Assembly (NCBI GenBank): GCA_026705925.1
Contig: JAPOZT010000008.1
Coordinates: 68,217-132,216 of the forward strand
Source of the DNA: Gemmatimonadota bacterium
Lineage (GTDB): Bacteria; JAAXHH01
Reading direction: 5' to 3'
Length of the DNA stretch: 64,000 nt
Part shown: positions 1 to 64,000 of the stretch, piece by piece
Numbering within the stretch: the first letter of the stretch is position 1
Layout of the letters: every line of letters begins with the position of its first letter
Made by a program: the position numbers and the translations under genes
The notes under the pieces: generated by a model
The model's database searches: none
The model's input: the letters and a program-made list of their open reading frames with translations, nothing else
What the model was told of the DNA's origin: nothing

Positions 1-148
1 TTTTGCCCTGGGCGGCGTGACCCCCGGCCGCACGCGGGCGTGCCTGGAAGCGGGTGCCTCCGGTGTTGCCGCGATCTCGGCGGTGCTGTCACAATCCGAC
101 ATTCCCGAGGCCGTCAAAAAGTTCGAAAAGGCCCTCGGCGGCCTGTGA
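1..148 (+). CDS. thiE: thiamine-phosphate synthase ThiE, C-terminal fragment (5' end lies outside the window)
   Basis: Reading from position 2 gives FALGGVTPGRTRACLEAGASGVAAISAVLSQSDIPEAVKKFEKALGGL*. This matches the ThiE C-terminus (GG(I/V)T..N......AGA.GV(A/S)(V/M)ISAI). Stop TGA at 146-148. Confidence 0.6.
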   Translation, partial: FALGGVTPGRTRACLEAGASGVAAISAVLSQSDIPEAVKKFEKALGGL

Positions 149-309
149 CCTCTCGCGGCACCTCTCGCGGCACCGTTCGGGGCACCCTTCGCGACACCGA
201 TCGGGGCACCTAAAATAGTTGTTGACAATTCCGGTAAACATACCGAAGTTAGTGGGGAACCATCGACATTTCAGCATTCTAGACTGCCTTCCGCTTACTT
301 TATCCCAAT

Positions 310-1113
310 GTGAGGCGATGTATGCGGCGCATATGGAAAGAAATGAAACGAACGCTCCTGATGTCGGGCCTGCTTGCAGGAATGATCGGAATCGCGTGCA
401 GTGGTACGTCCGTCGAGGAGGAAGTCACGGTCGTCAGCTCCGAGACGATCGGCACCGAGATCGGCCATACGGCGCCGAACTTCGAAGTGTATACCATGGA
501 TGGCACGAAGGTAACCCTGGAGGACTTCAGGGGCCGGCCCCTGTTCGTGAACTTCTGGGCTTGGTGGTGCCCGCCCTGCATCAGGGATGCGGAACCCCTG
601 ATGAACATCGCGAAAAAGTACGAGGGACGGATAGACTTTCTTTTCGTCGGCGTGAACAAATTCTACAAGGATGAGCAACCGCTCGATCCCGCAGAATTCG
701 AGGAAGGATTCGGCCCCGGACTGGAAACCTTCAAGCAAGGACTTCTGGCGTCCAGGCTGGTTCGTCCTTCCGACGAATCGGAAAAGAACGATCCGGATAA
801 AATGGCCGGGATCGCGGCGCGGAACGAAGAAGTCATCGCGTACTATATGGCCAGCCCGACCTCCCTTTTCGATTTTCGCGGCTACTGGGAACGACAGTTC
901 CGGGCCAAGACCAACCAGCGCTACGGCATTCCCGTCACCTACCTGATCGACGGCGAGGGACGCATCAAGCTGGACGTCCATCCCAACGATCAGCACTGGG
1001 ACAAGCACGACGATATCCTGGAAGACCTGATCGCGGGCAAGGACCTGTCCCACTACGCCGAGCGCTTCCCCATACCACCTAAACACCTGCGCGAGGAGGC
1101 ATCGGGAAGCTGA
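310..1113 (+). CDS. TlpA-like thiol:disulfide oxidoreductase (thioredoxin fold, WCPPC active site), probable signal peptide or lipoprotein
   Basis: The ORF has a WWCPPC motif in the context FVNFWAWWCPPC (AhpC/TSA/TlpA family). The N-terminus MKRTLLMSGLLAGMIGIACSG looks like a signal peptide ending in Cys, so the likely true start is the ATG at 343. It is about 90 aa longer than typical TlpA. Confidence 0.75.
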   Translation: MRRCMRRIWKEMKRTLLMSGLLAGMIGIACSGTSVEEEVTVVSSETIGTEIGHTAPNFEVYTMDGTKVTLEDFRGRPLFVNFWAWWCPPCIRDAEPLMNIAKKYEGRIDFLFVGVNKFYKDEQPLDPAEFEEGFGPGLETFKQGLLASRLVRPSDESEKNDPDKMAGIAARNEEVIAYYMASPTSLFDFRGYWERQFRAKTNQRYGIPVTYLIDGEGRIKLDVHPNDQHWDKHDDILEDLIAGKDLSHYAERFPIPPKHLREEASGS

Positions 1114-1250
1114 TCACCAGGACGATAGCTTTCTTCAAGTGCCTTTTCCTGGCTTGTCTCGCCGGCGCGGTCACCCATGCCGGCATTTCAGCCCAGGAAC
1201 TTTCCAGGCCGCTTTGCGGCACGCTGCACCTCCATCCCTTCGTCCAGCCC

Positions 1251-2927
1251 TTGGAGGGCGGACTCGCCGCCAGGACCCACCGGCCCGAACAGGTCGGCCC
1301 GGGCCGGCCCACCGAACCAGGCGAAGGGGACCGCACGAACGACCTCGGACACACCTATACGGCCGAGCCCGAATTCTATGTCAGTCCGGGCGGCCACTTC
1401 AAGATCTGGTACGTCACCACGACGGAAGACCGGCCCGGCGCGGGCTGGCCGGAACTGGAAGACGCAGCCGACGGCACCGTTCCCGAATATGTCCGGCACT
1501 GCGCGGTATTCCTGGATGAATCCCGCCGCGTCATCGTGGAAGATCTGGGTTACCGACCGCCGCCCGTGGACTACGACCATCACGATCGATACGTGGCGAT
1601 GGATGCGGACGATGGCGGGGACGGGCTATACGACGTCTATATTACCGATCTCCCGAGTCAATTCAGTGGCTATACCCGCCCGGAAGCGGTCACAACGGGC
1701 GCGAGCCTTCCTTCGTACATCGTCGTGGACAACGATTACGCCGAGTCCCGGAGGACGGTGGAGAAGGCGCTGGACCTGCTGCGGATCACCGTCGCCCACG
1801 AGTACTTCCACGCCGTGCAGTTCGGCTACGACGCGGGGGAAGAGGCTTTCTGGCTGGAACAGAGTGCCGTGTGGATGGAGGAGCAGGTCTATGACGAGGT
1901 CGACGACTACCTGACCTACCTGCCTACGTTCAGCGGTTTCCTGACGGAGCCATGGAAATCGCTCGATACCTCGAACGGGGAGCATGAATACGCGGGCGTG
2001 CTCTGGCCGCTGTACCTGGAAAAGCGGCACGACAGGGACCTGATCCGCGGCATCTGGGAACGGGCCGGGACGAGCCGGGCGCTGGATGCCATCGACGAGG
2101 GACTGCGCAGTGTCGGCAGCGATCTGAAATCCGCCTTCCAGGAATTCACTACGTGGAACGTCTTCACCGGGGACCGCGCCAACGCGGACCGGTTCCATAA
2201 AGAAGGCGCCGCCTGGCCCCTGGTCGAGCTGAGTGGCCGGCATGGTCTGCACGAGAACGATCCCCAGGGCGCATCGGGCACATACTTTTTTGACGGTCCC
2301 CAGATCCCCGCCCACCAGTACCCGGACCACCTCGCCGCGAACTACATACGTTTTATCCCGGATCCCTCGCTTCCCGGCGGGTTGCGCATCGATTTCTCGG
2401 GTATAACCGGGGAGTGGGGCGTTTCCGTGGCGGCCAGCGGCGACGTAGACACGGTGATGACGGTCCCCGCGACCCGGGGAGACGTATCCATCGAGGTACC
2501 CGACTGGACGCGGTACGAGACCGTCATGCTCGTGGTGGCGTCTTTAGATCGCACCGGAGACGGTTTCGAGTACGCTTACACGGCGGCCTACGATCCCGGT
2601 CTTACGGGCGACGACCGGACTGGCCGGCCGATCGCCGCGTCCCTCACCACGTATCCGAATCCCTTCCGCCTGGGCAGTGGGCCCGCCACCGTCCGGTACG
2701 AAGTCGACCGGCCGGGAGAGGTTCAGCTCACCCTGTACAACGTCATGGGCCGGAAGGTCCGCACGCTGGTGGACGGCATCCATGAGGACGGCACGTTCAC
2801 TACCACGTGGGACGGGAAAGACGATGGAGGAAGAAGGGTAGCCAGCGGTGTCTATCTGTGCCGGATGACGACCGGAGGGGCGGCGGAGCGTTCCGAAGTA
2901 ACGCGCAAGCTGCTGTTCCTAAAATAA
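1251..2927 (+). CDS. secreted zinc metalloprotease (HEXXH) with T9SS (Por) C-terminal sorting domain; N-terminal signal peptide encoded upstream at 1083-1250 without a canonical start
   Basis: HEXXH is present in TVAHEYFHAVQFGYD. The C-terminal ~90 aa (YPNPFRLGSGPATVRYEV...VQLTLYNVMGRKVRTLV...GVYLCRM) match the Por_Secre_tail/T9SS CTD. The same frame is open from 1083 and there encodes KLITRTIAFFKCLFLACLAGAVTHAGISAQE, which looks like a signal peptide. Confidence 0.7.
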   Translation: MEGGLAARTHRPEQVGPGRPTEPGEGDRTNDLGHTYTAEPEFYVSPGGHFKIWYVTTTEDRPGAGWPELEDAADGTVPEYVRHCAVFLDESRRVIVEDLGYRPPPVDYDHHDRYVAMDADDGGDGLYDVYITDLPSQFSGYTRPEAVTTGASLPSYIVVDNDYAESRRTVEKALDLLRITVAHEYFHAVQFGYDAGEEAFWLEQSAVWMEEQVYDEVDDYLTYLPTFSGFLTEPWKSLDTSNGEHEYAGVLWPLYLEKRHDRDLIRGIWERAGTSRALDAIDEGLRSVGSDLKSAFQEFTTWNVFTGDRANADRFHKEGAAWPLVELSGRHGLHENDPQGASGTYFFDGPQIPAHQYPDHLAANYIRFIPDPSLPGGLRIDFSGITGEWGVSVAASGDVDTVMTVPATRGDVSIEVPDWTRYETVMLVVASLDRTGDGFEYAYTAAYDPGLTGDDRTGRPIAASLTTYPNPFRLGSGPATVRYEVDRPGEVQLTLYNVMGRKVRTLVDGIHEDGTFTTTWDGKDDGGRRVASGVYLCRMTTGGAAERSEVTRKLLFLK

Positions 2928-3884
2928 CGGATCCGTGAATGACCGGATGATCTTCTCGCAGGTTTCGGCCGGACCTTCCCCTTCGTCCACGGTGATCCAT
3001 TCGATGTCCCCGGTCTGCCTGAACCAGGTCAGCTGGCGCTTCGCGTACTGCCTGGACCGCTGCTGAATGAGCGAAACCGCATCCTTCAATTCCAGCTCGC
3101 CCTCGATGCACTGCAGCATTTCCGCGTACCCAAACGTCGACATGGCGTGGGTCCCGGGACCAAACCCCCGGACCATCAGGCCGCGGACCTCCTCCTCGAG
3201 ACCCGATTCGATCATTTTCTCGACCCTGGCGTCGATACGCCCATAGAGTGCGGCGCGGTCACGGCGCAACCCGACCAGACGCGTTCCGCGGGATCGGGAC
3301 CGGACGGGCTTTTCGAACCAGGACGTCAGGGTCTCGCCCGTGGCGTCGTGGACCTCCAGCGCCCTTACTATGCGTTGCCGGTCGTTCGCATGGATTCGCG
3401 CGGCCGAAGCCGGATCGACTGCACTCAGCCGACCATGGAGCGCGTCGGTGGACGCTGACCGGTATTCGTCCACCAGGCGTTGCCGGACTGCCGGCGGGAT
3501 TTCCGGTGCGTCGAACATTCCGCCCGCAAGCGCCTTGATGTACAGCCCCGCGCCGCCGACCACGAGGGCCGGCACCTCCCGGGTCGCAATCTCCTGGATC
3601 GCCTCCCGGGCCAGGCGGCCGTATTCGCCGGCGCTGAACCGTACATCCGGATCGACGACGTCGATGAGGTGATGGGGAGCCGCGGCCTGCTCTTCCGCGG
3701 TGGGCTTGGCCGTCCCGATATCCATGTACCGGTAGATCTGGCGGGAATCGGCCGAGATGATCTCCGCACCGAAGCGCCGTGCCAGCTCGATGCCCACAGC
3801 GGTCTTACCCACGCCGGTGGGACCCACGAGAACCGGTATGGGACGTGCGTCGGCGCCATCGGATTCCATTGGACGGGAGGTCAC
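2919..3884 (-). CDS. miaA: tRNA dimethylallyltransferase
   Basis: P-loop VLVGPTGVGKTAVGIELA, plus DSRQIYRYMDIGTAKP and the overall MiaA pattern. 321 aa. Confidence 0.9.
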   Translation of the reverse strand: MTSRPMESDGADARPIPVLVGPTGVGKTAVGIELARRFGAEIISADSRQIYRYMDIGTAKPTAEEQAAAPHHLIDVVDPDVRFSAGEYGRLAREAIQEIATREVPALVVGGAGLYIKALAGGMFDAPEIPPAVRQRLVDEYRSASTDALHGRLSAVDPASAARIHANDRQRIVRALEVHDATGETLTSWFEKPVRSRSRGTRLVGLRRDRAALYGRIDARVEKMIESGLEEEVRGLMVRGFGPGTHAMSTFGYAEMLQCIEGELELKDAVSLIQQRSRQYAKRQLTWFRQTGDIEWITVDEGEGPAETCEKIIRSFTDPLF

Positions 3885-4714
3885 GATTCGTTCCCGGCGC
3901 TCGCCGCGGGACCTCCGCTACCTGCCGTGGAACCTTCGGCGCCTGCGGCGGGTTCTCCGGCGCTCGCCGCGGCGGACCGCCAGTCGCGCACCGCCCGGGC
4001 GACGGCGACGACGGGGGCGGTCCAGATGCGGTCACGGTGTGCCCGGAGATAGCCGCACAGCCCGCTGAAATCGGATTCCGTCACGGACAGGTGCCCTTCC
4101 GAGATCCCGTGAAAGGTCAACACGGCCCAGTGTCCCTGATTCATCGCCTCCTCGACCAGGCCAATCATCCCGGAGCGGGCCTGGCGCTCCACGGGGAAGG
4201 AGTAGAGGTGGTGGAGATCTGCGGTCAGGGGGGGATTGGCGAAGTCCCCCTTGCCCCGGCCGGCGAAATGGTGGCGGGCCACGACCGGAACGTAACTCCG
4301 GCGGCCCGGTCCCTCGCCCACGTGGGCATGGTAGCAGGGATAGCAGAAGGTGAAATCCACCTGTCCCGGGATGGCTTCGGCGATGCGCCGCCTGCCCTCG
4401 CCGATCTCCCACTCCATGTCGTCGAGGGTCATCGTCTCCAGGCAGTCCGTGCGGGTCTCCTTGAACGCGCAGGAACAGGGATGATTTACCGTATGGTTGC
4501 CCACCTCGTGTCCGTCGTCCGCCACGGCCTTCCACGGCGCGAGCAGGCCGCGCCAGTCCGGACCCTTGGGATTGACGTAAAACGTGCCGTGAAGACCGTT
4601 TTCGGCCAGTATCGGGAGGGCCCGGTCGAGCTGGGACGGCATCCCGTCGTCGAAGGTCAGGGAGACGGCGCCTCCACATCCTTCCCGCCAGGGATGGGGG
4701 TGTCCGCCGGTCAT
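3881..4714 (-). CDS. polysaccharide deacetylase (NodB homology / CE4 family)
   Basis: Carries the TFDDG and HTVNHP motifs typical of CE4 deacetylases. There is a 4-nt stop/start overlap with miaA. Confidence 0.8.
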   Translation of the reverse strand: MTGGHPHPWREGCGGAVSLTFDDGMPSQLDRALPILAENGLHGTFYVNPKGPDWRGLLAPWKAVADDGHEVGNHTVNHPCSCAFKETRTDCLETMTLDDMEWEIGEGRRRIAEAIPGQVDFTFCYPCYHAHVGEGPGRRSYVPVVARHHFAGRGKGDFANPPLTADLHHLYSFPVERQARSGMIGLVEEAMNQGHWAVLTFHGISEGHLSVTESDFSGLCGYLRAHRDRIWTAPVVAVARAVRDWRSAAASAGEPAAGAEGSTAGSGGPAASAGNES

Positions 4715-4845
4715 GGAATCCGCCTTTCATTCACCTTGATTGTATGCCTTGCGCTCCGTATAATATACCATAACCGGTGCCCGGCACCCTGTCAATTTCC
4801 CATTAACCGACTTCCCGTAACACATACGATAGAAAGTACCACGCG

Positions 4846-6192
4846 ATGACCTACGGCGACCGTGACCAACTGCTGAGGGACGACGCATACCTGATCCATC
4901 CCCTGCAGCACCGCGACGATCATGACGAGCCCCTGATCTGCGTACGCGCCGAGGGCTCCACGCTCTTCGACATCGAGGGCAACCGTTACCTCGACGGGCT
5001 TTCCAGCCTGTGGAACGTAAACGTGGGCCACGGACGGCGCGAGCTGGCGGCGGCCGCCGCGGACCAGATCGAGGAACTGGGGTTCTTTTCATGCTACGCG
5101 GGGGCGACGAATATCCCGGCCATACGCCTGGCCAGCCGCCTGAAGGAGCTGGCGCCGGGCGCGCTGAACCATACTTTTTTCACGTCCGGCGGCGCCGTAT
5201 CCAACGACAGCGCGATCAAGACGGCGCGGTACTTCTGGCAACGGGCCGGACGGCCGGACAAGACCGGGATCATATCCAGGAGGCACGCCTACCACGGCGT
5301 GACCATCGGCGCCATGAACGCCACCGGGCTGGAAGCCTACTGGGAGGACTTCGGATCCAGCCTGCCCGGATACGTCCATATCGACGCGCCCTATCCCTAT
5401 CACTACAGGCCTGAGGACCCCGGGGTGGGATGCGGCGAGGCGAGCGCCAGGGCCCTCGAGGAAGCGATTCTGCGGGAGGGGCCCGACAATGTGGCCGCCT
5501 TCATCGGAGAACCCGTGCAGGGCGCGGCGGGCGTCATCGTGCCGCCGGAGGACTACTGGCCGCGAGTCCGGGAGATCTGCACGAAGTACGACGTACTGCT
5601 GATCGCCGACGAAGTGATCACCGGGTTCGGTCGCATCGGCCACTGGTTCGGCGTGTCCTACTGGAATATCGAACCGGACATCATCACCTTCGCCAAGGGC
5701 ATCACCAGCGGGTACGTGCCGCTCGGGGGCATCATCGTCTCGGACGAAATACACGACTGCATCCAGAACGCCCCCGGGGACCGGAAGTGGAATCACTCTT
5801 TCACCTACTCCGGGCACCCGACCTGCTGCGCCGTCGGGCTGGCGAATCTCGATCTCCTGGAGCATGAAGGCCTCATAGAGCGAAGCAGGATCATGGGGGA
5901 AAGGCTGATGGAGGGCCTGCGGACGCTACGGACGCTCCAGCACGTGGGCGACATCCGTGGCATCGGGCTGATGGCCGCCGTGGAGGTAGTGGAAGACCCC
6001 GCATCCCGCAAACCCTACGATCCCGCGTCGAAGACAGGCGGACGCATCGTGAAGAAGATGCTCGAAAACGGCGTCTACACCCGTTGCCGGGGAGACAGCG
6101 TCAGTTTCGCTCCCCCATTCGTCGTAACAACCGAAGAGCTGGACCGGATGGTTAACGTAGCCGGAGAGGCCATTGAATCGGTTACGTCCTGA
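4846..6192 (+). CDS. class III PLP-dependent aminotransferase (omega-transaminase family)
   Basis: Aminotransferase class III architecture. Contains the Schiff-base lysine context FAKGITSGYVPLGG and DEVITGFGRIG. 448 aa. Confidence 0.85.
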   Translation: MTYGDRDQLLRDDAYLIHPLQHRDDHDEPLICVRAEGSTLFDIEGNRYLDGLSSLWNVNVGHGRRELAAAAADQIEELGFFSCYAGATNIPAIRLASRLKELAPGALNHTFFTSGGAVSNDSAIKTARYFWQRAGRPDKTGIISRRHAYHGVTIGAMNATGLEAYWEDFGSSLPGYVHIDAPYPYHYRPEDPGVGCGEASARALEEAILREGPDNVAAFIGEPVQGAAGVIVPPEDYWPRVREICTKYDVLLIADEVITGFGRIGHWFGVSYWNIEPDIITFAKGITSGYVPLGGIIVSDEIHDCIQNAPGDRKWNHSFTYSGHPTCCAVGLANLDLLEHEGLIERSRIMGERLMEGLRTLRTLQHVGDIRGIGLMAAVEVVEDPASRKPYDPASKTGGRIVKKMLENGVYTRCRGDSVSFAPPFVVTTEELDRMVNVAGEAIESVTS

Positions 6193-6220
6193 AGAGGACA
6201 CAGGGACCAGGAGGCGCGCC

Positions 6221-6550
6221 ATGAAACTCCTCATCGCGATCGTCAATAAAAGGGACATCCAGCATCTTACCGATGCACTGATCGACAACGATTTCCGGTT
6301 CACCGAAATCGGCAGCACGGGCGGATTCCTGCGCGCGGGCAATGTCACCCTGTTGATCGGGGTGGACGACGAGCGCGTGCCTCCCGTGCTCGAACTCATC
6401 CAGAACCACTGCCACGCGCGGGAGGAAGCCATCGACGTCGCGCAGATCGGCACCCATCTAGACGCCCTGGGGCTGGGGGAGGCCGTAACGACCACGGTGG
6501 GCGGCGCGCAGGTGTTCATCATCCAGGCCGAACGCATGGTCGTGGTCTGA
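6221..6550 (+). CDS. darA: PII-like cyclic-di-AMP receptor (DarA/PstA, YaaQ/DUF970 family)
   Basis: MKLLIAIVNKRDIQHLTDALIDNDFRFTEIGSTGGFLRAGNVTLLIGVDDERV aligns closely to B. subtilis YaaQ/DarA. RBS GGAGG lies upstream. The start is taken at the internal ATG 6221 of the listed ORF. Confidence 0.75.
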   Translation: MKLLIAIVNKRDIQHLTDALIDNDFRFTEIGSTGGFLRAGNVTLLIGVDDERVPPVLELIQNHCHAREEAIDVAQIGTHLDALGLGEAVTTTVGGAQVFIIQAERMVVV

Positions 6551-6632
6551 TCGGGCACGCTTCCCTTAACCGGACGATCTGTACGATCCGGGCGATCCCG
6601 GCGATCCCGGCTGACAGAACAGGAGTACTTGG

Positions 6633-7733
6633 TTGAGAATAGGAATCATAGGACACACCGGTTGCGGAGACTACGGACATTCCCTGGACCAGGCCTTCGT
6701 GGGCGTGGAGGGCGCTGAGATCGCCGCCCTGGCCGATCCGGTCGAGGAGGGCAGGACGGCGGCGCTGGAACGTACCGGCGCGCAGCAAGGATACGCCCGG
6801 TACACGGATATGCTGGAGCGGGAGAAGCTGGACATCGTCGTCCTGGCCACCCACGAGATGAGCAACCATCTCGCCATGGTGCTGGCCGCCGCCGAACAGG
6901 GGGTCCACGTGTACGCGGAGAAGCCCCTGGCGCGCACCCCGGCCGAAGTGGACACCATGGTGGATGCCTGCGACCGGGCGGGCGTCCTCCTGATCATGGG
7001 CCACCCCTGGCGGGGACGGCCGGAAATCCAGCGCCAGGCCATCCCCATGATCCGGGACGGCGGGATCGGGGAACCGCGCTGGGCCCGCATGTACGGTTTC
7101 GGCGGAGAACACGGGGGAGACCAGTGGCTCATCGATCTCTATCCCCACTTCTTCGATTTCCTGTGGCAGCTCTTCGGCGAACCGTCGTGGTGCCAGGCGA
7201 TCATCACCCAGGACGGCCGTCCGGCCCGCCCGTCGGACCGGAAGGAAGGGCTGTTCGGCATGGGCACCTCCGCGGGAAACGGCCTGTGGGCCCATTACCA
7301 GTTCGACGGTTTCAACGCGGAGTTCGAGTCCTTCGCGGGCGACGGGATCGAGAACCCCTATCGCATCGACCTCCACGGGACCGAGGGCACGCTCGTCCTG
7401 CCCGGCCCCACGCAGGACGGACCGGACATCTACTTTCATCCCCATTCCAACCCGCAGCCCTTCGACGACGACCGCTGGGAAGTGCTCGCCCACGAGCGGG
7501 TGTCGGGCGGGCAGAAATGGATCAACGCCCACCATCGCATGGCCCGATCCATGATGGATCTCATCGAAGGCAGAAATCCTGAATACGAGCTCTGTCACGC
7601 GCGCACGGCCCGCCGTCATATCGAAATGGCCATGGCGGCGCACCGTTCCCACATCACGGGCGCGCGGGTGGCCTTCCCCTTTGCCGAAACGGGCAACCCC
7701 TTCGACACCTGGACGGAAGAAGGGCGGGCCTAG
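6633..7733 (+). CDS. Gfo/Idh/MocA family oxidoreductase
   Basis: N-terminal Rossmann fold (RIGIIGHTGCG) and the EKP motif (VHVYAEKPLA). TTG start. Confidence 0.8.
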   Translation: MRIGIIGHTGCGDYGHSLDQAFVGVEGAEIAALADPVEEGRTAALERTGAQQGYARYTDMLEREKLDIVVLATHEMSNHLAMVLAAAEQGVHVYAEKPLARTPAEVDTMVDACDRAGVLLIMGHPWRGRPEIQRQAIPMIRDGGIGEPRWARMYGFGGEHGGDQWLIDLYPHFFDFLWQLFGEPSWCQAIITQDGRPARPSDRKEGLFGMGTSAGNGLWAHYQFDGFNAEFESFAGDGIENPYRIDLHGTEGTLVLPGPTQDGPDIYFHPHSNPQPFDDDRWEVLAHERVSGGQKWINAHHRMARSMMDLIEGRNPEYELCHARTARRHIEMAMAAHRSHITGARVAFPFAETGNPFDTWTEEGRA

Positions 7734-8642
7734 ATGGACATGGACCGCCTCCGGCACCACCTGGCCGGGCCCGTCGCCTCGATCAACACCCCCTTTTTCG
7801 AAAACGACGACATCGATTACGACGGGTTGCGCCGGTTCGTGGATTTCTGCATCGAAGCCGGGGCGGGCACCGTCCTGTTCACGCCCGGGGACAGTCTCTA
7901 CTCGGTACTCACCGAGGCGGAGGTTGCGGAGCTGACGGCCTTCACCGTTGATGTCGTGAACAAGCGGGCGCTGTTCATTGCGAGCGCGGGGTTCTGGTCC
8001 ACACCGCAGACCGCCGCCTTCGCGGAATTCGCCCGGGACCGCGGCGCGGACGCGGTGATCGTGGCGCCGCCCGACCGCGGGATGACGGTGGACGGTCTCG
8101 TGACGTACTACGATGCGGTATCACAGGCCCTGCCGGCCTTCATCCTGAGCGCCGGGCTGGTGAGCGTGGGGGTCCGGGGCGCGCTGGAAACGGTCGAACG
8201 GCTCCTGGACGAGGTACCGGGCGTCGTGGGATTCAAGGAAGACTTCGGCCCCGATTTTGCCCGGGGCGCCTGCGCCAGGGCCCACGACAAGTGGGTGATC
8301 TTCGCCGGCGGTCAGAAGCAGACCCACATGGACATGCTGCCTTACGGGTGCGACGGGTACATGTCGACCTTCATCAAGTTCAAGCCGGACGTGGCTCACG
8401 CCTACTGGGCCGCCATCGAGCGCGGAGATCTCGATGCGGCCGCAGACGTGATCGCGCGCTACGACATGCCCTTTTTCGACTACCTGTATAACACTTTTCC
8501 GGCGGGCGGCGACGCGGCGCAGCACGCCGTCCTGGAACTGGCCGGCATCTGCGGCCGCTGGCGGAGGAGTCCCCTGCCCGATCTATCGGACGCGGAGATG
8601 GAGCAGCTCAAAGGGTTCCTGACGAACGGCGGCATGCTTTAG
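7734..8642 (+). CDS. DHDPS/NAL family class I aldolase (DapA-like)
   Basis: Typical DapA-family N-terminus (INTPFFENDDIDYDGLRRFVDFCIEAGAGTV). The Schiff-base lysine is in GFKEDFG. Confidence 0.75.
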   Translation: MDMDRLRHHLAGPVASINTPFFENDDIDYDGLRRFVDFCIEAGAGTVLFTPGDSLYSVLTEAEVAELTAFTVDVVNKRALFIASAGFWSTPQTAAFAEFARDRGADAVIVAPPDRGMTVDGLVTYYDAVSQALPAFILSAGLVSVGVRGALETVERLLDEVPGVVGFKEDFGPDFARGACARAHDKWVIFAGGQKQTHMDMLPYGCDGYMSTFIKFKPDVAHAYWAAIERGDLDAAADVIARYDMPFFDYLYNTFPAGGDAAQHAVLELAGICGRWRRSPLPDLSDAEMEQLKGFLTNGGML

Positions 8643-8670
8643 GCGGCATGCTTTAAATGGAACCACGCCC

Positions 8671-9513
8671 ATGCAAATAGGCTATACGACCTGGGGCATG
8701 CCCAAAGTCCCCGTGGACCAGGCCCTGTCGTTCCTGCACGACGTGGGCTTTGACGCGGTGGAATTGACGGTCCTGCCGAACTACACGACGGCCGTGGACG
8801 GGCTGGACGCCGGTGAACGGCGTCGCATCAAGGCGCTCTGTGCCGGATTCGGCCTGGCCATGCCCGCCGTCGCCGCCCACCGCTCGCTCCTCGAAGAGGA
8901 TCCCGTCGCGCATCGGGAGAACATGCGCCTGCTGAAGCGGGCCGTCGACCTGTGCGCGGAATGGAGCGACGGCCGCGGCAGGCCTGTCCTGGACACGGTA
9001 ATGGGCGGCGCACCGGAAGACTGGGATACCAGGCTGGATTTCATCCTGGAACGAGTCCGGAATCTGGTGGACTACGCCGCGGAAAGAGATGTGGTGATCG
9101 GCATGGAAGCCCACGTGGGATGCGCCCTGGACACCGCGGAGAAGTCCGTCCAACTCGTGGAGACCATGGACTCGGCCCACCTTGGGCTCAATTTCGACAT
9201 CAGCCACTTCGACGTCCTGGGCATGCCCATCGAGGAAGCGGTCCGGCTCATGGCGCCCCACGCGGTGCACACCCACGTCAAGGACCAGCGGGGCCGCGTG
9301 CCCGATTTCGAGTTTCTCGTGCCCGGAGAGGGCGATTTCGACTTCGTGGCCTACTTGCGCGCCATGCACGCCGCAGGATACTCGGGTTCCATCACGGCGG
9401 AGGTCAGCAACATGGTGCAGCGGAAACCGGGATACGACCCCTTCGAAGCGGCCGCCCTGTGCTACCGGACTTTGGAAAACGCCTTCGTCGAAGCCGGTGT
9501 GCCCCGGCCGTGA
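8671..9513 (+). CDS. sugar phosphate isomerase/epimerase (xylose isomerase-like TIM barrel)
   Basis: Pattern of the AP_endonuc_2/xylose-isomerase-like family (GFDAVEL...HVGC...HVKD). Confidence 0.75.
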   Translation: MQIGYTTWGMPKVPVDQALSFLHDVGFDAVELTVLPNYTTAVDGLDAGERRRIKALCAGFGLAMPAVAAHRSLLEEDPVAHRENMRLLKRAVDLCAEWSDGRGRPVLDTVMGGAPEDWDTRLDFILERVRNLVDYAAERDVVIGMEAHVGCALDTAEKSVQLVETMDSAHLGLNFDISHFDVLGMPIEEAVRLMAPHAVHTHVKDQRGRVPDFEFLVPGEGDFDFVAYLRAMHAAGYSGSITAEVSNMVQRKPGYDPFEAAALCYRTLENAFVEAGVPRP

Positions 9514-9551
9514 ATACGCAGCGCGCCATTTAAGAACCCGCTACTGAAAGG

Positions 9552-10538
9552 ATGATCATGGAATACCGCTATCTGGGCAAAACCGGCCTGCAGGTCTCGC
9601 CGATCTGCCTCGGTACCGCCTTCCGGGGCGCGATCGACGAGCACGCCGGCATCCGGGTGATCGAGACAGCCCTCGACCTGGGATGCAACTTCATCGACTC
9701 GGCGTTCTACGGGGAGGGGAGGTCCGAGAAGATCATCGGTAAAGCGCTCAAGGGCCGGCGCGAACACGTCGTGCTGTGCACCAAGATCTTCGGCACCGCG
9801 GGCAAGGGACCCAACTTCACGGGGCTTTCACGGTTCAACCTGATGCAGGGCGTGGAAAAAAGCCTGAAACGACTGCAGACTGACTACATCGATCTCTACC
9901 TGGCCCACAGCTTCGACCCGGTCACGCCGCTCGAGGAAACCCTTTCGACCTTTGACGACCTCGTCCGGCAGGGCAAGGTCCGGTACATCGGCTGCAGCAA
10001 CTGGCCGGTGTACAAGGTGGTGGATGCCCTCTGGACCAGCGACCGGCGCAACCTGGAACCCTTCGTCTGCCTGCAGTACAACTACAGCCTGCTGGCCCGG
10101 TGGGAGACCGAGCTCGAGCTCATGCCCATGGCCCGCGACCACGGGCTCGGACTCATGTGCTACAGCCCGCTGGCCATCGGCCTGCTGACCGGCCAGTTCC
10201 GCCGCGGGGCCGTACCGCCCGAGAACAGTCCCTGGGGGAAGAACCCCCGCCCGGGTCTTAGCCGCTCGAAGTATCCCTTCGACGAGGCCATGACCGACAA
10301 GCTGGACGGCATCGTGCAGACGCTGATCGACGTGGGGGAAAAGTACGGGAAGACGCCGGCCCAGGTTGCGCTGGCCTGGCTCCTGGACCACGAGGAAGTG
10401 ACGGCGCCGATTATCGGTCCGGATTTTCCCGAGCAGGTCGAGGAATCGCTGGGGGCCGTGGGATGGACGCTCGATCCGGAGGACCGCACCTTGCTGGACG
10501 AGGTCTCCGCTCCGGACCTTCCGGGCAAATACGCCTGA
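9552..10538 (+). CDS. aldo/keto reductase
   Basis: AKR signatures YRYLGKTGLQVSPICLGT and IDSAFYGEG. 328 aa. Confidence 0.85.
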   Translation: MIMEYRYLGKTGLQVSPICLGTAFRGAIDEHAGIRVIETALDLGCNFIDSAFYGEGRSEKIIGKALKGRREHVVLCTKIFGTAGKGPNFTGLSRFNLMQGVEKSLKRLQTDYIDLYLAHSFDPVTPLEETLSTFDDLVRQGKVRYIGCSNWPVYKVVDALWTSDRRNLEPFVCLQYNYSLLARWETELELMPMARDHGLGLMCYSPLAIGLLTGQFRRGAVPPENSPWGKNPRPGLSRSKYPFDEAMTDKLDGIVQTLIDVGEKYGKTPAQVALAWLLDHEEVTAPIIGPDFPEQVEESLGAVGWTLDPEDRTLLDEVSAPDLPGKYA

Positions 10539-10565
10539 GTGCGCCGAAAGGATGGCACCGACCCG

Positions 10566-10805
10566 TCAGCCGAAGGGTTCGTCCCGGTTCCCGGCGGGCG
10601 GCCTGCGCTTCTTCGCTTCCACCCTGGAGGCGTTGTAGATGGCTCGAATGCGGCGGAACTTCTGCGCGACGAGCGCGATGAACACCACCAGGATCACACC
10701 CAGGACGACCTGGTAGGCCGGGTTCTCCCAGCCCAGGATAACCGGCCAGAGCGCGAGGATGGCGAGGATGGTAAAGCCCGCTTCGAGTTTTTCTTTGGTC
10801 GTCAT
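10566..10805 (-). CDS. small membrane protein (two predicted TM helices), hypothetical
   Basis: MTTKEKLEAGFTILAILALWPVILGW...VVLGVILVVFIALVAQKF. No recognisable family. Confidence 0.4.
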   Translation of the reverse strand: MTTKEKLEAGFTILAILALWPVILGWENPAYQVVLGVILVVFIALVAQKFRRIRAIYNASRVEAKKRRPPAGNRDEPFG

Positions 10806-10871
10806 ATCCGACGTCTCTCTTCCGGAATTCAATGTCTCTCTTTCGGGCTCGCGGTACGAGCCCGCGTCCAA

Positions 10872-12536
10872 TCAGAAATCGAATTCCACTTCCACCAGCC
10901 GGTTCTCTCTCGAGGCCGTTTCACACCCCTCGATGAGTTGGATCGGACCCTTCGCCCATTCCCCCGTGATCTCCAGGGGCATGCCGGCGAGCAGGTGATC
11001 GGCCACATTCTTGTAATAACCTTGCCAGTTATGGCCGCGGTCGTACGGCTTGACCTCGACGACGCGGTGGCGGCCGTCGGCCGAGGCCATGGTCACCGTG
11101 CCCGCGCCGTCCCCACCTTCCATGACGATCGATCCGGCGGTTCCCTGGACGGTCCACATGGGCCTGCGGGACGCGTGGATGGATGAGGTCATGAACTGCG
11201 CCTCGACGCCCGCGTCGAAACGGGCGTAGGCCCGGCAGTAGTCCTCGTTGGTGCTGCTGTGCCAGACCCGCTTCATGTAGTTCCCGTAGAGCGTCGCCCG
11301 TTTGTTGATCCGGTTGCCCTGTCCGTCGTACCGCGGCACCAGCTGCAGGATCTTCTCGAAATTATGGGCGCCCCAGTCGTACATCGCCCCGCCGGAAACC
11401 GGCTTGTGGGACCGCCACGCCTGGCCCGGCAGACCGTACCCCACCAGGGCGCTTTCAATCGAATATACCTCGCCGATATCGCCCCGGTCGACGATCTCCT
11501 TCATCGACAGGATGTCGGGGTCCCAGTGCCGGTTATGGTACACCGAGATCATGACGCCCCGGTCCCTGGCCAGGCCGATCAACTCGTCCGCCTCGGAAAC
11601 CTTGACCGTGAAGGGCTTCTCCGTGATGACGTGCAGGCCCGCTTCAAGCAGCGGCTTCGCCACGGACGCGTGGTAGGCGTGGGGCACGATGACGATGGCG
11701 AGGTCGATGAGCCCGCTTTCGGCCATCTCAGCGGCATCCTCGAACATGGGCATTTCTTCGCCCTGCTCCTCCCGCGCCGCTTCCAGCCGGGCGGGGTCCC
11801 GGTCGCAGACCGCCCCCAGTTCGAACCCCCGCGTCGCGGCGATCTGCTCGCTGTGGTGCTTCCCCATGCCGAACAGTGGTCCGTAGCCCACCAGCCCGAT
11901 CCGGACGGGCGATCCATCGGTCATCCCGCACACGTAACGAAGCCCCTTGATCAACTGGTCCTGGAAGTCGGCATGGACGAAGGTGCGGTTGTCGTGGCCG
12001 AGGGCGGTGTAGAACACCCGTCCCTTTCCGTAATCCCGCAGGTAGCCCAAAGGCTGGCGTTCGAGTTTCCAAATGCCGTGCTGGAACCACCTGAGCGGCG
12101 CTTCCGTCTTGATGTCCATGTTGTAGCATTCGTCCTGGACGCGGAAACTCCGGCTCATGCGCGGCAGGATGTCGTCGAAGGCCGGATCGACTTCCACGTC
12201 GAAGTCGCCCAGCGGATCGTGACCGATGAACTCGGTGCCGATCATCTCGATGTAGTCGGCGTACTGCGCCAGGCCCGCGTTCGCGGTGTGCACGGCCAGC
12301 AATCCGCCGCCGTTCCGCACGTAGCCGGTGATCCCCTTTTCCTGGTCCCGGGTCAGTTCTCCGGACGCGATGTAGAGCGCCACGGCATCGTAATCCGACG
12401 GGTCGCAAAGCACGTTCCGGTCATCGGTAACGTCCAGGGTGAACTGCGAAGCGCCGTTCACGAGCCGCTCTAACATGGCAGCGAACTGGCTGAACGGCGG
12501 ACTGTGCGCGTTGATCAAGAGCAGGATGCGTTTCAC
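10872..12536 (-). CDS. fusion protein: ThuA-like (class I glutamine amidotransferase-like) domain plus Gfo/Idh/MocA oxidoreductase
   Basis: The N-terminal ~215 aa carry ThuA hallmarks (GGGLLAVHTA...RVFYTALGHD). The C-terminal part has a Gfo/Idh/MocA Rossmann fold and EKP (VRIGLVGYG...HVITEKPFT). Confidence 0.8.
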   Translation of the reverse strand: MKRILLLINAHSPPFSQFAAMLERLVNGASQFTLDVTDDRNVLCDPSDYDAVALYIASGELTRDQEKGITGYVRNGGGLLAVHTANAGLAQYADYIEMIGTEFIGHDPLGDFDVEVDPAFDDILPRMSRSFRVQDECYNMDIKTEAPLRWFQHGIWKLERQPLGYLRDYGKGRVFYTALGHDNRTFVHADFQDQLIKGLRYVCGMTDGSPVRIGLVGYGPLFGMGKHHSEQIAATRGFELGAVCDRDPARLEAAREEQGEEMPMFEDAAEMAESGLIDLAIVIVPHAYHASVAKPLLEAGLHVITEKPFTVKVSEADELIGLARDRGVMISVYHNRHWDPDILSMKEIVDRGDIGEVYSIESALVGYGLPGQAWRSHKPVSGGAMYDWGAHNFEKILQLVPRYDGQGNRINKRATLYGNYMKRVWHSSTNEDYCRAYARFDAGVEAQFMTSSIHASRRPMWTVQGTAGSIVMEGGDGAGTVTMASADGRHRVVEVKPYDRGHNWQGYYKNVADHLLAGMPLEITGEWAKGPIQLIEGCETASRENRLVEVEFDF

Positions 12537-12570
12537 GGCGGTCCCTTCTCAGGCGGGTGGAAGACTAGTA

Positions 12571-12607
12571 GGATTCAGGATTCAGGTTTCAGGTTTCAGG
12601 TATCAGG
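12571..12607. repeat. tandem heptamer repeat (TTCAGGW)x5
   Basis: ggattcaggattcaggtttcaggtttcaggtatcagg lies in the intergenic spacer between two minus-strand genes. Confidence 0.8.
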
Positions 12608-13403
12608 CTGCCGCCTGCCGTTCGGCGTCCAGCGTGACCCGGATGCCGAACCTCAGATAGCCCAGGGAAAGCAGTACGCATGCAGGCCACCAGAACCAGT
12701 CCGGCAGCGGAGATTCCATGAGCATGTGCACGGTGTCCAGCACAATGGCCGGCGTAATGGCGATGATGGCCAGGTTCAGAAGCGTGCGGTACGGCAGCGC
12801 CCCTCCGGCGGACGCCGTGAAAAAGGAAGCCACGTAGGCGTACAGCAGCGTCTGCACGGTCCGGTACGCGTAGGACAGCACGAGCAGTATGGGAAAGAGC
12901 AGCGTATTGACCAGGGACCGGGTCCAGTCGGCGATTATGTACAGGTCTTCCCGGGTCAGCGTCTCCGGTGGTCCGTCCGGCAGGGAAGTCACGTCGACCT
13001 GGTCGCCCTCTCCCCGGATGAAGATCTGGGTACGCGTTACCAGCACCGGCGCCTCGGTATCTTCCAGGCTGGTGTACCGTCCGGTGGGGTCGATGACGGC
13101 CAGCACCGTCCCGTCACGGTCGCGCAGGAGCGTCGGCTCGGACGAGGACGAGGACAGTTCGCCGCCGGACAGGCTGAGATCGGGGACCTGGTCGATATAA
13201 AAAGGGGCTTCCCGGCTGACCCATTCATCCACCTGGTTCTGCATCTGGAGGGTGAAAGGAATCCAGGTCAATGCCAGCAGCAAAAGGAGGTACAGAAAGG
13301 TCCGGTTCCGCCAGTGCCGGGCCGCATCCTCGTAAATCGCCCCGTCGTAGAAGGCCATCCAGAGCGGATGCAGCAAACTGAATCGGCGCATGTGTCCTCT
13401 CAT
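12603..13403 (-). CDS. polytopic membrane protein, hypothetical
   Basis: Several hydrophobic helices and an S-rich loop. No confident family. Confidence 0.5.
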   Translation of the reverse strand: MRGHMRRFSLLHPLWMAFYDGAIYEDAARHWRNRTFLYLLLLLALTWIPFTLQMQNQVDEWVSREAPFYIDQVPDLSLSGGELSSSSSEPTLLRDRDGTVLAVIDPTGRYTSLEDTEAPVLVTRTQIFIRGEGDQVDVTSLPDGPPETLTREDLYIIADWTRSLVNTLLFPILLVLSYAYRTVQTLLYAYVASFFTASAGGALPYRTLLNLAIIAITPAIVLDTVHMLMESPLPDWFWWPACVLLSLGYLRFGIRVTLDAERQAAA

Positions 13404-13433
13404 CCTCCCGGCCGGTCGCCGCGGCGCGAAATC

Positions 13434-14561
13434 CTAAACCGAATTGGCTACCGAGCCGTCCGACCTGAGCAACGTGTTCGCGGTATTCATCGGGGTGAAA
13501 ACCGCGCCCTCCAGCCGTTTGTCGTCCAGTTCGACACCCAGGCCCGGGTCCCGGGGAATGGGGATGTAACCGCCTTCCCGGCGTATGTTGGTCCGGTACA
13601 ATTTGCTGGCTTCCGTTTCATCGCCCATGCTGTACTCCTGGGTCACGAAATTGGGGATGCTGGTATCCAGGTGTACGGAAGCGGCGGTGATGAGGGGCGT
13701 CAGGAAATTGTGGGTCACGACGGCGCAGTGGTGGGCTTCGGCGATGGCCGCGATCTTCTTGCAGTGGGTCAGGCCGCCGGCGAGGGCCACGTCCGGCCGC
13801 ACGTACTGAGGCCCCCCGTGTGCCAGGAGTTCCTGGAATTCCCAGATGGTGTTCAGGCGTTCTCCGTTCCCGACGGGTATCCCGATCCGCCGGGCGATTT
13901 CTCCCTGGGCCATGATGCTGTCGATCTGGATGGGGTCCTCGATGAAATAGAGGTTGAATTCGGTCAGCGCGTTGGCCAGGGGCATGGCGGTCAGCGGCGT
14001 CAGCTTGCGGTGGACCTCCACGATGAGATCCATGTCGGAACCGCCGCCTTCGCGGGCTGCCGCGACGAGATCCCGGGCGGTGCGGATCATCCGGTCCAGG
14101 GCCATGTCCTGGTAGCCGCCCGGCAGGGGATCGAACTTGAGCGCCGTGAAGCCTTCCGACGCCGCGTTCCTGGCCGATTCGAGCATGGCCTCCGGGGTGC
14201 TGCCGCCGCCCAGCAGGTGCAGCCTGACCCGGTCCCGGCAGTTCCCACCGAGCAGTTCCCAGATCGGTACGCCGAAGTGCTTGCCCTTGATGTCCCACAG
14301 GGCGATGTCGACGGCGCTGACGGCCCCGGACAGGGCGCTTCCCCGGAAGGGCGACATGCGGTAGAGATACTGCCAGTGATGCTCGATGCGGAACGGGTCC
14401 TGCCCGACCAGATAATCCTTGAACCGCTCCACGATCTGGTGCACGGCTTCGGGATATCCCCAGCAGGCTGTCTGGCCGACCCCGGTGAGTCCGCTGTCGG
14501 TCCGGACGCGGATGACGTATCCGCCGCCGATGAAGTACGAGGCGATGTCTTCTATTTTCAC
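13434..14561 (-). CDS. enolase-superfamily (MR/MLE) sugar-acid dehydratase, D-mannonate/galactonate dehydratase-like
   Basis: MKIEDI...VIRVRTDSGLTGVGQT N-terminal capping domain, and a barrel with a KFDP...EDP metal-ligand pattern. Confidence 0.8.
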   Translation of the reverse strand: MKIEDIASYFIGGGYVIRVRTDSGLTGVGQTACWGYPEAVHQIVERFKDYLVGQDPFRIEHHWQYLYRMSPFRGSALSGAVSAVDIALWDIKGKHFGVPIWELLGGNCRDRVRLHLLGGGSTPEAMLESARNAASEGFTALKFDPLPGGYQDMALDRMIRTARDLVAAAREGGGSDMDLIVEVHRKLTPLTAMPLANALTEFNLYFIEDPIQIDSIMAQGEIARRIGIPVGNGERLNTIWEFQELLAHGGPQYVRPDVALAGGLTHCKKIAAIAEAHHCAVVTHNFLTPLITAASVHLDTSIPNFVTQEYSMGDETEASKLYRTNIRREGGYIPIPRDPGLGVELDDKRLEGAVFTPMNTANTLLRSDGSVANSV

Positions 14562-14928
14562 GTAGGATGCCTTTCGTGTCGGACCGGCGGAGACCGGCGG
14601 CCGGCGGCCGTCATTCGGCTGTCGGACCGGTACAGGATGCGGCTGCCCTCCGTACCGGCAGCTGTCAGCGGCAGCCGGCCGCTTACGTACAGACCCTTAC
14701 CAAATAAGCGGGGTTCCATCCACCCCGCAACCAGAAATCGGCACTGCGGTCAGCAATCTTTCAAAATGCAGTTTTTACTTGAAGACCCTCTTGTGTCCTC
14801 TGTATACTCTGATTACAGATTATACACGCGATTCGCTGTTTTTCCAGCCCCCCGGCCCGGTCCGACGCGGTGGTTTGCACCTCATATTCCGTCGGAGCGT
14901 GCCGGAGGTATCATTCAGGAGATACACC

Positions 14929-16353
14929 ATGATTACGGAAGAGTCCGGTTTTAACTTCGATCCGAAATACGAAGATCCGGAAAAGCTGAAAGCGTTGTCC
15001 CGCAGAGGGTTTATGGGCCGGATCGCGGGCGGGCTCGCCGCAGGAACGGCCCTCCTGTCCATGACCGGAAAGGCCCGGGCGAAGCCGCCGATGCCCGAAG
15101 ACCACCTCCCGGAACCCGACGACGTGGCGTACTGGAACTGGGTGGCCGACCAGTACATCATCCGCGACGGCGTTTCCTTCATGAACACCGGGACGCGCGG
15201 ACCGTCCCCTGGTCCGGTGCACCGGGCGCAGATCGCCGCGCTGGAAGGCGCGAACTCGGATTACAAGAGCTACACCAGCTACGTCTACAACAGCGACTTC
15301 CGGGCACGGATGCGGGAGAAGATGGCGAAGTACCTCGGCTGCAAGTCGAACGAAGTCGCCTTCACCAACAACACGACCGAAGGCATGGTCTTCGGCACCT
15401 TCGGCATCGACATGGAGCCGGGCGATGAGATCGTGACAACCAATCACGATCATTCCAGCGGCGTGCAGCCCATCAACCTCCGGGCCGTCCGCCAGGGAAC
15501 GAAAACCGTCATGATCGACCTCTCGTCCCCCGAGTACCACCCGCCCGACAGTCCCGACGCGCTGCTCAAGGCCTTCGAGGCCGCCATCACGCCGCGCACG
15601 AAGATGCTCAGCTTCTGCCACATCAACTACGGCGACGGACTCGTCCTCCCCGTGAAGGAAATCTGCGAGATGGCCCGTTCAAAGGGCATCATTACGCTGG
15701 TCGATGGGGCGCAGCCCCCGGGCATGCTCGACCTGAACATGCACGACCTGGGTTGTGACATGTACGCGGGGCCGTGCCACAAGTGGATGATGGCCTCCAT
15801 GTACACGGGTTTCTTCTACGTGAAAGAGGATATCCTGGACCAGGTATGGCCGACCCTGTACGCCGGTCCGATAAACGGCCTGACCATGTACGGGCAGGAA
15901 CCCACGGGCTTCGCCAAGGTGTTCTACGAAGAATACCTGGCAGGCGCCTCCAAGTTCGAACTGCGGGGTTCCTCCAACGCCCCGGCCCGGGTCGCCATCG
16001 ACGCGGCACTGGACTTCCACAACATGATCGGACCGGCCGCCGTCGAGAGCCGGAACCGCTACCAGGCCACGCGCGTGGCCAATGCCCTGCGCAACATGGA
16101 CGGCGTGGAAGTATACAGTTCGCCCGATCCCCGCATGAGCGCGGCGCTCGTTTCGTTCAAGGTCACCGGCGTGGGTACGCGCGATGTCAACGACATGCTG
16201 TGGGATCGCCACCGTATCTACATCCGGAACGTCACGCACGACGAGATCAATTGGGACGCCAACCGGACGTCGATGCATATCATGGTGACCGACGCGCAGA
16301 CCGACCAGTTCATCGGCGCCATCGAGGAAATCGCGAAGGAGAAGCGCCTGTAG
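14929..16353 (+). CDS. class V aminotransferase-fold PLP-dependent enzyme with twin-arginine (Tat) signal peptide
   Basis: RBS AGGAGA before ATG 14929. SRRGFMGRIAGGLAAGTALLSMTGKARA is a Tat signal. The body matches the aminotransferase V family. Confidence 0.75.
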   Translation: MITEESGFNFDPKYEDPEKLKALSRRGFMGRIAGGLAAGTALLSMTGKARAKPPMPEDHLPEPDDVAYWNWVADQYIIRDGVSFMNTGTRGPSPGPVHRAQIAALEGANSDYKSYTSYVYNSDFRARMREKMAKYLGCKSNEVAFTNNTTEGMVFGTFGIDMEPGDEIVTTNHDHSSGVQPINLRAVRQGTKTVMIDLSSPEYHPPDSPDALLKAFEAAITPRTKMLSFCHINYGDGLVLPVKEICEMARSKGIITLVDGAQPPGMLDLNMHDLGCDMYAGPCHKWMMASMYTGFFYVKEDILDQVWPTLYAGPINGLTMYGQEPTGFAKVFYEEYLAGASKFELRGSSNAPARVAIDAALDFHNMIGPAAVESRNRYQATRVANALRNMDGVEVYSSPDPRMSAALVSFKVTGVGTRDVNDMLWDRHRIYIRNVTHDEINWDANRTSMHIMVTDAQTDQFIGAIEEIAKEKRL

Positions 16354-16448
16354 TCCATTGCAATCCGTAATCCGTTATACCGGTATACTATGATGGTGGC
16401 TATCCAGGTTTGTACTTTTTTGAACGGCAAGCTCCGTAGGGAGGCGTA

Positions 16449-16856
16449 ATGGCCTATCTGCGTCACCTCGCACTGCGGTGCCGGGACGTGTCGGTCTCGC
16501 AGCGTTTCTACGAGGATGTGATCGGCTTTACCTTTATCGGCCGGCGGGGCAACGGCGAGGCCGTCGATCTCAGCGACGGCACCGCCAACATCACGCTGCT
16601 GCCCCATGACGATCCGTCGCGGCCCACGCTCGAGGAAGGCGAGGAGTACATCCATTTCGGCGTGCTGGTGGACGACCTCCACGCCGCCTGGCACAGGGTC
16701 CGGAACTGGGGTGCCGAAGCGCCGAAGACCGTGAAGGGCCGGGACGCCATCTCCTCCGATACCCCGCCGGAGATCGCTTTCAAGGCCATCGATCCCGACG
16801 GCAACATCGTAGACATCTCCGGTGACCGGGACGAGTGGCGTGGCGTGAAGATATGA
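16449..16856 (+). CDS. VOC (glyoxalase/bleomycin resistance/dioxygenase) family protein
   Basis: Glyoxalase-like fold pattern (LRHLALRCRDVSVSQRFYEDVIGF...HFGVLVDDL). Confidence 0.75.
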   Translation: MAYLRHLALRCRDVSVSQRFYEDVIGFTFIGRRGNGEAVDLSDGTANITLLPHDDPSRPTLEEGEEYIHFGVLVDDLHAAWHRVRNWGAEAPKTVKGRDAISSDTPPEIAFKAIDPDGNIVDISGDRDEWRGVKI

Positions 16857-16891
16857 CCAAGGGTTGATTCCCCGGATTCGATCAACCTCCT

Positions 16892-18250
16892 ATGCGTATG
16901 TTCAGATCGGCCGCCCTTTCCATTGACAAAACCTTCGCGAGGGCGGCCGAGTTATTTGATTTCTCCCGTGGACGCATCCCGCCCGGCACCCTCGTTGCTG
17001 CCCTCTGGCCGGGCATCGTCCGGTCCCTGGTGCGCCAGTTCAGTCAAGGCATAGCCGGGGTCACCGGAACGAACGGAAAGTACACGACCTGCCGGATCCT
17101 GGCCGCGATTCTGCGGCAGTCCGATGCCCGGACACTCTACCCGGAAGACATTGCCCCATCCATTGACGAAGTGGTCTCCACCCTGGTCCGGGCGACCGAT
17201 CACCGCGGCAGGATCCATGCGGACTTCGGCGTGTTCGGATTCGAGACCGGCATGCTCGACCGGGCGATCAAGGTGTGCAGCCCCGGTACGCTTGTACTGA
17301 ACAACCTGTACGACGACGAATCGACCCAGGGGGTTGACCGCGCTGCCCTGATCGGGACATGGTGCGAGTGGTTCGGCACCATGTCCGCCGGACAGCATAT
17401 CCTCGTCAATGCCGACGATCCGGTCCTCTGCGGCGGATTCACACGCGGCGTGCCGCCCCGGTTGACCTACTACGGAGTGGAGGATGAACGCCTGCACCTG
17501 GCGGATGCGGTCCCCCCCGAGGTGCCCTGTCACCGGTGCGGCGTCCCCCTGTCCTACCGCATCACCAGCCTGGCCCACCTGGGCGACTACGCCTGCAAAG
17601 GCTGCGGTTGGGAAAGGCCGCTGCCCACGGTCTACGCCATCGATGTGGACCTGGGACCGGATGAATCGAACTTCCGGATCATCACCCCGCGGGGGCCTCT
17701 GGACGTGTGCCTCCGCCTGTCCGGGCTGCACAACGTGTACAACGCCGTGGCGGCTGCGGCGGCCGCGTTATCCCTCGGCCTGAGTCCCGTGACGATACGC
17801 AAGGGCCTCGAATCCGTGAGGTCCGCCGGAGGACGGGACGAACGGCTGGTGATTCATGACCGGCAAGCCCGCCTGATGACAATCAAGAACAGGACTTCAT
17901 TTCACGAAGCGCTCAGGACCTGCCGGCTGGACCGGCAGCGGGGCCATTTCCTGTTCCTGCTGGACGAGTCCGTATGGGCTGGACGCGACGGGCCGTGGAT
18001 CGTGGACGAAGACCTGGAAGGCATGGTGGACGGTTCGAGGTCCGTGCACGTCGCCGGCGCAGGAGGCGCGCACCTGGCCTTGATGGACGAGCAGATGGAC
18101 GCGGAGTACATGGCTTCGGCCCCGGACGTCAGCGACGTATTCCACGACATCATGCGGCGGCTCACCCCGGGCGACCGCCTGTGGGTCCTGGCGACCGAAA
18201 GCGCCATGAACGCGGTCAGGCGGGAACTGAGGGACATGGGGATCATCTGA
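16892..18250 (+). CDS. murT: Mur ligase family protein, MurT-like (lipid II isoglutaminyl synthase subunit-like) with CxxC-x19-CxxC zinc ribbon
   Basis: Mur ligase P-loop GVTGTNGKYTT. Zinc ribbon VPCHRCGVPLSYRITSLAHLGDYACKGCGWERP. C-terminal DUF1727-like region. Confidence 0.7.
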   Translation: MRMFRSAALSIDKTFARAAELFDFSRGRIPPGTLVAALWPGIVRSLVRQFSQGIAGVTGTNGKYTTCRILAAILRQSDARTLYPEDIAPSIDEVVSTLVRATDHRGRIHADFGVFGFETGMLDRAIKVCSPGTLVLNNLYDDESTQGVDRAALIGTWCEWFGTMSAGQHILVNADDPVLCGGFTRGVPPRLTYYGVEDERLHLADAVPPEVPCHRCGVPLSYRITSLAHLGDYACKGCGWERPLPTVYAIDVDLGPDESNFRIITPRGPLDVCLRLSGLHNVYNAVAAAAAALSLGLSPVTIRKGLESVRSAGGRDERLVIHDRQARLMTIKNRTSFHEALRTCRLDRQRGHFLFLLDESVWAGRDGPWIVDEDLEGMVDGSRSVHVAGAGGAHLALMDEQMDAEYMASAPDVSDVFHDIMRRLTPGDRLWVLATESAMNAVRRELRDMGII

Positions 18251-18252
18251 GC

Positions 18253-18366
18253 GGGGCCGTCAGTTTCAGGGCGGCCGTCAGTTCCAGCGGGGCCGTCAGT
18301 TTCAGGGCGGCCGTCAGTTCCAGCGGGGCCGTCAGTTCCAGGGCGGCCGTCAGTTCCAGGGCGGCA
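18253..18366. repeat. tandem 18-nt repeat (GGCCGTCAGTTYCAGSGS) x ~6
   Basis: Near-perfect contiguous copies directly after the murT-like stop (18250), overlapping the 3' end of the convergent PhyH gene. Confidence 0.85.
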
Positions 18367-19123
18367 GGTCGCACCCCTTGAACGGGTAGTGATCGCCGGG
18401 CCTGAACCGGGGGAGCGGAGGGTAGTGGTTGATGCCGTCCACGGTCTTGCCCCGGCACAGGTAGGCGGGGAAGTTCTCGCGCTTGATGCGCGTGGTCGTT
18501 GGTATGTACCGGAGGGTCAGTCCGCACCGTCGCCGGTCGGACAGGTTGGCCTCCGAGCCGTGTATCAGGTAGGGATCGTGCAAGGATACGCCGCCCGCCG
18601 GCACGACGACGTCGACCGCCTCGGATTCATCCACCTTCACATCCAGTTCCGAACTCAATACGTTTTCCCCTTCGGTTCTACGGTGCCGGTACAGTTTCTG
18701 GTCCCGGTGGCTGCCGGGGATGACCCGCATGCAGCCGTTCTCCGGGGTCGAGTCGTCCACGGCCAGCCAGATGGTAATGACTTCCATGGGCTCCAGCGGC
18801 CAGTAGTTCCCGTCCTGGTGCCACAGCACCGGCTGCCCGTCCCCAGGCGGCTTGCTGATGTAATGTGCCGCGAAGAGCGCGATGTCGGGACCCAGAAAGG
18901 GTTCGATGACGTCGATTAGCCGGGGGTCGGTGCAGAGGCGGATCCAGAACGGATCGTCCACGATGAGGTGGTGGTGGTACTGCTCCGGCCGGATGTCGGG
19001 GTACTTCTCTCCCATCCACTCGACATGGCCCTGGGCTTCGGCGGTCAGGGCTTCGTCGATGACCCCGGGCAGGACGACATAGCCGTCTTCTTCGTACCGG
19101 CTTACGATATTGGCGCCGTTCAC
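18350..19123 (-). CDS. phytanoyl-CoA dioxygenase (PhyH) family Fe(II)/2-oxoglutarate oxygenase
   Basis: PhyH pattern VLWHQDGNYW...MRVIPGSH...DRRRCGLTLRY. Confidence 0.85.
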   Translation of the reverse strand: MNGANIVSRYEEDGYVVLPGVIDEALTAEAQGHVEWMGEKYPDIRPEQYHHHLIVDDPFWIRLCTDPRLIDVIEPFLGPDIALFAAHYISKPPGDGQPVLWHQDGNYWPLEPMEVITIWLAVDDSTPENGCMRVIPGSHRDQKLYRHRRTEGENVLSSELDVKVDESEAVDVVVPAGGVSLHDPYLIHGSEANLSDRRRCGLTLRYIPTTTRIKRENFPAYLCRGKTVDGINHYPPLPRFRPGDHYPFKGCDLPPWN

Positions 19124-19523
19124 ACCGGACCTCCCCGCTGTTCGTGTTCGAGTTGATAACTGCCTTACTATAGTTATCCTGTAATAACGACAGCGTCAAC
19201 CGGTCTTCCCGGGGGCACCGGTTTTGCGGTCTCCGTCGCCGATCTGAAGGGTTCAAAGCACAAGCCCCCGGCCGAAACCGGGGGCCTGTAAAAAAAGAAA
19301 AGGCGAAGAACGGGAAACCGGTCAACTGATGCCGACTCGAAGCACGACGTCAACCGCGAGTCGTTTCCCTGTCCCTCACGTTGAAGCTACTTCGTCACCG
19401 GCGCGGCGTCAAGTGCTATCGTCGCCGGCGCGGCGTCAAGCCTGAAAACCACCGGTTGGAAAGCCGTGCCTTGCTCCCGAGAAAGCCGATCGGACTGTCT
19501 TATCCCACTAAAGAATAGAATGG

Positions 19524-19552
19524 TTGACACCCCACCGTGGACTGTGTATTTT
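19524..19552 (+). promoter_or_regulatory. sigma70-like promoter TTGACA-17-TATTTT upstream of korA
   Basis: ttgacaccccaccgtggactgtgtatttt sits ~95 nt upstream of the korA ATG. Two 19-nt direct repeats lie a further ~85 nt upstream. Confidence 0.4.
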
Positions 19553-19645
19553 GTTGGTTCCCACTATGCTGTTTACTACCATGACAGAAACGCGTACGCA
19601 CGTCGGCAGATCAGCTTGTCCGTGATGTACAGACAGGAGAACCCG

Positions 19646-21496
19646 ATGAGTTCTGACAAATTCGACTTTGCCATTGCCATAGGCGGCGCAGCGGGCCAGG
19701 GTATCGCCACACCGGGCAACGTGCTCGCCCGGATTTTCATCCGGCGCGGACTGCATCTCAACGCCTACAATGCATACCAGTCGATCATCCGGGGCGGTCA
19801 TATCTTCCTCACGATGAGGATCAGCGATCAACCGGTAAGCAACCACGGCGACAAGCTCGACCTGCTGGTCTGCCTGAACCAGGATACGATGGACCGGCAC
19901 CTGGGCCTCATGGGACCCGGCACGCGGGTGCTCTACAACAGCGACACGATCACGCCCGGCACCCCGGAAGACGGCGTGCACCTCTGCCCGCTGCCCATCA
20001 ACGAACTGACCGACAACAACCGCAACAAGCTCGTGCAGAACACGGTGGCGCTTGGGACGATCCTCTATCTGCTCGACGTGGACTTCCAGATCCTGGAAGA
20101 CATCATCACCATGCAGTTTCGGCGCAAGGGGCAGGAAGTAATCGACGAGAACGTGGGCGTGGCCCGCGCGGGGTACGACTACGCCGCGGCGCACTTCGAA
20201 CCCTGCTCGCAGTCCCTTCCCTCCGGCGGCAAGCCGCTGGCCGTGTGGACAGGCAACGACGCGCTGGCCATGGGCGGCGCGTCCGCCGGGGTCAAATTCT
20301 ACTGCGCCTATCCCATGAGTCCCTCCACGGGCGTCCTCCACTGGATGGCACAGAATGCGCGGGAACTGGGCATCATGGTGCGCCAGGTCGAGGACGAGAT
20401 CGGCGTGGCCAACATGGCCATCGGCGCAGCCCACGTGGGCTGCCGGTCCATGTGCGCCACCTCGGGCGGCGGCTTCGCCCTGATGACCGAGGCCGTGGGC
20501 AGCGCTGCCATGATGGAAATCCCGGTCGTCTTCATCGACGTGCAGCGGGCCGGTCCGTCCACGGGCGTGCCCACCAAGACGGAACAGGGCGATCTCTGGC
20601 AGATTCTCGGCGCGAGCCAGGGCGATTTCGAGCGGTTCATCGTGGCGCCGACCGATGCGCTGGACGCCTTCCATACCTTGCCCGAGCTGTTCAACCTGGT
20701 GGATCACTGCCAGTGCCCGGGCATCGTGATCTCGGATCTGCTGATTTCCGAAGGCACCTTCAGCGTCGACCCGGACGCCATCGACATGCAGCCGGGGATC
20801 GACCGGGGCGAGTTGATTACCCAGTCCAGTAACGGCGCGAGCGACATCCCGACGGGTTCGCAGCTGGCCAACGGCCACGGACTCATCGGCGCGCCGAGTA
20901 ACGGTTACCTGCGATACGTGAACACGGAGAGCGGGATTTCTCCCCGCGCGCTGCCGGGCGTGGAGGGATACGCGCACGTGGTGGCCACCGACGAACACGA
21001 TGAAGACGGCGTCCTGGTCAGCGACGAGTTCACCAATCCCCACAAACGGCGCAAGATGGTGGAGAAGCGGGCCCGCAAGTTCAAGAACATCGCGCAGCGC
21101 ATCGAACCGCCGGCGCTCTCGGGTGCAAGCGCCGAAGACGCCGAGATCACGCTCATCGGCTGGGGTTCGACCCGCGGCGTGATCCGGGAAGCGGTGGAAA
21201 TCCTGCACCGTGACGGCGTCGCCGTAAACCACCTGCCGATCAAGTGGATCGTCCCCCTGCACGTGGACGCCATCCAGGAAGTCTTCGACAAGGCGAAAAA
21301 GACCGTGATCGTGGAGAACAATCATTCCGGCCAGTTCCACCGGTACCTGCGCAGCGAGACCGGATTGACGGCCGACGGCCACATCCGGAAGTACGACGGC
21401 GAGCCGTTCATGCCCCATCACATCGTGGACGGCGTCCGGGAGCTGCTGGCCGGAACGACGGACATCTACGTGCCCTATCAAGAAGTCATCGTCTAA
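19646..21496 (+). CDS. korA: 2-oxoacid:ferredoxin oxidoreductase, alpha subunit (KorA-like)
   Basis: RBS AGGAGA before ATG 19646. N-terminus FAIAIGGAAGQGIATPGNVLA. Pyruvate/2-ketoacid flavodoxin-ferredoxin oxidoreductase domains. 616 aa. Confidence 0.85.
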   Translation: MSSDKFDFAIAIGGAAGQGIATPGNVLARIFIRRGLHLNAYNAYQSIIRGGHIFLTMRISDQPVSNHGDKLDLLVCLNQDTMDRHLGLMGPGTRVLYNSDTITPGTPEDGVHLCPLPINELTDNNRNKLVQNTVALGTILYLLDVDFQILEDIITMQFRRKGQEVIDENVGVARAGYDYAAAHFEPCSQSLPSGGKPLAVWTGNDALAMGGASAGVKFYCAYPMSPSTGVLHWMAQNARELGIMVRQVEDEIGVANMAIGAAHVGCRSMCATSGGGFALMTEAVGSAAMMEIPVVFIDVQRAGPSTGVPTKTEQGDLWQILGASQGDFERFIVAPTDALDAFHTLPELFNLVDHCQCPGIVISDLLISEGTFSVDPDAIDMQPGIDRGELITQSSNGASDIPTGSQLANGHGLIGAPSNGYLRYVNTESGISPRALPGVEGYAHVVATDEHDEDGVLVSDEFTNPHKRRKMVEKRARKFKNIAQRIEPPALSGASAEDAEITLIGWGSTRGVIREAVEILHRDGVAVNHLPIKWIVPLHVDAIQEVFDKAKKTVIVENNHSGQFHRYLRSETGLTADGHIRKYDGEPFMPHHIVDGVRELLAGTTDIYVPYQEVIV

Positions 21497-21508
21497 GGAG
21501 TCTCCAAC

Positions 21509-22429
21509 ATGTCAGTGGAAACTTTACCACGCGAGGAAGTGGAAGCGAAGCCGGTAGCGCCATTGAAAGCAAAGGACTTCAAGGGCAAGGTGGATCCGGA
21601 CTGGTGCCCGGGATGCGGCGATTTCGGCGTGCTGAGCAGCCTGCAGCGGGCCTGCGTGAACCTGGGCCTCCGGCCCCATGAGATCCTCACGATCAGCGGA
21701 ATCGGGTGTTCCTCGAATTTCCCGGGTTTCTTCAACTCCTACGGCATGCACACGCTGCACGGCCGTGCCCTCGCCGTGGCCACGGGCGCGCAGATGGCGA
21801 ATCACGAACTCACCGTGTTCGTCACGGGGGGAGACGGCGACGGATACGGGATCGGCGGGAACCACTTCACCCACACGGCGAGGCGCAATGTCGACCTGAC
21901 CTACATCGTCATGGACAACCAGATCTATGGGTTGACCACCGGACAGATCTCGCCGACCAGCACTATCGACATGAAGACCAAGAGTACGCCTTTCGGCAGC
22001 GTGGAAATGCCGATCAACCCCATCACGGCCGCCATCATGAACGGCGCGACCTTCGTGGCGCGGGCCTTCAGCGGCGACGCCCGCCACCTGACCGGACTCA
22101 TCGAACAGGCCGTACAGCACCGGGGCTTTTCGCTGATCGACGTATTCAGCCCCTGCGTCACGTTCAACAAGGACAACGACTACCCCTTCTTCAAGCAGCG
22201 CGTCAAGAAGCTGGAGGACGAAGGCCACGATCCCGGCGACTGGAAGACGGCCTGCGAGAAGGCCATGATCTGGGGGGACGAGATCTACACCGGCCTGTTC
22301 TTTCAGAAAACGGACGCGCCCACGCTGGGGGACCGCGAGCCGGTACTGGACGAGGGCGGCGCCATGGCCTGGCGCGAGCTGGGGATCACGGAAGAGCAGT
22401 CCGACCGGATCATCAAGCGCATGATGTAG
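21509..22429 (+). CDS. korB: 2-oxoacid:ferredoxin oxidoreductase, beta subunit (TPP-binding, KorB-like)
   Basis: WCPGCGDFGVL plus a TPP-binding GDG..YGIGGNH region. It starts 13 nt after korA. Confidence 0.85.
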   Translation: MSVETLPREEVEAKPVAPLKAKDFKGKVDPDWCPGCGDFGVLSSLQRACVNLGLRPHEILTISGIGCSSNFPGFFNSYGMHTLHGRALAVATGAQMANHELTVFVTGGDGDGYGIGGNHFTHTARRNVDLTYIVMDNQIYGLTTGQISPTSTIDMKTKSTPFGSVEMPINPITAAIMNGATFVARAFSGDARHLTGLIEQAVQHRGFSLIDVFSPCVTFNKDNDYPFFKQRVKKLEDEGHDPGDWKTACEKAMIWGDEIYTGLFFQKTDAPTLGDREPVLDEGGAMAWRELGITEEQSDRIIKRMM

Positions 22430-22460
22430 CGGGATGAGACGGCGGCGCAACGGGTTTAAG

Positions 22461-22560
22461 CCGCGGCGCCGGGTCGACGCTGCATTGAGACGACGCGCCG
22501 GGTCGAAGCCGCGCCGGGTCGAAGCCGCGCCGGGTCGAAGCCGCGCCGGGTCGAAGCCGC
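22461..22560. repeat. tandem 16-nt repeat (GCGCCGGGTCGAAGCC) x4 perfect plus 1 degenerate copy
   Basis: Lies between the korB stop and the convergent nrtR-like stop. Confidence 0.85.
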
Positions 22561-22563
22561 GTT

Positions 22564-23223
22564 TCAGATGAAGGGGATTTCCTGCAGTTCCCGGTGTACG
22601 GCGCGGTAGAGAGGGACCGGCGAGGCGTTCTCTGCCGGACGCTCCCCGCCGGTGGCTTCGATCATGCCCAGTGACTGGACCTTGTCGCTGAAACTCCCCG
22701 TATTCAGCTTTTCACCCAGCCCCTGTTCATATACGCACTGCAGTTCCGCCATAGTAAATTCACCGGGCAGCAGCAGCAGCGCGATATTCGTGTAATTCAG
22801 TTTGGCCGCGATCCTGTCCGTGCAAACCTTCAGAATCTCATTGTGATCGTACGCCAGCGACGGGGTATCATTGACGTAGAACCATTCCCCCGTGCGGTAC
22901 TTGTCCACCGGTTCAAAGGTCTCGCCCGGGCGATCGGGAAACCCCATGTAGGCCGTCGAGATCGTTCGCCTTCTGGGGTCCCGGTCGATGGCTGAGAAGG
23001 TGTAGACCTGCTCGAAGTAGGCGCCCGACCGGCCCGTTGCCTCGCGGTAAGCGCGCCGTACCGCCGACTCCAGGTCTTCTGTTTCGAGTACCAGGGTTCC
23101 GGGCAGCGAATAGCGGCCCACGAAGGGTTCGATCTTCAACTCGACCAGGTAGACGAGCAACTTGCCGTCGAGGAACCGAAAGATGCCGAGGTCCGTGGCC
23201 GCATATGGTTTGGTCGGAATCAT
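22564..23223 (-). CDS. nrtR: NrtR-family regulator (degenerate Nudix domain plus C-terminal winged-helix)
   Basis: Nudix box is degenerate (GTLVLETEDLESAVRRAYREATG lacks the EE pair). The C-terminal EFTMAELQCVYEQGLGEKLNTGSFSDKV matches the NrtR wHTH signature. Start taken at MIPTKPY. Confidence 0.65.
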   Translation of the reverse strand: MIPTKPYAATDLGIFRFLDGKLLVYLVELKIEPFVGRYSLPGTLVLETEDLESAVRRAYREATGRSGAYFEQVYTFSAIDRDPRRRTISTAYMGFPDRPGETFEPVDKYRTGEWFYVNDTPSLAYDHNEILKVCTDRIAAKLNYTNIALLLLPGEFTMAELQCVYEQGLGEKLNTGSFSDKVQSLGMIEATGGERPAENASPVPLYRAVHRELQEIPFI

Positions 23224-23375
23224 TGCAAGGTCATGTTTGCATCGTTTGCCGGGGTGTGGCAAGCAAAAAATGGGTGGAAGCGCAGGTAGTTGGAAGCGCA
23301 GGTAACCGGGAGAGGTTTCCGCCCGCGTCTGCGGCCGTGTTTGCGCCCGCGCGATAGGGAGCCGTTTCACTTTCT

Positions 23376-24281
23376 ATGGAACTGGAAGTCCTGAAAACCG
23401 TCGTGCAACTCGTGTCCGGCGCGCTGATCGGCGCCTGCATCGGCATGACCGGCATTGGTGGCGGGGTCCTCCTGCTGCCCGTTCTGACGCTGGGATTCGG
23501 CCTGCCGTCCACGGTGGCGGTGGGCACCGCCCATCTCTATTCCTTTCTTTGCAAGCTCCCGGCCGTATTCTTCCATTTCAGGCAGGGGACCATCCGGTTC
23601 CGCACCTCGGTGTATTTCCTGGCGGGCGCGGTGCCCGTCTCCGTGGCCGTCGCCCTCTGGATCACAGGGTACGCCGGCGACATGGATCCGGCCGACCCGG
23701 CATGGCGCGAACTCCAGACGAATCTCCGCCAGTTCATCGCAGCGGTAGTTATCCTGTCGGGTCTGATGATTCTGTGGCACACGTTCTTGCGGCCGGTTTC
23801 CCGCGTGCTAAAGGCCCGGGCGGGGCTGGCGGGCAAGGCGGGCCAGGCGGGCCAGGCGGGCCAGGAAAGCCAGGTGGGCCTGGTGGGCCTGGCTGTCCGG
23901 CGGATTTCCGCCCGGATCACGGGTGCGAAGATCGCCCTCGCGGTGGTGCTGGGCGCCGTCATCGGCGGGCTGATCGCCTCCACCTCGGTGGGCAGCGGCA
24001 TCCTGATCGTGCCGATTATGATCATCGTCTACCGCCTCACCGCGGTGGACACGGTGGGGTCCTCGATTTTCATTGCGCTGTCGCTGACCTTCACGAGTTC
24101 GATCATCTATGCCGGCAGCAGTCAGCTGGATCTCGCCATCGCCGTGACCATGGCCGCCGGATCGCTGGTGGGCGTACCCCTGGGCGTGCGGATGTCCCGC
24201 AGGATCCCGGAGCGCTACCTGCAGATCACCATCACCGGACTGGTGCTGGTGGCGGGAGGGGTCATGTTGCTCGGGGGGTGA
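23376..24281 (+). CDS. sulfite exporter TauE/SafE family membrane protein
   Basis: Two DUF81 halves (GIGGGVLLLPVLTLGFG and the second half). The central loop holds a GQAGQAGQ microsatellite. Confidence 0.8.
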   Translation: MELEVLKTVVQLVSGALIGACIGMTGIGGGVLLLPVLTLGFGLPSTVAVGTAHLYSFLCKLPAVFFHFRQGTIRFRTSVYFLAGAVPVSVAVALWITGYAGDMDPADPAWRELQTNLRQFIAAVVILSGLMILWHTFLRPVSRVLKARAGLAGKAGQAGQAGQESQVGLVGLAVRRISARITGAKIALAVVLGAVIGGLIASTSVGSGILIVPIMIIVYRLTAVDTVGSSIFIALSLTFTSSIIYAGSSQLDLAIAVTMAAGSLVGVPLGVRMSRRIPERYLQITITGLVLVAGGVMLLGG

Positions 24282-24290
24282 CGAGCGGGA

Positions 24291-25085
24291 TCAGGGCGAC
24301 GCGAATATATCGTTCAACACGCCGCTCAGGCGGATACCGGCCTGCAGCAGTCTGAGTCTGACCCCGTCGGCATGCTTGAAGATATAGTCAAAGCCCAGGT
24401 AAGGGGTCCTTTCGGAACGGGAGTCGCCGAAGTCATAGACTGCCGGCAGCATGCTCCGAGATTCCCGCGCCCAGTCATATACGTCCGAACGGCGCCACGC
24501 CTCGATCTCGCCGGGTTCGGCGTGCCCGAAGAACCGGACCCATTCCGTGAAGCTCAGCCGCTGGTGCTCGACGAGGTGCTCGTCCCAGACTCTGTGGAGG
24601 TTCGTGGTTTCGCCGAACCACCGGACCCGGATATCGTTGCCGCCGCGGTCGCTGGCATAGCCCACGTGCAGTGGCTGGTGGACGTCGGCCACGAAGTGCG
24701 CCAGGAATTTCAACGCTTCCACCCGTTCCTTCCTGCTCGATCCGCGGTTTCTCAACACCCGTTCGAAACGCTGAATGGCCTCGACCACGTCGCCGTCCGG
24801 ACTTCTTTTCGCCGATTCAATCGACTGGCCGGGCGCCGCGTTGACGTAATGCCACGGCGAGGCATGGTCCCAGGCGGGATCGGACTTGATCTCGTCTGCC
24901 CACGTGCCGATCTGTGCCAGCGAAGCGCGGCCGACGAGTTCGGAAATGCCCTTTCGGGCCGCGTCCGTCAGGTGGTTCTCGGCGATCTGGCCCACGATGC
25001 GGTGGCCGTTCGGTCCCCAGGCTGCGGTCGGCAGGGACCCGCACAGCAGGAGGATCGAAGCGATGGCTATTCGTGCATTGCGCAT
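24291..25085 (-). CDS. S1/P1 nuclease family (zinc-dependent) with signal peptide
   Basis: WGPNGHRIVGQIA N-terminus after a signal peptide, WHYVN, and the HQPLH zinc-ligand motif. Confidence 0.8.
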   Translation of the reverse strand: MRNARIAIASILLLCGSLPTAAWGPNGHRIVGQIAENHLTDAARKGISELVGRASLAQIGTWADEIKSDPAWDHASPWHYVNAAPGQSIESAKRSPDGDVVEAIQRFERVLRNRGSSRKERVEALKFLAHFVADVHQPLHVGYASDRGGNDIRVRWFGETTNLHRVWDEHLVEHQRLSFTEWVRFFGHAEPGEIEAWRRSDVYDWARESRSMLPAVYDFGDSRSERTPYLGFDYIFKHADGVRLRLLQAGIRLSGVLNDIFASP

Positions 25086-25106
25086 GAGCGGTTCTCCGGT
25101 ATGTGT

Positions 25107-26579
25107 TCAGGGTACGTAGGAGGATTTCGGATCCGTGGGAGGCGGCGGCCAGTGCAAACCCCGCTGGCCCGACAGGCCCCGGTTGGGCGGCAACGTGTAT
25201 TCTCGGTCCGGCAGGCCGGTCAGTTCTCCGTTCTGTATCCACGCCGGGTCCAGGTCGGCCAGTTGGTCCACCAGCCGTGCCTTCAACCGACCGACGATTT
25301 CGGCATGACCGGACGAATCCGATAGATCGCGGCGTTCTTCCGGGTCTTGCTCGAGGTCGAATAACTGCGTTCGGTTGCCCACCGGATAGTAGATCAGCTT
25401 GTGCCGGCCGTCGTGCATCATGCGCGTGGCCTGGGCGTTCTCGCCGCATTCGCCGTACAGGTATTCACGCCTGTCGACACCCGCCATGGAACGGCCTTCG
25501 ACCGAGCCGGGGACGTCGATCCCCGCGAGGTCGAGCAGCGTGGGCATAACGTCCTGCCAGCCCACGAGCCGGTCGTCGGTGCGGCTGTGTCCGACCCGGT
25601 CGTCGCCGGCCTGGCCCACGAGTATCATGGGTACGTTGGCCGATTGCTCGTAATACAGGCGCTTCGTTCACAGGCCGTGATCGCCCAGCATGTCCCCGTG
25701 GTCGGCCGTGAAGAGCACGATCGTGTTGTCGATCAGGCATTCCTCCCGCAACGTGCCGATCACCACGCGCAACTGGTGGTCGATGTGGGTACACAGCGCG
25801 TAGAATGCCCTTCTCGCCCATGCGATCTGGGTGTCGCTCATCCCGCAGTTGTTACCCCGAACCGCCTTCAGCGCATAAGGCAAGGCGTCGTGGTCCTCCG
25901 CCCAGTCGCCGCAGTACGGCGTGCCCGGATCCTCGTCACGGTACAGGTCCAGGTAACACTGCAGAGGGGTCAGCGGGGGATGGGGATGGCAGTAGGACAG
26001 GTACCAGAATCCCGGTCGTGTCGGATCGCGGCGCCGGATCATCCGGGCCATCTGGCGTGTGGTCCAGTTGGTAACGTGCATGGCCTCGGGCAGATGCCAG
26101 GGCCGCTGGCTGTAGTCGTTGTTGCTCATGCCGTGGGTGAATCCTTCTCCGGCGTAACCGTTCTCACCGAGAAAAGCCTCGTAGTCGTCCAGTGCGCCGA
26201 TGTTCGGACGGCCCTCTTCCGCCAGGATCACGTCGTCGAACCCGATCCGGTCACGCTGCGGGTACACGTGCAGCTTGCCCACGGCGTAAGCCTGGTATCC
26301 GTTGTCCCGGAAGGTCTGGGCTACGGTGGGGAGCGGCGGCATGGGATTATCGACCTTGAACACCCGGTCGCCGTGCGTTGCCGTGGTCGTTCCGGTCATG
26401 ATCGTCCTGCGGGCGGGAATGCATACCGGGCATTCGCTGTAGGCCCGCGTATACCTGACCCCGCTGCGGGCAAGGGTATCCAGGGTGGGCGTCTGGATCA
26501 CCGGATGTCCCGCGTGACCGAACAGCTTGCCCGGCCAGTGATCGGTACAGACGAGCAATACGTGTGGAGATGACGGCAT
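25107..26579 (-). pseudogene. type I sulfatase (CxPxR formylglycine motif) interrupted by an in-frame TGA at 25668-25670; otherwise intact
   Basis: CTDHW...SECPVCIPARRTIMTG. The sequence reads DHGDMLGDHGL*TKRLYYEQSANVP where homologues (e.g. BetC) have DHGDMLGERGLWYKMNFFEGSARVP. Both halves are in the same frame. No signal peptide. Confidence 0.7.
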
Positions 26580-26891
26580 GGCGCTCCCGCATGAATTATA
26601 CATCGAGTTCAGTCGCGTCGATCGAATACCACAATATACGACACGCGCTGCCGGGTGTCCACCTGTACCGTCGAATGCAGACCATGCGTATAAATTGAAA
26701 GATCGTGTTGACAAGTCTTTATATATCTGTATATTCGTTTATCAGGATATAGTCGTATTCATCGCGCGTGAGCCGCCGTGATGAGGCTCCCGTATGGGAC
26801 TGTCGCGCGTGAGCCGCCTCACAAGGGTTGACGCTCAGGTGCGGCCAGGAACGGACCTCGATACAGGTGCTGATACGCGGGGGGTAATCTT

Positions 26892-27305
26892 ATGGATAGA
26901 GATGTCGCCGTATTCAAGGCTTGTTCGGACGCGACGCGCCTCCGCATACTGTTCCTGCTGACCGAGCGGGAACTATGCGTGTGCGAAATCATGGCGGTCC
27001 TGGATATGCCACAGGGCAAGATCTCCCGGCACCTGGCCGTGCTGAAGCAGTACGGACTGCTTACGGATCGCCGCGACGGCGTATGGATCTACTACGCGCT
27101 GGCCACAGACTCCTCGATCGCCCTGAAGTACGTGTCGGTATATCTCGTCTCGGCCCGCCAGGTCCACGCGCGGGTCCAGGCGGACCTGGACCGGTTGCGC
27201 GGACTGGCCAGCGAGGGCAAGATCTGCGTGCCCCAGCCCTCAATGGCCCTGCTACAGGTAGACGAACGTGATGACCCGGTCCTGCGCGGTCAATCGATGG
27301 TGTAA
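26892..27305 (+). CDS. arsR: ArsR/SmtB family metalloregulator
   Basis: HTH plus the ELCVCEI metal-binding motif. Confidence 0.85.
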   Translation: MDRDVAVFKACSDATRLRILFLLTERELCVCEIMAVLDMPQGKISRHLAVLKQYGLLTDRRDGVWIYYALATDSSIALKYVSVYLVSARQVHARVQADLDRLRGLASEGKICVPQPSMALLQVDERDDPVLRGQSMV

Positions 27306-27316
27306 GGGGAGTTGCA

Positions 27317-28039
27317 GTGAAACCGTACCTACAGGAAACAGCCAGCAGCCCGGACCTCATTCGTTATCTGCAGGCGCGACTGGCGGAATTCCGCCTGATT
27401 CCGGCAGACCGTAAGAAGGCACTGGACCACGTTTCCAAATACATCATGGAGCGGCAGAGCAGCGGAGAACCGACCCGACTGATCTTCATCTGCACACACA
27501 ATGCCCGCCGGAGCCAGATGGCCCAGATCTGGGCCCAGGCCGCCGCGTGGTTTTTTGGCATACGGGGAATTGCCGCGTTCTCGGGCGGCACGGAGGCCAC
27601 CGCCTTCGATCAGAGAGCCGTATCGGCGATGGTCCGGGCGGGATTCCGGGTTGAACTGCAATCGGAGGGGGCCAACCCGGTCTATCTCGTTCATGCAGGG
27701 ACTAAACTCTCCCCGGTGCGCGCGTTCTCCAAGGTTTACCACGATCCATCCAACCCGCAGCACGGTTTCTGCGCAGTCCTGACCTGTTCGAGCGCCGATC
27801 GCGAGTGTCCGGTGATACCCACGGCGGACCAGCGCGTGCTCATCCCATACGAAGACCCCAGGTCCGCCGATGGCACGGACCGGGAGGCGGAGGTCTACGA
27901 CGAACGATGCCGGGAGATCTGCCGCGAGATGGTATGGGTGTTTGCGAGGGCGGCCGGGACGGGCGAAGCGGCCGGAGCGGACGAAGCCGCTGGTGCGGGC
28001 GAAGCGGCCGGGCGCAGATCCACCACGAATTCAACCTGA
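27317..28039 (+). CDS. arsC: arsenate reductase, LMW-PTP (thioredoxin-coupled) type, with ~60-aa N-terminal extension
   Basis: P-loop CTHNARRSQ (CX5R). Downstream [11 protein letters not shown] Cys pair. C-terminal GEAAG repeats. Confidence 0.8.
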
Positions 28040-28047
28040 GCGCATCC

Positions 28048-29088
28048 ATGGATACAACGACGAAACGGCTGTCGGGGCGAGACCGGTACCTGACGCTGTG
28101 GATATTCCTGGCCATGGGCCTCGGCGTCGCACTCGGCGTTTGGACGCCGGATGTGCCCGCACTGATCCAGCTCGGCCAGGTGGGCACGACCAACCTGCCC
28201 ATCGCCATCGGGCTCATCCTGATGATGTATCCCCCGCTGGCCAAGGTAAAGTACGAGGAACTGTGGGACGTTTTCCGCAACGTGCGGATCCTCGGCGCGT
28301 CCCTCTTCCTGAATTGGGTCGTCGGCCCCATGCTCATGTTCGGACTCGCGGCGATCTTCCTGCCGGCGCATCCCGAATACATGACCGGCCTGATCCTCAT
28401 CGGCCTGGCCCGGTGTATCGCCATGGTCATCGTGTGGAACGAACTCGCGAAGGGAAACACGGAGTACGCCGCCGGCCTCGTGGCCTTCAACAGCCTGTTC
28501 CAGGTCTTCTTCTACAGCGTGTACGCCTATGTCTTCATCACGGTGCTTCCACCCTGGTTCGGACTGGAAGGCAGCGTCGTGCCGGTAACGATCGCGCAGA
28601 TCGCGGAGAGCGTGCTCATCTACCTGGGCATCCCCTTCTTCAGCGGCATGGCGACGCGCCTGATCCTGCTGCGGCTCAAGGGACGGCCCTGGTACGAGTC
28701 GACCTTCATCCCCCGCATCAGCCCCATCACCCTGGTGGCGCTGCTGTTCACCATCGTGGTCATGTTCAGCCTGAAGGGCGATACGATCGTGGCCATCCCC
28801 CTGGACGTGGTCCGAATCGCCGTTCCGCTCCTCGTGTATTTCGTGCTCATGTTCCTGATCACCTTCTGGATGGGACGGAAGATCGGCGCGGACTATTCAA
28901 AGAACGCCACGCTTTCCTTCACCGCCGCAAGCAACAACTTCGAACTGGCCATCGCCGTGGCCGTGGCCGTCTTCGGCATCGAATCGGGCGTGGCCTTCGC
29001 AGCGGTCATAGGCCCCCTCGTCGAAGTGCCGGTAATGATCGCGCTGGTCAACGTGGCCCTGCGGTTCCGGGCCATGTATTACAAATGA
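28048..29088 (+). CDS. acr3: arsenite efflux permease ACR3 family
   Basis: [20 protein letters not shown]...[13 protein letters not shown] is typical of ACR3. 346 aa. Confidence 0.85.
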
Positions 29089-29271
29089 GCGGTAGGCCGA
29101 CGAGTCGTCCCGCGGCCGGGGCTGAACGCCGGGGACCGAACGGCCTGGGCTGATCGCCGGGGCTGAACGCCGGCGCCGAACTTTAACGTTGCTTCATAGC
29201 GCTCCTGCTTCGTATAATCTCGCCCTGCCATTTCCGCTCGCTTCCTTCCTCCCGAGAAAAGGCTGACCGGG

Positions 29272-30156
29272 GTGACCCACATCGACGAAAACCAGCCGTT
29301 GACGACGAGGTCCGTTCTCCTCGTGCTGATGCTCTGCACGCTCTGGGGCGGTCTGGTCGTATCGGTCAAGGTGGGACTGCAGGGCATCCCGCCGATCCTC
29401 CTGGCGGTGCTGCGTTTCGGCGTCGCCCTCGTGTGCGTCTTCGCCTGGACGCGCCTGGCCGGCGTCTCGCTCTACGTGGCGCGGGGCGACCGCCTGATCA
29501 TCGCTGTGCCCGCCCTCGTCATGGCCGCGCAGATCCTCTTCCTGAACATCGGCGCGGAGCAGACCTCCGGAAGCCACGCCGTGCTGTTCATGCAGACCTA
29601 CCCCTTCGTCGTCGCCGCAATCTCCCACTACATCATCCCGGGAGACCGCCTGACGCTGATGAAAAATGTCGGCCTGGTCCTGGCCGGCGCCGGCATGGTG
29701 CTGACCATTTACGACGAAGCCGGAGGTCCGTCGACCCCGCTGGGAGACGTGCTCGTCCTCTGCAGTTCCATCAGCCTGGCGATCCAGATCATGATCAACA
29801 AGGTCCTGGTCCGGCGCATCTCCCCGGTCTCGGTCATATTCTGGCAGCAGGTGGTCGTGCTGCCCATCTTCACCATCCTCTGGGTGTCGACCGAATGGCA
29901 CCTGCCCGTCACGATCGACCCGGCCATCGTGGCGGCGGTCCTGTACCAGGGCGCCATCGTGGCCGGATTCTGCTTTCTCGTATGGATACGGCTGCTGCAG
30001 CGGCACAGCGCCACCCAGATCAGTGCCTTCTTCTTCACGACGCCCCTGGCCGGCGTCCTCCTGAGCTGGCTCATCCTCGGCGACCAGGTAACCACTTACC
30101 TCACGGGCGGCCTGGTGCTGCTGGCGGCCGGACTCTGGGTGGTCAACCGGTATTGA
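29272..30156 (+). CDS. DMT superfamily transporter (EamA domains)
   Basis: Two EamA repeats, 10 TM helices. GTG start. Confidence 0.75.
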   Translation: MTHIDENQPLTTRSVLLVLMLCTLWGGLVVSVKVGLQGIPPILLAVLRFGVALVCVFAWTRLAGVSLYVARGDRLIIAVPALVMAAQILFLNIGAEQTSGSHAVLFMQTYPFVVAAISHYIIPGDRLTLMKNVGLVLAGAGMVLTIYDEAGGPSTPLGDVLVLCSSISLAIQIMINKVLVRRISPVSVIFWQQVVVLPIFTILWVSTEWHLPVTIDPAIVAAVLYQGAIVAGFCFLVWIRLLQRHSATQISAFFFTTPLAGVLLSWLILGDQVTTYLTGGLVLLAAGLWVVNRY

Positions 30157-30271
30157 CAAACGTTCGGACCGCATAAACGTTCGGGCCGCATAAACCACTC
30201 GGCCCGCACAACCTGCTCCCGGACGACCGCAGGCCGACAACCCGCAACTTCAGAAAGAAAGGAAACCAACG

Positions 30272-31111
30272 ATGATCATCGACTGCCATGCCCACGCGTG
30301 GGATTACTGGCCCTACGAACCGGAAGTCCCGGATCCGGAGAACCGGGGTCGGGCCGAGATGCTGCTTCACGAAATGGATCTGGCCGGAGTGGACCAGGCG
30401 GTGCTGGTCTGCGCCAGAATCGAACACAACCCCAACAACAACGACTACGGGGCCGAGTGCGTCCGCCAGTATCCCGACCGGTTCGTCCAGTTCGCCGACG
30501 TGGACTGTTCCTGGTCCGACACCTACCACGTACCGGGCGCCGCCGACCGGCTGGCCGAATCGATTGAAAAGTACCGGTTGAAAGGGTTCACCCACTACCT
30601 GAAGGGTGATACGGACTGGTTCGAGTCGCGGGAAGGCCTCGCGTTCTTCGAGAAGGCGGCCGAACTCAACCAGATCGCTTCCCTGGCCCTGGGTGCGGCC
30701 TGGATGCCCGCACTGCGCAAGCTCGCGCGACGGTTTCCGGACACGCCCTTCCTCTGTCATCACATGGCCGGTGTGAAGGTGGGCGAACCGTTGCCCCGAC
30801 CCATGCTCAACGAAGTCCTGGCGTCGGCGGACGTGCCCAACATTCACATCAAGCTGTCCGGTTTCCAGTACGTCTCGGAAACCGCCTGGGAATATCCCTA
30901 CTCGGACTGCATGTGGATCGTCCGCAAGCTCTACGAGTACTACGGGGCCGACCGCCTCTGCTGGGCGTCCAACTATCCGCCCGTCGCCCGGGCGAGTACG
31001 TACCAGCACTCCCTCGAAGCCGTGCGGACCCACTGTACATTCATTGCGAAGGTGGACATGGACCTCGTCCTGGGCGGAAACATGGCGCGTTTGCTGGCGG
31101 CGGCAGGGTGA
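30272..31111 (+). CDS. amidohydrolase-2 family metal-dependent TIM-barrel hydrolase
   Basis: MIIDCHAHAWDYW N-terminal HxH motif. Confidence 0.7.
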   Translation: MIIDCHAHAWDYWPYEPEVPDPENRGRAEMLLHEMDLAGVDQAVLVCARIEHNPNNNDYGAECVRQYPDRFVQFADVDCSWSDTYHVPGAADRLAESIEKYRLKGFTHYLKGDTDWFESREGLAFFEKAAELNQIASLALGAAWMPALRKLARRFPDTPFLCHHMAGVKVGEPLPRPMLNEVLASADVPNIHIKLSGFQYVSETAWEYPYSDCMWIVRKLYEYYGADRLCWASNYPPVARASTYQHSLEAVRTHCTFIAKVDMDLVLGGNMARLLAAAG

Positions 31112-31295
31112 AACCGTGTAATTAACGGAAACTATTGCGCCATCCCCGCTGTCTAATCGTGCAGATAGTCGCGAACTTCCCGTGAATGACAGGCGCCTGC
31201 GGGTGTATATTAATAGTTAGTATTGATTTAGTATTGATTGGGATGGTAGTAAAACCGGCAGGAGACATTCGACAGGCAGGAAAACAGGAGCAGGC

Positions 31296-32411
31296 ATGCG
31301 TCGTCACCAGGTTCTGTATCGAATAATGTGTCTTTCCCGGTCAGCCGCCACTGCGGTGTGCATCGCTTTCCTGGCGGCATTCATCGCGGTGGGGTGCGGC
31401 GATGCCAGCTCCGAGGCCGCGGAGAAGGCGAACGGCGATGAGGAAGGAACGGCTGAGGCCGACACCACGGAGGTGCCGCCGGTCCCGGTGAACGTGATCG
31501 AGGCTTCCATCGGGACCATTTCCGACATCGTATTGACAACCGCGACGGTGGAGGCCGACCGCGACGCGCAGATCTTCCCGCGGACCAACGCGATGATCGA
31601 AGAGGTGCGGGTGGAAGAAGGCGCCTACGTGAAACGGAACGATGTGCTCGCCGTGCTCGAGAACGACGAGGAAGAGGTGGCCCTCGCGAGAGCGGAAGCG
31701 ATCCGGGAGGCCCGCAAGCAGGAATTCGATCGATCGCTTGCCCTGCTGAACGCCCAGCTCATCAGCGAGGTGGACCACGAGGCGAAGGAGCGGGAGTTAA
31801 TCTTGGCCAGGGCGGACTGGGACGCCGCCAAGGTGGCCTACGACAAGACGACGATCCGGGCGCCATTCAGCGGCACGATCACGGAACGCCACCAGAACGT
31901 CGGCAACATGGCGCGGTCGGGAGACGCACTCTTCACACTGGTCGACCTCAACTCGCTGCTCATCTACACCCATCTGCCCGAAATGGAGTGGGCCCACGTG
32001 GCTGTGGACCAGGAGGTCATCCTGGAGACCGAAACCCTCACGGACGGCGAGTTTCAGGGTTCGGTCCTCAGAGTGAGTCCCATCATAAACCCGCAGAACG
32101 GCACCTTCAAGGTCACGATCAAGATCGACGATCCGGACTGGCGCTTGAAACCCGGCATGTTCGTCCGGGTCAAGATCCTGGCCGACCAGCACGAGGACGT
32201 GATCCTGATCCCCAAGATCGCCCTGCTTGAGGACAACGAGGTCTTCGTCGTCAAGGAAGACACCGTAGCGACCCGCGTCCCGCTTACCCTGGGCCTGCAG
32301 GACTCCGATGTCAGTGAGATACGCGAGGGGCTCAATCCCGGGGACCTGGTCGTGATCGCCGGTCACCGGAGCATGAAAGACAGTACGCGGGTCAAGATCG
32401 TATCTCCCTGA
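31296..32411 (+). CDS. RND efflux periplasmic adaptor (MFP/HlyD-like)
   Basis: Signal/TM region, coiled-coil hairpin, and a beta-barrel domain typical of membrane fusion proteins. Confidence 0.8.
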   Translation: MRRHQVLYRIMCLSRSAATAVCIAFLAAFIAVGCGDASSEAAEKANGDEEGTAEADTTEVPPVPVNVIEASIGTISDIVLTTATVEADRDAQIFPRTNAMIEEVRVEEGAYVKRNDVLAVLENDEEEVALARAEAIREARKQEFDRSLALLNAQLISEVDHEAKERELILARADWDAAKVAYDKTTIRAPFSGTITERHQNVGNMARSGDALFTLVDLNSLLIYTHLPEMEWAHVAVDQEVILETETLTDGEFQGSVLRVSPIINPQNGTFKVTIKIDDPDWRLKPGMFVRVKILADQHEDVILIPKIALLEDNEVFVVKEDTVATRVPLTLGLQDSDVSEIREGLNPGDLVVIAGHRSMKDSTRVKIVSP

Positions 32412-32429
32412 CCTGCGGGAATCCTCGTT

Positions 32430-35400
32430 ATGACCATCGTAGACTTCGCGATCCGCAGGCCGGTCACCGTCACCATGCTGGTTCTGGCGGCGCTGATCTT
32501 CGGCTATGTCTCCTTCGACCGGCTCGCGGTCAATCTCCTGCCGGACATAACTTACCCCTCTCTCACCGTTCGAACCGAGTACGAAGGCGCGGCGCCCGAA
32601 GAGATCGAAAACCTGATCTCGCGGCGCATCGAGGAGGCCGTGGGGGTCATCACGGGACTGGTCGAAGTCAGTTCCATCTCCCGGGCCGGCATATCGGACG
32701 TGGTGCTTGAATTCGACTGGGACACGGACATGAACCTTGCGATCATGGACGTGCGGGAACGGGTGGACCGCGTCTTTCTGCCCCAGGACGCCGAGCGGCC
32801 TCTCCTCCTTCGATATAACCCCGAACTCGATCCGATCATGCGCCTCGGCCTTTCCGGCGAAGATCTCATCATGCTCCGCAATCTGGCGGACTGGGAGATA
32901 CGCAGACAGCTGGAGACGATCCCCGGGGTGGCCTCCGTACGGATGAAGGGCGGACTGGTCGAGGAAATCCAGGTGGAAATCGACGAGGCCCAGCTGACGC
33001 GCCTGGGTCTCACGTTCCAGCAGATCAATCAGCGTCTCGCCGCGGAGAACATAAACCAGGCCGGAGGGCAGCTCAGGGACGGAGACGAGGAGTTGATCGT
33101 CCGCGCGGTGAACGAATTCCGGACGGTGGAGGAGATCGGCGAGATCATTATCTCCCAGCGGGGAGAGGCACCGGTCCGGCTGCACGACCTGGCCACGGTT
33201 AAGCGCCACTTCAAAGAGCGGAAAACCGTCACGCGGATCAACGGGCAGGAAAGCGTGGAAATCGCCCTGTTCAAGGAAGCCGACGCCAATACGGTGAAAG
33301 TGGCCAGGGCCATCAAAGAGCGACTGGGCGATGTATCGGTGGGGATGAGCGTAGCAGATCGTGCCGACGAAGAGGCGCCACCGGACGATGAAGGGGACGT
33401 GGACGCAAACGCCGTCGCCGGTACGGAAACGACGGTGGGCGACGAACGGCGCTCCGTGGTTTCAACGCTGCCGGAAGGCGTGTCGCTGTATATCGTATCG
33501 GACCAGTCCCGTTTCATTGAGAGCGCCATTGATGAAGTAATCAGTACCGCCAGGTGGGGCGGTCTGTTGGCGATCCTGGTACTGTTCCTTTTCCTTCGCA
33601 ACCTGAAAAGCACTCTGATCGTCGGCGTCGCCATCCCCGTTTCGGTGCTGATCACCTTCATCCTGATGTTCTTCAGCGACACTACGCTCAATATCATGTC
33701 ACTCGGAGGCCTGGCACTTGGTATCGGCATGCTGGTCGACAACGCCATCGTGGTACTGGAGAGCATTTTCAGGTGCCGGGAGGAAGGCGACTCCATCGTC
33801 GAAGCGGCCCGGCGCGGAGCGTCGGAGGTTGGCATGGCCGTTACGGCGTCGACCCTCACCACCATCGCCGTGTTCTTCCCCATCGTATTCATCGAAGGGA
33901 TTGCCGGCCAGATCTTCACCGACCAGGCCCTGACGGTCACTTTCGCCCTGCTGGCTTCCCTCGCCGTGGCCCTTACCTTCATCCCCATGATGGCCTCCCG
34001 GGAAGGTGGGACGGGCGGCGCGGGCGGCGCGGGCCTGTGGATGCAGGCGGCGTACAGGGATTTTCACCGGACCTCGCCGGAGGACCGTGGCTTCGCCTTA
34101 AGCTGGTTCGCCGGGAGGGCAAAGCGCGATACCGGTTCGTGGTTCAAGGGGACCTTTCCCGGCCTGACGTGGTTCGGGGAGACTTCCCGGAATTTCAGGA
34201 CGCGTGCGAACGGCCGACGGTCCTTGCCGGGCTGGATCGTTCTCTTCCCACTCTACTTCGCGGGTCGTTTCTTCCTGCTGGTCTGGCAATGGCTGAAGGG
34301 ATGCGTGGTCCATAGGAGAGAAGGGGCGGCACCGGAGGGCGGGAAACGCTGGCTTCGGGCTGCCGTGTTCGTTCCGAAATGGATCGCGGTCTTCCTGTTT
34401 CGCTTGGTGCTGCCCTTCTTCGAGCTGATTCGATTTGCGGTCGGAAGCACCTTCAAGATCCTGTTTACGGTCATACCGAACCTTCTCGCCCTGGTGCTGA
34501 CGCCGGTCTGGCTGCTGATCCGCGGTATATTCTGGATCCTTGGGAAGGTGCTGCATCCGGTCCTGCACCTCTTCAGTCGCGGCCTTACGGTCTTGCAGGA
34601 TATCTACGTATCCGTGCTTTCCCGGGTCCTGGCGCACCGTTTTGCCACGTTGATTGTCATCGCGGCAATCGTGGGAACCTCCGCGGTACTCATTCCCCGC
34701 CTCGGTACGGAACTCATACCGGAACTGGAACAGGGCGAGTTCGCAGTGGACCTGATCCTGCCGACCGGCACGCCGCTCGCGACCACCGATACGACTGCGA
34801 CGAGGATCGAAAACCTGGTCCGGGACGACCCTGACGTCGAACAGGTCTATGTCGTCGTGGGTGCGTTGGAATCGAGCGGCGCGCTCATCGACGAAGAACG
34901 GGAGAACGTCGCGCGGGTGGCCGTAATGCTTCAGGCCGAAGCCATGAGGGAGAAGGGAAGCGACGAAGTCATGGACCGATTGCGGTTCCGCCTGGAGGAG
35001 ATACCGGACGCCCGCGTCGAGTTCGCACGGCCGGCCCTTTTCAGTTTCAAGACCCCGCTCGAACTGGAGATCCGGGGGTACAACCTGAAGGATCTGCGCG
35101 AAGTGAGCGGCGAGGTGGTCGGCGCTCTCGACGGGGTAGAGGGCCTCAGGGACGCCCGGTCCCTGATGGAGGAAGGACATCCCGAAGTCGTGGTCGTATT
35201 CGACCGTGACCGCATGGCGGCCCTGGGCGTGGACATCGGGCAGGCCGCGGACGCGATCAGGAACAAGGTCCGCGGCAGCGTGGCTACCCAGTTTTCAGCG
35301 GGGGACCGGAAAATCGACATCCTGGTGCGGGCGCGGGAGGAGGACCGGAAGGAAATCGCCCAGTTGAAGGCCCTGGCCGTGAACACCCCGAATCGGGGAA

Positions 35401-36218
35401 ACGCAAGCAACCCCAGTATGCCGAACCGGAACGCCTCCGGCGAGGACCCCGAATCGTCGAACAGTTTGCCTGCGCAACCTGGATCCGAGCGCAGTTCCGT
35501 GCTGCTCGGCGCCGTGGCGCAGGTCCACATGGACGAGGGGCCGAGCGAGATCCGGCGCATCGACCAGCAGCGCGTGGCGCTCGTGACGGCCAATCTGACG
35601 GGGATTGACCTGGGAAGCGTCGCAAGGGATGTACAGTCCAGACTGGCCGGACTCCCCCTGCCCGATGACTTCAGAATCGACCTGGGGGGGCAATACCGGG
35701 AGATGAACACGGCGTCCAGCAGCATGCTTCTGGCTATCGCCATGGCCGTGTTCCTGGTCTACCTGGTCATGGCTTCCCAGTTCGAGTCGCTGATCCACCC
35801 CTTTATCGTCATGTTCTCCTTTCTCCTCGCCCTTTCCGGCGTGCTGCTGGCCCTGTACCTGCTCGACATCACGGTCAGTGTCGTGGTCCTGATCGGCATC
35901 ATCATGCTGGCCGGGATCGTAGTGAACAACGCGATCGTGCTGGTCGACTATATCAATCGATTGCGGCGAAGGGGGGAAGACCGGATCGAGGCGGTCATTA
36001 AGGCCGGCCGCGTCAGGCTGCGTCCCATTCTGATGACGACCGCGACGACGGTGCTCGGCCTGCTGCCCCTGGCGCTGGGCGTGGGCGAAGGCGCGGAGAT
36101 ACGCACGCCGCTCGCCATCACCGTCATAGCCGGCCTGATTTCTTCCACGGTGTTGACCCTGATCGTGATACCCGTCATATATACCATACTGGACAGAAAA
36201 GAGGACGCGGTCACGTAA
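32430..36218 (+). CDS. RND efflux permease (AcrB/MdtB-like) with ~175-aa hydrophobic insertion between TM6 and TM7
   Basis: 1262 aa, AcrB-type topology. After TM6 (LTFIPMMASR), 33.99-34.64 kb encodes extra hydrophobic helices before TM7 and the conserved LIPELEQGEF segment. Confidence 0.85.
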   Translation: MTIVDFAIRRPVTVTMLVLAALIFGYVSFDRLAVNLLPDITYPSLTVRTEYEGAAPEEIENLISRRIEEAVGVITGLVEVSSISRAGISDVVLEFDWDTDMNLAIMDVRERVDRVFLPQDAERPLLLRYNPELDPIMRLGLSGEDLIMLRNLADWEIRRQLETIPGVASVRMKGGLVEEIQVEIDEAQLTRLGLTFQQINQRLAAENINQAGGQLRDGDEELIVRAVNEFRTVEEIGEIIISQRGEAPVRLHDLATVKRHFKERKTVTRINGQESVEIALFKEADANTVKVARAIKERLGDVSVGMSVADRADEEAPPDDEGDVDANAVAGTETTVGDERRSVVSTLPEGVSLYIVSDQSRFIESAIDEVISTARWGGLLAILVLFLFLRNLKSTLIVGVAIPVSVLITFILMFFSDTTLNIMSLGGLALGIGMLVDNAIVVLESIFRCREEGDSIVEAARRGASEVGMAVTASTLTTIAVFFPIVFIEGIAGQIFTDQALTVTFALLASLAVALTFIPMMASREGGTGGAGGAGLWMQAAYRDFHRTSPEDRGFALSWFAGRAKRDTGSWFKGTFPGLTWFGETSRNFRTRANGRRSLPGWIVLFPLYFAGRFFLLVWQWLKGCVVHRREGAAPEGGKRWLRAAVFVPKWIAVFLFRLVLPFFELIRFAVGSTFKILFTVIPNLLALVLTPVWLLIRGIFWILGKVLHPVLHLFSRGLTVLQDIYVSVLSRVLAHRFATLIVIAAIVGTSAVLIPRLGTELIPELEQGEFAVDLILPTGTPLATTDTTATRIENLVRDDPDVEQVYVVVGALESSGALIDEERENVARVAVMLQAEAMREKGSDEVMDRLRFRLEEIPDARVEFARPALFSFKTPLELEIRGYNLKDLREVSGEVVGALDGVEGLRDARSLMEEGHPEVVVVFDRDRMAALGVDIGQAADAIRNKVRGSVATQFSAGDRKIDILVRAREEDRKEIAQLKALAVNTPNRGNASNPSMPNRNASGEDPESSNSLPAQPGSERSSVLLGAVAQVHMDEGPSEIRRIDQQRVALVTANLTGIDLGSVARDVQSRLAGLPLPDDFRIDLGGQYREMNTASSSMLLAIAMAVFLVYLVMASQFESLIHPFIVMFSFLLALSGVLLALYLLDITVSVVVLIGIIMLAGIVVNNAIVLVDYINRLRRRGEDRIEAVIKAGRVRLRPILMTTATTVLGLLPLALGVGEGAEIRTPLAITVIAGLISSTVLTLIVIPVIYTILDRKEDAVT

Positions 36219-36264
36219 TGAACGTGACCCCGGACAACGCGGAAGCAAACATGCAGAGGGACCG

Positions 36265-39200
36265 ATGTTCAAATTTCTGACACCCGCCAACTGGACCGCC
36301 TTCGCCTTTCGCCGGCCGGTGACCGTTTTCATGGTGCTGATCAGCGCGATCCTCTTCGGTTTGGTTTCGTTCAGGCTGCTTCCGCTGGAGTTCATCCCCG
36401 CGGTCGAATGGACGGGCATGAACGTCTGGGTCCCCTATCCCAATTCCACGCCCGAGGACAACGTACAGCTGATCGCCCGGCCCCTGGAGGACGAACTGAA
36501 GACGCTGCGCGGACTGGTTCGCGTGGAATCCAACGCGAGTACCAGCGGGGTGAACGTCAATCTGCGCTTCGACTACGACACCGACATGAAGCTGGCCTAC
36601 GTGGAAGCCCGCGACCGCGTGGAGCGGGTGCGACCCCGGCTGCCCGACGACATTGACCGCATCTGGATAAGGAAGTTCTCCACGACCGACATTCCCATCA
36701 TGTTCCTTGCCATGTCGTGGCACGGAGACCAGGATGCGCTGTTCCAGGTGGTTGACGAGCAGCTCCGGCCCCGTCTCGAACGGCTGGACGGCATCGCCGG
36801 TATTGACACGTGGGGTTCCCAGGCGCGGCAAGTGATCATCGATTTGGATCAAGATCGACTGAAAGCATATAGGATGAATCCCGATCTGTTCATCAGGGCC
36901 ATGAACCAGGCGAACATGGACTCGCCGGGGGGATACGTGGACGACGGCGGTTTCCGCTACCTCGTCCGCCTCACGGGCGCGTTCCAGTCCGTCGAAGACA
37001 TCCAGGCGTTCCCCATCAACGAACGCGGTCTTCGGCTTGGGGACGTCGCCGAAGTGGCTTACCGCAAACCCACGACCCTCCGGCGCGCCCGCCTCGACGG
37101 CCAGGACGCCGTCGGGATGGTCATCCGCAAGGAATCCAATGCCAACACCGTGGACGTTACGTCCGCCGTCCGGGAAACGCTGGACGAGTTGACCCGAGAC
37201 CCGCGATGGCCCGGCCTGACCTACCACGTCTTCTTCGAGCAGTCCTCCTGGATCCTGGGATCGCTGAAAGCCCTCGGCAACGCCGGGATGTGGGGAGGGC
37301 TGTTCGCCATGGGCGTGCTGTTCTTCTTCCTGAGAAGGTACCGGACGACCTTCATCATCGCCGCTTCCATACCGGCATCCATCCTGGTCACGTTCACGGC
37401 CATGTATTTCATCAATTCGAGCTACCAGATCCTGTCGCTCAATATCGTGTCCCTGATGGGACTGATGCTCGGCATCGGCATGCTGGTGGACAACGCCGTC
37501 GTGGTCCTCGAGAACATCCTCAGGCTGCGCCGCCAGGGCGTGGAACCCGTCCAGGCGGCCATCCAGGGCGCCCGGGAGGTCTCGGTGGCCGTCAGCGCTG
37601 CCACGCTCACCACGGCTATCGTATTTTTGCCCCTGCTCTTCATCGGCGGCGGCGGCGCGCAGACGCAAATGCGCGAACTGGGGCTGGTCATCACCATTTC
37701 CCTGGTTTCGTCCCTGATCATGTCGCTGAGCTTCATTCCCCTGCTCGCATCCCGCCTGCTGAAGGACGGCTCACTACCCAACATCGGTTTGCTGGATGCG
37801 CTGGAACAGAAATACAGCAGCGTGATCGGCTGGGTGCTAAACCACCGGCTCGACGTGGCGCTCATCCTGGTCGGCTTCATTGTGTTGACCATGCTCGTAC
37901 CCATGCAAAAGGTCAGTTTCACCAACACGCCGACGGACCAGCGACAGATATGGATGTACGTCGAACCCGGCCCGTTTATCAATCTCGAAGAGACCGAACA
38001 GTTTGTGAACCAACGGGAAAACGAGTGGCTGGCCGCGGCGGACTCGCTGAACATCAAGGCCATACGCACCGACTTCCGACCCGGCCAGGTCTGGTTCAAC
38101 GTGTACCTTAAAAACGAGCAGGACGACTCGGCCTGGGAGGGATTGCTCCACAGGGCAGCGTATCCGTGGGTGTGGGCTTCGCTGGTGGGTTGCGCTTTCC
38201 TCCTGGTCGTGTTTCGCAGAAACGCCTACGCCTTCCAGGTCCTTGCCGTTGCCGCGGCGCTGTACGTGGCTATCCTGATCATTCTCGGTTCCCAGGGCGG
38301 GGTGGAGACCTACCGTACTTCGGAAGAGGTCGCCAAAGACCTGCGCGAGTCGATTCCAGAGGCGCCGGGGCGGGTCGTAAAGTGGCGGTGGGGGGAGGAA
38401 GGCGAGGAAGATCCCAGGGTGAGTATTGCCCTGAGCGGCGAAGACTCCAGGCTGCTTGAGGAGATCAGCGAGGATGTTGATAACAGGCTCAGCCAGTTGC
38501 CCGAAATCACGGCGATCACCACCGATCTCGACAACGACGAAACCCAGGACGAGTTGCGCGTCAGCGTGGATCGGGACCTGGCGGGCAAGTTCGGACTGAC
38601 GCCCCAGCGTATCGCCTCCATGACCCTCTCCGGTATCAGGGGTCAGGAATTGAAACGGTTGAAGACCCTGGACCGGGAGATACGGGTCTGGGTTCAGTCG
38701 GACGAAGCGGACCGTAAGACCGTCCACCAGCTTCAAGACCATGCGGTCTTTCTGGACGATGGAACGCAACTCCCGCTCGCCACCATGGCCAGTTTCGAAC
38801 AGAGCCCGGCCTTCCGAACGGTCTATCGCCGGGACAGCCAGACCATCCTCATGGTCCGCGCGAACACCACTACCGAAGGCATAGAGACCCTGGGCGACAG
38901 AATAAGCGCGAGCCTGGAGGATCTGTCCCTTCCCCGGGGCTACTCCTGGCGGCTTGGAGAACGCTGGGAGCGACTGGAAGAAGACACGCAGACCATGGTG
39001 CTGGCGGCCATGCTGGCGTTGGTCGCGGTCCTGCTGCTGCTGGGATCGTTGTTCGAGTCTTACATCGATCCCCTGATCATTGTCCTGGTATCCATCCCCT
39101 TCGCCTACATCGGGTGCTACTGGATGCTCTTCGCGACCGGCACCAACATGTCCGCACTCGCGATGATCGGGGTTGTGATCCTCATCGGGGTGGTCGTGAA

Positions 39201-39528
39201 CAACGCCATCGTCTTTATCGACCACATCAAGAACCTGGAGAAAGAGGGCCGTCTGAAGGGCCGGGAGCTGATCATCCAAGCCGGGCGCGACCGCCTGCGG
39301 CCGATCCTGATGACGGCGCTGACGACCATGCTCGGCCTGCTGCCCATGGCGATCGGCACCGCCGCGATAGGAAACCAGCCGTACTACCCGATGGGCCGAT
39401 CCGTGATGGGCGGCCTGATCTTCTCCACCATCGGCGCCATGATCGCGCTGCCCCTGGTCTACAGCGCCTTCGAAGACCTTCGAAACTGGTGGGGCGGCAT
39501 CGTGGCGAGGATCCGGCGCCCGGTATGA
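36265..39528 (+). CDS. RND efflux permease (AcrB/MdtC-like), second permease of the locus
   Basis: 1087 aa, AcrB family. Together with the adaptor it resembles an MdtABC heteromeric arrangement. Confidence 0.85.
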   Translation: MFKFLTPANWTAFAFRRPVTVFMVLISAILFGLVSFRLLPLEFIPAVEWTGMNVWVPYPNSTPEDNVQLIARPLEDELKTLRGLVRVESNASTSGVNVNLRFDYDTDMKLAYVEARDRVERVRPRLPDDIDRIWIRKFSTTDIPIMFLAMSWHGDQDALFQVVDEQLRPRLERLDGIAGIDTWGSQARQVIIDLDQDRLKAYRMNPDLFIRAMNQANMDSPGGYVDDGGFRYLVRLTGAFQSVEDIQAFPINERGLRLGDVAEVAYRKPTTLRRARLDGQDAVGMVIRKESNANTVDVTSAVRETLDELTRDPRWPGLTYHVFFEQSSWILGSLKALGNAGMWGGLFAMGVLFFFLRRYRTTFIIAASIPASILVTFTAMYFINSSYQILSLNIVSLMGLMLGIGMLVDNAVVVLENILRLRRQGVEPVQAAIQGAREVSVAVSAATLTTAIVFLPLLFIGGGGAQTQMRELGLVITISLVSSLIMSLSFIPLLASRLLKDGSLPNIGLLDALEQKYSSVIGWVLNHRLDVALILVGFIVLTMLVPMQKVSFTNTPTDQRQIWMYVEPGPFINLEETEQFVNQRENEWLAAADSLNIKAIRTDFRPGQVWFNVYLKNEQDDSAWEGLLHRAAYPWVWASLVGCAFLLVVFRRNAYAFQVLAVAAALYVAILIILGSQGGVETYRTSEEVAKDLRESIPEAPGRVVKWRWGEEGEEDPRVSIALSGEDSRLLEEISEDVDNRLSQLPEITAITTDLDNDETQDELRVSVDRDLAGKFGLTPQRIASMTLSGIRGQELKRLKTLDREIRVWVQSDEADRKTVHQLQDHAVFLDDGTQLPLATMASFEQSPAFRTVYRRDSQTILMVRANTTTEGIETLGDRISASLEDLSLPRGYSWRLGERWERLEEDTQTMVLAAMLALVAVLLLLGSLFESYIDPLIIVLVSIPFAYIGCYWMLFATGTNMSALAMIGVVILIGVVVNNAIVFIDHIKNLEKEGRLKGRELIIQAGRDRLRPILMTALTTMLGLLPMAIGTAAIGNQPYYPMGRSVMGGLIFSTIGAMIALPLVYSAFEDLRNWWGGIVARIRRPV

Positions 39529-39586
39529 CGGGCGCTGAACCGATGCCCGTAGTGCACCAACGCCCGGTACGACTCAGTCCGGGGTT

Positions 39587-40369
39587 TCAAGCTTTAACCC
39601 CAACCGCTTCCATGCCCTCGGCCAGTCGCCGCAAGCGGGGACGCTCGCTATCCATGAACGACGGATGGGGCTGAAATCCCTTCGGTGCGCCTTCACGCAG
39701 CATGTCCCGGTGGGCATCGGAGTGCGGACGGGGGCCGAACTTGAAGACGATGACCCGCCGTTTTCCCGCTTTTCCGAAAACCGCGTGGTAGAGCCACTGG
39801 TTGAACAGGACGATATCGCCGGGTTCGGTCTCGACGGCGCATCCGGGGATCCGGGGGCCGTCGACGCCGAAAGGGCTGGGATCGCCGCCCAGGTGAGCGT
39901 CCTGTAGGGGCAGGAGCGCCTGATGCAAGGGGTCCCGGTGGGAACCTGGGATGACCCGCAGCGCGCCGGTATCCTTCGTCTGCGGATCGAGGTACAGCAT
40001 GACCTTGGTCCGGGTATAGTCGAGTAGCCGTGACGTCTTGTGGCCGTCGAAATGCCAGGTGTGGTCGGCCAGCTCAGGGTCGATCCCCCACATCCCCTCC
40101 GAACCGATCCAGATGAGGTCGTCGCCCAGGAGTTCCGTCACGGGCAGGTAGATCCGGTCGTCTTCCACGAGCCGCGTCAACTCGAGGCGCGACTCCACGA
40201 ACTCCCCGTCCCAGAACCATTCCTCTTCGCCGATGTCGCGGCCGAGCTTCTGCGCGCACGCCGCGGCGGCCTCTTGGATCAGCGCGTCTACTTCGTCGGT
40301 GGCAAAGGCCTGGCGAATGACCAGGAAACCGAAGGTATGGAAATGTTCGATCTGGCCGCTGGACAGCAT
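39587..40369 (-). CDS. PhyH-family Fe(II)/2OG dioxygenase
   Basis: GALRVIPGSH plus an HxD...H facial-triad pattern. Confidence 0.8.
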   Translation of the reverse strand: MLSSGQIEHFHTFGFLVIRQAFATDEVDALIQEAAAACAQKLGRDIGEEEWFWDGEFVESRLELTRLVEDDRIYLPVTELLGDDLIWIGSEGMWGIDPELADHTWHFDGHKTSRLLDYTRTKVMLYLDPQTKDTGALRVIPGSHRDPLHQALLPLQDAHLGGDPSPFGVDGPRIPGCAVETEPGDIVLFNQWLYHAVFGKAGKRRVIVFKFGPRPHSDAHRDMLREGAPKGFQPHPSFMDSERPRLRRLAEGMEAVGVKA

Positions 40370-40408
40370 GGAATGCTCCGGTTTTGAAATGAGGTGCCCG
40401 GTCGCGGA

Positions 40409-41215
40409 TCACTCCGTCACGATCCTGCTGCGTGACAGCAGTGCCCTGCCGCGGTCCGACAGCTTGCCGTACTCCGCTTCCGTCATCTCGATCGTGGACG
40501 TGCGGAACCACGGTCTCGAATAGCAGATGACCAGCTCCGCCCGGGCATGGTTCGACCGGTTCGGCGTGCCCCGATGAAGGGCCCTCGGGTCCTGCACCCA
40601 GAAGGTGCCCTTCTTCAGGTTCAGCCGGTGGGCGGGCGGGAAATCCCCCCGAAGCAACACGTCATCGTAGGATTTCTCCATGTCGGGGTCCGCCAGATAC
40701 TGCGTGCCCGGCATGACTTCGAAGCTGCCGTTCTCTTCGCTGGTGTCCACCAGGGGAAACTTGATGCCGAAATGGGGGCAGACCGGCAGGCCGATATGAG
40801 GTGTAATCAGGTGAATGTCCCGGTGCCAGGGCTGGTACTCGCTGCCCGGATAGGGATTGTTGGAGTGGTAGCAGGTGAGGTGGAAGTCGTCCGCGCCCCA
40901 GTATCGTTCCAGGAAAGCCAGCACTACGGGGTGCTCGTAGATCTCCGGATCGGAATATGGTGGTTCCCAGGGAACGTGCATGGTATAGCGATTGACGAAC
41001 TGCTGCCGCCCCTTGCCCGTCCTCACCTCGCCCCTTTCCTCCGGGTGGACCTCGTGTTCTTCCCGGGCCTTGAGCCGGTCGAGCCGCGGCATGAAAGCCG
41101 CCCGTATGCGGTCAATCTTCTCCTGTGCGATAAGGTTCTCGAAGAGCGTGAACCCGCTGATCCTGAGTTCCGCCACCTTCAGGTCGAGGTCGTAGTCGGT
41201 CGGCGTGGACGACAT
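40409..41215 (-). CDS. PhyH-family Fe(II)/2OG dioxygenase
   Basis: WHRDIHL...FEVMPGTQ PhyH-like pattern. In tandem with 39587-40369. Confidence 0.75.
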   Translation of the reverse strand: MSSTPTDYDLDLKVAELRISGFTLFENLIAQEKIDRIRAAFMPRLDRLKAREEHEVHPEERGEVRTGKGRQQFVNRYTMHVPWEPPYSDPEIYEHPVVLAFLERYWGADDFHLTCYHSNNPYPGSEYQPWHRDIHLITPHIGLPVCPHFGIKFPLVDTSEENGSFEVMPGTQYLADPDMEKSYDDVLLRGDFPPAHRLNLKKGTFWVQDPRALHRGTPNRSNHARAELVICYSRPWFRTSTIEMTEAEYGKLSDRGRALLSRSRIVTE

Positions 41216-41450
41216 GGGTGGTTGCCTCGAGTGGAATACCGGGAGTGCGTGGGTGGGAAGTATAATACGACTGCCGCGAGATAAGTGTCAAAAACAAACG
41301 CTGTGGACGTACGAAATTCGGATGCGGAAGGAAATAGCAAGAGGGAAAATCTGAACTTTATATACGAGAGCTTTCGGTTATTGTCCGACTCTTTCTATAT
41401 AAGAGACCTGACTGCGGTGGGGCCGGCATCACGACAACAAGGCTGGGGCG

Positions 41451-41699
41451 ATGGACCGAAGAGCGTGGATGGACACGACCATCAAGGCGGCGCTGATCGG
41501 GGCGGCCGTCCTGATGTATCTGGATTTAAGAGCCGAGATACGACACTTGGGAAACAAGATCGACAGCGTGGAAACGAAGGTGGATGAGGTCCGGGGCTAT
41601 CTCAAGTTCAGTACTGCTGCTCCCGGCATGGAGTCTGCTCCAAATATGGAGTCTCCCGCGGCAGACCCTGAGCAGTTAAAATCTGCTCAAAAGGACTAA
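41451..41699 (+). CDS. small hypothetical protein (one TM plus coiled coil), doubtful
   Basis: The ORF sits in an AT-richer stretch, has atypical codon usage and an internal MESAP/MESPA repeat. No homology recognised. Confidence 0.25.
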   Translation: MDRRAWMDTTIKAALIGAAVLMYLDLRAEIRHLGNKIDSVETKVDEVRGYLKFSTAAPGMESAPNMESPAADPEQLKSAQKD

Positions 41700-44560
41700 C
41701 GCGATGCCGGGATCCGTTCCACCACGAACGACGCCACGTCCAGGTCCGTCCCGCTGTCGAACCACACTTTGTACGCCGTGCCTTCGGCGCTGAAGGTAAA
41801 CACCGCAACGTTGTGGCCGTCAGAGGGCGCGGGTTCGTCCTCGTGGCGGATCAGATCGATCTCCGGCGGCACCGTCACCTGGTACATAGCAATCTCGCCC
41901 CGGGCGATGTTGTATTCCCTGCGTACCTCGCGCACCGCGATGATCCCTCGGAGTTCCCGCGGAACCTCGACCCGTTCCACGAAACCGGGCACATTGAATC
42001 CCTCGATCGCCTCGCCGGGCATCCCATGCAGCACCAGCCGGTTGCCCGGCGGCGCGTAGTCTTGCTCCGCAAGGATCTCCTCGATGTCCCCGGGCGGCGG
42101 GAAGGCGGCCAGCATCTCGCGGACGAGGGTATCCAGTGGCCCCTCATGGAATTCATACCGGCCGCTTACGGAACCGGCCCTGATGAGCCGGAGCGCCAGG
42201 GCCTCGTCCTCCTCGGTCAACTCGGGTTCGCAGGTGTCCCCGTAAGGCGACCAGGGCGCGTTGCCCCGGGGCGTCGACCAGTTCGCCACGCGGGAGGGCA
42301 GATCGACGTCCGAATCCCGGTCCACCAGCCGCTCCGAGATGTCCTCGCCGCAGTCCATGAGGGTCCGCATCCGGTCCAGGTACTGCCGCACGCGGGGCAG
42401 GAAGTAGTGGACGATCATCTCGGCGAAATCCTCCGGGAGGTAGTCCAGCAGCACCTGCCAGTTTTCCAGGGAGATCAGCGCGGTGAAGGTGATCCAGTTG
42501 CTCTCGCCGTTGGCATGTCCCGGTACGATCTCGGGCCACCGGGCCGCCCAGTCGTCGTGGGTCTTGAGTCTGAACTGTTCATGGGCACTGCAGTACCGGG
42601 CCATGGCGAGCATTATCCGCTCCGTCTCCCCTGCCATCCGTTCGAACCGGTCCCGGTCCCCGGCGCGAAAAGCCTTGCGCGCGTCGGCCAGCCGGTGGTT
42701 GAAGATGCCGGCCAGGTAGGTCCGGCCGATGTCCACCAGGTCGAAGCGGTACATGGGGGAATCTTCGAGCGCGTCGTATTGGGACAGCAGGATCTCGAGC
42801 ATGTCGCGCAGCGCCGGCAGAAACCCGATGAGCCGTTTGACCGAGCCCGACGTGAGTCCGGGCAGCAGGGTCCCGTCCCAGTTCCGGAACAGGGGGCCGT
42901 TGTGGGTACATGGATCGAAGTAGGACATGATCGTGTCGGTGAATATCCGGACGGCCGGACGCGTTTCTTCCGCCGCCGGTCCGTACCGCCTGCGGTTCCA
43001 CTGCTCGACGTAGGCGTCCGGATCCAGGTCTGCGGGGTTCCAGGACAGTTCCGCGTAGAGATCCATGGTCATCACGTTCCGGTGATTGGTTTCCGAGGAC
43101 ACCATGAATCCCTGCAGGTTGGATGCCAGGGGATGATCCGCCAGGGACCGGGCATTGTCGATCGCCGTCCTGATGTCGCCGTTGGGATTGGTCTCCCGGC
43201 CGCACTGGCCGCACATCCCCGTAGACCACGGCAGCCCCCAGTAGTAGTCGCACCGGAGGAAGTCGTACATGCGTCCTGCGTGGTTGAGGAACATGTTGCC
43301 GATCACGGGCAGGCCGGCGTCGCGGACCGCCTGCGCCTGGGCGGCCGCCGTGGGGTTGTCCGTGCACACCCGGGGGCTGAACAGCACCGCGTCCGGATCA
43401 CCGTCCCTTATGGCCTCGATCATGCCGTCGACGGACGCATGGGTCAGTTCCGCCGCCCGGTCGGGGTCCTCCTCCACCCAAGTCTCCTCCGTGGGCAGCC
43501 ACAGGCTGTAGAGATGGTCCGTGCCCAGCGCTTCCGCGTAGGATTCCACCACGGCGGTGGTGAAACGCCGCGTCACCGGGTCTCGCGGGTCGAGGACGAT
43601 CTCGGACTCGCCGCACCACTCCAGCGGCGCGACCCGGATCTTCTTGCCGGTCATGGCCTCGTACCCGTCCACGAACTCCTGGAGCTGGCGTCCGTCGGCG
43701 TAGGGTGAGAAACCGGGCTTCACCGCCGGGGTGCCCACGTGAAGCTGCATGCGGTACCGTATCCGGATGCCGGCCTCCCGGGCATAGTCGAAGACCCGGC
43801 GCAACAAGGCGATACGTTCCCTCTGCCAGTCGGTCAGCTCCACCGGAACGCCGAGCCGGTTGGCGGCCAGCGCGCCGATCCCGCAGCAGTCGGCGATGTT
43901 GCCGCTTTCAAGGATATTGAAGCGTTTCTTGACCAGGTAGTCGACCCAGGGCCTGAACTCCTCCCAGGTCCACCAGCGCATGCCGCTGTAGGCGTCCTGC
44001 ATGTTCGCGAAGTACATCCGCCACTTGAACCGGGGCCTGTGGCATATCTCCGTTCCGTTCAGGTCGCCGATCGACACGGTCTCTCTATACGGGATCTGTT
44101 CGCCTTCTTCGAAGAAACCGCAACCGAGATGATCTTCGAACAGCCGGTATACGGCATAGAGCGCGGAGTAGGGCCGGCGGCCCGCAAGCACAAGGCTGTT
44201 CCCGGCGCATCGGATGACATAGCCATCATATCCCAGGGCGGATTCGGAGAGGTCGACATCGAGTTCCGCGGGCGCCCATCCGATGCACACCCGGCCGGTT
44301 TCTTTTTCGTGGCCGCCAGGTGATCCACCGCCCCCGTTCTCCGATGGCCCCCCGTTTACCGCTGGCCGGTCCGGTTCTGCCAGGACGGGGATCTCTACTC
44401 CGCCCATGCGCTTCGCAATACGCTGGAATTCCCTGGCGGCCCGCCGCCCGGAAGGTCCCACTGTGGGCGAAAGCACGATCCGCGACGTGGCCTGTCTGTT
44501 CTTGAAAAGGGTAAACATGGGGAATGCGGGTTGTCTTACGGTTTGATTTCCTGTACTCAT
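41696..44560 (-). CDS. DUF4838-family putative glycoside hydrolase (GH20-like N-terminal domain), 954 aa
   Basis: The N-terminus RIVLSPTVGPSGRRAAREFQRIAKRMGGVEIPV...GYDGYVIRCAGNSLVLAGRRPYSALYAVYRLFEDHLGCGFF matches the DUF4838 signature. Confidence 0.6.
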   Translation of the reverse strand: MSTGNQTVRQPAFPMFTLFKNRQATSRIVLSPTVGPSGRRAAREFQRIAKRMGGVEIPVLAEPDRPAVNGGPSENGGGGSPGGHEKETGRVCIGWAPAELDVDLSESALGYDGYVIRCAGNSLVLAGRRPYSALYAVYRLFEDHLGCGFFEEGEQIPYRETVSIGDLNGTEICHRPRFKWRMYFANMQDAYSGMRWWTWEEFRPWVDYLVKKRFNILESGNIADCCGIGALAANRLGVPVELTDWQRERIALLRRVFDYAREAGIRIRYRMQLHVGTPAVKPGFSPYADGRQLQEFVDGYEAMTGKKIRVAPLEWCGESEIVLDPRDPVTRRFTTAVVESYAEALGTDHLYSLWLPTEETWVEEDPDRAAELTHASVDGMIEAIRDGDPDAVLFSPRVCTDNPTAAAQAQAVRDAGLPVIGNMFLNHAGRMYDFLRCDYYWGLPWSTGMCGQCGRETNPNGDIRTAIDNARSLADHPLASNLQGFMVSSETNHRNVMTMDLYAELSWNPADLDPDAYVEQWNRRRYGPAAEETRPAVRIFTDTIMSYFDPCTHNGPLFRNWDGTLLPGLTSGSVKRLIGFLPALRDMLEILLSQYDALEDSPMYRFDLVDIGRTYLAGIFNHRLADARKAFRAGDRDRFERMAGETERIMLAMARYCSAHEQFRLKTHDDWAARWPEIVPGHANGESNWITFTALISLENWQVLLDYLPEDFAEMIVHYFLPRVRQYLDRMRTLMDCGEDISERLVDRDSDVDLPSRVANWSTPRGNAPWSPYGDTCEPELTEEDEALALRLIRAGSVSGRYEFHEGPLDTLVREMLAAFPPPGDIEEILAEQDYAPPGNRLVLHGMPGEAIEGFNVPGFVERVEVPRELRGIIAVREVRREYNIARGEIAMYQVTVPPEIDLIRHEDEPAPSDGHNVAVFTFSAEGTAYKVWFDSGTDLDVASFVVERIPASR

Positions 44561-44568
44561 GTTACATC

Positions 44569-45300
44569 ATGACGCCAACCGGTTTCCAGACCTTCGGGCT
44601 GCCCCATCTCATCGTCCTGGGGCTTACGCTCGTGCTGCCCATCCTGCTTTCGAAACTCGCACGAAGCGCAAGCGATGAACGGACGGCGGTGAGGATCGGC
44701 TATCTGCTCGCCGCCATGCTCCTGGTCAACGAATTCTCGGCCTGGGGATACCGCCTCTTGCAGTTCGGTCCGGAATACATGGTCCGAAACCACCTTCCAC
44801 TGCATATCTGCGGTGTCGCAAGCCTGGTCACGGCCGCTACCCTGATCTTCCGGAACAAGTACACCTACGAGATCGCCTACTTCTGGGGTCTCGTAGGTTC
44901 CGCCAACGCCGTGATCACCCCGGGCGCCATGGACACCGGCTTCCCATCGTGGCGTTTCTTCCAGTATTTCATTGTCCACTCCGGGATCGTCGTGGCCGTC
45001 CTGTACGCCACCTGGGGCCTGGGCATGCGGCCCACGCTGAGCGGACTCTTTCGCGCCTTCGTCGCCCTGAATGTGTTCGCCGCCGTCGTGGGTATCGTAA
45101 ACCTGCTCATGGGATCGAATTACATGTACCTTTCCCGGCCGCCCTGGGGTACGGTGTCGCCCTTCTTCTTCGCGCCGTGGCCCTGGTACATCCCCATCCT
45201 CGACGTGGTCGCGCTGGCCATGTTCTTCGCGGTATATCTGCCGGTGCATCTGGCGCGACGGCGTGCATCACGGGTGATGCGGTCGTCCGCCCGGTCCTAG
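44569..45300 (+). CDS. polytopic integral membrane protein (TIGR02206-like), hypothetical
   Basis: Six or seven TM helices. The family assignment is tentative. Confidence 0.55.
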   Translation: MTPTGFQTFGLPHLIVLGLTLVLPILLSKLARSASDERTAVRIGYLLAAMLLVNEFSAWGYRLLQFGPEYMVRNHLPLHICGVASLVTAATLIFRNKYTYEIAYFWGLVGSANAVITPGAMDTGFPSWRFFQYFIVHSGIVVAVLYATWGLGMRPTLSGLFRAFVALNVFAAVVGIVNLLMGSNYMYLSRPPWGTVSPFFFAPWPWYIPILDVVALAMFFAVYLPVHLARRRASRVMRSSARS

Positions 45301-45314
45301 CCGGAGTCACCCAC

Positions 45315-46853
45315 CTAGACGATCCGAACCGTCTCGCCGCCTTCACTGTCCCAGTCCACCAGGCGCCTTATCGGAATCGTCCTCAATCCGACCTGGGCGT
45401 TCCCGGTATAGAACACGTATCCCAGGCCGTCCTTTACGACCATGCGGGGCCAGCCCGTCCAGGTGTGGTCGAATCGTTCCGTGCCGATTCCAAGGGCCGG
45501 AAAGGCGGGATTCCGGGGATAGTACGACCAGTTTTTAAGGTCAGTGGAACGGGCAAGGCCCACCGAATCGCACCACCGTTCCGGCCCGGATGCGCCCGGC
45601 GGCGTCCACGCGTTGCAACCTTCGTACCAGAGATACCACGTATCGCCGATCCGGTTCAAAGACCGCGGCCGGACATGTACGGCGTCCCAGTCGTCCAACC
45701 TTTCCGGTCCGAATACCGGATTGTGCTCGGCCTCGCGCCAGTCCACGAGATCGTTGCTGTAGAGCAGGTAGCCCCGGTCGCCGCCCGGCCAGCCTTTCGA
45801 TGACCGCGGCGTGTAGCCGGCATAGCACATGAGGTACCGGAAATCCGGATGGTCCACGCGCAGCAGGTCGAATTCATGGGCGGCGTCATTGAAATGCCGG
45901 TAGACGGGATTGCGCGAAAACGGCTTAAAAGGCCCTTTCGGATCGTCGGCCGAGGCCATCATGAATCCAAGCCAGGATGGATACTGCTGGACGGCGTACA
46001 TGATGACGATCCGCCCGTCGGGCGTAACGACCGCGCCGTTCACGTAGATATTGTCCCCCGGCGCGTCCGCGTAGGATAAAACCGGAACGGGATACACTTC
46101 CCACGATCGCAGGTCGTCGCTTGCCGCTACGGCGACGGTGCGCCGCGAGGATCCTTCCTGGTCGCCCTCCATGCCCGCCATGCAGTACATGTAGAACCGG
46201 TTGTCTATTTCGAGGATGGCGCCCGGTATGATCTGCTGCTCGTAGTGGCTGCCGGCCGGACCCCGCGCGATGACCGGCTCCGTCTGCTGGTCCAGCCAGG
46301 GCAGTGTCGTGACCGTGCAGGACTCGAACTCGCACCCCCCGGCTGCCTCCAGCGTCAGCATGTTCTCCCACGTATCGTAGTGCCCATCCCACTCGCCCGA
46401 TGGGCCCCGGATCCAGCCCGAGTTCCCATTCACCGCGAACCGGAAGAAGTTGCCCTTCTTCAGCACGCGGACATCCCATGTGGACGGCCCCTCTCCGGGA
46501 TAGTCCTTCAGTATCGTACGGTCTTCACCATCCTGCCTAACCACACGGAATCCCTGTGGGTCAATTTCCAGGTGCACGTCGACGGAACCGCCACTACCGG
46601 AAACACGGATGCGCGCCACGGGTGTGCTCGACGCAGGCGTGCGTACCGTGGGCGTGCGCGCTGATGGTGTGCTCGCCGCGGGTGTGTTTGCAGCAGGAAT
46701 CGAGTTCGCTCCGGCGATTCTCGCGACAAGCTCGTAGTTGCCAGTTACGCGTCGGGAAATCATCGACCAGGTCCCGTTGTTGGGGGACGACCATGATAGG
46801 AACGACGACACTACCGGACAGGGAGAGGCACACCATTGAACCGTGCGGAACAC
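45315..46853 (-). CDS. five-bladed beta-propeller glycoside hydrolase (GH43/GH32/GH130-like) with N-terminal DUF1080-like lectin domain
   Basis: Repeated S.DL..W blades (SDDLRSWEVYP, SNDLVDWREA, STDLKNWSYY) and GDTWYLWYEG. N-terminal GNYELVARIAGANS. Confidence 0.6.
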   Translation of the reverse strand: MFRTVQWCASPCPVVSSFLSWSSPNNGTWSMISRRVTGNYELVARIAGANSIPAANTPAASTPSARTPTVRTPASSTPVARIRVSGSGGSVDVHLEIDPQGFRVVRQDGEDRTILKDYPGEGPSTWDVRVLKKGNFFRFAVNGNSGWIRGPSGEWDGHYDTWENMLTLEAAGGCEFESCTVTTLPWLDQQTEPVIARGPAGSHYEQQIIPGAILEIDNRFYMYCMAGMEGDQEGSSRRTVAVAASDDLRSWEVYPVPVLSYADAPGDNIYVNGAVVTPDGRIVIMYAVQQYPSWLGFMMASADDPKGPFKPFSRNPVYRHFNDAAHEFDLLRVDHPDFRYLMCYAGYTPRSSKGWPGGDRGYLLYSNDLVDWREAEHNPVFGPERLDDWDAVHVRPRSLNRIGDTWYLWYEGCNAWTPPGASGPERWCDSVGLARSTDLKNWSYYPRNPAFPALGIGTERFDHTWTGWPRMVVKDGLGYVFYTGNAQVGLRTIPIRRLVDWDSEGGETVRIV

Positions 46854-46987
46854 GATACAGATTTGTCCTGCAAAAGATACACCCTATATTCCGGTTTATC
46901 CACAGCGAAAACTGGATTCCTCCAGCCCTGGTTCGCCACAGGACGCCCAGGATCAGGATCCCGCGTATTTCCACGCGTTTCGAGGAG

Positions 46988-47650
46988 ATGATCGACATGC
47001 CGAATGCCGTGACTCAGCCGGGAACGTCCGTAGTGCTCAATGGCGCCCCCAGGTCGGGGAAGTCCAGCATCGCGCTCGCCATCCAGCAGATGTCGCAGGA
47101 ACCATGGATGAACCTCGGCGCCGATCGATTCATTGAAATCACGCCGGAACGATTGCGTCCCGGAATCGGGCTTCGGCCCGCCGGTATCGCGAATTGCCCA
47201 GGGGGCGAACGACCCGATCTCGAACCGTTGATTCCCGGTTTGTACGGAGCACTCTACGAATCCATCGCGATCCACCTTCGACTGGGCCTGAACGTGGTGG
47301 CCGACGTCGCGCATCACGACAATTACGCCACGCTGAGCGGTATCCTTTGCGACTGCGCAAGGCGCATGGAGGGATTGAGAACGTACTTCGTGGGTGTGCG
47401 CTGTCCGGCCGAAGTTGTGTGGCAACGCCGCAAAGACACCTGGCTCAGGGAACAAGACATTCAGGATGAAGCACCCATACCCGAGCTGGTGCGGATCTGG
47501 GACCGGGAGGTACACAAGCCCGGTATCTACGATCTCGAGGTCGATACATCGAAGTCGAGTGCCGAATCCTGTGCCGGCAAGATTCTGGCGCATATGAAAA
47601 CCGGTCCCCGGCCGGAAGCGTTCCGGCGCCTTGCCGCGATGACCGGATGA
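46988..47650 (+). CDS. chloramphenicol phosphotransferase-like (CPT) P-loop kinase family protein
   Basis: VVLNGAPRSGKSSIALAIQ...WMNLGADRFIE matches the CPT N-terminus. The upstream part of the listed ORF (46556-46987) is judged non-coding. Confidence 0.7.
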   Translation: MIDMPNAVTQPGTSVVLNGAPRSGKSSIALAIQQMSQEPWMNLGADRFIEITPERLRPGIGLRPAGIANCPGGERPDLEPLIPGLYGALYESIAIHLRLGLNVVADVAHHDNYATLSGILCDCARRMEGLRTYFVGVRCPAEVVWQRRKDTWLREQDIQDEAPIPELVRIWDREVHKPGIYDLEVDTSKSSAESCAGKILAHMKTGPRPEAFRRLAAMTG

Positions 47651-47808
47651 ATAAAACCGACCGGCCAATTGTCGCAGCGCATCGTATTCATATTTCCATT
47701 TACCGCCATGCCACCACTGGTATATTCTTGCATCCATTGTCGATTTCAATGACCTTCGAGCCCGGATGAACGACCGGGCCGGATGAATAACCGGGAAAGT
47801 GAGTCTGC

Positions 47809-48888
47809 ATGGGCTGGCGGATTGCCGATCATATAACGATCTACCGCGAAGCAGGCTGGTACGGCGCCCATCCGAACGTCGTCCAGACACCCGACGGCGA
47901 CCTGTTGACCCTGTTCCACCGGTCGCCCGCCACCGGGTTCAGCCACCACAGCCACCCGCTCTTCGACGTGCGGGCCTGCCGCTCGGATGACGAAGGACGG
48001 TCCTGGGGTCCGGCCGAACTGGTGACGGTCTATCCCTACGGCGGCGTGATCGATTTCGGGACCCACACACTATCCAGCGGTGAGATCTTCCTGCACGCCA
48101 GCACGGTGGACCTGGTCCTTGCCCAGGATCCGGAAGTCTCCAAGCATGCCTGGGTATCCCGCCCCGGCGTGGGATTTCACGTGCGTTCCCAGGACAACGG
48201 CAGGACCTGGTCGCACCCCGAACCGTTTCCGCCGCTCCCGGATGCCGTGAACGGCCATCCCGCCTCGCACACGGGGATCTGCCGGAGCGGCCTGCTGGAG
48301 ATGCCGGACGGGCGGATGCTGCTTCCGGGCAAGGCGACGGACCATCCGGAAGGCCGTCCGCCGTTCTTCGGCATGATGCAATCGTCAACAGATGGCGGCC
48401 GTACCTGGGCCTACGAAGGCCGTGTCGCCGAGGACAACGTCGCCCATTTCAGCGAACCGGCGATCTACCGGACGCCGTCCGGCAGGATCCTGGTGCTTTT
48501 CCGTTGCCATCCGAACCAGCCGCCCGGACAGGACGTGCACCTGGTAGAAGTACACTCCGACGACGGCGGCGAGACCTGGTCGCCCTGGCGGTCGACGACG
48601 ATGCGGGGATGTCCCGGTCACCTGCTCGGGCTGCGGGACGGCCGTGTCCTGGCCACAGTGGGCACCAGGTGGGAAGGACAGATGGGCTGCCTGGCGCGGG
48701 TCCTCGATCCAGAGGCCGGCGACCTGGATACCGCGCCGGATATCGTCGTGCGCGCCGATTCCCTGGAGTCCGACTGCGGGTATCCATGGTCCGTCGAATT
48801 GATGGATGGACGGGTGCTGGTCGTTTACTATTTTGTCTATGGAGACGGCACACGAGGCATAGAAGGATCGGTGCTCGAGGAATACTGA
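47809..48888 (+). CDS. BNR-repeat (sialidase/neuraminidase-like, GH33-like) glycosyl hydrolase
   Basis: Four SxDxGxTW Asp-boxes (SDDEGRSW, SQDNGRTW, STDGGRTW, SDDGGETW). Confidence 0.75.
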   Translation: MGWRIADHITIYREAGWYGAHPNVVQTPDGDLLTLFHRSPATGFSHHSHPLFDVRACRSDDEGRSWGPAELVTVYPYGGVIDFGTHTLSSGEIFLHASTVDLVLAQDPEVSKHAWVSRPGVGFHVRSQDNGRTWSHPEPFPPLPDAVNGHPASHTGICRSGLLEMPDGRMLLPGKATDHPEGRPPFFGMMQSSTDGGRTWAYEGRVAEDNVAHFSEPAIYRTPSGRILVLFRCHPNQPPGQDVHLVEVHSDDGGETWSPWRSTTMRGCPGHLLGLRDGRVLATVGTRWEGQMGCLARVLDPEAGDLDTAPDIVVRADSLESDCGYPWSVELMDGRVLVVYYFVYGDGTRGIEGSVLEEY

Positions 48889-48923
48889 CAAATTCCGACT
48901 GTATAAGACTATCGGGAGCTTCC

Positions 48924-49712
48924 ATGTTTCAACTGGATGCACACCAGAAGGAATTTATGGATACCTTCGGGTATCTGCACTTCCCCGGCCTGCTCGACGA
49001 CCGGATCGGCGAGATCACAGAGGCTTTCGACGGGCTGCTGAAAAAAAACGGTGGCGACGACCACGAAGGCCTGGAGCGGCTGGCCGTGGTGCCGTTCATC
49101 AACCATGATTCGTACCTGTGCACGCTGTTGGACGATCCCCGCATTCACGGCATCGCGGCCGGCCTGCTGGGCGAGCGGTACCAGTACTGGAACAGCGACG
49201 GGAACCTCTACGTCGGCGACACGCGATGGCACTCCGACACCCAGTGGCCCGAGCCCATCCGTTTCTACAAGATGGCCATCTACCTGGACCCCATGACGAA
49301 GGACACCGGCGCGTTGCGGGTCATACCGGGAAGCCACCGGTTCGGAGAAGGATATGCGGAAACCATCCACGACCACCTGTCCGGCAAAAGGGACGGCTGG
49401 GGTGGACTCCACGGCAGCGAGGTACCGGCGGTCACCGTCGAGACCCGGCCCGGCGACCTGGCAGTCTTCAACCATTCCACCAAGCACAGCGCCTGGGGCG
49501 GCGGAAAGAAAAGGCGCATGTTCACGATCGTATATACCGGACACCACACGGACGGTCGTGATCTCGAGGCCTTCAAAAAGATCATCCGCCAACACGGCTA
49601 TACAACGCGGGAGGTATTCGGTGGGGAGAACGGCCCCCTGCTTTCCACGGCCACGCCCGAACGGCTTCGTCACCTTCAAAACCTGATCACGCACATTCCG
49701 AAAGCGGCTTGA
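48924..49712 (+). CDS. PhyH-family Fe(II)/2OG dioxygenase
   Basis: WHSDTQW...GALRVIPGSHRFG. Confidence 0.8.
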   Translation: MFQLDAHQKEFMDTFGYLHFPGLLDDRIGEITEAFDGLLKKNGGDDHEGLERLAVVPFINHDSYLCTLLDDPRIHGIAAGLLGERYQYWNSDGNLYVGDTRWHSDTQWPEPIRFYKMAIYLDPMTKDTGALRVIPGSHRFGEGYAETIHDHLSGKRDGWGGLHGSEVPAVTVETRPGDLAVFNHSTKHSAWGGGKKRRMFTIVYTGHHTDGRDLEAFKKIIRQHGYTTREVFGGENGPLLSTATPERLRHLQNLITHIPKAA

Positions 49713-49744
49713 AGTTACGGCACAGGAAGGGGAATACCACCAGC

Positions 49745-50776
49745 ATGTCTCTTACAAGGGATCAGTTTCAGCACTTTGTTGATGAAGGATACGTCATCGT
49801 CGAAGGCGCACTCACCAGAGACGACCTGGATCCCGTTATTGCGGGGATCGAGGTCTTCGTCGACGAACGGTCGCGAGCACTCCACCGCGAAGGACTCATT
49901 TCCGATCTGCACGAGAACGAACCCTTCGAGCGGCGGCTGGCCCTGATCACCCGGGAAAACACCGCGATCTACGATGACATCGACATCATGAACATGCGGC
50001 ACGAGGCGGTGTTCCGCTTTCTCGGCAACGGCCGCATGCTGGACCTGGTGGAATCCCTCGTCGGACCCGAAATCACGTGCAGCCCCATTCAGCATCTGCG
50101 GGCAAAGCTGCCGGAGAGCCTGAACAGCATGCCAGGTAACGGGAACGGCGGCAACGGCGGCACCAATAGTGGCGACGACGGAGACGGCAACAGTGGCGAC
50201 GGCGGCAACGGCCGCGCTGACGGCGATGGCGGCAAAGAGGACGCCCTGGCCGCCCGCATCAGGGAGAACGTGGCGCCCTGGCACCAGGACGCGCAGGTGC
50301 ATCTCGAGGACGCCGACCCGGTGTTCATTCTCACCGTATGGCTCCCCCTTTGCGACACCGACGAGGAGAACGGATGCCTGCAGATCATTCCGCGGGTGCA
50401 CCACAGCCGGACCGTGTACTGGAGCGAAGGATTCGGCATCGAAGAAGGCCGGCTGCCGGAGGGCGAGATCCTGTCCCTGTCGATGAGGAAGGGCGACGTC
50501 CTGCTCATGCACAAGCTGATCCCGCACCGGTCCATCCCCAACCGGTCCGGAACGATCCGGTGGAGCATCGACCTGCGTTATCAACAGACCGGCCTGCCCA
50601 CGGGCCGCTCCTTCTATCCCAACTTCATCGTCCGCAGCCGGCGCCATCCCGAATTCGTGCTATCGGACTACGCCACCTGGAACCGGGGTTGGGAGGAGGC
50701 GCTGAAGGTCACGGCGCAGCGTCCGCCCCGCAAGAACAGGCCCACCGAGCCGACCCCGATCCGGATGTACGGATAG
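49745..50776 (+). CDS. PhyH-family Fe(II)/2OG dioxygenase with N/G/D-rich low-complexity insertion
   Basis: WHQDAQV...LQIIPRVHHS. 50138-50240 encodes NGNGGNGGTNSGDDGDGNSGDGGNGRADGDGG. Confidence 0.8.
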   Translation: MSLTRDQFQHFVDEGYVIVEGALTRDDLDPVIAGIEVFVDERSRALHREGLISDLHENEPFERRLALITRENTAIYDDIDIMNMRHEAVFRFLGNGRMLDLVESLVGPEITCSPIQHLRAKLPESLNSMPGNGNGGNGGTNSGDDGDGNSGDGGNGRADGDGGKEDALAARIRENVAPWHQDAQVHLEDADPVFILTVWLPLCDTDEENGCLQIIPRVHHSRTVYWSEGFGIEEGRLPEGEILSLSMRKGDVLLMHKLIPHRSIPNRSGTIRWSIDLRYQQTGLPTGRSFYPNFIVRSRRHPEFVLSDYATWNRGWEEALKVTAQRPPRKNRPTEPTPIRMYG

Positions 50777-50804
50777 TGTGCGGATAGTGCAAGGACCTGC
50801 CCGC

Positions 50805-51305
50805 TCAGGCCTTAATCGCGAAACGATAAATCCGCCAGTACCCGATCACGTTGCTGACCAGGAACGTGGTCTCCATGAGCACCGCGACCGGGCTGCCAGC
50901 CAGGTAGTTGTGTACCATCCAGGTCACCGCGCAGGCCATGTAGATCAGCCGGACCTTCCGGTCGGATTGCTGGAAATTGCCGTAGGTGGGCAGCAGCGAG
51001 CCGAAAAGCGCCAGAATGTCCAGCGGATGTTCATAGGAAAAGAAGAAACCGGCCAGGATCAGCGCCATGAACACGTACATCAGGCGCTTGTCGGTCGTAA
51101 AGGCCGCCGTAAAGACCCGGATGCCCATGACGACATACAGGGTGCCGGCGCTGTTTCTGCCGAGCACGAAAAAGTGGAAGGCGTTCGTCAACGCGGAAGC
51201 ACTCAGCCAGAGCAACACGTCGCGGCGCTTCTTGCACTGGAAGGAGACGACACCGCAGGTGAAAGCGACGGCGGCGAGCGCCTGTGATACGAGGAAAGAA
51301 TCCAT
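50805..51305 (-). CDS. YgjV-like inner membrane protein
   Basis: About 165 aa with 5 TM helices, consistent with the YgjV family. Start taken at MDSFLV. Confidence 0.5.
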   Translation of the reverse strand: MDSFLVSQALAAVAFTCGVVSFQCKKRRDVLLWLSASALTNAFHFFVLGRNSAGTLYVVMGIRVFTAAFTTDKRLMYVFMALILAGFFFSYEHPLDILALFGSLLPTYGNFQQSDRKVRLIYMACAVTWMVHNYLAGSPVAVLMETTFLVSNVIGYWRIYRFAIKA

Positions 51306-51551
51306 GGGGCGATTCACCCGGTCGGTTGGGGTCCACGTGCAAAATACAGACCGCCCGGACCGGGTCAAGGCGATTCACCATATCATCCCAGGCGATTCGC
51401 CGTACTACGCTTGACGCGGGGCCGGGATCTGAATAACGTACTTGCAACCCGTCCATCTTGACAAACTCCTTTCGTGAACAACCCCCGATTGTGGCGATCG
51501 GATGGTCCCTCCATGATCACCAATGCCCGCGTTGGTCCCTCTTTGTGCAAA

Positions 51552-53369
51552 ATGACCCGCTCTACCGCGATTACATCCGCCCGCGTGTTTGCAGTTCTCG
51601 TGATTTTCAGCGCGACTGCGGCCGGAATCCTGCGCGTCCTGGGCGGACCGGGCGGACCGGGCGGACCGGGCGGACCGGGCAGTCCGGCCGGCGGCCAACC
51701 CGACCAATCATCCACCCGTTACGTCAACTCCGCAGGCGTCGAACTGCCCCCCGACGCGGCGCCGCCCTCGGAGCAGTACGTCCGCACGTTTCAGCTCGAC
51801 AACACCTACATGGAGTGGTTCCGCACGATCTACAAGGGCACCTACGGCCACCGGATCATCGCCGAACCGCTGATCCGCTTCGACAAGGACTTCAACCTGA
51901 TCCCGGCGGCGGCGAATCGCTGGGAACCCACCGCTGACGGGCTGGGGTGGTATTTCTACTTGCGGGACGACCTAGAGTTTTCCGACGGCAAGCCGCTGAC
52001 CGCCCACGACTACGTGTTTACTCTGCAACGTGGGGCCGATCCGGAAAACGCCTACGACGTGGAGTGGTATTACCGTCCGATCAAGAACTGGGGCCGCGTC
52101 GTGGGCCGGGAGCTGCCCCTCGACTCGCTGGGTGTCCACGCGGTAGACGACTACACCTTGCTCATCGAGACCGACGAACCCTGCGCCTACATGCCGGATC
52201 TGATGGTCGACAGCTGGGTCTCACCGCGCCAGGCGGTGGAGAAGTACGGCGACGCCTGGTCCACGAGCCCGGAGACCTCCATCGCCAGCGGGCCCTTCTA
52301 CCTGGATGAATGGACCAAGGCGGACCGGGTCGTGCTCAAGGCCAATCCCCGGTACCACGGGGCTGCGCGGCCCTACCTGGAGACGCTGATCGCCAGGCTG
52401 CACAACGCCTCGACGCCGCCGCCCCTGCTCGCGTCCTACGAGGCCGACGAGGTGGATTTCGGCCTCGTGACGAACCACGCCGAACTCGCCCGAATCAAGA
52501 CCGATCCGCAGTTGAGCAGGGAGTTGCATTCCTACACGGATTTCGCCACGTACTACCTCACGATGGACACCTACAACCCGCCCTTCGACAACCTCAAAGT
52601 ACGCCAGGCCTTCAGCCACGCCATCGACCGGGACGCCGTGTGCGAATCCGCGCTGCAGGGTTTCGCGATCCCCGCCTACTCCATGCTGCCGCCCGGCTTT
52701 CCGGCGGAAGCGACGGAAGCCCTGAAACCCGTCCAGCGATACGACCCCGCCCTGGGACGCAAGCTACTGGCCGAGGCGGGATACCCCGACGGCAAGGGCT
52801 TCCCGCGCGTGGAGATGTGGGTCCGGCGCGACGTACGGCCGGTGCACGAGGCCGGGGAGGCGATCCACGCCATGATCAAGCAGAACCTCGGGATCGACCT
52901 GGTCGTGCGCAACATGGAGGTCAAGATCTTCATGGACGCGATCAACAGTCACGAGCTTCCCCTGGGGCTCGTCCGGTTCGGCGCGGACTTCATCGATCCC
53001 AGCAGCCTGATGAATCTCTGGCTTTCCTCGGGTCGGCACGCCTGGAAACACGACCGTTTCGACCGGCTGGTGGTCCAGGCGGGAGGCATCGTCGGCGACT
53101 ACGAGGCGCGGATGGACGTCTACCGGCAGGCCGAACGCATCCTGGTGGAGGAAGTGGGCGGCCTCTTCGTATGGTACCCGACGATGAACCAGATCTGGAA
53201 ATCGGACATCAAGGGGGACGCGCTCGAGCCGAACCGGCGCGGATTCCGGGCCTGGCGGGGCGAGCAGATCGGGAACACGGCCTTTACGATATATATAGCG
53301 GAAGAGGACGGGGAGCAGGACGCCGGCACAAAGGGATTCTGGGAGCGGTTGCTGGGGGGCGGCGGATAG
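51552..53369 (+). CDS. ABC transporter substrate-binding protein, family 5 (peptide/oligosaccharide/nickel type), orphan
   Basis: Signal peptide, a GPGGPGGPGGPG linker, and SBP_bac_5 architecture. No permease or ATPase genes adjacent. Confidence 0.8.
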   Translation: MTRSTAITSARVFAVLVIFSATAAGILRVLGGPGGPGGPGGPGSPAGGQPDQSSTRYVNSAGVELPPDAAPPSEQYVRTFQLDNTYMEWFRTIYKGTYGHRIIAEPLIRFDKDFNLIPAAANRWEPTADGLGWYFYLRDDLEFSDGKPLTAHDYVFTLQRGADPENAYDVEWYYRPIKNWGRVVGRELPLDSLGVHAVDDYTLLIETDEPCAYMPDLMVDSWVSPRQAVEKYGDAWSTSPETSIASGPFYLDEWTKADRVVLKANPRYHGAARPYLETLIARLHNASTPPPLLASYEADEVDFGLVTNHAELARIKTDPQLSRELHSYTDFATYYLTMDTYNPPFDNLKVRQAFSHAIDRDAVCESALQGFAIPAYSMLPPGFPAEATEALKPVQRYDPALGRKLLAEAGYPDGKGFPRVEMWVRRDVRPVHEAGEAIHAMIKQNLGIDLVVRNMEVKIFMDAINSHELPLGLVRFGADFIDPSSLMNLWLSSGRHAWKHDRFDRLVVQAGGIVGDYEARMDVYRQAERILVEEVGGLFVWYPTMNQIWKSDIKGDALEPNRRGFRAWRGEQIGNTAFTIYIAEEDGEQDAGTKGFWERLLGGGG

Positions 53370-53573
53370 GCGCCGTCTGTCGAATCAGGAACGATGCCTT
53401 GACCGGAATGATCTTCTGGACGCATACGCACACTGTTTTTAAAGACGCCAGATACTTCAATTCCCACCTGTAGAAGTTACCGTCGTAAATCCCTGAATTT
53501 ACCCGAACGAAAACCCGGTTCACGGTGTTGTAAGATTGGTACCACATGAGCGCCGGTCAGCAAAGGACTCTGA

Positions 53574-54134
53574 ATGACCCAGGAAGAGGGACGATGCATC
53601 GCGCTGGAAATCCATCGCGGCAACCGGGACGCAGTGGGGGATCTGGTGGCGGCGTACCAGGACAGGCTCTTCACCTACGCCTTCCATATGCTGGGTGGTT
53701 CGGACGACGCCCTCGACGTTACGCAGGAGGCCTTTGTCAAGGCGTTCACCACGCTTACCGGGAAATACGACGCGGAGCGCTGCCGGACGCTCGAAATCCG
53801 TCCATGGCTGTACCGCATCGTCCGGAACCTGGCGTTGAACAGGCTGAGGTCGCGCAAACGAAGAGACGACGCGCTGGTCAGCATGAAGGACAACTTGCCA
53901 GCACAGGTTTTCGACACCGGAAACGACCTGGCCAGGACGAGCGCGATCCGAGCGGCCCTCACTGAATTGGGAAGAGAGAGCCGGGAACTGATCATCCTGC
54001 GCTATATCGAGCAATACACGTACGCGGAAATCGCGACGGTCACCGGCTCTTCGGAATCGGCGCTGCGGGGCAAAGTGCACCGTGCGTTGCGTAAACTTCG
54101 CAAGATCATGGAGGATGGCCCCAGTGGATCGTAA
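53574..54134 (+). CDS. ECF-type RNA polymerase sigma-70 factor
   Basis: Region 2 (DLVAAYQDRLFTYAFHMLGG...DVTQEAFVKAF) and region 4 (ELIILRYIEQYTYAEIATVTG). Confidence 0.85.
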   Translation: MTQEEGRCIALEIHRGNRDAVGDLVAAYQDRLFTYAFHMLGGSDDALDVTQEAFVKAFTTLTGKYDAERCRTLEIRPWLYRIVRNLALNRLRSRKRRDDALVSMKDNLPAQVFDTGNDLARTSAIRAALTELGRESRELIILRYIEQYTYAEIATVTGSSESALRGKVHRALRKLRKIMEDGPSGS

Positions 54135-55014
54135 CGAAGCAAGACAGTACCTGGATCAAATCAGATCCGGCGAGGCGGACGATGAGGTCAGCCGGTCCGT
54201 GAAGGAACAGCTGGAAAGGTGCGCCGATTTGTGCGAAGAGGCCGCTTTTTTGGAAAAACTGGCCGCGGAATTTCCCAAACTGAAAATGACCGCTCCCACA
54301 GGCATTGAGGAGGAAGTGATGATCAGGATTACAGACAAATACGATGTGATCGAAACGGATTTCGGACCGGCACACGTGGCATTCACACCCAAAGGCATTT
54401 CGGCCGTGAAACTCGACGTGGAGGAGGACGGCGCCTTCGAATCCTACTACGCCGACAGGCTGGGGCGGCCCACGGTCAGAGGTTCGCTCCCCGAATCGTA
54501 TGCCGATGCGGTCAGGCGGGCCATCAAAGGAGAGAAGAACACCCAGCCACCGGTCACGCTGGAGGGGTTGACCGAGTTCGAAAAGACCGTGCTGGAGCAT
54601 TTGGCCAGGATACCGACGGGCGAGGTCCGTCCCTATGCCTGGCTGGCCCGGGAAGTGGGCAGGCCGAAGGCGATCCGGGCCGTCGGAACTGTCATGGCCC
54701 GCAATCCCGTTCCCTTCCTGATGCCCTGCCACCGGCTCGTGCCCTCGACCGGAGGGGTGGGAAACTACTACTACGGACCGGAAATGAAATGGACCTTGCT
54801 GGAACGGGAAGGGATTCCGCGGGAAAACCTCGCGAACTGGAAGCAGCGCGGCGTGCGCTTCATCGGCAGCCGGACGACCGGCATCTACTGCTATCCGACC
54901 TGCCGCGACGCCCGGCGCGTTCAGCCGCAGCACCGCCTTGAATTCAGCGGTGCAGAAGAAGCGGTTGACGGCGGATACCGGCCGTGCAAGCATTGCAGGC
55001 CAATTTCGGTGTAG
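54115..55014 (+). CDS. anti-sigma-like N-terminal module fused to O6-alkylguanine-DNA alkyltransferase (Ogt/MGMT) and Ada-type Cys4 Zn methyl-acceptor domain
   Basis: Overlaps the sigma gene by ~20 nt. N-terminus EARQYLDQI..GEADDE..VKEQLERCADLCEEA. Ogt N-domain plus the PCHRLV active site (VPFLMPCHRLVPS). The C-terminus TTGIYCYPTCRDAR...GYRPCKHCRP aligns to Ada N-terminal TTGIFCRPSCRAR...GFRPCKRCQP. Confidence 0.75.
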   Translation: MAPVDRNEARQYLDQIRSGEADDEVSRSVKEQLERCADLCEEAAFLEKLAAEFPKLKMTAPTGIEEEVMIRITDKYDVIETDFGPAHVAFTPKGISAVKLDVEEDGAFESYYADRLGRPTVRGSLPESYADAVRRAIKGEKNTQPPVTLEGLTEFEKTVLEHLARIPTGEVRPYAWLAREVGRPKAIRAVGTVMARNPVPFLMPCHRLVPSTGGVGNYYYGPEMKWTLLEREGIPRENLANWKQRGVRFIGSRTTGIYCYPTCRDARRVQPQHRLEFSGAEEAVDGGYRPCKHCRPISV

Positions 55015-55028
55015 ATACAATGTAGATA

Positions 55029-55877
55029 CTACCGATTCCGTGGCGGTATTCGGTCGCCGACGGGTCGGGGTATGGGCCTCCAGTAACCCGAGGGATCGCT
55101 GCCGCGGCAGATTACGGCCCGGTTGTACTCCGGATAGCGGCCCCGCACGTCCGGCGGCAGGTACCGGATCGTCAGGCCGCAGCGCCGGCGGTCGGATACA
55201 TTCGGCTCGGACCCGTGCAACAGCAGATCGGTGTGCATGGAAATCTGGCCCGCCTTCATGACGAAGGGCACCGGATCGCCGCCCCATCTGAGCGGGTCCT
55301 GGACGGTCTGTCCCAGCACGTTGCGTTCGGCTTCCGTACTGTTCTCGAAGGGAATCTGACCGTGAAGGTGGGAACCTGGGATGACCGTCATGGGCCCGTT
55401 CTCTTCGTCCACGTCGTCGATGGCCAACCAAATCGTCACCACCTTGCTCGGGGTCAGAGGCCAGTACGACGCGTCCTGGTGCCAACTCACCCGCTGCACG
55501 TCGCCCGGCATCTTGCAGAAGTAGTGGGTCATCTCGCAGATCAGCGTCTCCCCGACCAGGTCTTCCGCGTAGTCCAGTATCCGCTTGTTCATGGTCAGGT
55601 TGTATATACCCTCGCAGTGCCGCTGCCAGCCATTGATCGAGTAGCTGTTGTATCCTTCCTGCTCGGCGCGGGCCATCAGATCTTCGAAATACAGACGGTT
55701 CTCTTCGGCTTCCTGCGGGGTGAAGACGTCGAGGGGACAGAGATACCCGTTCGCGTTGAAATGGTCGACCTGTTCGCGGGAAAGCGTTTTGGGGTGCTCG
55801 TTCGTTGCCGGGAAAAACCGCAGTTCCCGCTTCATTTCGGGCAGGGCGTCAGTGATGGGCATGGGCGACCTATTCAA
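55029..55877 (-). CDS. PhyH-family Fe(II)/2OG dioxygenase
   Basis: VSWHQDASYW...MTVIPGSH...DRRRCGLTIRY. Close paralogue of 18350-19123. Confidence 0.8.
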   Translation of the reverse strand: MNRSPMPITDALPEMKRELRFFPATNEHPKTLSREQVDHFNANGYLCPLDVFTPQEAEENRLYFEDLMARAEQEGYNSYSINGWQRHCEGIYNLTMNKRILDYAEDLVGETLICEMTHYFCKMPGDVQRVSWHQDASYWPLTPSKVVTIWLAIDDVDEENGPMTVIPGSHLHGQIPFENSTEAERNVLGQTVQDPLRWGGDPVPFVMKAGQISMHTDLLLHGSEPNVSDRRRCGLTIRYLPPDVRGRYPEYNRAVICRGSDPSGYWRPIPRPVGDRIPPRNR

Positions 55878-55972
55878 ATGTTCGTTGGTGGGGGACCTGA
55901 TCCGGTGGCGACATTGAATATACCGGCATAAATCGCTTGAGACAACCCTTTGAATGACTTAAATAACCATGT

Positions 55973-56791
55973 ATGGATGATACCACGAACAGGGCGCTGC
56001 ATTCGCTCGACCTCGCTCCGGGCGCGTCGCTTGATGACGTGAAGAAATCGTACCGGGAACTGGCTCTGATCTGGCATCCGGACAAGGTGCCCGACCGGGT
56101 AAAAGAACGGGCCACCGCCAAGTTCACGGAGATCAACGAGGCCTACCAGTGGCTCGTCCGCAATCCGGAATACCTGCGGGGGTCTTCGACCTCCGGGTCG
56201 TCTTACCGGTCTACTTCACAGCGTCAGTCTCCTTCCCGTTCTCGTTCTTCCTCGCAAACATCCCATACACGAGCGGAGTATTCTCGGCCCGGCGCCTCCC
56301 GTTCCGGCGCCACCTGGACCGACGCCTCCAGCCGCACGGGAGCCGGTTCTTCGGCCGATCCGGCTGTTCAGCGTGTTCGACAGGCCGCGCGCGGTATCTG
56401 GACCGATACCCGGGCCGGTCTCTACATCTACCCCGATATCGACGCAGATCGGGCGGCGAACTTCATCGTTTCGCTGCAGCGTGACTTACGTTTCAGCGGT
56501 GTGGCCGCGACGGTGAACGATCTGCTGGTGTTCTACGATATCGACGGTTCCGGTGAGGAAGGCATGGCCATCACGCGGTCGAACCGTCTGGTCAACAACA
56601 ACACCGGGACCCTGTATGACATCGGCGACTTGTTGGATGTCCAACTGAAGGAAGGATTCTTCTTCTGGAGCGAGGTCGTGGTGCGCAGAAGGGGAAGCCG
56701 GAGGTTTGAACTCGCGGGATATGCGGAAAAAGGACCTGGACGGGCGCTGGTGAGCATTCTGCGGTACCTGATCGAAGATGCACGAACGTAA
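55973..56791 (+). CDS. J-domain (DnaJ-like) protein with Ser/Arg-rich linker and uncharacterised C-terminal domain
   Basis: SLDLAPGASLDDVKKSYRELALIWHPDKV is a J-domain with HPD. No DnaJ zinc-finger or G/F region. Confidence 0.7.
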   Translation: MDDTTNRALHSLDLAPGASLDDVKKSYRELALIWHPDKVPDRVKERATAKFTEINEAYQWLVRNPEYLRGSSTSGSSYRSTSQRQSPSRSRSSSQTSHTRAEYSRPGASRSGATWTDASSRTGAGSSADPAVQRVRQAARGIWTDTRAGLYIYPDIDADRAANFIVSLQRDLRFSGVAATVNDLLVFYDIDGSGEEGMAITRSNRLVNNNTGTLYDIGDLLDVQLKEGFFFWSEVVVRRRGSRRFELAGYAEKGPGRALVSILRYLIEDART

Positions 56792-56830
56792 AACAGGCCT
56801 TAACGCTCCCCAAACGCCCCTGATAACGCT

Positions 56831-56890
56831 CTATCGCGCCCCTATCGCGCCCCTATCGCGCCCCTATCGCGCCCCTATCGCGCCCCCCTG
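56831..56890. repeat. tandem 12-nt repeat (CTATCGCGCCCC) x5
   Basis: Five perfect copies between the J-domain gene stop and the convergent gene. It overlaps the last codons of 56864-58021. Confidence 0.85.
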
Positions 56891-58021
56891 ATTGAGTACC
56901 CAGCGCGTCAGTGGTCCGCGGTTCTTGGTCACGACCAGCCGTTTGTCTCTCAACTCTTCCAGTGCTCTTCGAACCTGGCGTTCGCTGACGCCAGTACCTA
57001 ACCGAGCGTGAATGTCGCGGCGCGTCAGCCCCTCCTCTGCACGATTGAGCAAAACGAGGACTTCAGCACACCGGTTCGCACTACGACCTCCGCGATCACC
57101 CGATTCCGGCACGAACTGCCCGTTTCGGAACCTCACGGTGACGCACCAGCCGTCGTCTTCGATTTCCAGCGTGGGAAGGCCCGCTGCGCTGGTCAGGTCC
57201 GTCATCTTCAGCGTTCCGTGCCCCCACTCCTCTATGATCCCGCGTCGATGGAAAGCGCGGGCGATTAGTGGATTCCACGGGCGTGATTCGTGCGGAACGA
57301 ACAGCTTCTCAGGCGTCAGCCCGAAATGCAGCGATCCGGCGGACGTGATCTCCAGGCGGTCATCGTAGATCGCCACGCCAATGGAACCGCCGCCGATGGA
57401 ATAGTCGCGATGGCACAACGCGTTCGCCAGCGCCTCGCGGGTCGCAAGTGGCGGATAAAGCGGTTCGTCGATTCGGTCGAAGCGATCATCTTCGAACCGA
57501 GCGGCGATCGGCAGGCTGTCGCGCAGGAAACGTTCAGCGTTCGCGAGGAGCGTGAAGGCGTTGCCGTTGAACTGGCGATTGTCCAGGAATTTCATCTTGT
57601 CGGTTCCCCGGAAGCGGGCCACGCGAAGCAGGCATTGCGGCATTTCGACCTCCAATCTTTCCCCGTTGCCGAACAGGACGGCTGCCGCTCGAAGCAATAC
57701 GCCATCGTGCAGCAAACCGAGTCCTCGCAGCAGGTCGGCCGGCTCCCTGCTTGGCGGTTCATCCATGCGGCCGCGCCGAACGCCCTCCGCGACGACCCGT
57801 CGTATCTCCGCATCGTCAAGGTCGCTGATCGACCATCCGGCGGCAGGTTGGTTTTCCCACCGCTGCTCGCTGTGCATCCGTTCGAACAGCATCCGGTTGT
57901 ACTCGTCAGGAGACAGTACCAGCGTGGTGTTCCCGACCCGGCGGGTTCCCGTCGTCTCCTTGAACTCCAATGTCTCGGACTCGCCGGAGGCGGTGAGGGG
58001 TGTGATTAGTTCGTTATTCAT
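56864..58021 (-). CDS. AlbA_2 (Schlafen-like 'divergent AAA') plus HATPase_c_4 plus C-terminal winged-helix protein, often misannotated as RecG-like regulator
   Basis: The N-terminus ELITPLTASGESETLEFKETTG is the typical AlbA_2 opening. The central region is HATPase_c_4-like. The C-terminal wHTH is RRDIHARLGTGVSERQVRRALEELRDKRLV. Confidence 0.65.
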   Translation of the reverse strand: MNNELITPLTASGESETLEFKETTGTRRVGNTTLVLSPDEYNRMLFERMHSEQRWENQPAAGWSISDLDDAEIRRVVAEGVRRGRMDEPPSREPADLLRGLGLLHDGVLLRAAAVLFGNGERLEVEMPQCLLRVARFRGTDKMKFLDNRQFNGNAFTLLANAERFLRDSLPIAARFEDDRFDRIDEPLYPPLATREALANALCHRDYSIGGGSIGVAIYDDRLEITSAGSLHFGLTPEKLFVPHESRPWNPLIARAFHRRGIIEEWGHGTLKMTDLTSAAGLPTLEIEDDGWCVTVRFRNGQFVPESGDRGGRSANRCAEVLVLLNRAEEGLTRRDIHARLGTGVSERQVRRALEELRDKRLVVTKNRGPLTRWVLNQGGAIGAR

Positions 58022-58076
58022 GCTATCATCTCCTTTTGCATACTGGTCTGTCGGAAAGGAAGCAGGTCGGATAACG

Positions 58077-60260
58077 CTATTCCATCAGGACACTCCTGAA
58101 CCGGGCAATCGTATCCTCGTCCAGGTCTTCGATCCGCACTTCGCCGGAACCGAGCTCCGCGAGAAGATCATTCAGATGCCTGTCGCGGTTCCTGAGGCGG
58201 TTGGCATCGGCCGTGGTCATTTCCCGGTGGATGAGCCGCAGGCGCTCCCGCTGCTCCGAAGTCGGATAGGTAAACCGCAACTCGAAACGCCGCGCTCTCA
58301 GTTTCTCATATTCTGCTTTCAACTGGGCCATGGACTCGCCGAAACCAAGCACGCGGACCCACGCCTTACTTCGCGTTAACGCCGTAAACAGGCAGTTGCG
58401 TACGTTCGCCAGATTACGAACCGCCGAGTGACAGTCCTGGGCATTGATGATATAGACCATGCCGGCTTCGTTGCCCTTGGCGCGGTGAATCCCGGTCAGG
58501 GTCACCGATGCTCTGCCCGGTCGGAAGAAGGTATTCGGATCGGTGTCGACTCCGGCGAGATGGGATCTGATGCCCAGTTCCTTCAAACGACTGCGTATCG
58601 GTTCGACCTTCTCCCGAGTCGCACGAGGATCGGGGTTGATGACCATGATGTCGTCGTGGCGCAGTTCGTCCTTCAGGAAGTTCTCGGCAATGGCCTCCGC
58701 CAGCCAGTCCGCCTGTTCATCTTGGTTTCTGAAGGTGATAAAACGAATCAAGTCGTCGAGGTTGGAATGGTCTTCCAGAAATCCCGGACTCGTATCTTCC
58801 GTACGGTCAAGCGTAACGTCCGAACCGTCGCGCAGTGCCCCTTCCCGCACGCTGTAACCGATGTCTTCCCATAAATGAGCCCGGTCGAACATCTGGACCA
58901 GACCGGTTTCCATCGCAGGGGGCGGTTTCCGGTATATCCCGAGTCCAAGGGCAAACGCCGTGGCCAGCACCGGTTTCGAGTTGCGGTAACATTTCGACAG
59001 CATGATATCACGCTGCGGTGCGAGATCACCGGTGTCGTCAAACCTCACTTTGGGCGATCCATCCTTGTGCTTCCCGAAAATTTCTTCGGGAGAAGGCAGG
59101 GAACTGCCGCGAAGATTCTGCAGTTCGTCATAGGCGTACACCAGTCTCTTGGGTTGTTTGAGCAGTTTGTAGCAGAGCCTCAGAAATACGGGCGGTAAAT
59201 CCTGCGCCTCGTCGACAAGTATCGCGTCGTAGACCGGTTCTCGATTACGTGCATTAGCAAGGGCGTATTCGCACGCCCCCTTGAACTCCCCACCCGGTCC
59301 GAATCTGTTGCGCGCCTTTCCATAGTCAAAAAACGCCATTCCGTACAGGCGGCAGAACTCGGCATAGATGCCCCTGCGATCCTTGCCCTGCCAGGCACCC
59401 CAGGCGTTGACGACACGCAGCTTGTTCCAATCAGGCTCATCGCCGGTTTGTTCGATGAAGAAGTTGTTGATAAGGCGACGAAAATGATCCTTTAAGGAAC
59501 GTGAATTGAACGTGACCGCGATGCGCCATTCGGGATGATACGCATGGAAATAGGCGGCCTTCAGCGCCAGCACGATGGTTTTGCCCGAACCCGCCAGACC
59601 GCGAATACGTTGTATGCCTTCGACCGTTTCCATGACGGCGCGATGCTGCATGTTGTCCAGTGTCGCGATCGATTCCTCGAGTTTGACCAGCTTTGCGCCT
59701 CGCGAATCCTCCTCCGCAACACGCCGGTTGTATCCCCTTTTTCGCATCGTGGTGATGTGCTCGATCGCCGACAGCACCTTCGCGCACATATCCTGGTCAT
59801 GCGGACGCGACCAGGTGAACCGGTTCAGTTCCTGTATGAGCGAGGAGGCGCTCGCGAGCGGGTAGTCCCCTGAACGAGATGAATCACGATTTGAAACACG
59901 ACATGTATCCGGATTGGTCAGTGCGGGGGCGAATGAGATCGTATGGATGGGAACCATGAGATCCCGCCGACGCATCAGTCCCTGGTGTACCTTGAGCCGG
60001 GCTTCGAGCTTGTTGGCCGAATCATCCTGCCGCGCCCCGTAGTCACCCGTTTCGTGACCCTCTATGAGATCGAAAACGACCACGCCCATGTCAGCCGAAA
60101 CCAGCAGGGCGTCAATCATCTGGAGTCCTTCGGACGTACTGAAAATCGGATAGCCGATGAACAAGCACCCCGACCATGCGGATTGCTGGGAAACGATCTC
60201 CACCAGGGCATCGCTTGACGCAGGCTTCTGGCTGGCACCTCGAACGATATCGATACTCAT
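58077..60260 (-). CDS. NERD-domain plus SF1 (UvrD/Rep-like) helicase, Nhi-like architecture
   Basis: N-terminal NERD-like region (IDALLVSADMGVVVFDLIEG). Walker A GLAGSGKT. Motif II ILVDEAQDL. Motif VI LTGIHRAKGNEAGMVYI. C-terminal LFTALTRSKAWVRVLG. Start taken at MSIDIV because the upstream 33 codons are translated from a direct repeat. Confidence 0.75.
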   Translation of the reverse strand: MSIDIVRGASQKPASSDALVEIVSQQSAWSGCLFIGYPIFSTSEGLQMIDALLVSADMGVVVFDLIEGHETGDYGARQDDSANKLEARLKVHQGLMRRRDLMVPIHTISFAPALTNPDTCRVSNRDSSRSGDYPLASASSLIQELNRFTWSRPHDQDMCAKVLSAIEHITTMRKRGYNRRVAEEDSRGAKLVKLEESIATLDNMQHRAVMETVEGIQRIRGLAGSGKTIVLALKAAYFHAYHPEWRIAVTFNSRSLKDHFRRLINNFFIEQTGDEPDWNKLRVVNAWGAWQGKDRRGIYAEFCRLYGMAFFDYGKARNRFGPGGEFKGACEYALANARNREPVYDAILVDEAQDLPPVFLRLCYKLLKQPKRLVYAYDELQNLRGSSLPSPEEIFGKHKDGSPKVRFDDTGDLAPQRDIMLSKCYRNSKPVLATAFALGLGIYRKPPPAMETGLVQMFDRAHLWEDIGYSVREGALRDGSDVTLDRTEDTSPGFLEDHSNLDDLIRFITFRNQDEQADWLAEAIAENFLKDELRHDDIMVINPDPRATREKVEPIRSRLKELGIRSHLAGVDTDPNTFFRPGRASVTLTGIHRAKGNEAGMVYIINAQDCHSAVRNLANVRNCLFTALTRSKAWVRVLGFGESMAQLKAEYEKLRARRFELRFTYPTSEQRERLRLIHREMTTADANRLRNRDRHLNDLLAELGSGEVRIEDLDEDTIARFRSVLME

Positions 60261-60297
60261 GACGATTCCTTCCGGCAGGTCGCTTTCACCATCGCGC

Positions 60298-60367
60298 CAC
60301 GCACTCGCCAAGCATGCGCCACGTACACGCCACGCACACGTCACGCACTCGCCAAGCATGCGCCACT
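60298..60367. repeat. 25-nt direct repeat x2 (CACGCACTCGCCAAGCATGCGCCAC) with 20-nt spacer, in a CACGC-rich tract
   Basis: Immediately upstream of the helicase start on the minus strand. Confidence 0.7.
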
Positions 60368-60662
60368 CACGCGCAACGCACGCGTTCTCAGCGATCCGAA
60401 AGCGACAGTTCTTACGCAGTCCGGTTGCAGCGAGGCTGCGGCCTGGCTGCGGTCTGGCTGGCTGTCCGTTCAGACTGCGTTTTTACGGCTGTATAATTGA
60501 TTAGTAGGGAGAAACGAGGGAGTCTCGTAAGGAAACTCAGATGGAGAGATGGCGCCAGGGAGCGTTGGATGCCTGGCTATAGTCCATGGAGAAACTGGAA
60601 AAGGCGGTGCAGGTGGGTTGGGTAAGGGAGGTTATGGCGTCTTCCAAGGACAACCAGAAGTC

Positions 60663-60755
60663 TTAGGTTTCTGGCAGAAAAGTCACCACGCCTTCGCAAG
60701 GCGCAGCCCACGTCGGTTTCGAAATGACATGGGTGTCCAGCAGGTACCCGTTCAT
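60663..60755 (-). pseudogene. VapC/PIN toxin remnant (N-terminal 30 codons then TAA)
   Basis: MNGYLLDTHVISKPTWAAPCEGVVTFLPET* matches the VapC opening (M.YLLDTNVISE..KP.P...V..WL). Its ATG overlaps the antitoxin TGA as ATGA. No PIN core follows in any frame. Confidence 0.5.
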
Positions 60756-61057
60756 GCTACATCGTCGTCAGCGAACGGCGTCTTGCGATTGGTGTTGCGG
60801 TCCGGAGTGGTCAGGTTGGTACCGCGCGGTATGTTGTTCAACAGCCATTGGCCGAGTGCTTTCCGCGGTGCTTCCTTTCGCTCTCGCCAGACACGTTCCG
60901 GAATGACGACGAACGCTCTGCGCGTTCCAATGCGTTGCGGGCCTTCTTCTTCCGACAGGCGTAGTATCTCGGACAGCCGCGCCTTGGCCTTGGATAACTT
61001 CCAGACTCGTGTAGGTTTGACTTCGTGCTGATTCAATGTGCCACCTTTTAAGTTCAA
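60752..61057 (-). CDS. Phd/YefM-type antitoxin-like protein
   Basis: VWKLSKAKARLSEILRLSEEEGPQRIGTRRAFVVIPERVW fits the Phd/YefM antitoxin pattern. ATGA-coupled to the downstream VapC remnant. Confidence 0.55.
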   Translation of the reverse strand: MNLKGGTLNQHEVKPTRVWKLSKAKARLSEILRLSEEEGPQRIGTRRAFVVIPERVWRERKEAPRKALGQWLLNNIPRGTNLTTPDRNTNRKTPFADDDVA

Positions 61058-61153
61058 TGATTGACCTTAAAGTTCTTCCATTACCGCAACCGTAACGTCC
61101 ACCACTGCAGTCGAATCCGGCCCTGGTGCGTCAATCATCGCCCGTTTCAACCG

Positions 61154-61489
61154 TTATTCTGCGTACATCTCGGCGATGATGCGGCGCAACTGTGCCGCGC
61201 TTTCGGCGGAAAGGCTGTCAACAAGTTGTCCCAGACGCTGCTTGCTGATGGTGCGTATCTGGTCAACGGCAATCTCGGCGTCCCGATCCGCGCACCGCAC
61301 TTGCAGACGCCCTCGCCAGCGTGGATGCAGGTTAGAGGTAATGGGACAGACGACCACAGTCTCGAGGTGCCGGTTCATTTCGTCGCGGCTGACAATCACC
61401 ACCGGCCTGACCTTGCGAATTTCAGCACCTTTGGTGGGATTCAAGTCAGCCATGTACACGGCATACCGCCGGGGAAACGGGGCCATCAA
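61154..61489 (-). CDS. mazF: type II toxin MazF/PemK family mRNA interferase
   Basis: YMADLNPTKGAEIRKVRPVVIVS...VVVCPITS...DQIRTISKQRL. Confidence 0.8.
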   Translation of the reverse strand: MMAPFPRRYAVYMADLNPTKGAEIRKVRPVVIVSRDEMNRHLETVVVCPITSNLHPRWRGRLQVRCADRDAEIAVDQIRTISKQRLGQLVDSLSAESAAQLRRIIAEMYAE

Positions 61490-61749
61490 TCCAATCCATC
61501 GGCAATTGTGACGTCGAAGTCGCTCCAGTCCTCTGATTCTGCGGCCATGGCGCGGTAGGTCTCCTCCCAGGACAGGTTATGATTCACCTTGCCCCGCAAG
61601 ACGATGCTTTCCTCCATCTCTTCCAGCGTCACCCGGTCACTCCATCCATACTTGTCCAGCAGCGCTTTGGGAATGCGGATGCCTCTGGAATTCCCAATAG
61701 GAATCAACTTGATTTCCCTGATGCGAGACGATTTGTCCATACACTTCAC
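61486..61749 (-). CDS. mazE: MazE/AbrB-family (SpoVT_AbrB swapped-hairpin) antitoxin
   Basis: IPIGNSRGIRIPKALL. 4-nt overlap with mazF. Confidence 0.75.
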   Translation of the reverse strand: MKCMDKSSRIREIKLIPIGNSRGIRIPKALLDKYGWSDRVTLEEMEESIVLRGKVNHNLSWEETYRAMAAESEDWSDFDVTIADGLD

Positions 61750-61943
61750 CTCCGCTGAGGGCTTATTACGTAATTATAGTAATTACTTTTTATTCCTTTG
61801 TCAACGCCATACCGCCTGTCGCTCCTGCATACCTGTCGAGCCAGTGACCTGTTGATCTCCACCAAATGTGATTGGGACGCTTCATGCCATTCGTTGCCAA
61901 TGCTCTATACTCATTCGCTTCCTCGTTGAAATCCAGACCCGGC

Positions 61944-62627
61944 TCACACCGGCCACTTTTCCTTCCGAAACCCCATGTCCCAGAACATCCACTCGTACCG
62001 GCTGGTTGTGACGTAGTGCGCCAGCATGGCCTCGCGGTCTTCAGTCGGAAGTCCTCGCGCGACCCGTTTCGTGATCTCGAGGACGGCGACGACGCACTCG
62101 GCGAACTGCTCGCCGGCGTAGGTGTCGATCCACTGCTGATACATGGGGTCCGGCGAACCCTTCTCGGCCAGCGCCTTGCCCACCTCCCAGTAGATCCAGT
62201 AGCAGGGAAGCACCACGGCCACGACCTCGTGGAAAGGCCGTCCGTAGGCCACGGAAAGCAGGTAGCTGGTATAGGCCTGGCATACCGGCGCCTTGGGCGT
62301 AGTCCAGACCTTTTCCGACGACAGGCCGAAGACGTCGAAGAAGTTCTCCTGCATGGCTCGCTCTTCCACGAGACACCCCTTGGCATGCTCGTTGAAGAGG
62401 ATGATGGTGTCCTCGTCCGGTGCCTTCACCGCGGCGAGGCTCAGGGCCCGGGCGTAGTCCTTTAGATACAGCGCGTCCTGGACGGTGTAGAATTCGAAGG
62501 CCGAACGGTCGAGGTCGCCGGAGGTAAGCCCCTTGATGAAGGGATGTGCGAGGATCGCGTCGTATATTGTGGCCGTCTCCGACCACATGAGATCGGTTAT
62601 TGAGGTTTTCGAGGCGGCCTTGGACAT
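61944..62627 (-). CDS. tenA: TenA/thiaminase II family (heme-oxygenase-like fold) protein
   Basis: TenA_C family pattern (AHPFIKGLTSGDLDRSAFEFYTVQDALYL...LPCYWIYWEVG). Confidence 0.7.
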   Translation of the reverse strand: MSKAASKTSITDLMWSETATIYDAILAHPFIKGLTSGDLDRSAFEFYTVQDALYLKDYARALSLAAVKAPDEDTIILFNEHAKGCLVEERAMQENFFDVFGLSSEKVWTTPKAPVCQAYTSYLLSVAYGRPFHEVVAVVLPCYWIYWEVGKALAEKGSPDPMYQQWIDTYAGEQFAECVVAVLEITKRVARGLPTEDREAMLAHYVTTSRYEWMFWDMGFRKEKWPV

Positions 62628-63475
62628 CAGGACACTCCCGCCCGATCCACAGTCCCGACCCGCACCGCACCGTCCTTCCGCTGGTCGACCGCACGCACGT
62701 GTTCCACGTAGTCTTCCCGCCGAAAGTAAGCGCTGTCCAGGTTGTCCGTTTCGGACGTGACTGACACGGTGACCCAGTGAGTCGCGAAGCCGCGCCGCCA
62801 GCGGTCCGACGTGTTGCGGCGCGACGAGTGGAGCGTCTCCGAGTGGTGGAAGACCACGCCGCCCTTGCGCACCGGTGCGGAGGCTTCCATCGCCCAGTCG
62901 ATCAGGTCGTCCGGTGGCGCCAGGTTGTAGGGCTGGCCGGGGACCTCAACGTGGTCGATGATCCCCTTTTTGTGCGAACCGGAGATGTAACGGAGGCAGC
63001 CGTTCTCCTCGTCCACGTCGTCGAGGGCGATCCAGGCCGTGATGACGTGGCCGCCCGGCGTGCACCGGAAGTAAAAGTTGTCCTGGTGGTAGGGTTTCTC
63101 CGAGCCGAACCGTGGTGGTTTCATGAAGAGCTGGTCGCTCTTGAGCAGAGGTTCTTCACCGGTGAGCTGCCGGAGGATGTCCCGGAGCCGGCCATCCAGG
63201 GCGAAATCGCGGAACAACGGACTCCGCAGGTAGGGACTGTCGATCTTCCGAGGTGCAGTCTCGCCCGATTCGGAACGGTCCAGCAGATAGCCCTCCATGG
63301 ATTCCTCTACTTCCATGGAATCCGCCGTTTCCACGGCCAGTCGGGCCACCTCGTCGGCCTCTTCGGGCCGGTAGACACCTTCGACGACCAGCCATCCCCG
63401 CTCCTGGAACAACTGAACCTGTTCTTCGCTGATCATTCCGGCTTCCTTCCCGGATGGCGCGGGCCGGCCACTCAT
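62627..63475 (-). CDS. PhyH-family Fe(II)/2OG dioxygenase
   Basis: YHQDNFYF...LRYISGSH. Probable start at MISEEQ (63436). Overlaps tenA by 1 nt. Confidence 0.8.
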   Translation of the reverse strand: MSGRPAPSGKEAGMISEEQVQLFQERGWLVVEGVYRPEEADEVARLAVETADSMEVEESMEGYLLDRSESGETAPRKIDSPYLRSPLFRDFALDGRLRDILRQLTGEEPLLKSDQLFMKPPRFGSEKPYHQDNFYFRCTPGGHVITAWIALDDVDEENGCLRYISGSHKKGIIDHVEVPGQPYNLAPPDDLIDWAMEASAPVRKGGVVFHHSETLHSSRRNTSDRWRRGFATHWVTVSVTSETDNLDSAYFRREDYVEHVRAVDQRKDGAVRVGTVDRAGVS

Positions 63476-64000
63476 TCGCTCCGCAGTGCGTCCACGTTGT
63501 CCTTCAGGACGCGCAATCCGTAACCCAACGGGCTACCGACGTTGATGTACCGGTAGCCCCAGTCGATTTTCTGCCGGATGTCCTGGAGGTCGTCCAGCGT
63601 CGTCCCCGCCATGATTCCCGTGCCCTCGAGCCGCCGGGGAAATTCCCGGATGGCCGTCTGCACCTCGGCCGACTCGGTCTCCGTGATCATCCCCATGGTG
63701 GCGGACAGATCCGTGGGTCCCATGAAGAGGATGTCGATCCCTTCCACCTGCTTGATTTCGTCCAGGTTGTCGAGGGCTTCGACGCTTTCGATCTGCAGGA
63801 CGGTGACGGTTTCCGCGTTGGCCGTTTTGACCACGTGGTTGAATTCCAACCCGGCCATCATGGCCCAGTACGGGGATACGCCGCGCTGGCCCTCCGGCGC
63901 ATAGCGGGCAAACTGCATCGCCCGTTCCGCCTCCGCGGCCGTATTGACCTGGGGGATCATGACGGCGACGGCGCCGATGTCATAGGCCTTCTTGATCAGC
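63472..64000 (-). CDS. HpcH/HpaI aldolase/citrate lyase beta-like family, C-terminal part (N-terminus beyond window end)
   Basis: ...KKAYDIGAVAVMIPQVNTAAEAERAMQFARYAPEGQRGV...FMGPTDL pattern. The frame is open to position 64000. Confidence 0.7.
   Translation of the reverse strand, partial: LIKKAYDIGAVAVMIPQVNTAAEAERAMQFARYAPEGQRGVSPYWAMMAGLEFNHVVKTANAETVTVLQIESVEALDNLDEIKQVEGIDILFMGPTDLSATMGMITETESAEVQTAIREFPRRLEGTGIMAGTTLDDLQDIRQKIDWGYRYINVGSPLGYGLRVLKDNVDALRSE

What the first reader, a model, noticed from the sequence alone, without database searches (positions are those of the whole stretch)
56864..60260. Candidate two-gene defence module: NERD-SF1 helicase plus AlbA_2/HATPase_c_4/wHTH protein in a lower-GC island flanked by TA loci
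Two co-directional minus-strand genes. The upstream one is a 727-aa protein with an N-terminal NERD-like nuclease-related domain and a UvrD/Rep-type SF1 helicase core (GLAGSGKT, ILVDEAQDL, TGIHRAKGNEAGMVYI). The downstream one is a 385-aa AlbA_2 (Schlafen-like) plus HATPase_c_4 plus winged-helix protein. The region 56.8-61.8 kb is visibly less GC-rich than its surroundings and is followed by a Phd/VapC remnant and mazEF, the typical context of defence islands. The NERD plus SF1 architecture resembles single-gene Nhi-type immunity proteins. The obligate-looking pairing with an AlbA_2 ATPase/wHTH partner is not a system I can name.
Basis: partly seen in the sequence, partly recalled or inferred. 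Interest (0 to 1): 0.75.

Follow-up and report, generated by a model that had tools for sequence, protein, structure and literature searches.

The report
Orphan defence helicase beside eroded neighbour
The first gene is the helicase half of an already described two-gene anti-phage/anti-plasmid system (Helicase+DUF2290) that has lost its usual partner, and the gene beside it is a truncated passenger gene normally found inside restriction-modification operons, so this is not a new two-gene defence system.

Summary
Both genes exist as described (helicase 58077-60260, 727 aa; neighbour 56864-58021, 385 aa; both on the minus strand). The pairing is not a conserved module. The helicase matches the PADLOC 'Helicase' model PDLC03002 over its full length (E 4.5e-290). 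In 66 of 68 evaluable more distant relatives it is followed at once by a DUF2290 gene, and the other two keep a fragment. This is the known Helicase+DUF2290 system (Rousset 2022; PA1372/PA1371). The window's lineage has no trace of DUF2290, yet its helicase stays intact, with dN/dS 0.14-0.30, the same as canonical ones. The neighbour is an AlbA_2/HATPase_c_4/HTH protein whose AlbA_2 core (88 aa) is deleted in frame. Relatives 74-78% identical sit inside type I restriction-modification operons. None of 80 metagenomic relatives and none of 70 canonical helicase loci show the pairing. It occurs only in one syntenic clade of sponge/coral-associated Latescibacterota-like genomes. There the neighbour is full length in 3 genomes, AlbA_2-deleted in 3, and reduced to a remnant or absent in 5, while the helicase always persists. 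Verdict: an orphaned helicase of a known system next to an independent, eroding gene. Interest is low to moderate.

The parts
58077..60260 (-). Helicase gene (727 aa), a member of the helicase family of the Helicase+DUF2290 defence system, here without DUF2290
   Evidence: PADLOC PDLC03002 'Helicase' E 4.5e-290, covering model positions 2-704 of 707. More than 5000 homologues. DUF2290 lies immediately downstream in relatives at 62% identity or less. dN/dS 0.14-0.30.
59901..60260 (-). N-terminal NERD-like / restriction-endonuclease-like domain (aa 1-120). Conserved D50, D64 and E67; the canonical ExK lysine is replaced by I66
58341..59669 (-). SF1 (UvrD-like) helicase core, aa 198-640. Walker A GLAGSGKT is at 59577-59600 and motif II DEAQD at 59199-59213
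   Evidence: Pfam UvrD-helicase (aa 204-255) and UvrD_C_2 (aa 588-637). These motifs are invariant in alignment A1. PcrA is the best solved-structure match (E 2e-5).
58080..58340 (-). C-terminal helical tail of the helicase (aa 641-727), conserved across the family
   Evidence: Conserved columns in A1. Only coiled-coil-type weak Pfam hits.
56864..58021 (-). Neighbour gene (385 aa): an AlbA_2-deleted member of the AlbA_2 + HATPase_c_4 + HTH family
   Evidence: Pfam HATPase_c_4 E 1e-18 and no AlbA_2 hit. Orthologues of 465-489 aa carry SLFN_AlbA_2. The family's usual context is type I R-M operons.
57938..57943 (-). Junction of the 88-aa in-frame deletion that removed the AlbA_2 core (codons R27-R28), at a 7-nt microhomology CGCCGGG
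   Evidence: Protein alignment of window/L001, L007, L008, L010 and L014. DNA at both junctions.
57128..57391 (-). HATPase_c_4 domain (aa 211-298)
   Evidence: The only solved relative is 3LMM, an uncharacterised protein.
56915..57082 (-). Probable C-terminal (winged) helix-turn-helix, aa 314-369
   Evidence: Weak hits only: Pfam HTH_23 E 0.0036 and the N-terminal HTH of the PADLOC WYL model, E 0.0016.
60648..60755 (-). Remnant of a VapC/PIN toxin gene (first 36 codons only)
   Evidence: tblastn with the intact 139-aa PIN protein of the syntenic locus L003: 67% identity over aa 1-36. PIN is annotated in L003.
60752..61057 (-). Phd/YefM-like antitoxin ORF
   Evidence: Pfam PhdYeFM_antitox E 1.4e-4, below the gathering score. 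84% identical to the L003 ORF that precedes the intact PIN gene.
61154..61749 (-). mazEF toxin-antitoxin pair (mazE 61486-61749, mazF 61154-61489)
   Evidence: Pfam MazE_antitoxin E 9.5e-6 and PemK_toxin E 8.6e-27.

Best explanation
The two genes are neighbours by descent, not a functional pair.

Gene 1 is the helicase component (NERD-like domain + SF1 motor + helical tail) of the known Helicase+DUF2290 anti-phage/anti-plasmid system. In the window's lineage DUF2290 has been lost. The helicase has been kept under unchanged purifying selection. It therefore most likely still works, by itself or with an unlinked factor, as an ATP-driven motor that engages foreign replicating DNA. That activity is an inference, based on T7 protection by the canonical system and on the PA1372-plasmid Rep conflict.

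Gene 2 is an independent AlbA_2/HATPase_c_4/HTH gene of the kind normally carried inside type I restriction-modification operons. It entered the slot behind the helicase in the ancestor of one syntenic clade and has been eroding since. In the window its Schlafen-like AlbA_2 core is deleted, leaving a HATPase_c_4 + HTH protein whose most likely remaining role (inferred) is DNA binding or regulation. The two genes are probably co-transcribed (55-nt gap, no terminator), but neither needs the other.
For: Family assignment:
- PDLC03002 'Helicase' E 4.5e-290, full length.
- Of 70 loci on the canonical branch, 65 have an intact-like DUF2290 directly downstream on the same strand. One more is split, two are truncated, one is cut by a contig end and one is not evaluable.
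- That downstream gene is Pfam DUF2290 (E 5e-53) and PADLOC PDLC02999 (E 1.6e-94).
- Annotated E. coli plasmid and ICE examples exist.
- The window helicase is homologous to the B. cereus VD115 Helicase+DUF2290 helicase printed in Rousset's supplement (33% identity, E 3e-47, N-terminal domain included).

Loss of DUF2290:
- No DUF2290 signal in the 64-kb window or within 6 kb of the helicase in any clade-A or clade-B locus.
- The sister lineage P0021 has a DUF2290 truncated to 78 aa (tree).

Helicase still constrained:
- ORFs are intact. dN/dS is 0.14-0.30 in clade A against 0.12-0.30 in canonical pairs with dS 0.15-0.6.
- 180 of 212 highly conserved positions are kept in every clade-A member.

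Neighbour independent:
- P0130, P0200, P0212 and P0139 (74-78% identical) all lie in hsdM-hsdS-(AAA_15/21 ATPase or an unannotated ORF)-X-hsdR operons.
- 0 of 80 metagenomic relatives have the helicase nearby.
- In clade A the neighbour is full length in L008, L010 and L085. It is AlbA_2-deleted in the window, L007 and L014, with L014 an independent out-of-frame event.
- It is reduced to different remnants in L179 (aa 340-375) and L003/L004 (aa 301-378). It is absent in L005 and L006, and DUF3800 occupies the slot in L009.
- The neighbour's gene tree disagrees with the helicase tree.

Published phenotypes of the canonical system:
- T7 protection (PMC9122126).
- PA1372 inactivation abolishes the cost of plasmid pNUK73 and the SOS induction, and PA1372 is always found with PA1371 (PMC4410645; PMC11637435).
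Against: - The neighbour occupies exactly the operonic position of DUF2290: same strand, with a 19-138 nt gap.
- By parsimony on the NJ tree it was present in the common ancestor of clade A, at about the time DUF2290 disappeared.
- Surviving copies have low dN/dS (0.08-0.23), including the pair that shares the AlbA_2 deletion. An optional functional association in this clade is therefore not excluded.
- The NERD-like domain lacks the canonical ExK lysine, and its acidic residues are not conserved in the E. coli/Klebsiella and Bacillus members. A stand-alone nuclease activity is doubtful, and what an orphan helicase does remains inferred.
- A DUF2290 gene elsewhere in the window's genome could not be searched for.
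- I did not verify directly that the experimentally tested K. pneumoniae helicase falls under the same HMM. The link rests on context, domain coordinates and the B. cereus sequence.
Confidence: 0.65

Rival explanations
1. Partner swap. In clade A the AlbA_2/HATPase_c_4/HTH protein functionally replaced DUF2290, creating a new two-gene helicase-based defence system.
For: - Same strand and a tight gap at the DUF2290 position.
- Ancestral to clade A on the tree.
- Both genes are under purifying selection.
- Both families are habitual guests of type I R-M operons, next to another nuclease-helicase, HsdR.
- Other DUF2290-less helicases are followed by other defence-like genes: DUF3800, HATPase_c_3 and an EEP nuclease.
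Against: - The neighbour is lost or reduced to remnants in 5 of 11 clade-A genomes, and its AlbA_2 core is deleted in 3 more. The helicase is intact in all of them.
- The closest relatives of the window helicase (P0002 at 91%, L005 at 90%) lack the neighbour.
- The pairing occurs in 0 of 150 loci outside the clade.
- The gene trees are incongruent.
- The neighbour's low dN/dS fits a family that is 72-91% conserved across phyla and sits in R-M operons where looked up, so it is not specific evidence for an interaction.
Confidence: 0.12
2. Split system. The helicase still works with a DUF2290 protein encoded elsewhere in the genome.
For: The helicase is constrained as strongly as canonical ones. 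Only 64 kb of the window genome and 6-kb flanks elsewhere could be inspected.
Against: - DUF2290 is adjacent in essentially every canonical locus, so unlinked arrangements are not the norm.
- None of the clade-A genomes in the species-level genome collection contributed a second helicase locus among the 80 best hits, which reach down to 53% identity. A second canonical system there is therefore unlikely.
- The sister lineage shows DUF2290 decaying in place.
Confidence: 0.08
3. Both genes are functionless relics of a broken-up type I R-M-embedded defence islet, on their way to pseudogenisation.
For: - Neighbouring decay: the VapC remnant, the AlbA_2 deletion, the neighbour's remnants in relatives, and hsdR+YgjP still upstream in L009.
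- DUF2290 is lost.
Against: - The helicase ORF is intact in all 11 or more clade-A genomes over dS of about 0.25-0.5, with dN/dS 0.14-0.30, no higher than canonical helicases. Its catalytic motifs are invariant.
- The AlbA_2-deleted neighbour copies in the window and L007 differ at dS 0.36 with dN/dS 0.08.
Confidence: 0.08
4. Housekeeping repair or replication helicase (UvrD/PcrA/Rep/RecD2) with an unrelated regulator downstream.
For: Weak matches of the motor domain to UvrD-helicase/PcrA.
Against: - NCBIfam PcrA, Rep, RecD2 and helicase IV score 15-20 bits against cut-offs of 500-950.
- The full-length match is to a defence-system HMM.
- The distribution is patchy across many phyla, on plasmids and ICEs, and in R-M operons.
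Confidence: 0.02

Closest known systems
Helicase+DUF2290 system (Rst_HelicaseDUF2290; Rousset et al. 2022, K. pneumoniae P4-like satellite; P. aeruginosa PA1372/PA1371)
   Same: The helicase is a full-length match to the PADLOC helicase model. It has the same architecture as the tested protein: NERD-like domain at about aa 11-112, SF1 core at about aa 190-630. It is 53-62% identical to helicases that are followed by DUF2290 in dozens of phyla.
   Different: No DUF2290 gene in the window or in any member of its clade. The downstream slot holds an unrelated gene. There are seven clade-specific substitutions at otherwise >=95% conserved helicase positions: T253S, R429K, H436F, G553E, D576N, F588L and L721F.
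Nhi (nuclease-helicase immunity, single-gene NERD + SF1 protein)
   Same: The overall layout is a restriction-endonuclease-like N-terminal domain followed by an SF1 helicase. The gene possibly acts alone here.
   Different: Not homologous beyond the generic motor: the PADLOC Nhi model matches 40 aa at E 0.0016. The canonical nuclease ExK motif is absent. The family normally has a second gene.
AlbA_2 + HATPase_c_4 + HTH proteins (COG2865-type, often annotated 'putative DNA binding domain-containing protein' or 'RecG-like'; solved example 3LMM)
   Same: The neighbour is 72-91% identical to more than 120 cluster representatives of this family. It keeps the HATPase_c_4 and C-terminal HTH parts.
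   Different: The AlbA_2 (Schlafen-like) core is deleted in frame. The gene lies behind a helicase instead of between hsdS and hsdR of a type I R-M operon.
PrrC anticodon nuclease embedded in the EcoprrI type Ic R-M operon (recalled from memory, not tested)
   Same: A second-line defence gene carried between hsd genes. This is the usual genomic setting of both the neighbour's family and many Helicase+DUF2290 pairs.
   Different: No sequence relationship. In the window no hsd genes remain, so any such logic would be lost.
Helicase-nuclease defence pairs such as Hachiman (HamAB) and Gabija (GajAB)
   Same: A sensor helicase encoded with a separate partner protein. There are weak GajB matches to the motor.
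   Different: These are different helicase families: GajB models match at E 4e-7 or worse, over partial regions only. The partner is missing here.

Membership tests
Helicase+DUF2290 system (Rst_HelicaseDUF2290) | Helicase matching the system's helicase profile over its full length | tested here: met
   PADLOC PDLC03002 E 4.5e-290, 962 bits, protein aa 3-725 against model positions 2-704 of 707.
Helicase+DUF2290 system (Rst_HelicaseDUF2290) | DUF2290 (PF10053) gene adjacent to the helicase | tested here: not met
   A DUF2290 HMM built from 56 neighbours finds nothing in the six-frame translation of the 64-kb window or of the clade-A/B loci. It does find DUF2290 in 69 of 70 canonical-branch loci.
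Helicase+DUF2290 system (Rst_HelicaseDUF2290) | Protection against phage (T7) or conflict with plasmids | not testable with these tools
   Known only for canonical members (PMC9122126; PMC4410645).
NERD domain (Pfam PF08378) | Significant match to the NERD profile | tested here: not met
   No Pfam hit for aa 1-200 at E<=10. HHpred NERD at 98.1% is reported for the tested homologue only.
PD-(D/E)xK / restriction-endonuclease-like fold | The fold of the N-terminal domain | tested here: met
PD-(D/E)xK / restriction-endonuclease-like fold | Catalytic D...(D/E)xK residues | tested here: inconclusive
   D50, D64 and E67 are invariant in the close family. The lysine position is I66, and the motif differs in the E. 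coli/Klebsiella and Bacillus members.
Nhi | Match to the Nhi profile beyond generic helicase motifs | tested here: not met
   PDLC02372 E 0.0016, 15 bits, aa 343-385 only.
Housekeeping SF1 helicases (PcrA, Rep, RecD2, helicase IV) | Score above the NCBIfam equivalog cut-off | tested here: not met
   15-20 bits against cut-offs of 500-951.
AlbA_2 + HATPase_c_4 + HTH family (COG2865-type) | HATPase_c_4 domain | tested here: met
   PF13749 E 1e-18, aa 211-298, full profile.
AlbA_2 + HATPase_c_4 + HTH family (COG2865-type) | SLFN_AlbA_2 domain | tested here: not met
   No hit in the window protein. An 88-aa deletion is seen relative to L008 and L010, which do score (E 1e-19).
AlbA_2 + HATPase_c_4 + HTH family (COG2865-type) | C-terminal (winged) HTH | tested here: inconclusive
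   HTH_23 E 0.0036, below the cut-off. The HTH part of the PADLOC WYL model scores E 0.0016.
Conserved two-gene module (helicase + AlbA_2/HATPase_c_4) | Co-localisation of homologues in independent lineages | tested here: not met
   Adjacent only in one syntenic clade. 0 of 70 canonical helicase loci and 0 of 80 loci of neighbour relatives.
mazEF toxin-antitoxin | MazE-type antitoxin followed by a PemK/MazF toxin | tested here: met
   PF04014 E 9.5e-6 and PF02452 E 8.6e-27, with overlapping ORFs.

The most novel reading that the evidence does not exclude
In one clade of sponge/coral-associated bacteria, the helicase of the Helicase+DUF2290 system exchanged its DUF2290 partner for a Schlafen-like AlbA_2/HATPase_c_4/HTH protein taken from a type I R-M operon. 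This would give a new helicase-based two-gene system, and would be an example of partner modularity in this family. The AlbA_2-less form in the window would then be a derived, still functional variant.
Probability: 0.12. Interest if true: 0.6.

Novelty: new variant of a known kind. Interest (0 to 1): 0.3.

Why it matters
The finding as written, a new two-gene defence system, does not hold, so it should not be pursued as one.

What remains is modest but usable:
- A natural lineage in which the helicase of the mechanistically uncharacterised Helicase+DUF2290 system has persisted without DUF2290 under unchanged purifying selection. This argues that the helicase has activity or value of its own. 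It also marks seven clade-specific substitutions as candidate contacts with the lost partner.
- Both Helicase+DUF2290 and the AlbA_2/HATPase_c_4 family are frequent passengers between hsdS and hsdR of type I R-M operons. This is a lead on how such add-on genes may be wired to restriction enzymes.

Tried and rejected
- Pfam on the isolated N-terminal 200 aa at E<=10 gave nothing.
- A profile search of solved structures with the helicase alignment gave only PcrA/UvrD motor hits. With the neighbour alignment it gave only 3LMM.
- The first NJ attempt timed out. It was replaced by identity-based clustering and a Kimura-distance NJ tree.
- A literature search for AlbA_2/HATPase_c_4 returned nothing on the bacterial family.
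- The Rfam scan of the window was empty.
- The promoter/terminator scan showed nothing above shuffled expectation and no terminator between the two genes.
- An initial reading was that all helicases at >=65% identity form one DUF2290-less clade. I rejected it after P0022 (70%) and P0029 (65%) turned out to carry DUF2290. The tree indicates at least two losses.
- An initial reading was that the 385-aa gene is a decaying pseudogene. I softened it, because the two copies that share the deletion differ at dS 0.36 with dN/dS 0.08.
- The E. coli chromosomal example is on an ICE, not a P4 satellite. It therefore does not link this subfamily directly to the tested P4 locus.


Full report
**Observation**

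The region holds two minus-strand ORFs as described. One is a 727-aa protein at 58077-60260. Its ORF can be extended to 60359, but all homologues start at MSIDIV. The other is a 385-aa protein at 56864-58021, 55 nt downstream. The quoted helicase motifs are present. Pfam gives UvrD_C_2 and a weak UvrD-helicase hit for the first protein. For the second it gives HATPase_c_4 plus a sub-threshold HTH, with no NERD and no AlbA_2.

The flanking genes are mazE and mazF, a Phd-like ORF, and a VapC/PIN remnant of 36 codons. The GC dip is modest and begins at the helicase: 56.9% against 62.3% for the window. The second gene is 61.9%. GC3 is 67-72% in both genes against about 80% in the flanking metabolic genes. 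No Rfam family is present in the window. No terminator-like site lies between the two genes.

**What the helicase is**

PADLOC's model PDLC03002 ('Helicase') matches it end to end at E 4.5e-290. Nhi, GajB, AbiO and a 'NERD+UvrD' candidate match only short motor segments. NCBIfam models of PcrA, Rep, RecD2 and helicase IV score 15-20 bits against cut-offs of 500-950. The family is large, with more than 5000 hits, and about 60% identical across many phyla.

I fetched 80 loci from species-level genomes with a helicase alignment, called ORFs and clustered the neighbours. One cluster of about 225-aa proteins sits immediately downstream on the same strand. Pfam calls it DUF2290 (E 5e-53) and PADLOC calls it 'DUF2290' (PDLC02999, E 1.6e-94).

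An HMM of this cluster was searched against six-frame translations of the 70 loci whose helicase is <=62% identical to the window's:
- 65 have an intact-like DUF2290.
- One is split.
- Two are truncated.
- One is cut by the contig end.
- One ends at the helicase and cannot be evaluated.

Annotated E. coli examples show the same pair on an IncI/K plasmid and on a chromosomal ICE. This is the Helicase+DUF2290 system of Rousset et al. 2022, which protected against T7 (PMC9122126). It corresponds to PA1372/PA1371 in P. aeruginosa, where helicase inactivation removes the cost and SOS induction caused by plasmid pNUK73 (PMC4410645; PMC11637435). The window helicase aligns with the B. cereus VD115 system helicase printed in Rousset's supplement, at 33% identity and E 3e-47, including the N-terminal domain.

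**The NERD question**

So 'NERD-like + SF1' is right at the remote-homology level, and it is already a published property of this system. The canonical ExK lysine is I66 here. The acidic residues D50, D64 and E67 are conserved only within the closer family. Whether the domain cuts DNA is open.

**The missing partner**

Neither the 64-kb window nor any locus whose helicase belongs to the window's clade shows any trace of DUF2290. Clade A comprises L001/window, L003/4, L005-L010, L014, L085 and L179, at 76-100% identity. All are syntenic, with the gene order TenA, toxin-antitoxin genes, helicase, a variable slot, DnaJ, PhyH, Ada-like, ECF sigma.

A distance tree places clade A next to P0021, whose DUF2290 is truncated to 78 aa. 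Next out is the P0022 group, with intact DUF2290. A second DUF2290-less group (L011-L013) branches separately, so the partner was lost at least twice.

The orphan helicases are intact. Their dN/dS of 0.14-0.30 is the same as in canonical helicases at comparable divergence, 0.12-0.30. All catalytic motifs are retained. 180 of 212 highly conserved positions are unchanged, with seven clade-specific substitutions.

**What the second gene is**

Orthologues in L008, L010 and L085 are 465-489 aa and carry SLFN_AlbA_2 plus HATPase_c_4. The window copy and L007 share an 88-aa in-frame deletion between two CGCCGGG microhomologies, which removes about 80% of the AlbA_2 domain. L014 is 99.5% identical in DNA to the intact L008 copy and has a different, out-of-frame deletion of the same region.

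The family is abundant and very conserved. More than 120 cluster representatives are 72-91% identical, and all are full length. Four relatives at 74-78% identity from other lineages lie inside type I R-M operons, in the order hsdM-hsdS-(AAA_15/21 ATPase or an unannotated ORF)-X-hsdR. At least one of them is Chloroflexi from the same metagenome series. In 80 JGI metagenome loci holding relatives at 38-73% identity, none has the helicase nearby. The closest ones are again next to hsd genes. The only solved relative is the uncharacterised 3LMM.

**Is the pair a module?**

Adjacency is confined to clade A, so it counts as one evolutionary observation. Within that clade the neighbour varies:
- Full length in L008, L010 and L085.
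- AlbA_2-deleted in the window, L007 and L014.
- Reduced to a 36-aa remnant in L179, whose helicase is 91% identical to the window's.
- Reduced to an approximately 78-aa remnant in L003/L004.
- Absent in L005 (90% identical helicase) and L006.
- Replaced in L009, where DUF3800 occupies the slot.

The helicase is present and intact in all of these genomes. The neighbour's tree disagrees with the helicase tree. The window's neighbour is closest to L010's (dS 0.27, against 0.43 for the helicases). L007 and L008 show the opposite pattern. The neighbour's low dN/dS (0.08-0.23) fits a family that is 72-91% conserved across phyla and sits in R-M operons where looked up, so it is not specific evidence for an interaction.

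What cannot be excluded is an optional association within clade A. The neighbour sits in the exact operonic position of DUF2290. By parsimony it arrived in the clade's ancestor.

**Origin**

About 20 of the 70 canonical Helicase+DUF2290 loci adjoin hsd genes. Several have the order hsdS-helicase-DUF2290-hsdR (L017, L018, L021, L026, L050, L177). L019 and L021 carry a distant AlbA_2 paralogue in the same operon. L009 of clade A still has hsdR and YgjP upstream. The simplest history (inferred) is that both genes were passengers of a type I R-M islet. That islet then broke up in the clade-A ancestor, leaving the helicase and the AlbA_2 gene side by side among toxin-antitoxin genes.

**Mechanism, with basis**

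Shown: the family assignment, the loss of DUF2290, continued constraint on the helicase, the restriction-endonuclease-like N-terminal fold, the deletion of AlbA_2, and the lack of a conserved pairing.

Inferred: the helicase still acts as an ATP-dependent motor on foreign replicating DNA, alone or with an unlinked factor, by analogy with T7 protection and the PA1372-Rep conflict. The truncated neighbour retains at most a DNA-binding or regulatory role through HATPase_c_4 + HTH. I put 0.65 on 'orphaned helicase of a known system plus an independent eroding neighbour'. I put 0.12 on a clade-specific partner swap, 0.08 on a trans-encoded DUF2290, 0.08 on functionless relics, and about 0.02 on a housekeeping helicase.

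**Novelty and score**

PADLOC or DefenseFinder would recognise the helicase but not call a system, because DUF2290 is missing. The locus is a new variant of a known kind, not a new system. Interest is 0.3. The useful residue is the natural DUF2290-less lineage under unchanged selection, and the recurrent embedding of both gene families between hsdS and hsdR.

Noticed in passing
L017, L018, L021, L026, L050, L177 (helicase at about 6001-8160 or 4001-6181; hsdR directly after DUF2290): Canonical Helicase+DUF2290 pairs are often embedded in type I R-M operons between hsdS and hsdR. About 20 of 70 loci adjoin hsd genes.
   Followed up: partly
L086, L087-L090, L091, L092 (gene at 5001-6400): The AlbA_2/HATPase_c_4 family occupies the same slot of type I R-M operons, usually after an AAA_15/AAA_21 ATPase and before hsdR and a YgjP-like gene. 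The layout is reminiscent of PrrC in EcoprrI.
   Followed up: partly
window 57938-57943; L007 and L014 downstream of the helicase: The AlbA_2 core was deleted at three separate tips of the clade-A tree. The window and L007 share an identical in-frame junction at CGCCGGG microhomology. L014 has a different, out-of-frame deletion. The HATPase_c_4+HTH half stays conserved. The AlbA_2 domain may be harmful outside its R-M operon.
   Followed up: partly
L093 1373-12166: The order is hsdR, helicase, DUF2290, a SIR2_2 protein, then a second helicase copy of the same family. This is a compound locus that may be a larger variant of the system.
   Followed up: no
L009 8198-8851; L012 8311-10269; L013 8395-9258: Other DUF2290-less helicases are followed by different genes: DUF3800 (217 aa), an HATPase_c_3 protein (652 aa), and an endonuclease/exonuclease/phosphatase-family protein (287 aa). 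These are either hot-spot cargo or alternative partners.
   Followed up: no
window helicase residues 253, 429, 436, 553, 576, 588, 721: There are seven substitutions fixed in clade A at positions that are >=95% conserved in DUF2290-linked helicases: T253S, R429K, H436F, G553E, D576N, F588L and L721F. They are candidate contacts with the lost partner.
   Followed up: no
window 53574-55014 (+): An ECF-type sigma factor (186 aa) is followed by a 310-aa protein combining MGMT-type DNA_binding_1 and Ada_Zn_binding domains. The pair is conserved in all syntenic relatives. This is an unusual sigma-factor/alkylation-repair pairing.
   Followed up: no
window 55029-55877 and 62627-63475 (-), and further copies in L001: There are several phytanoyl-CoA dioxygenase (PhyH) paralogues around the islet. 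The record titles of the closest genomes point to sponge/coral-associated Latescibacterota or 'Gemmatimonadetes' MAGs.
   Followed up: no
clade-A loci L001, L007, L008, L010: The neighbour's gene tree conflicts with the helicase and DnaJ trees. This suggests allele exchange of the AlbA_2/HATPase_c_4 gene among co-resident symbionts.
   Followed up: partly
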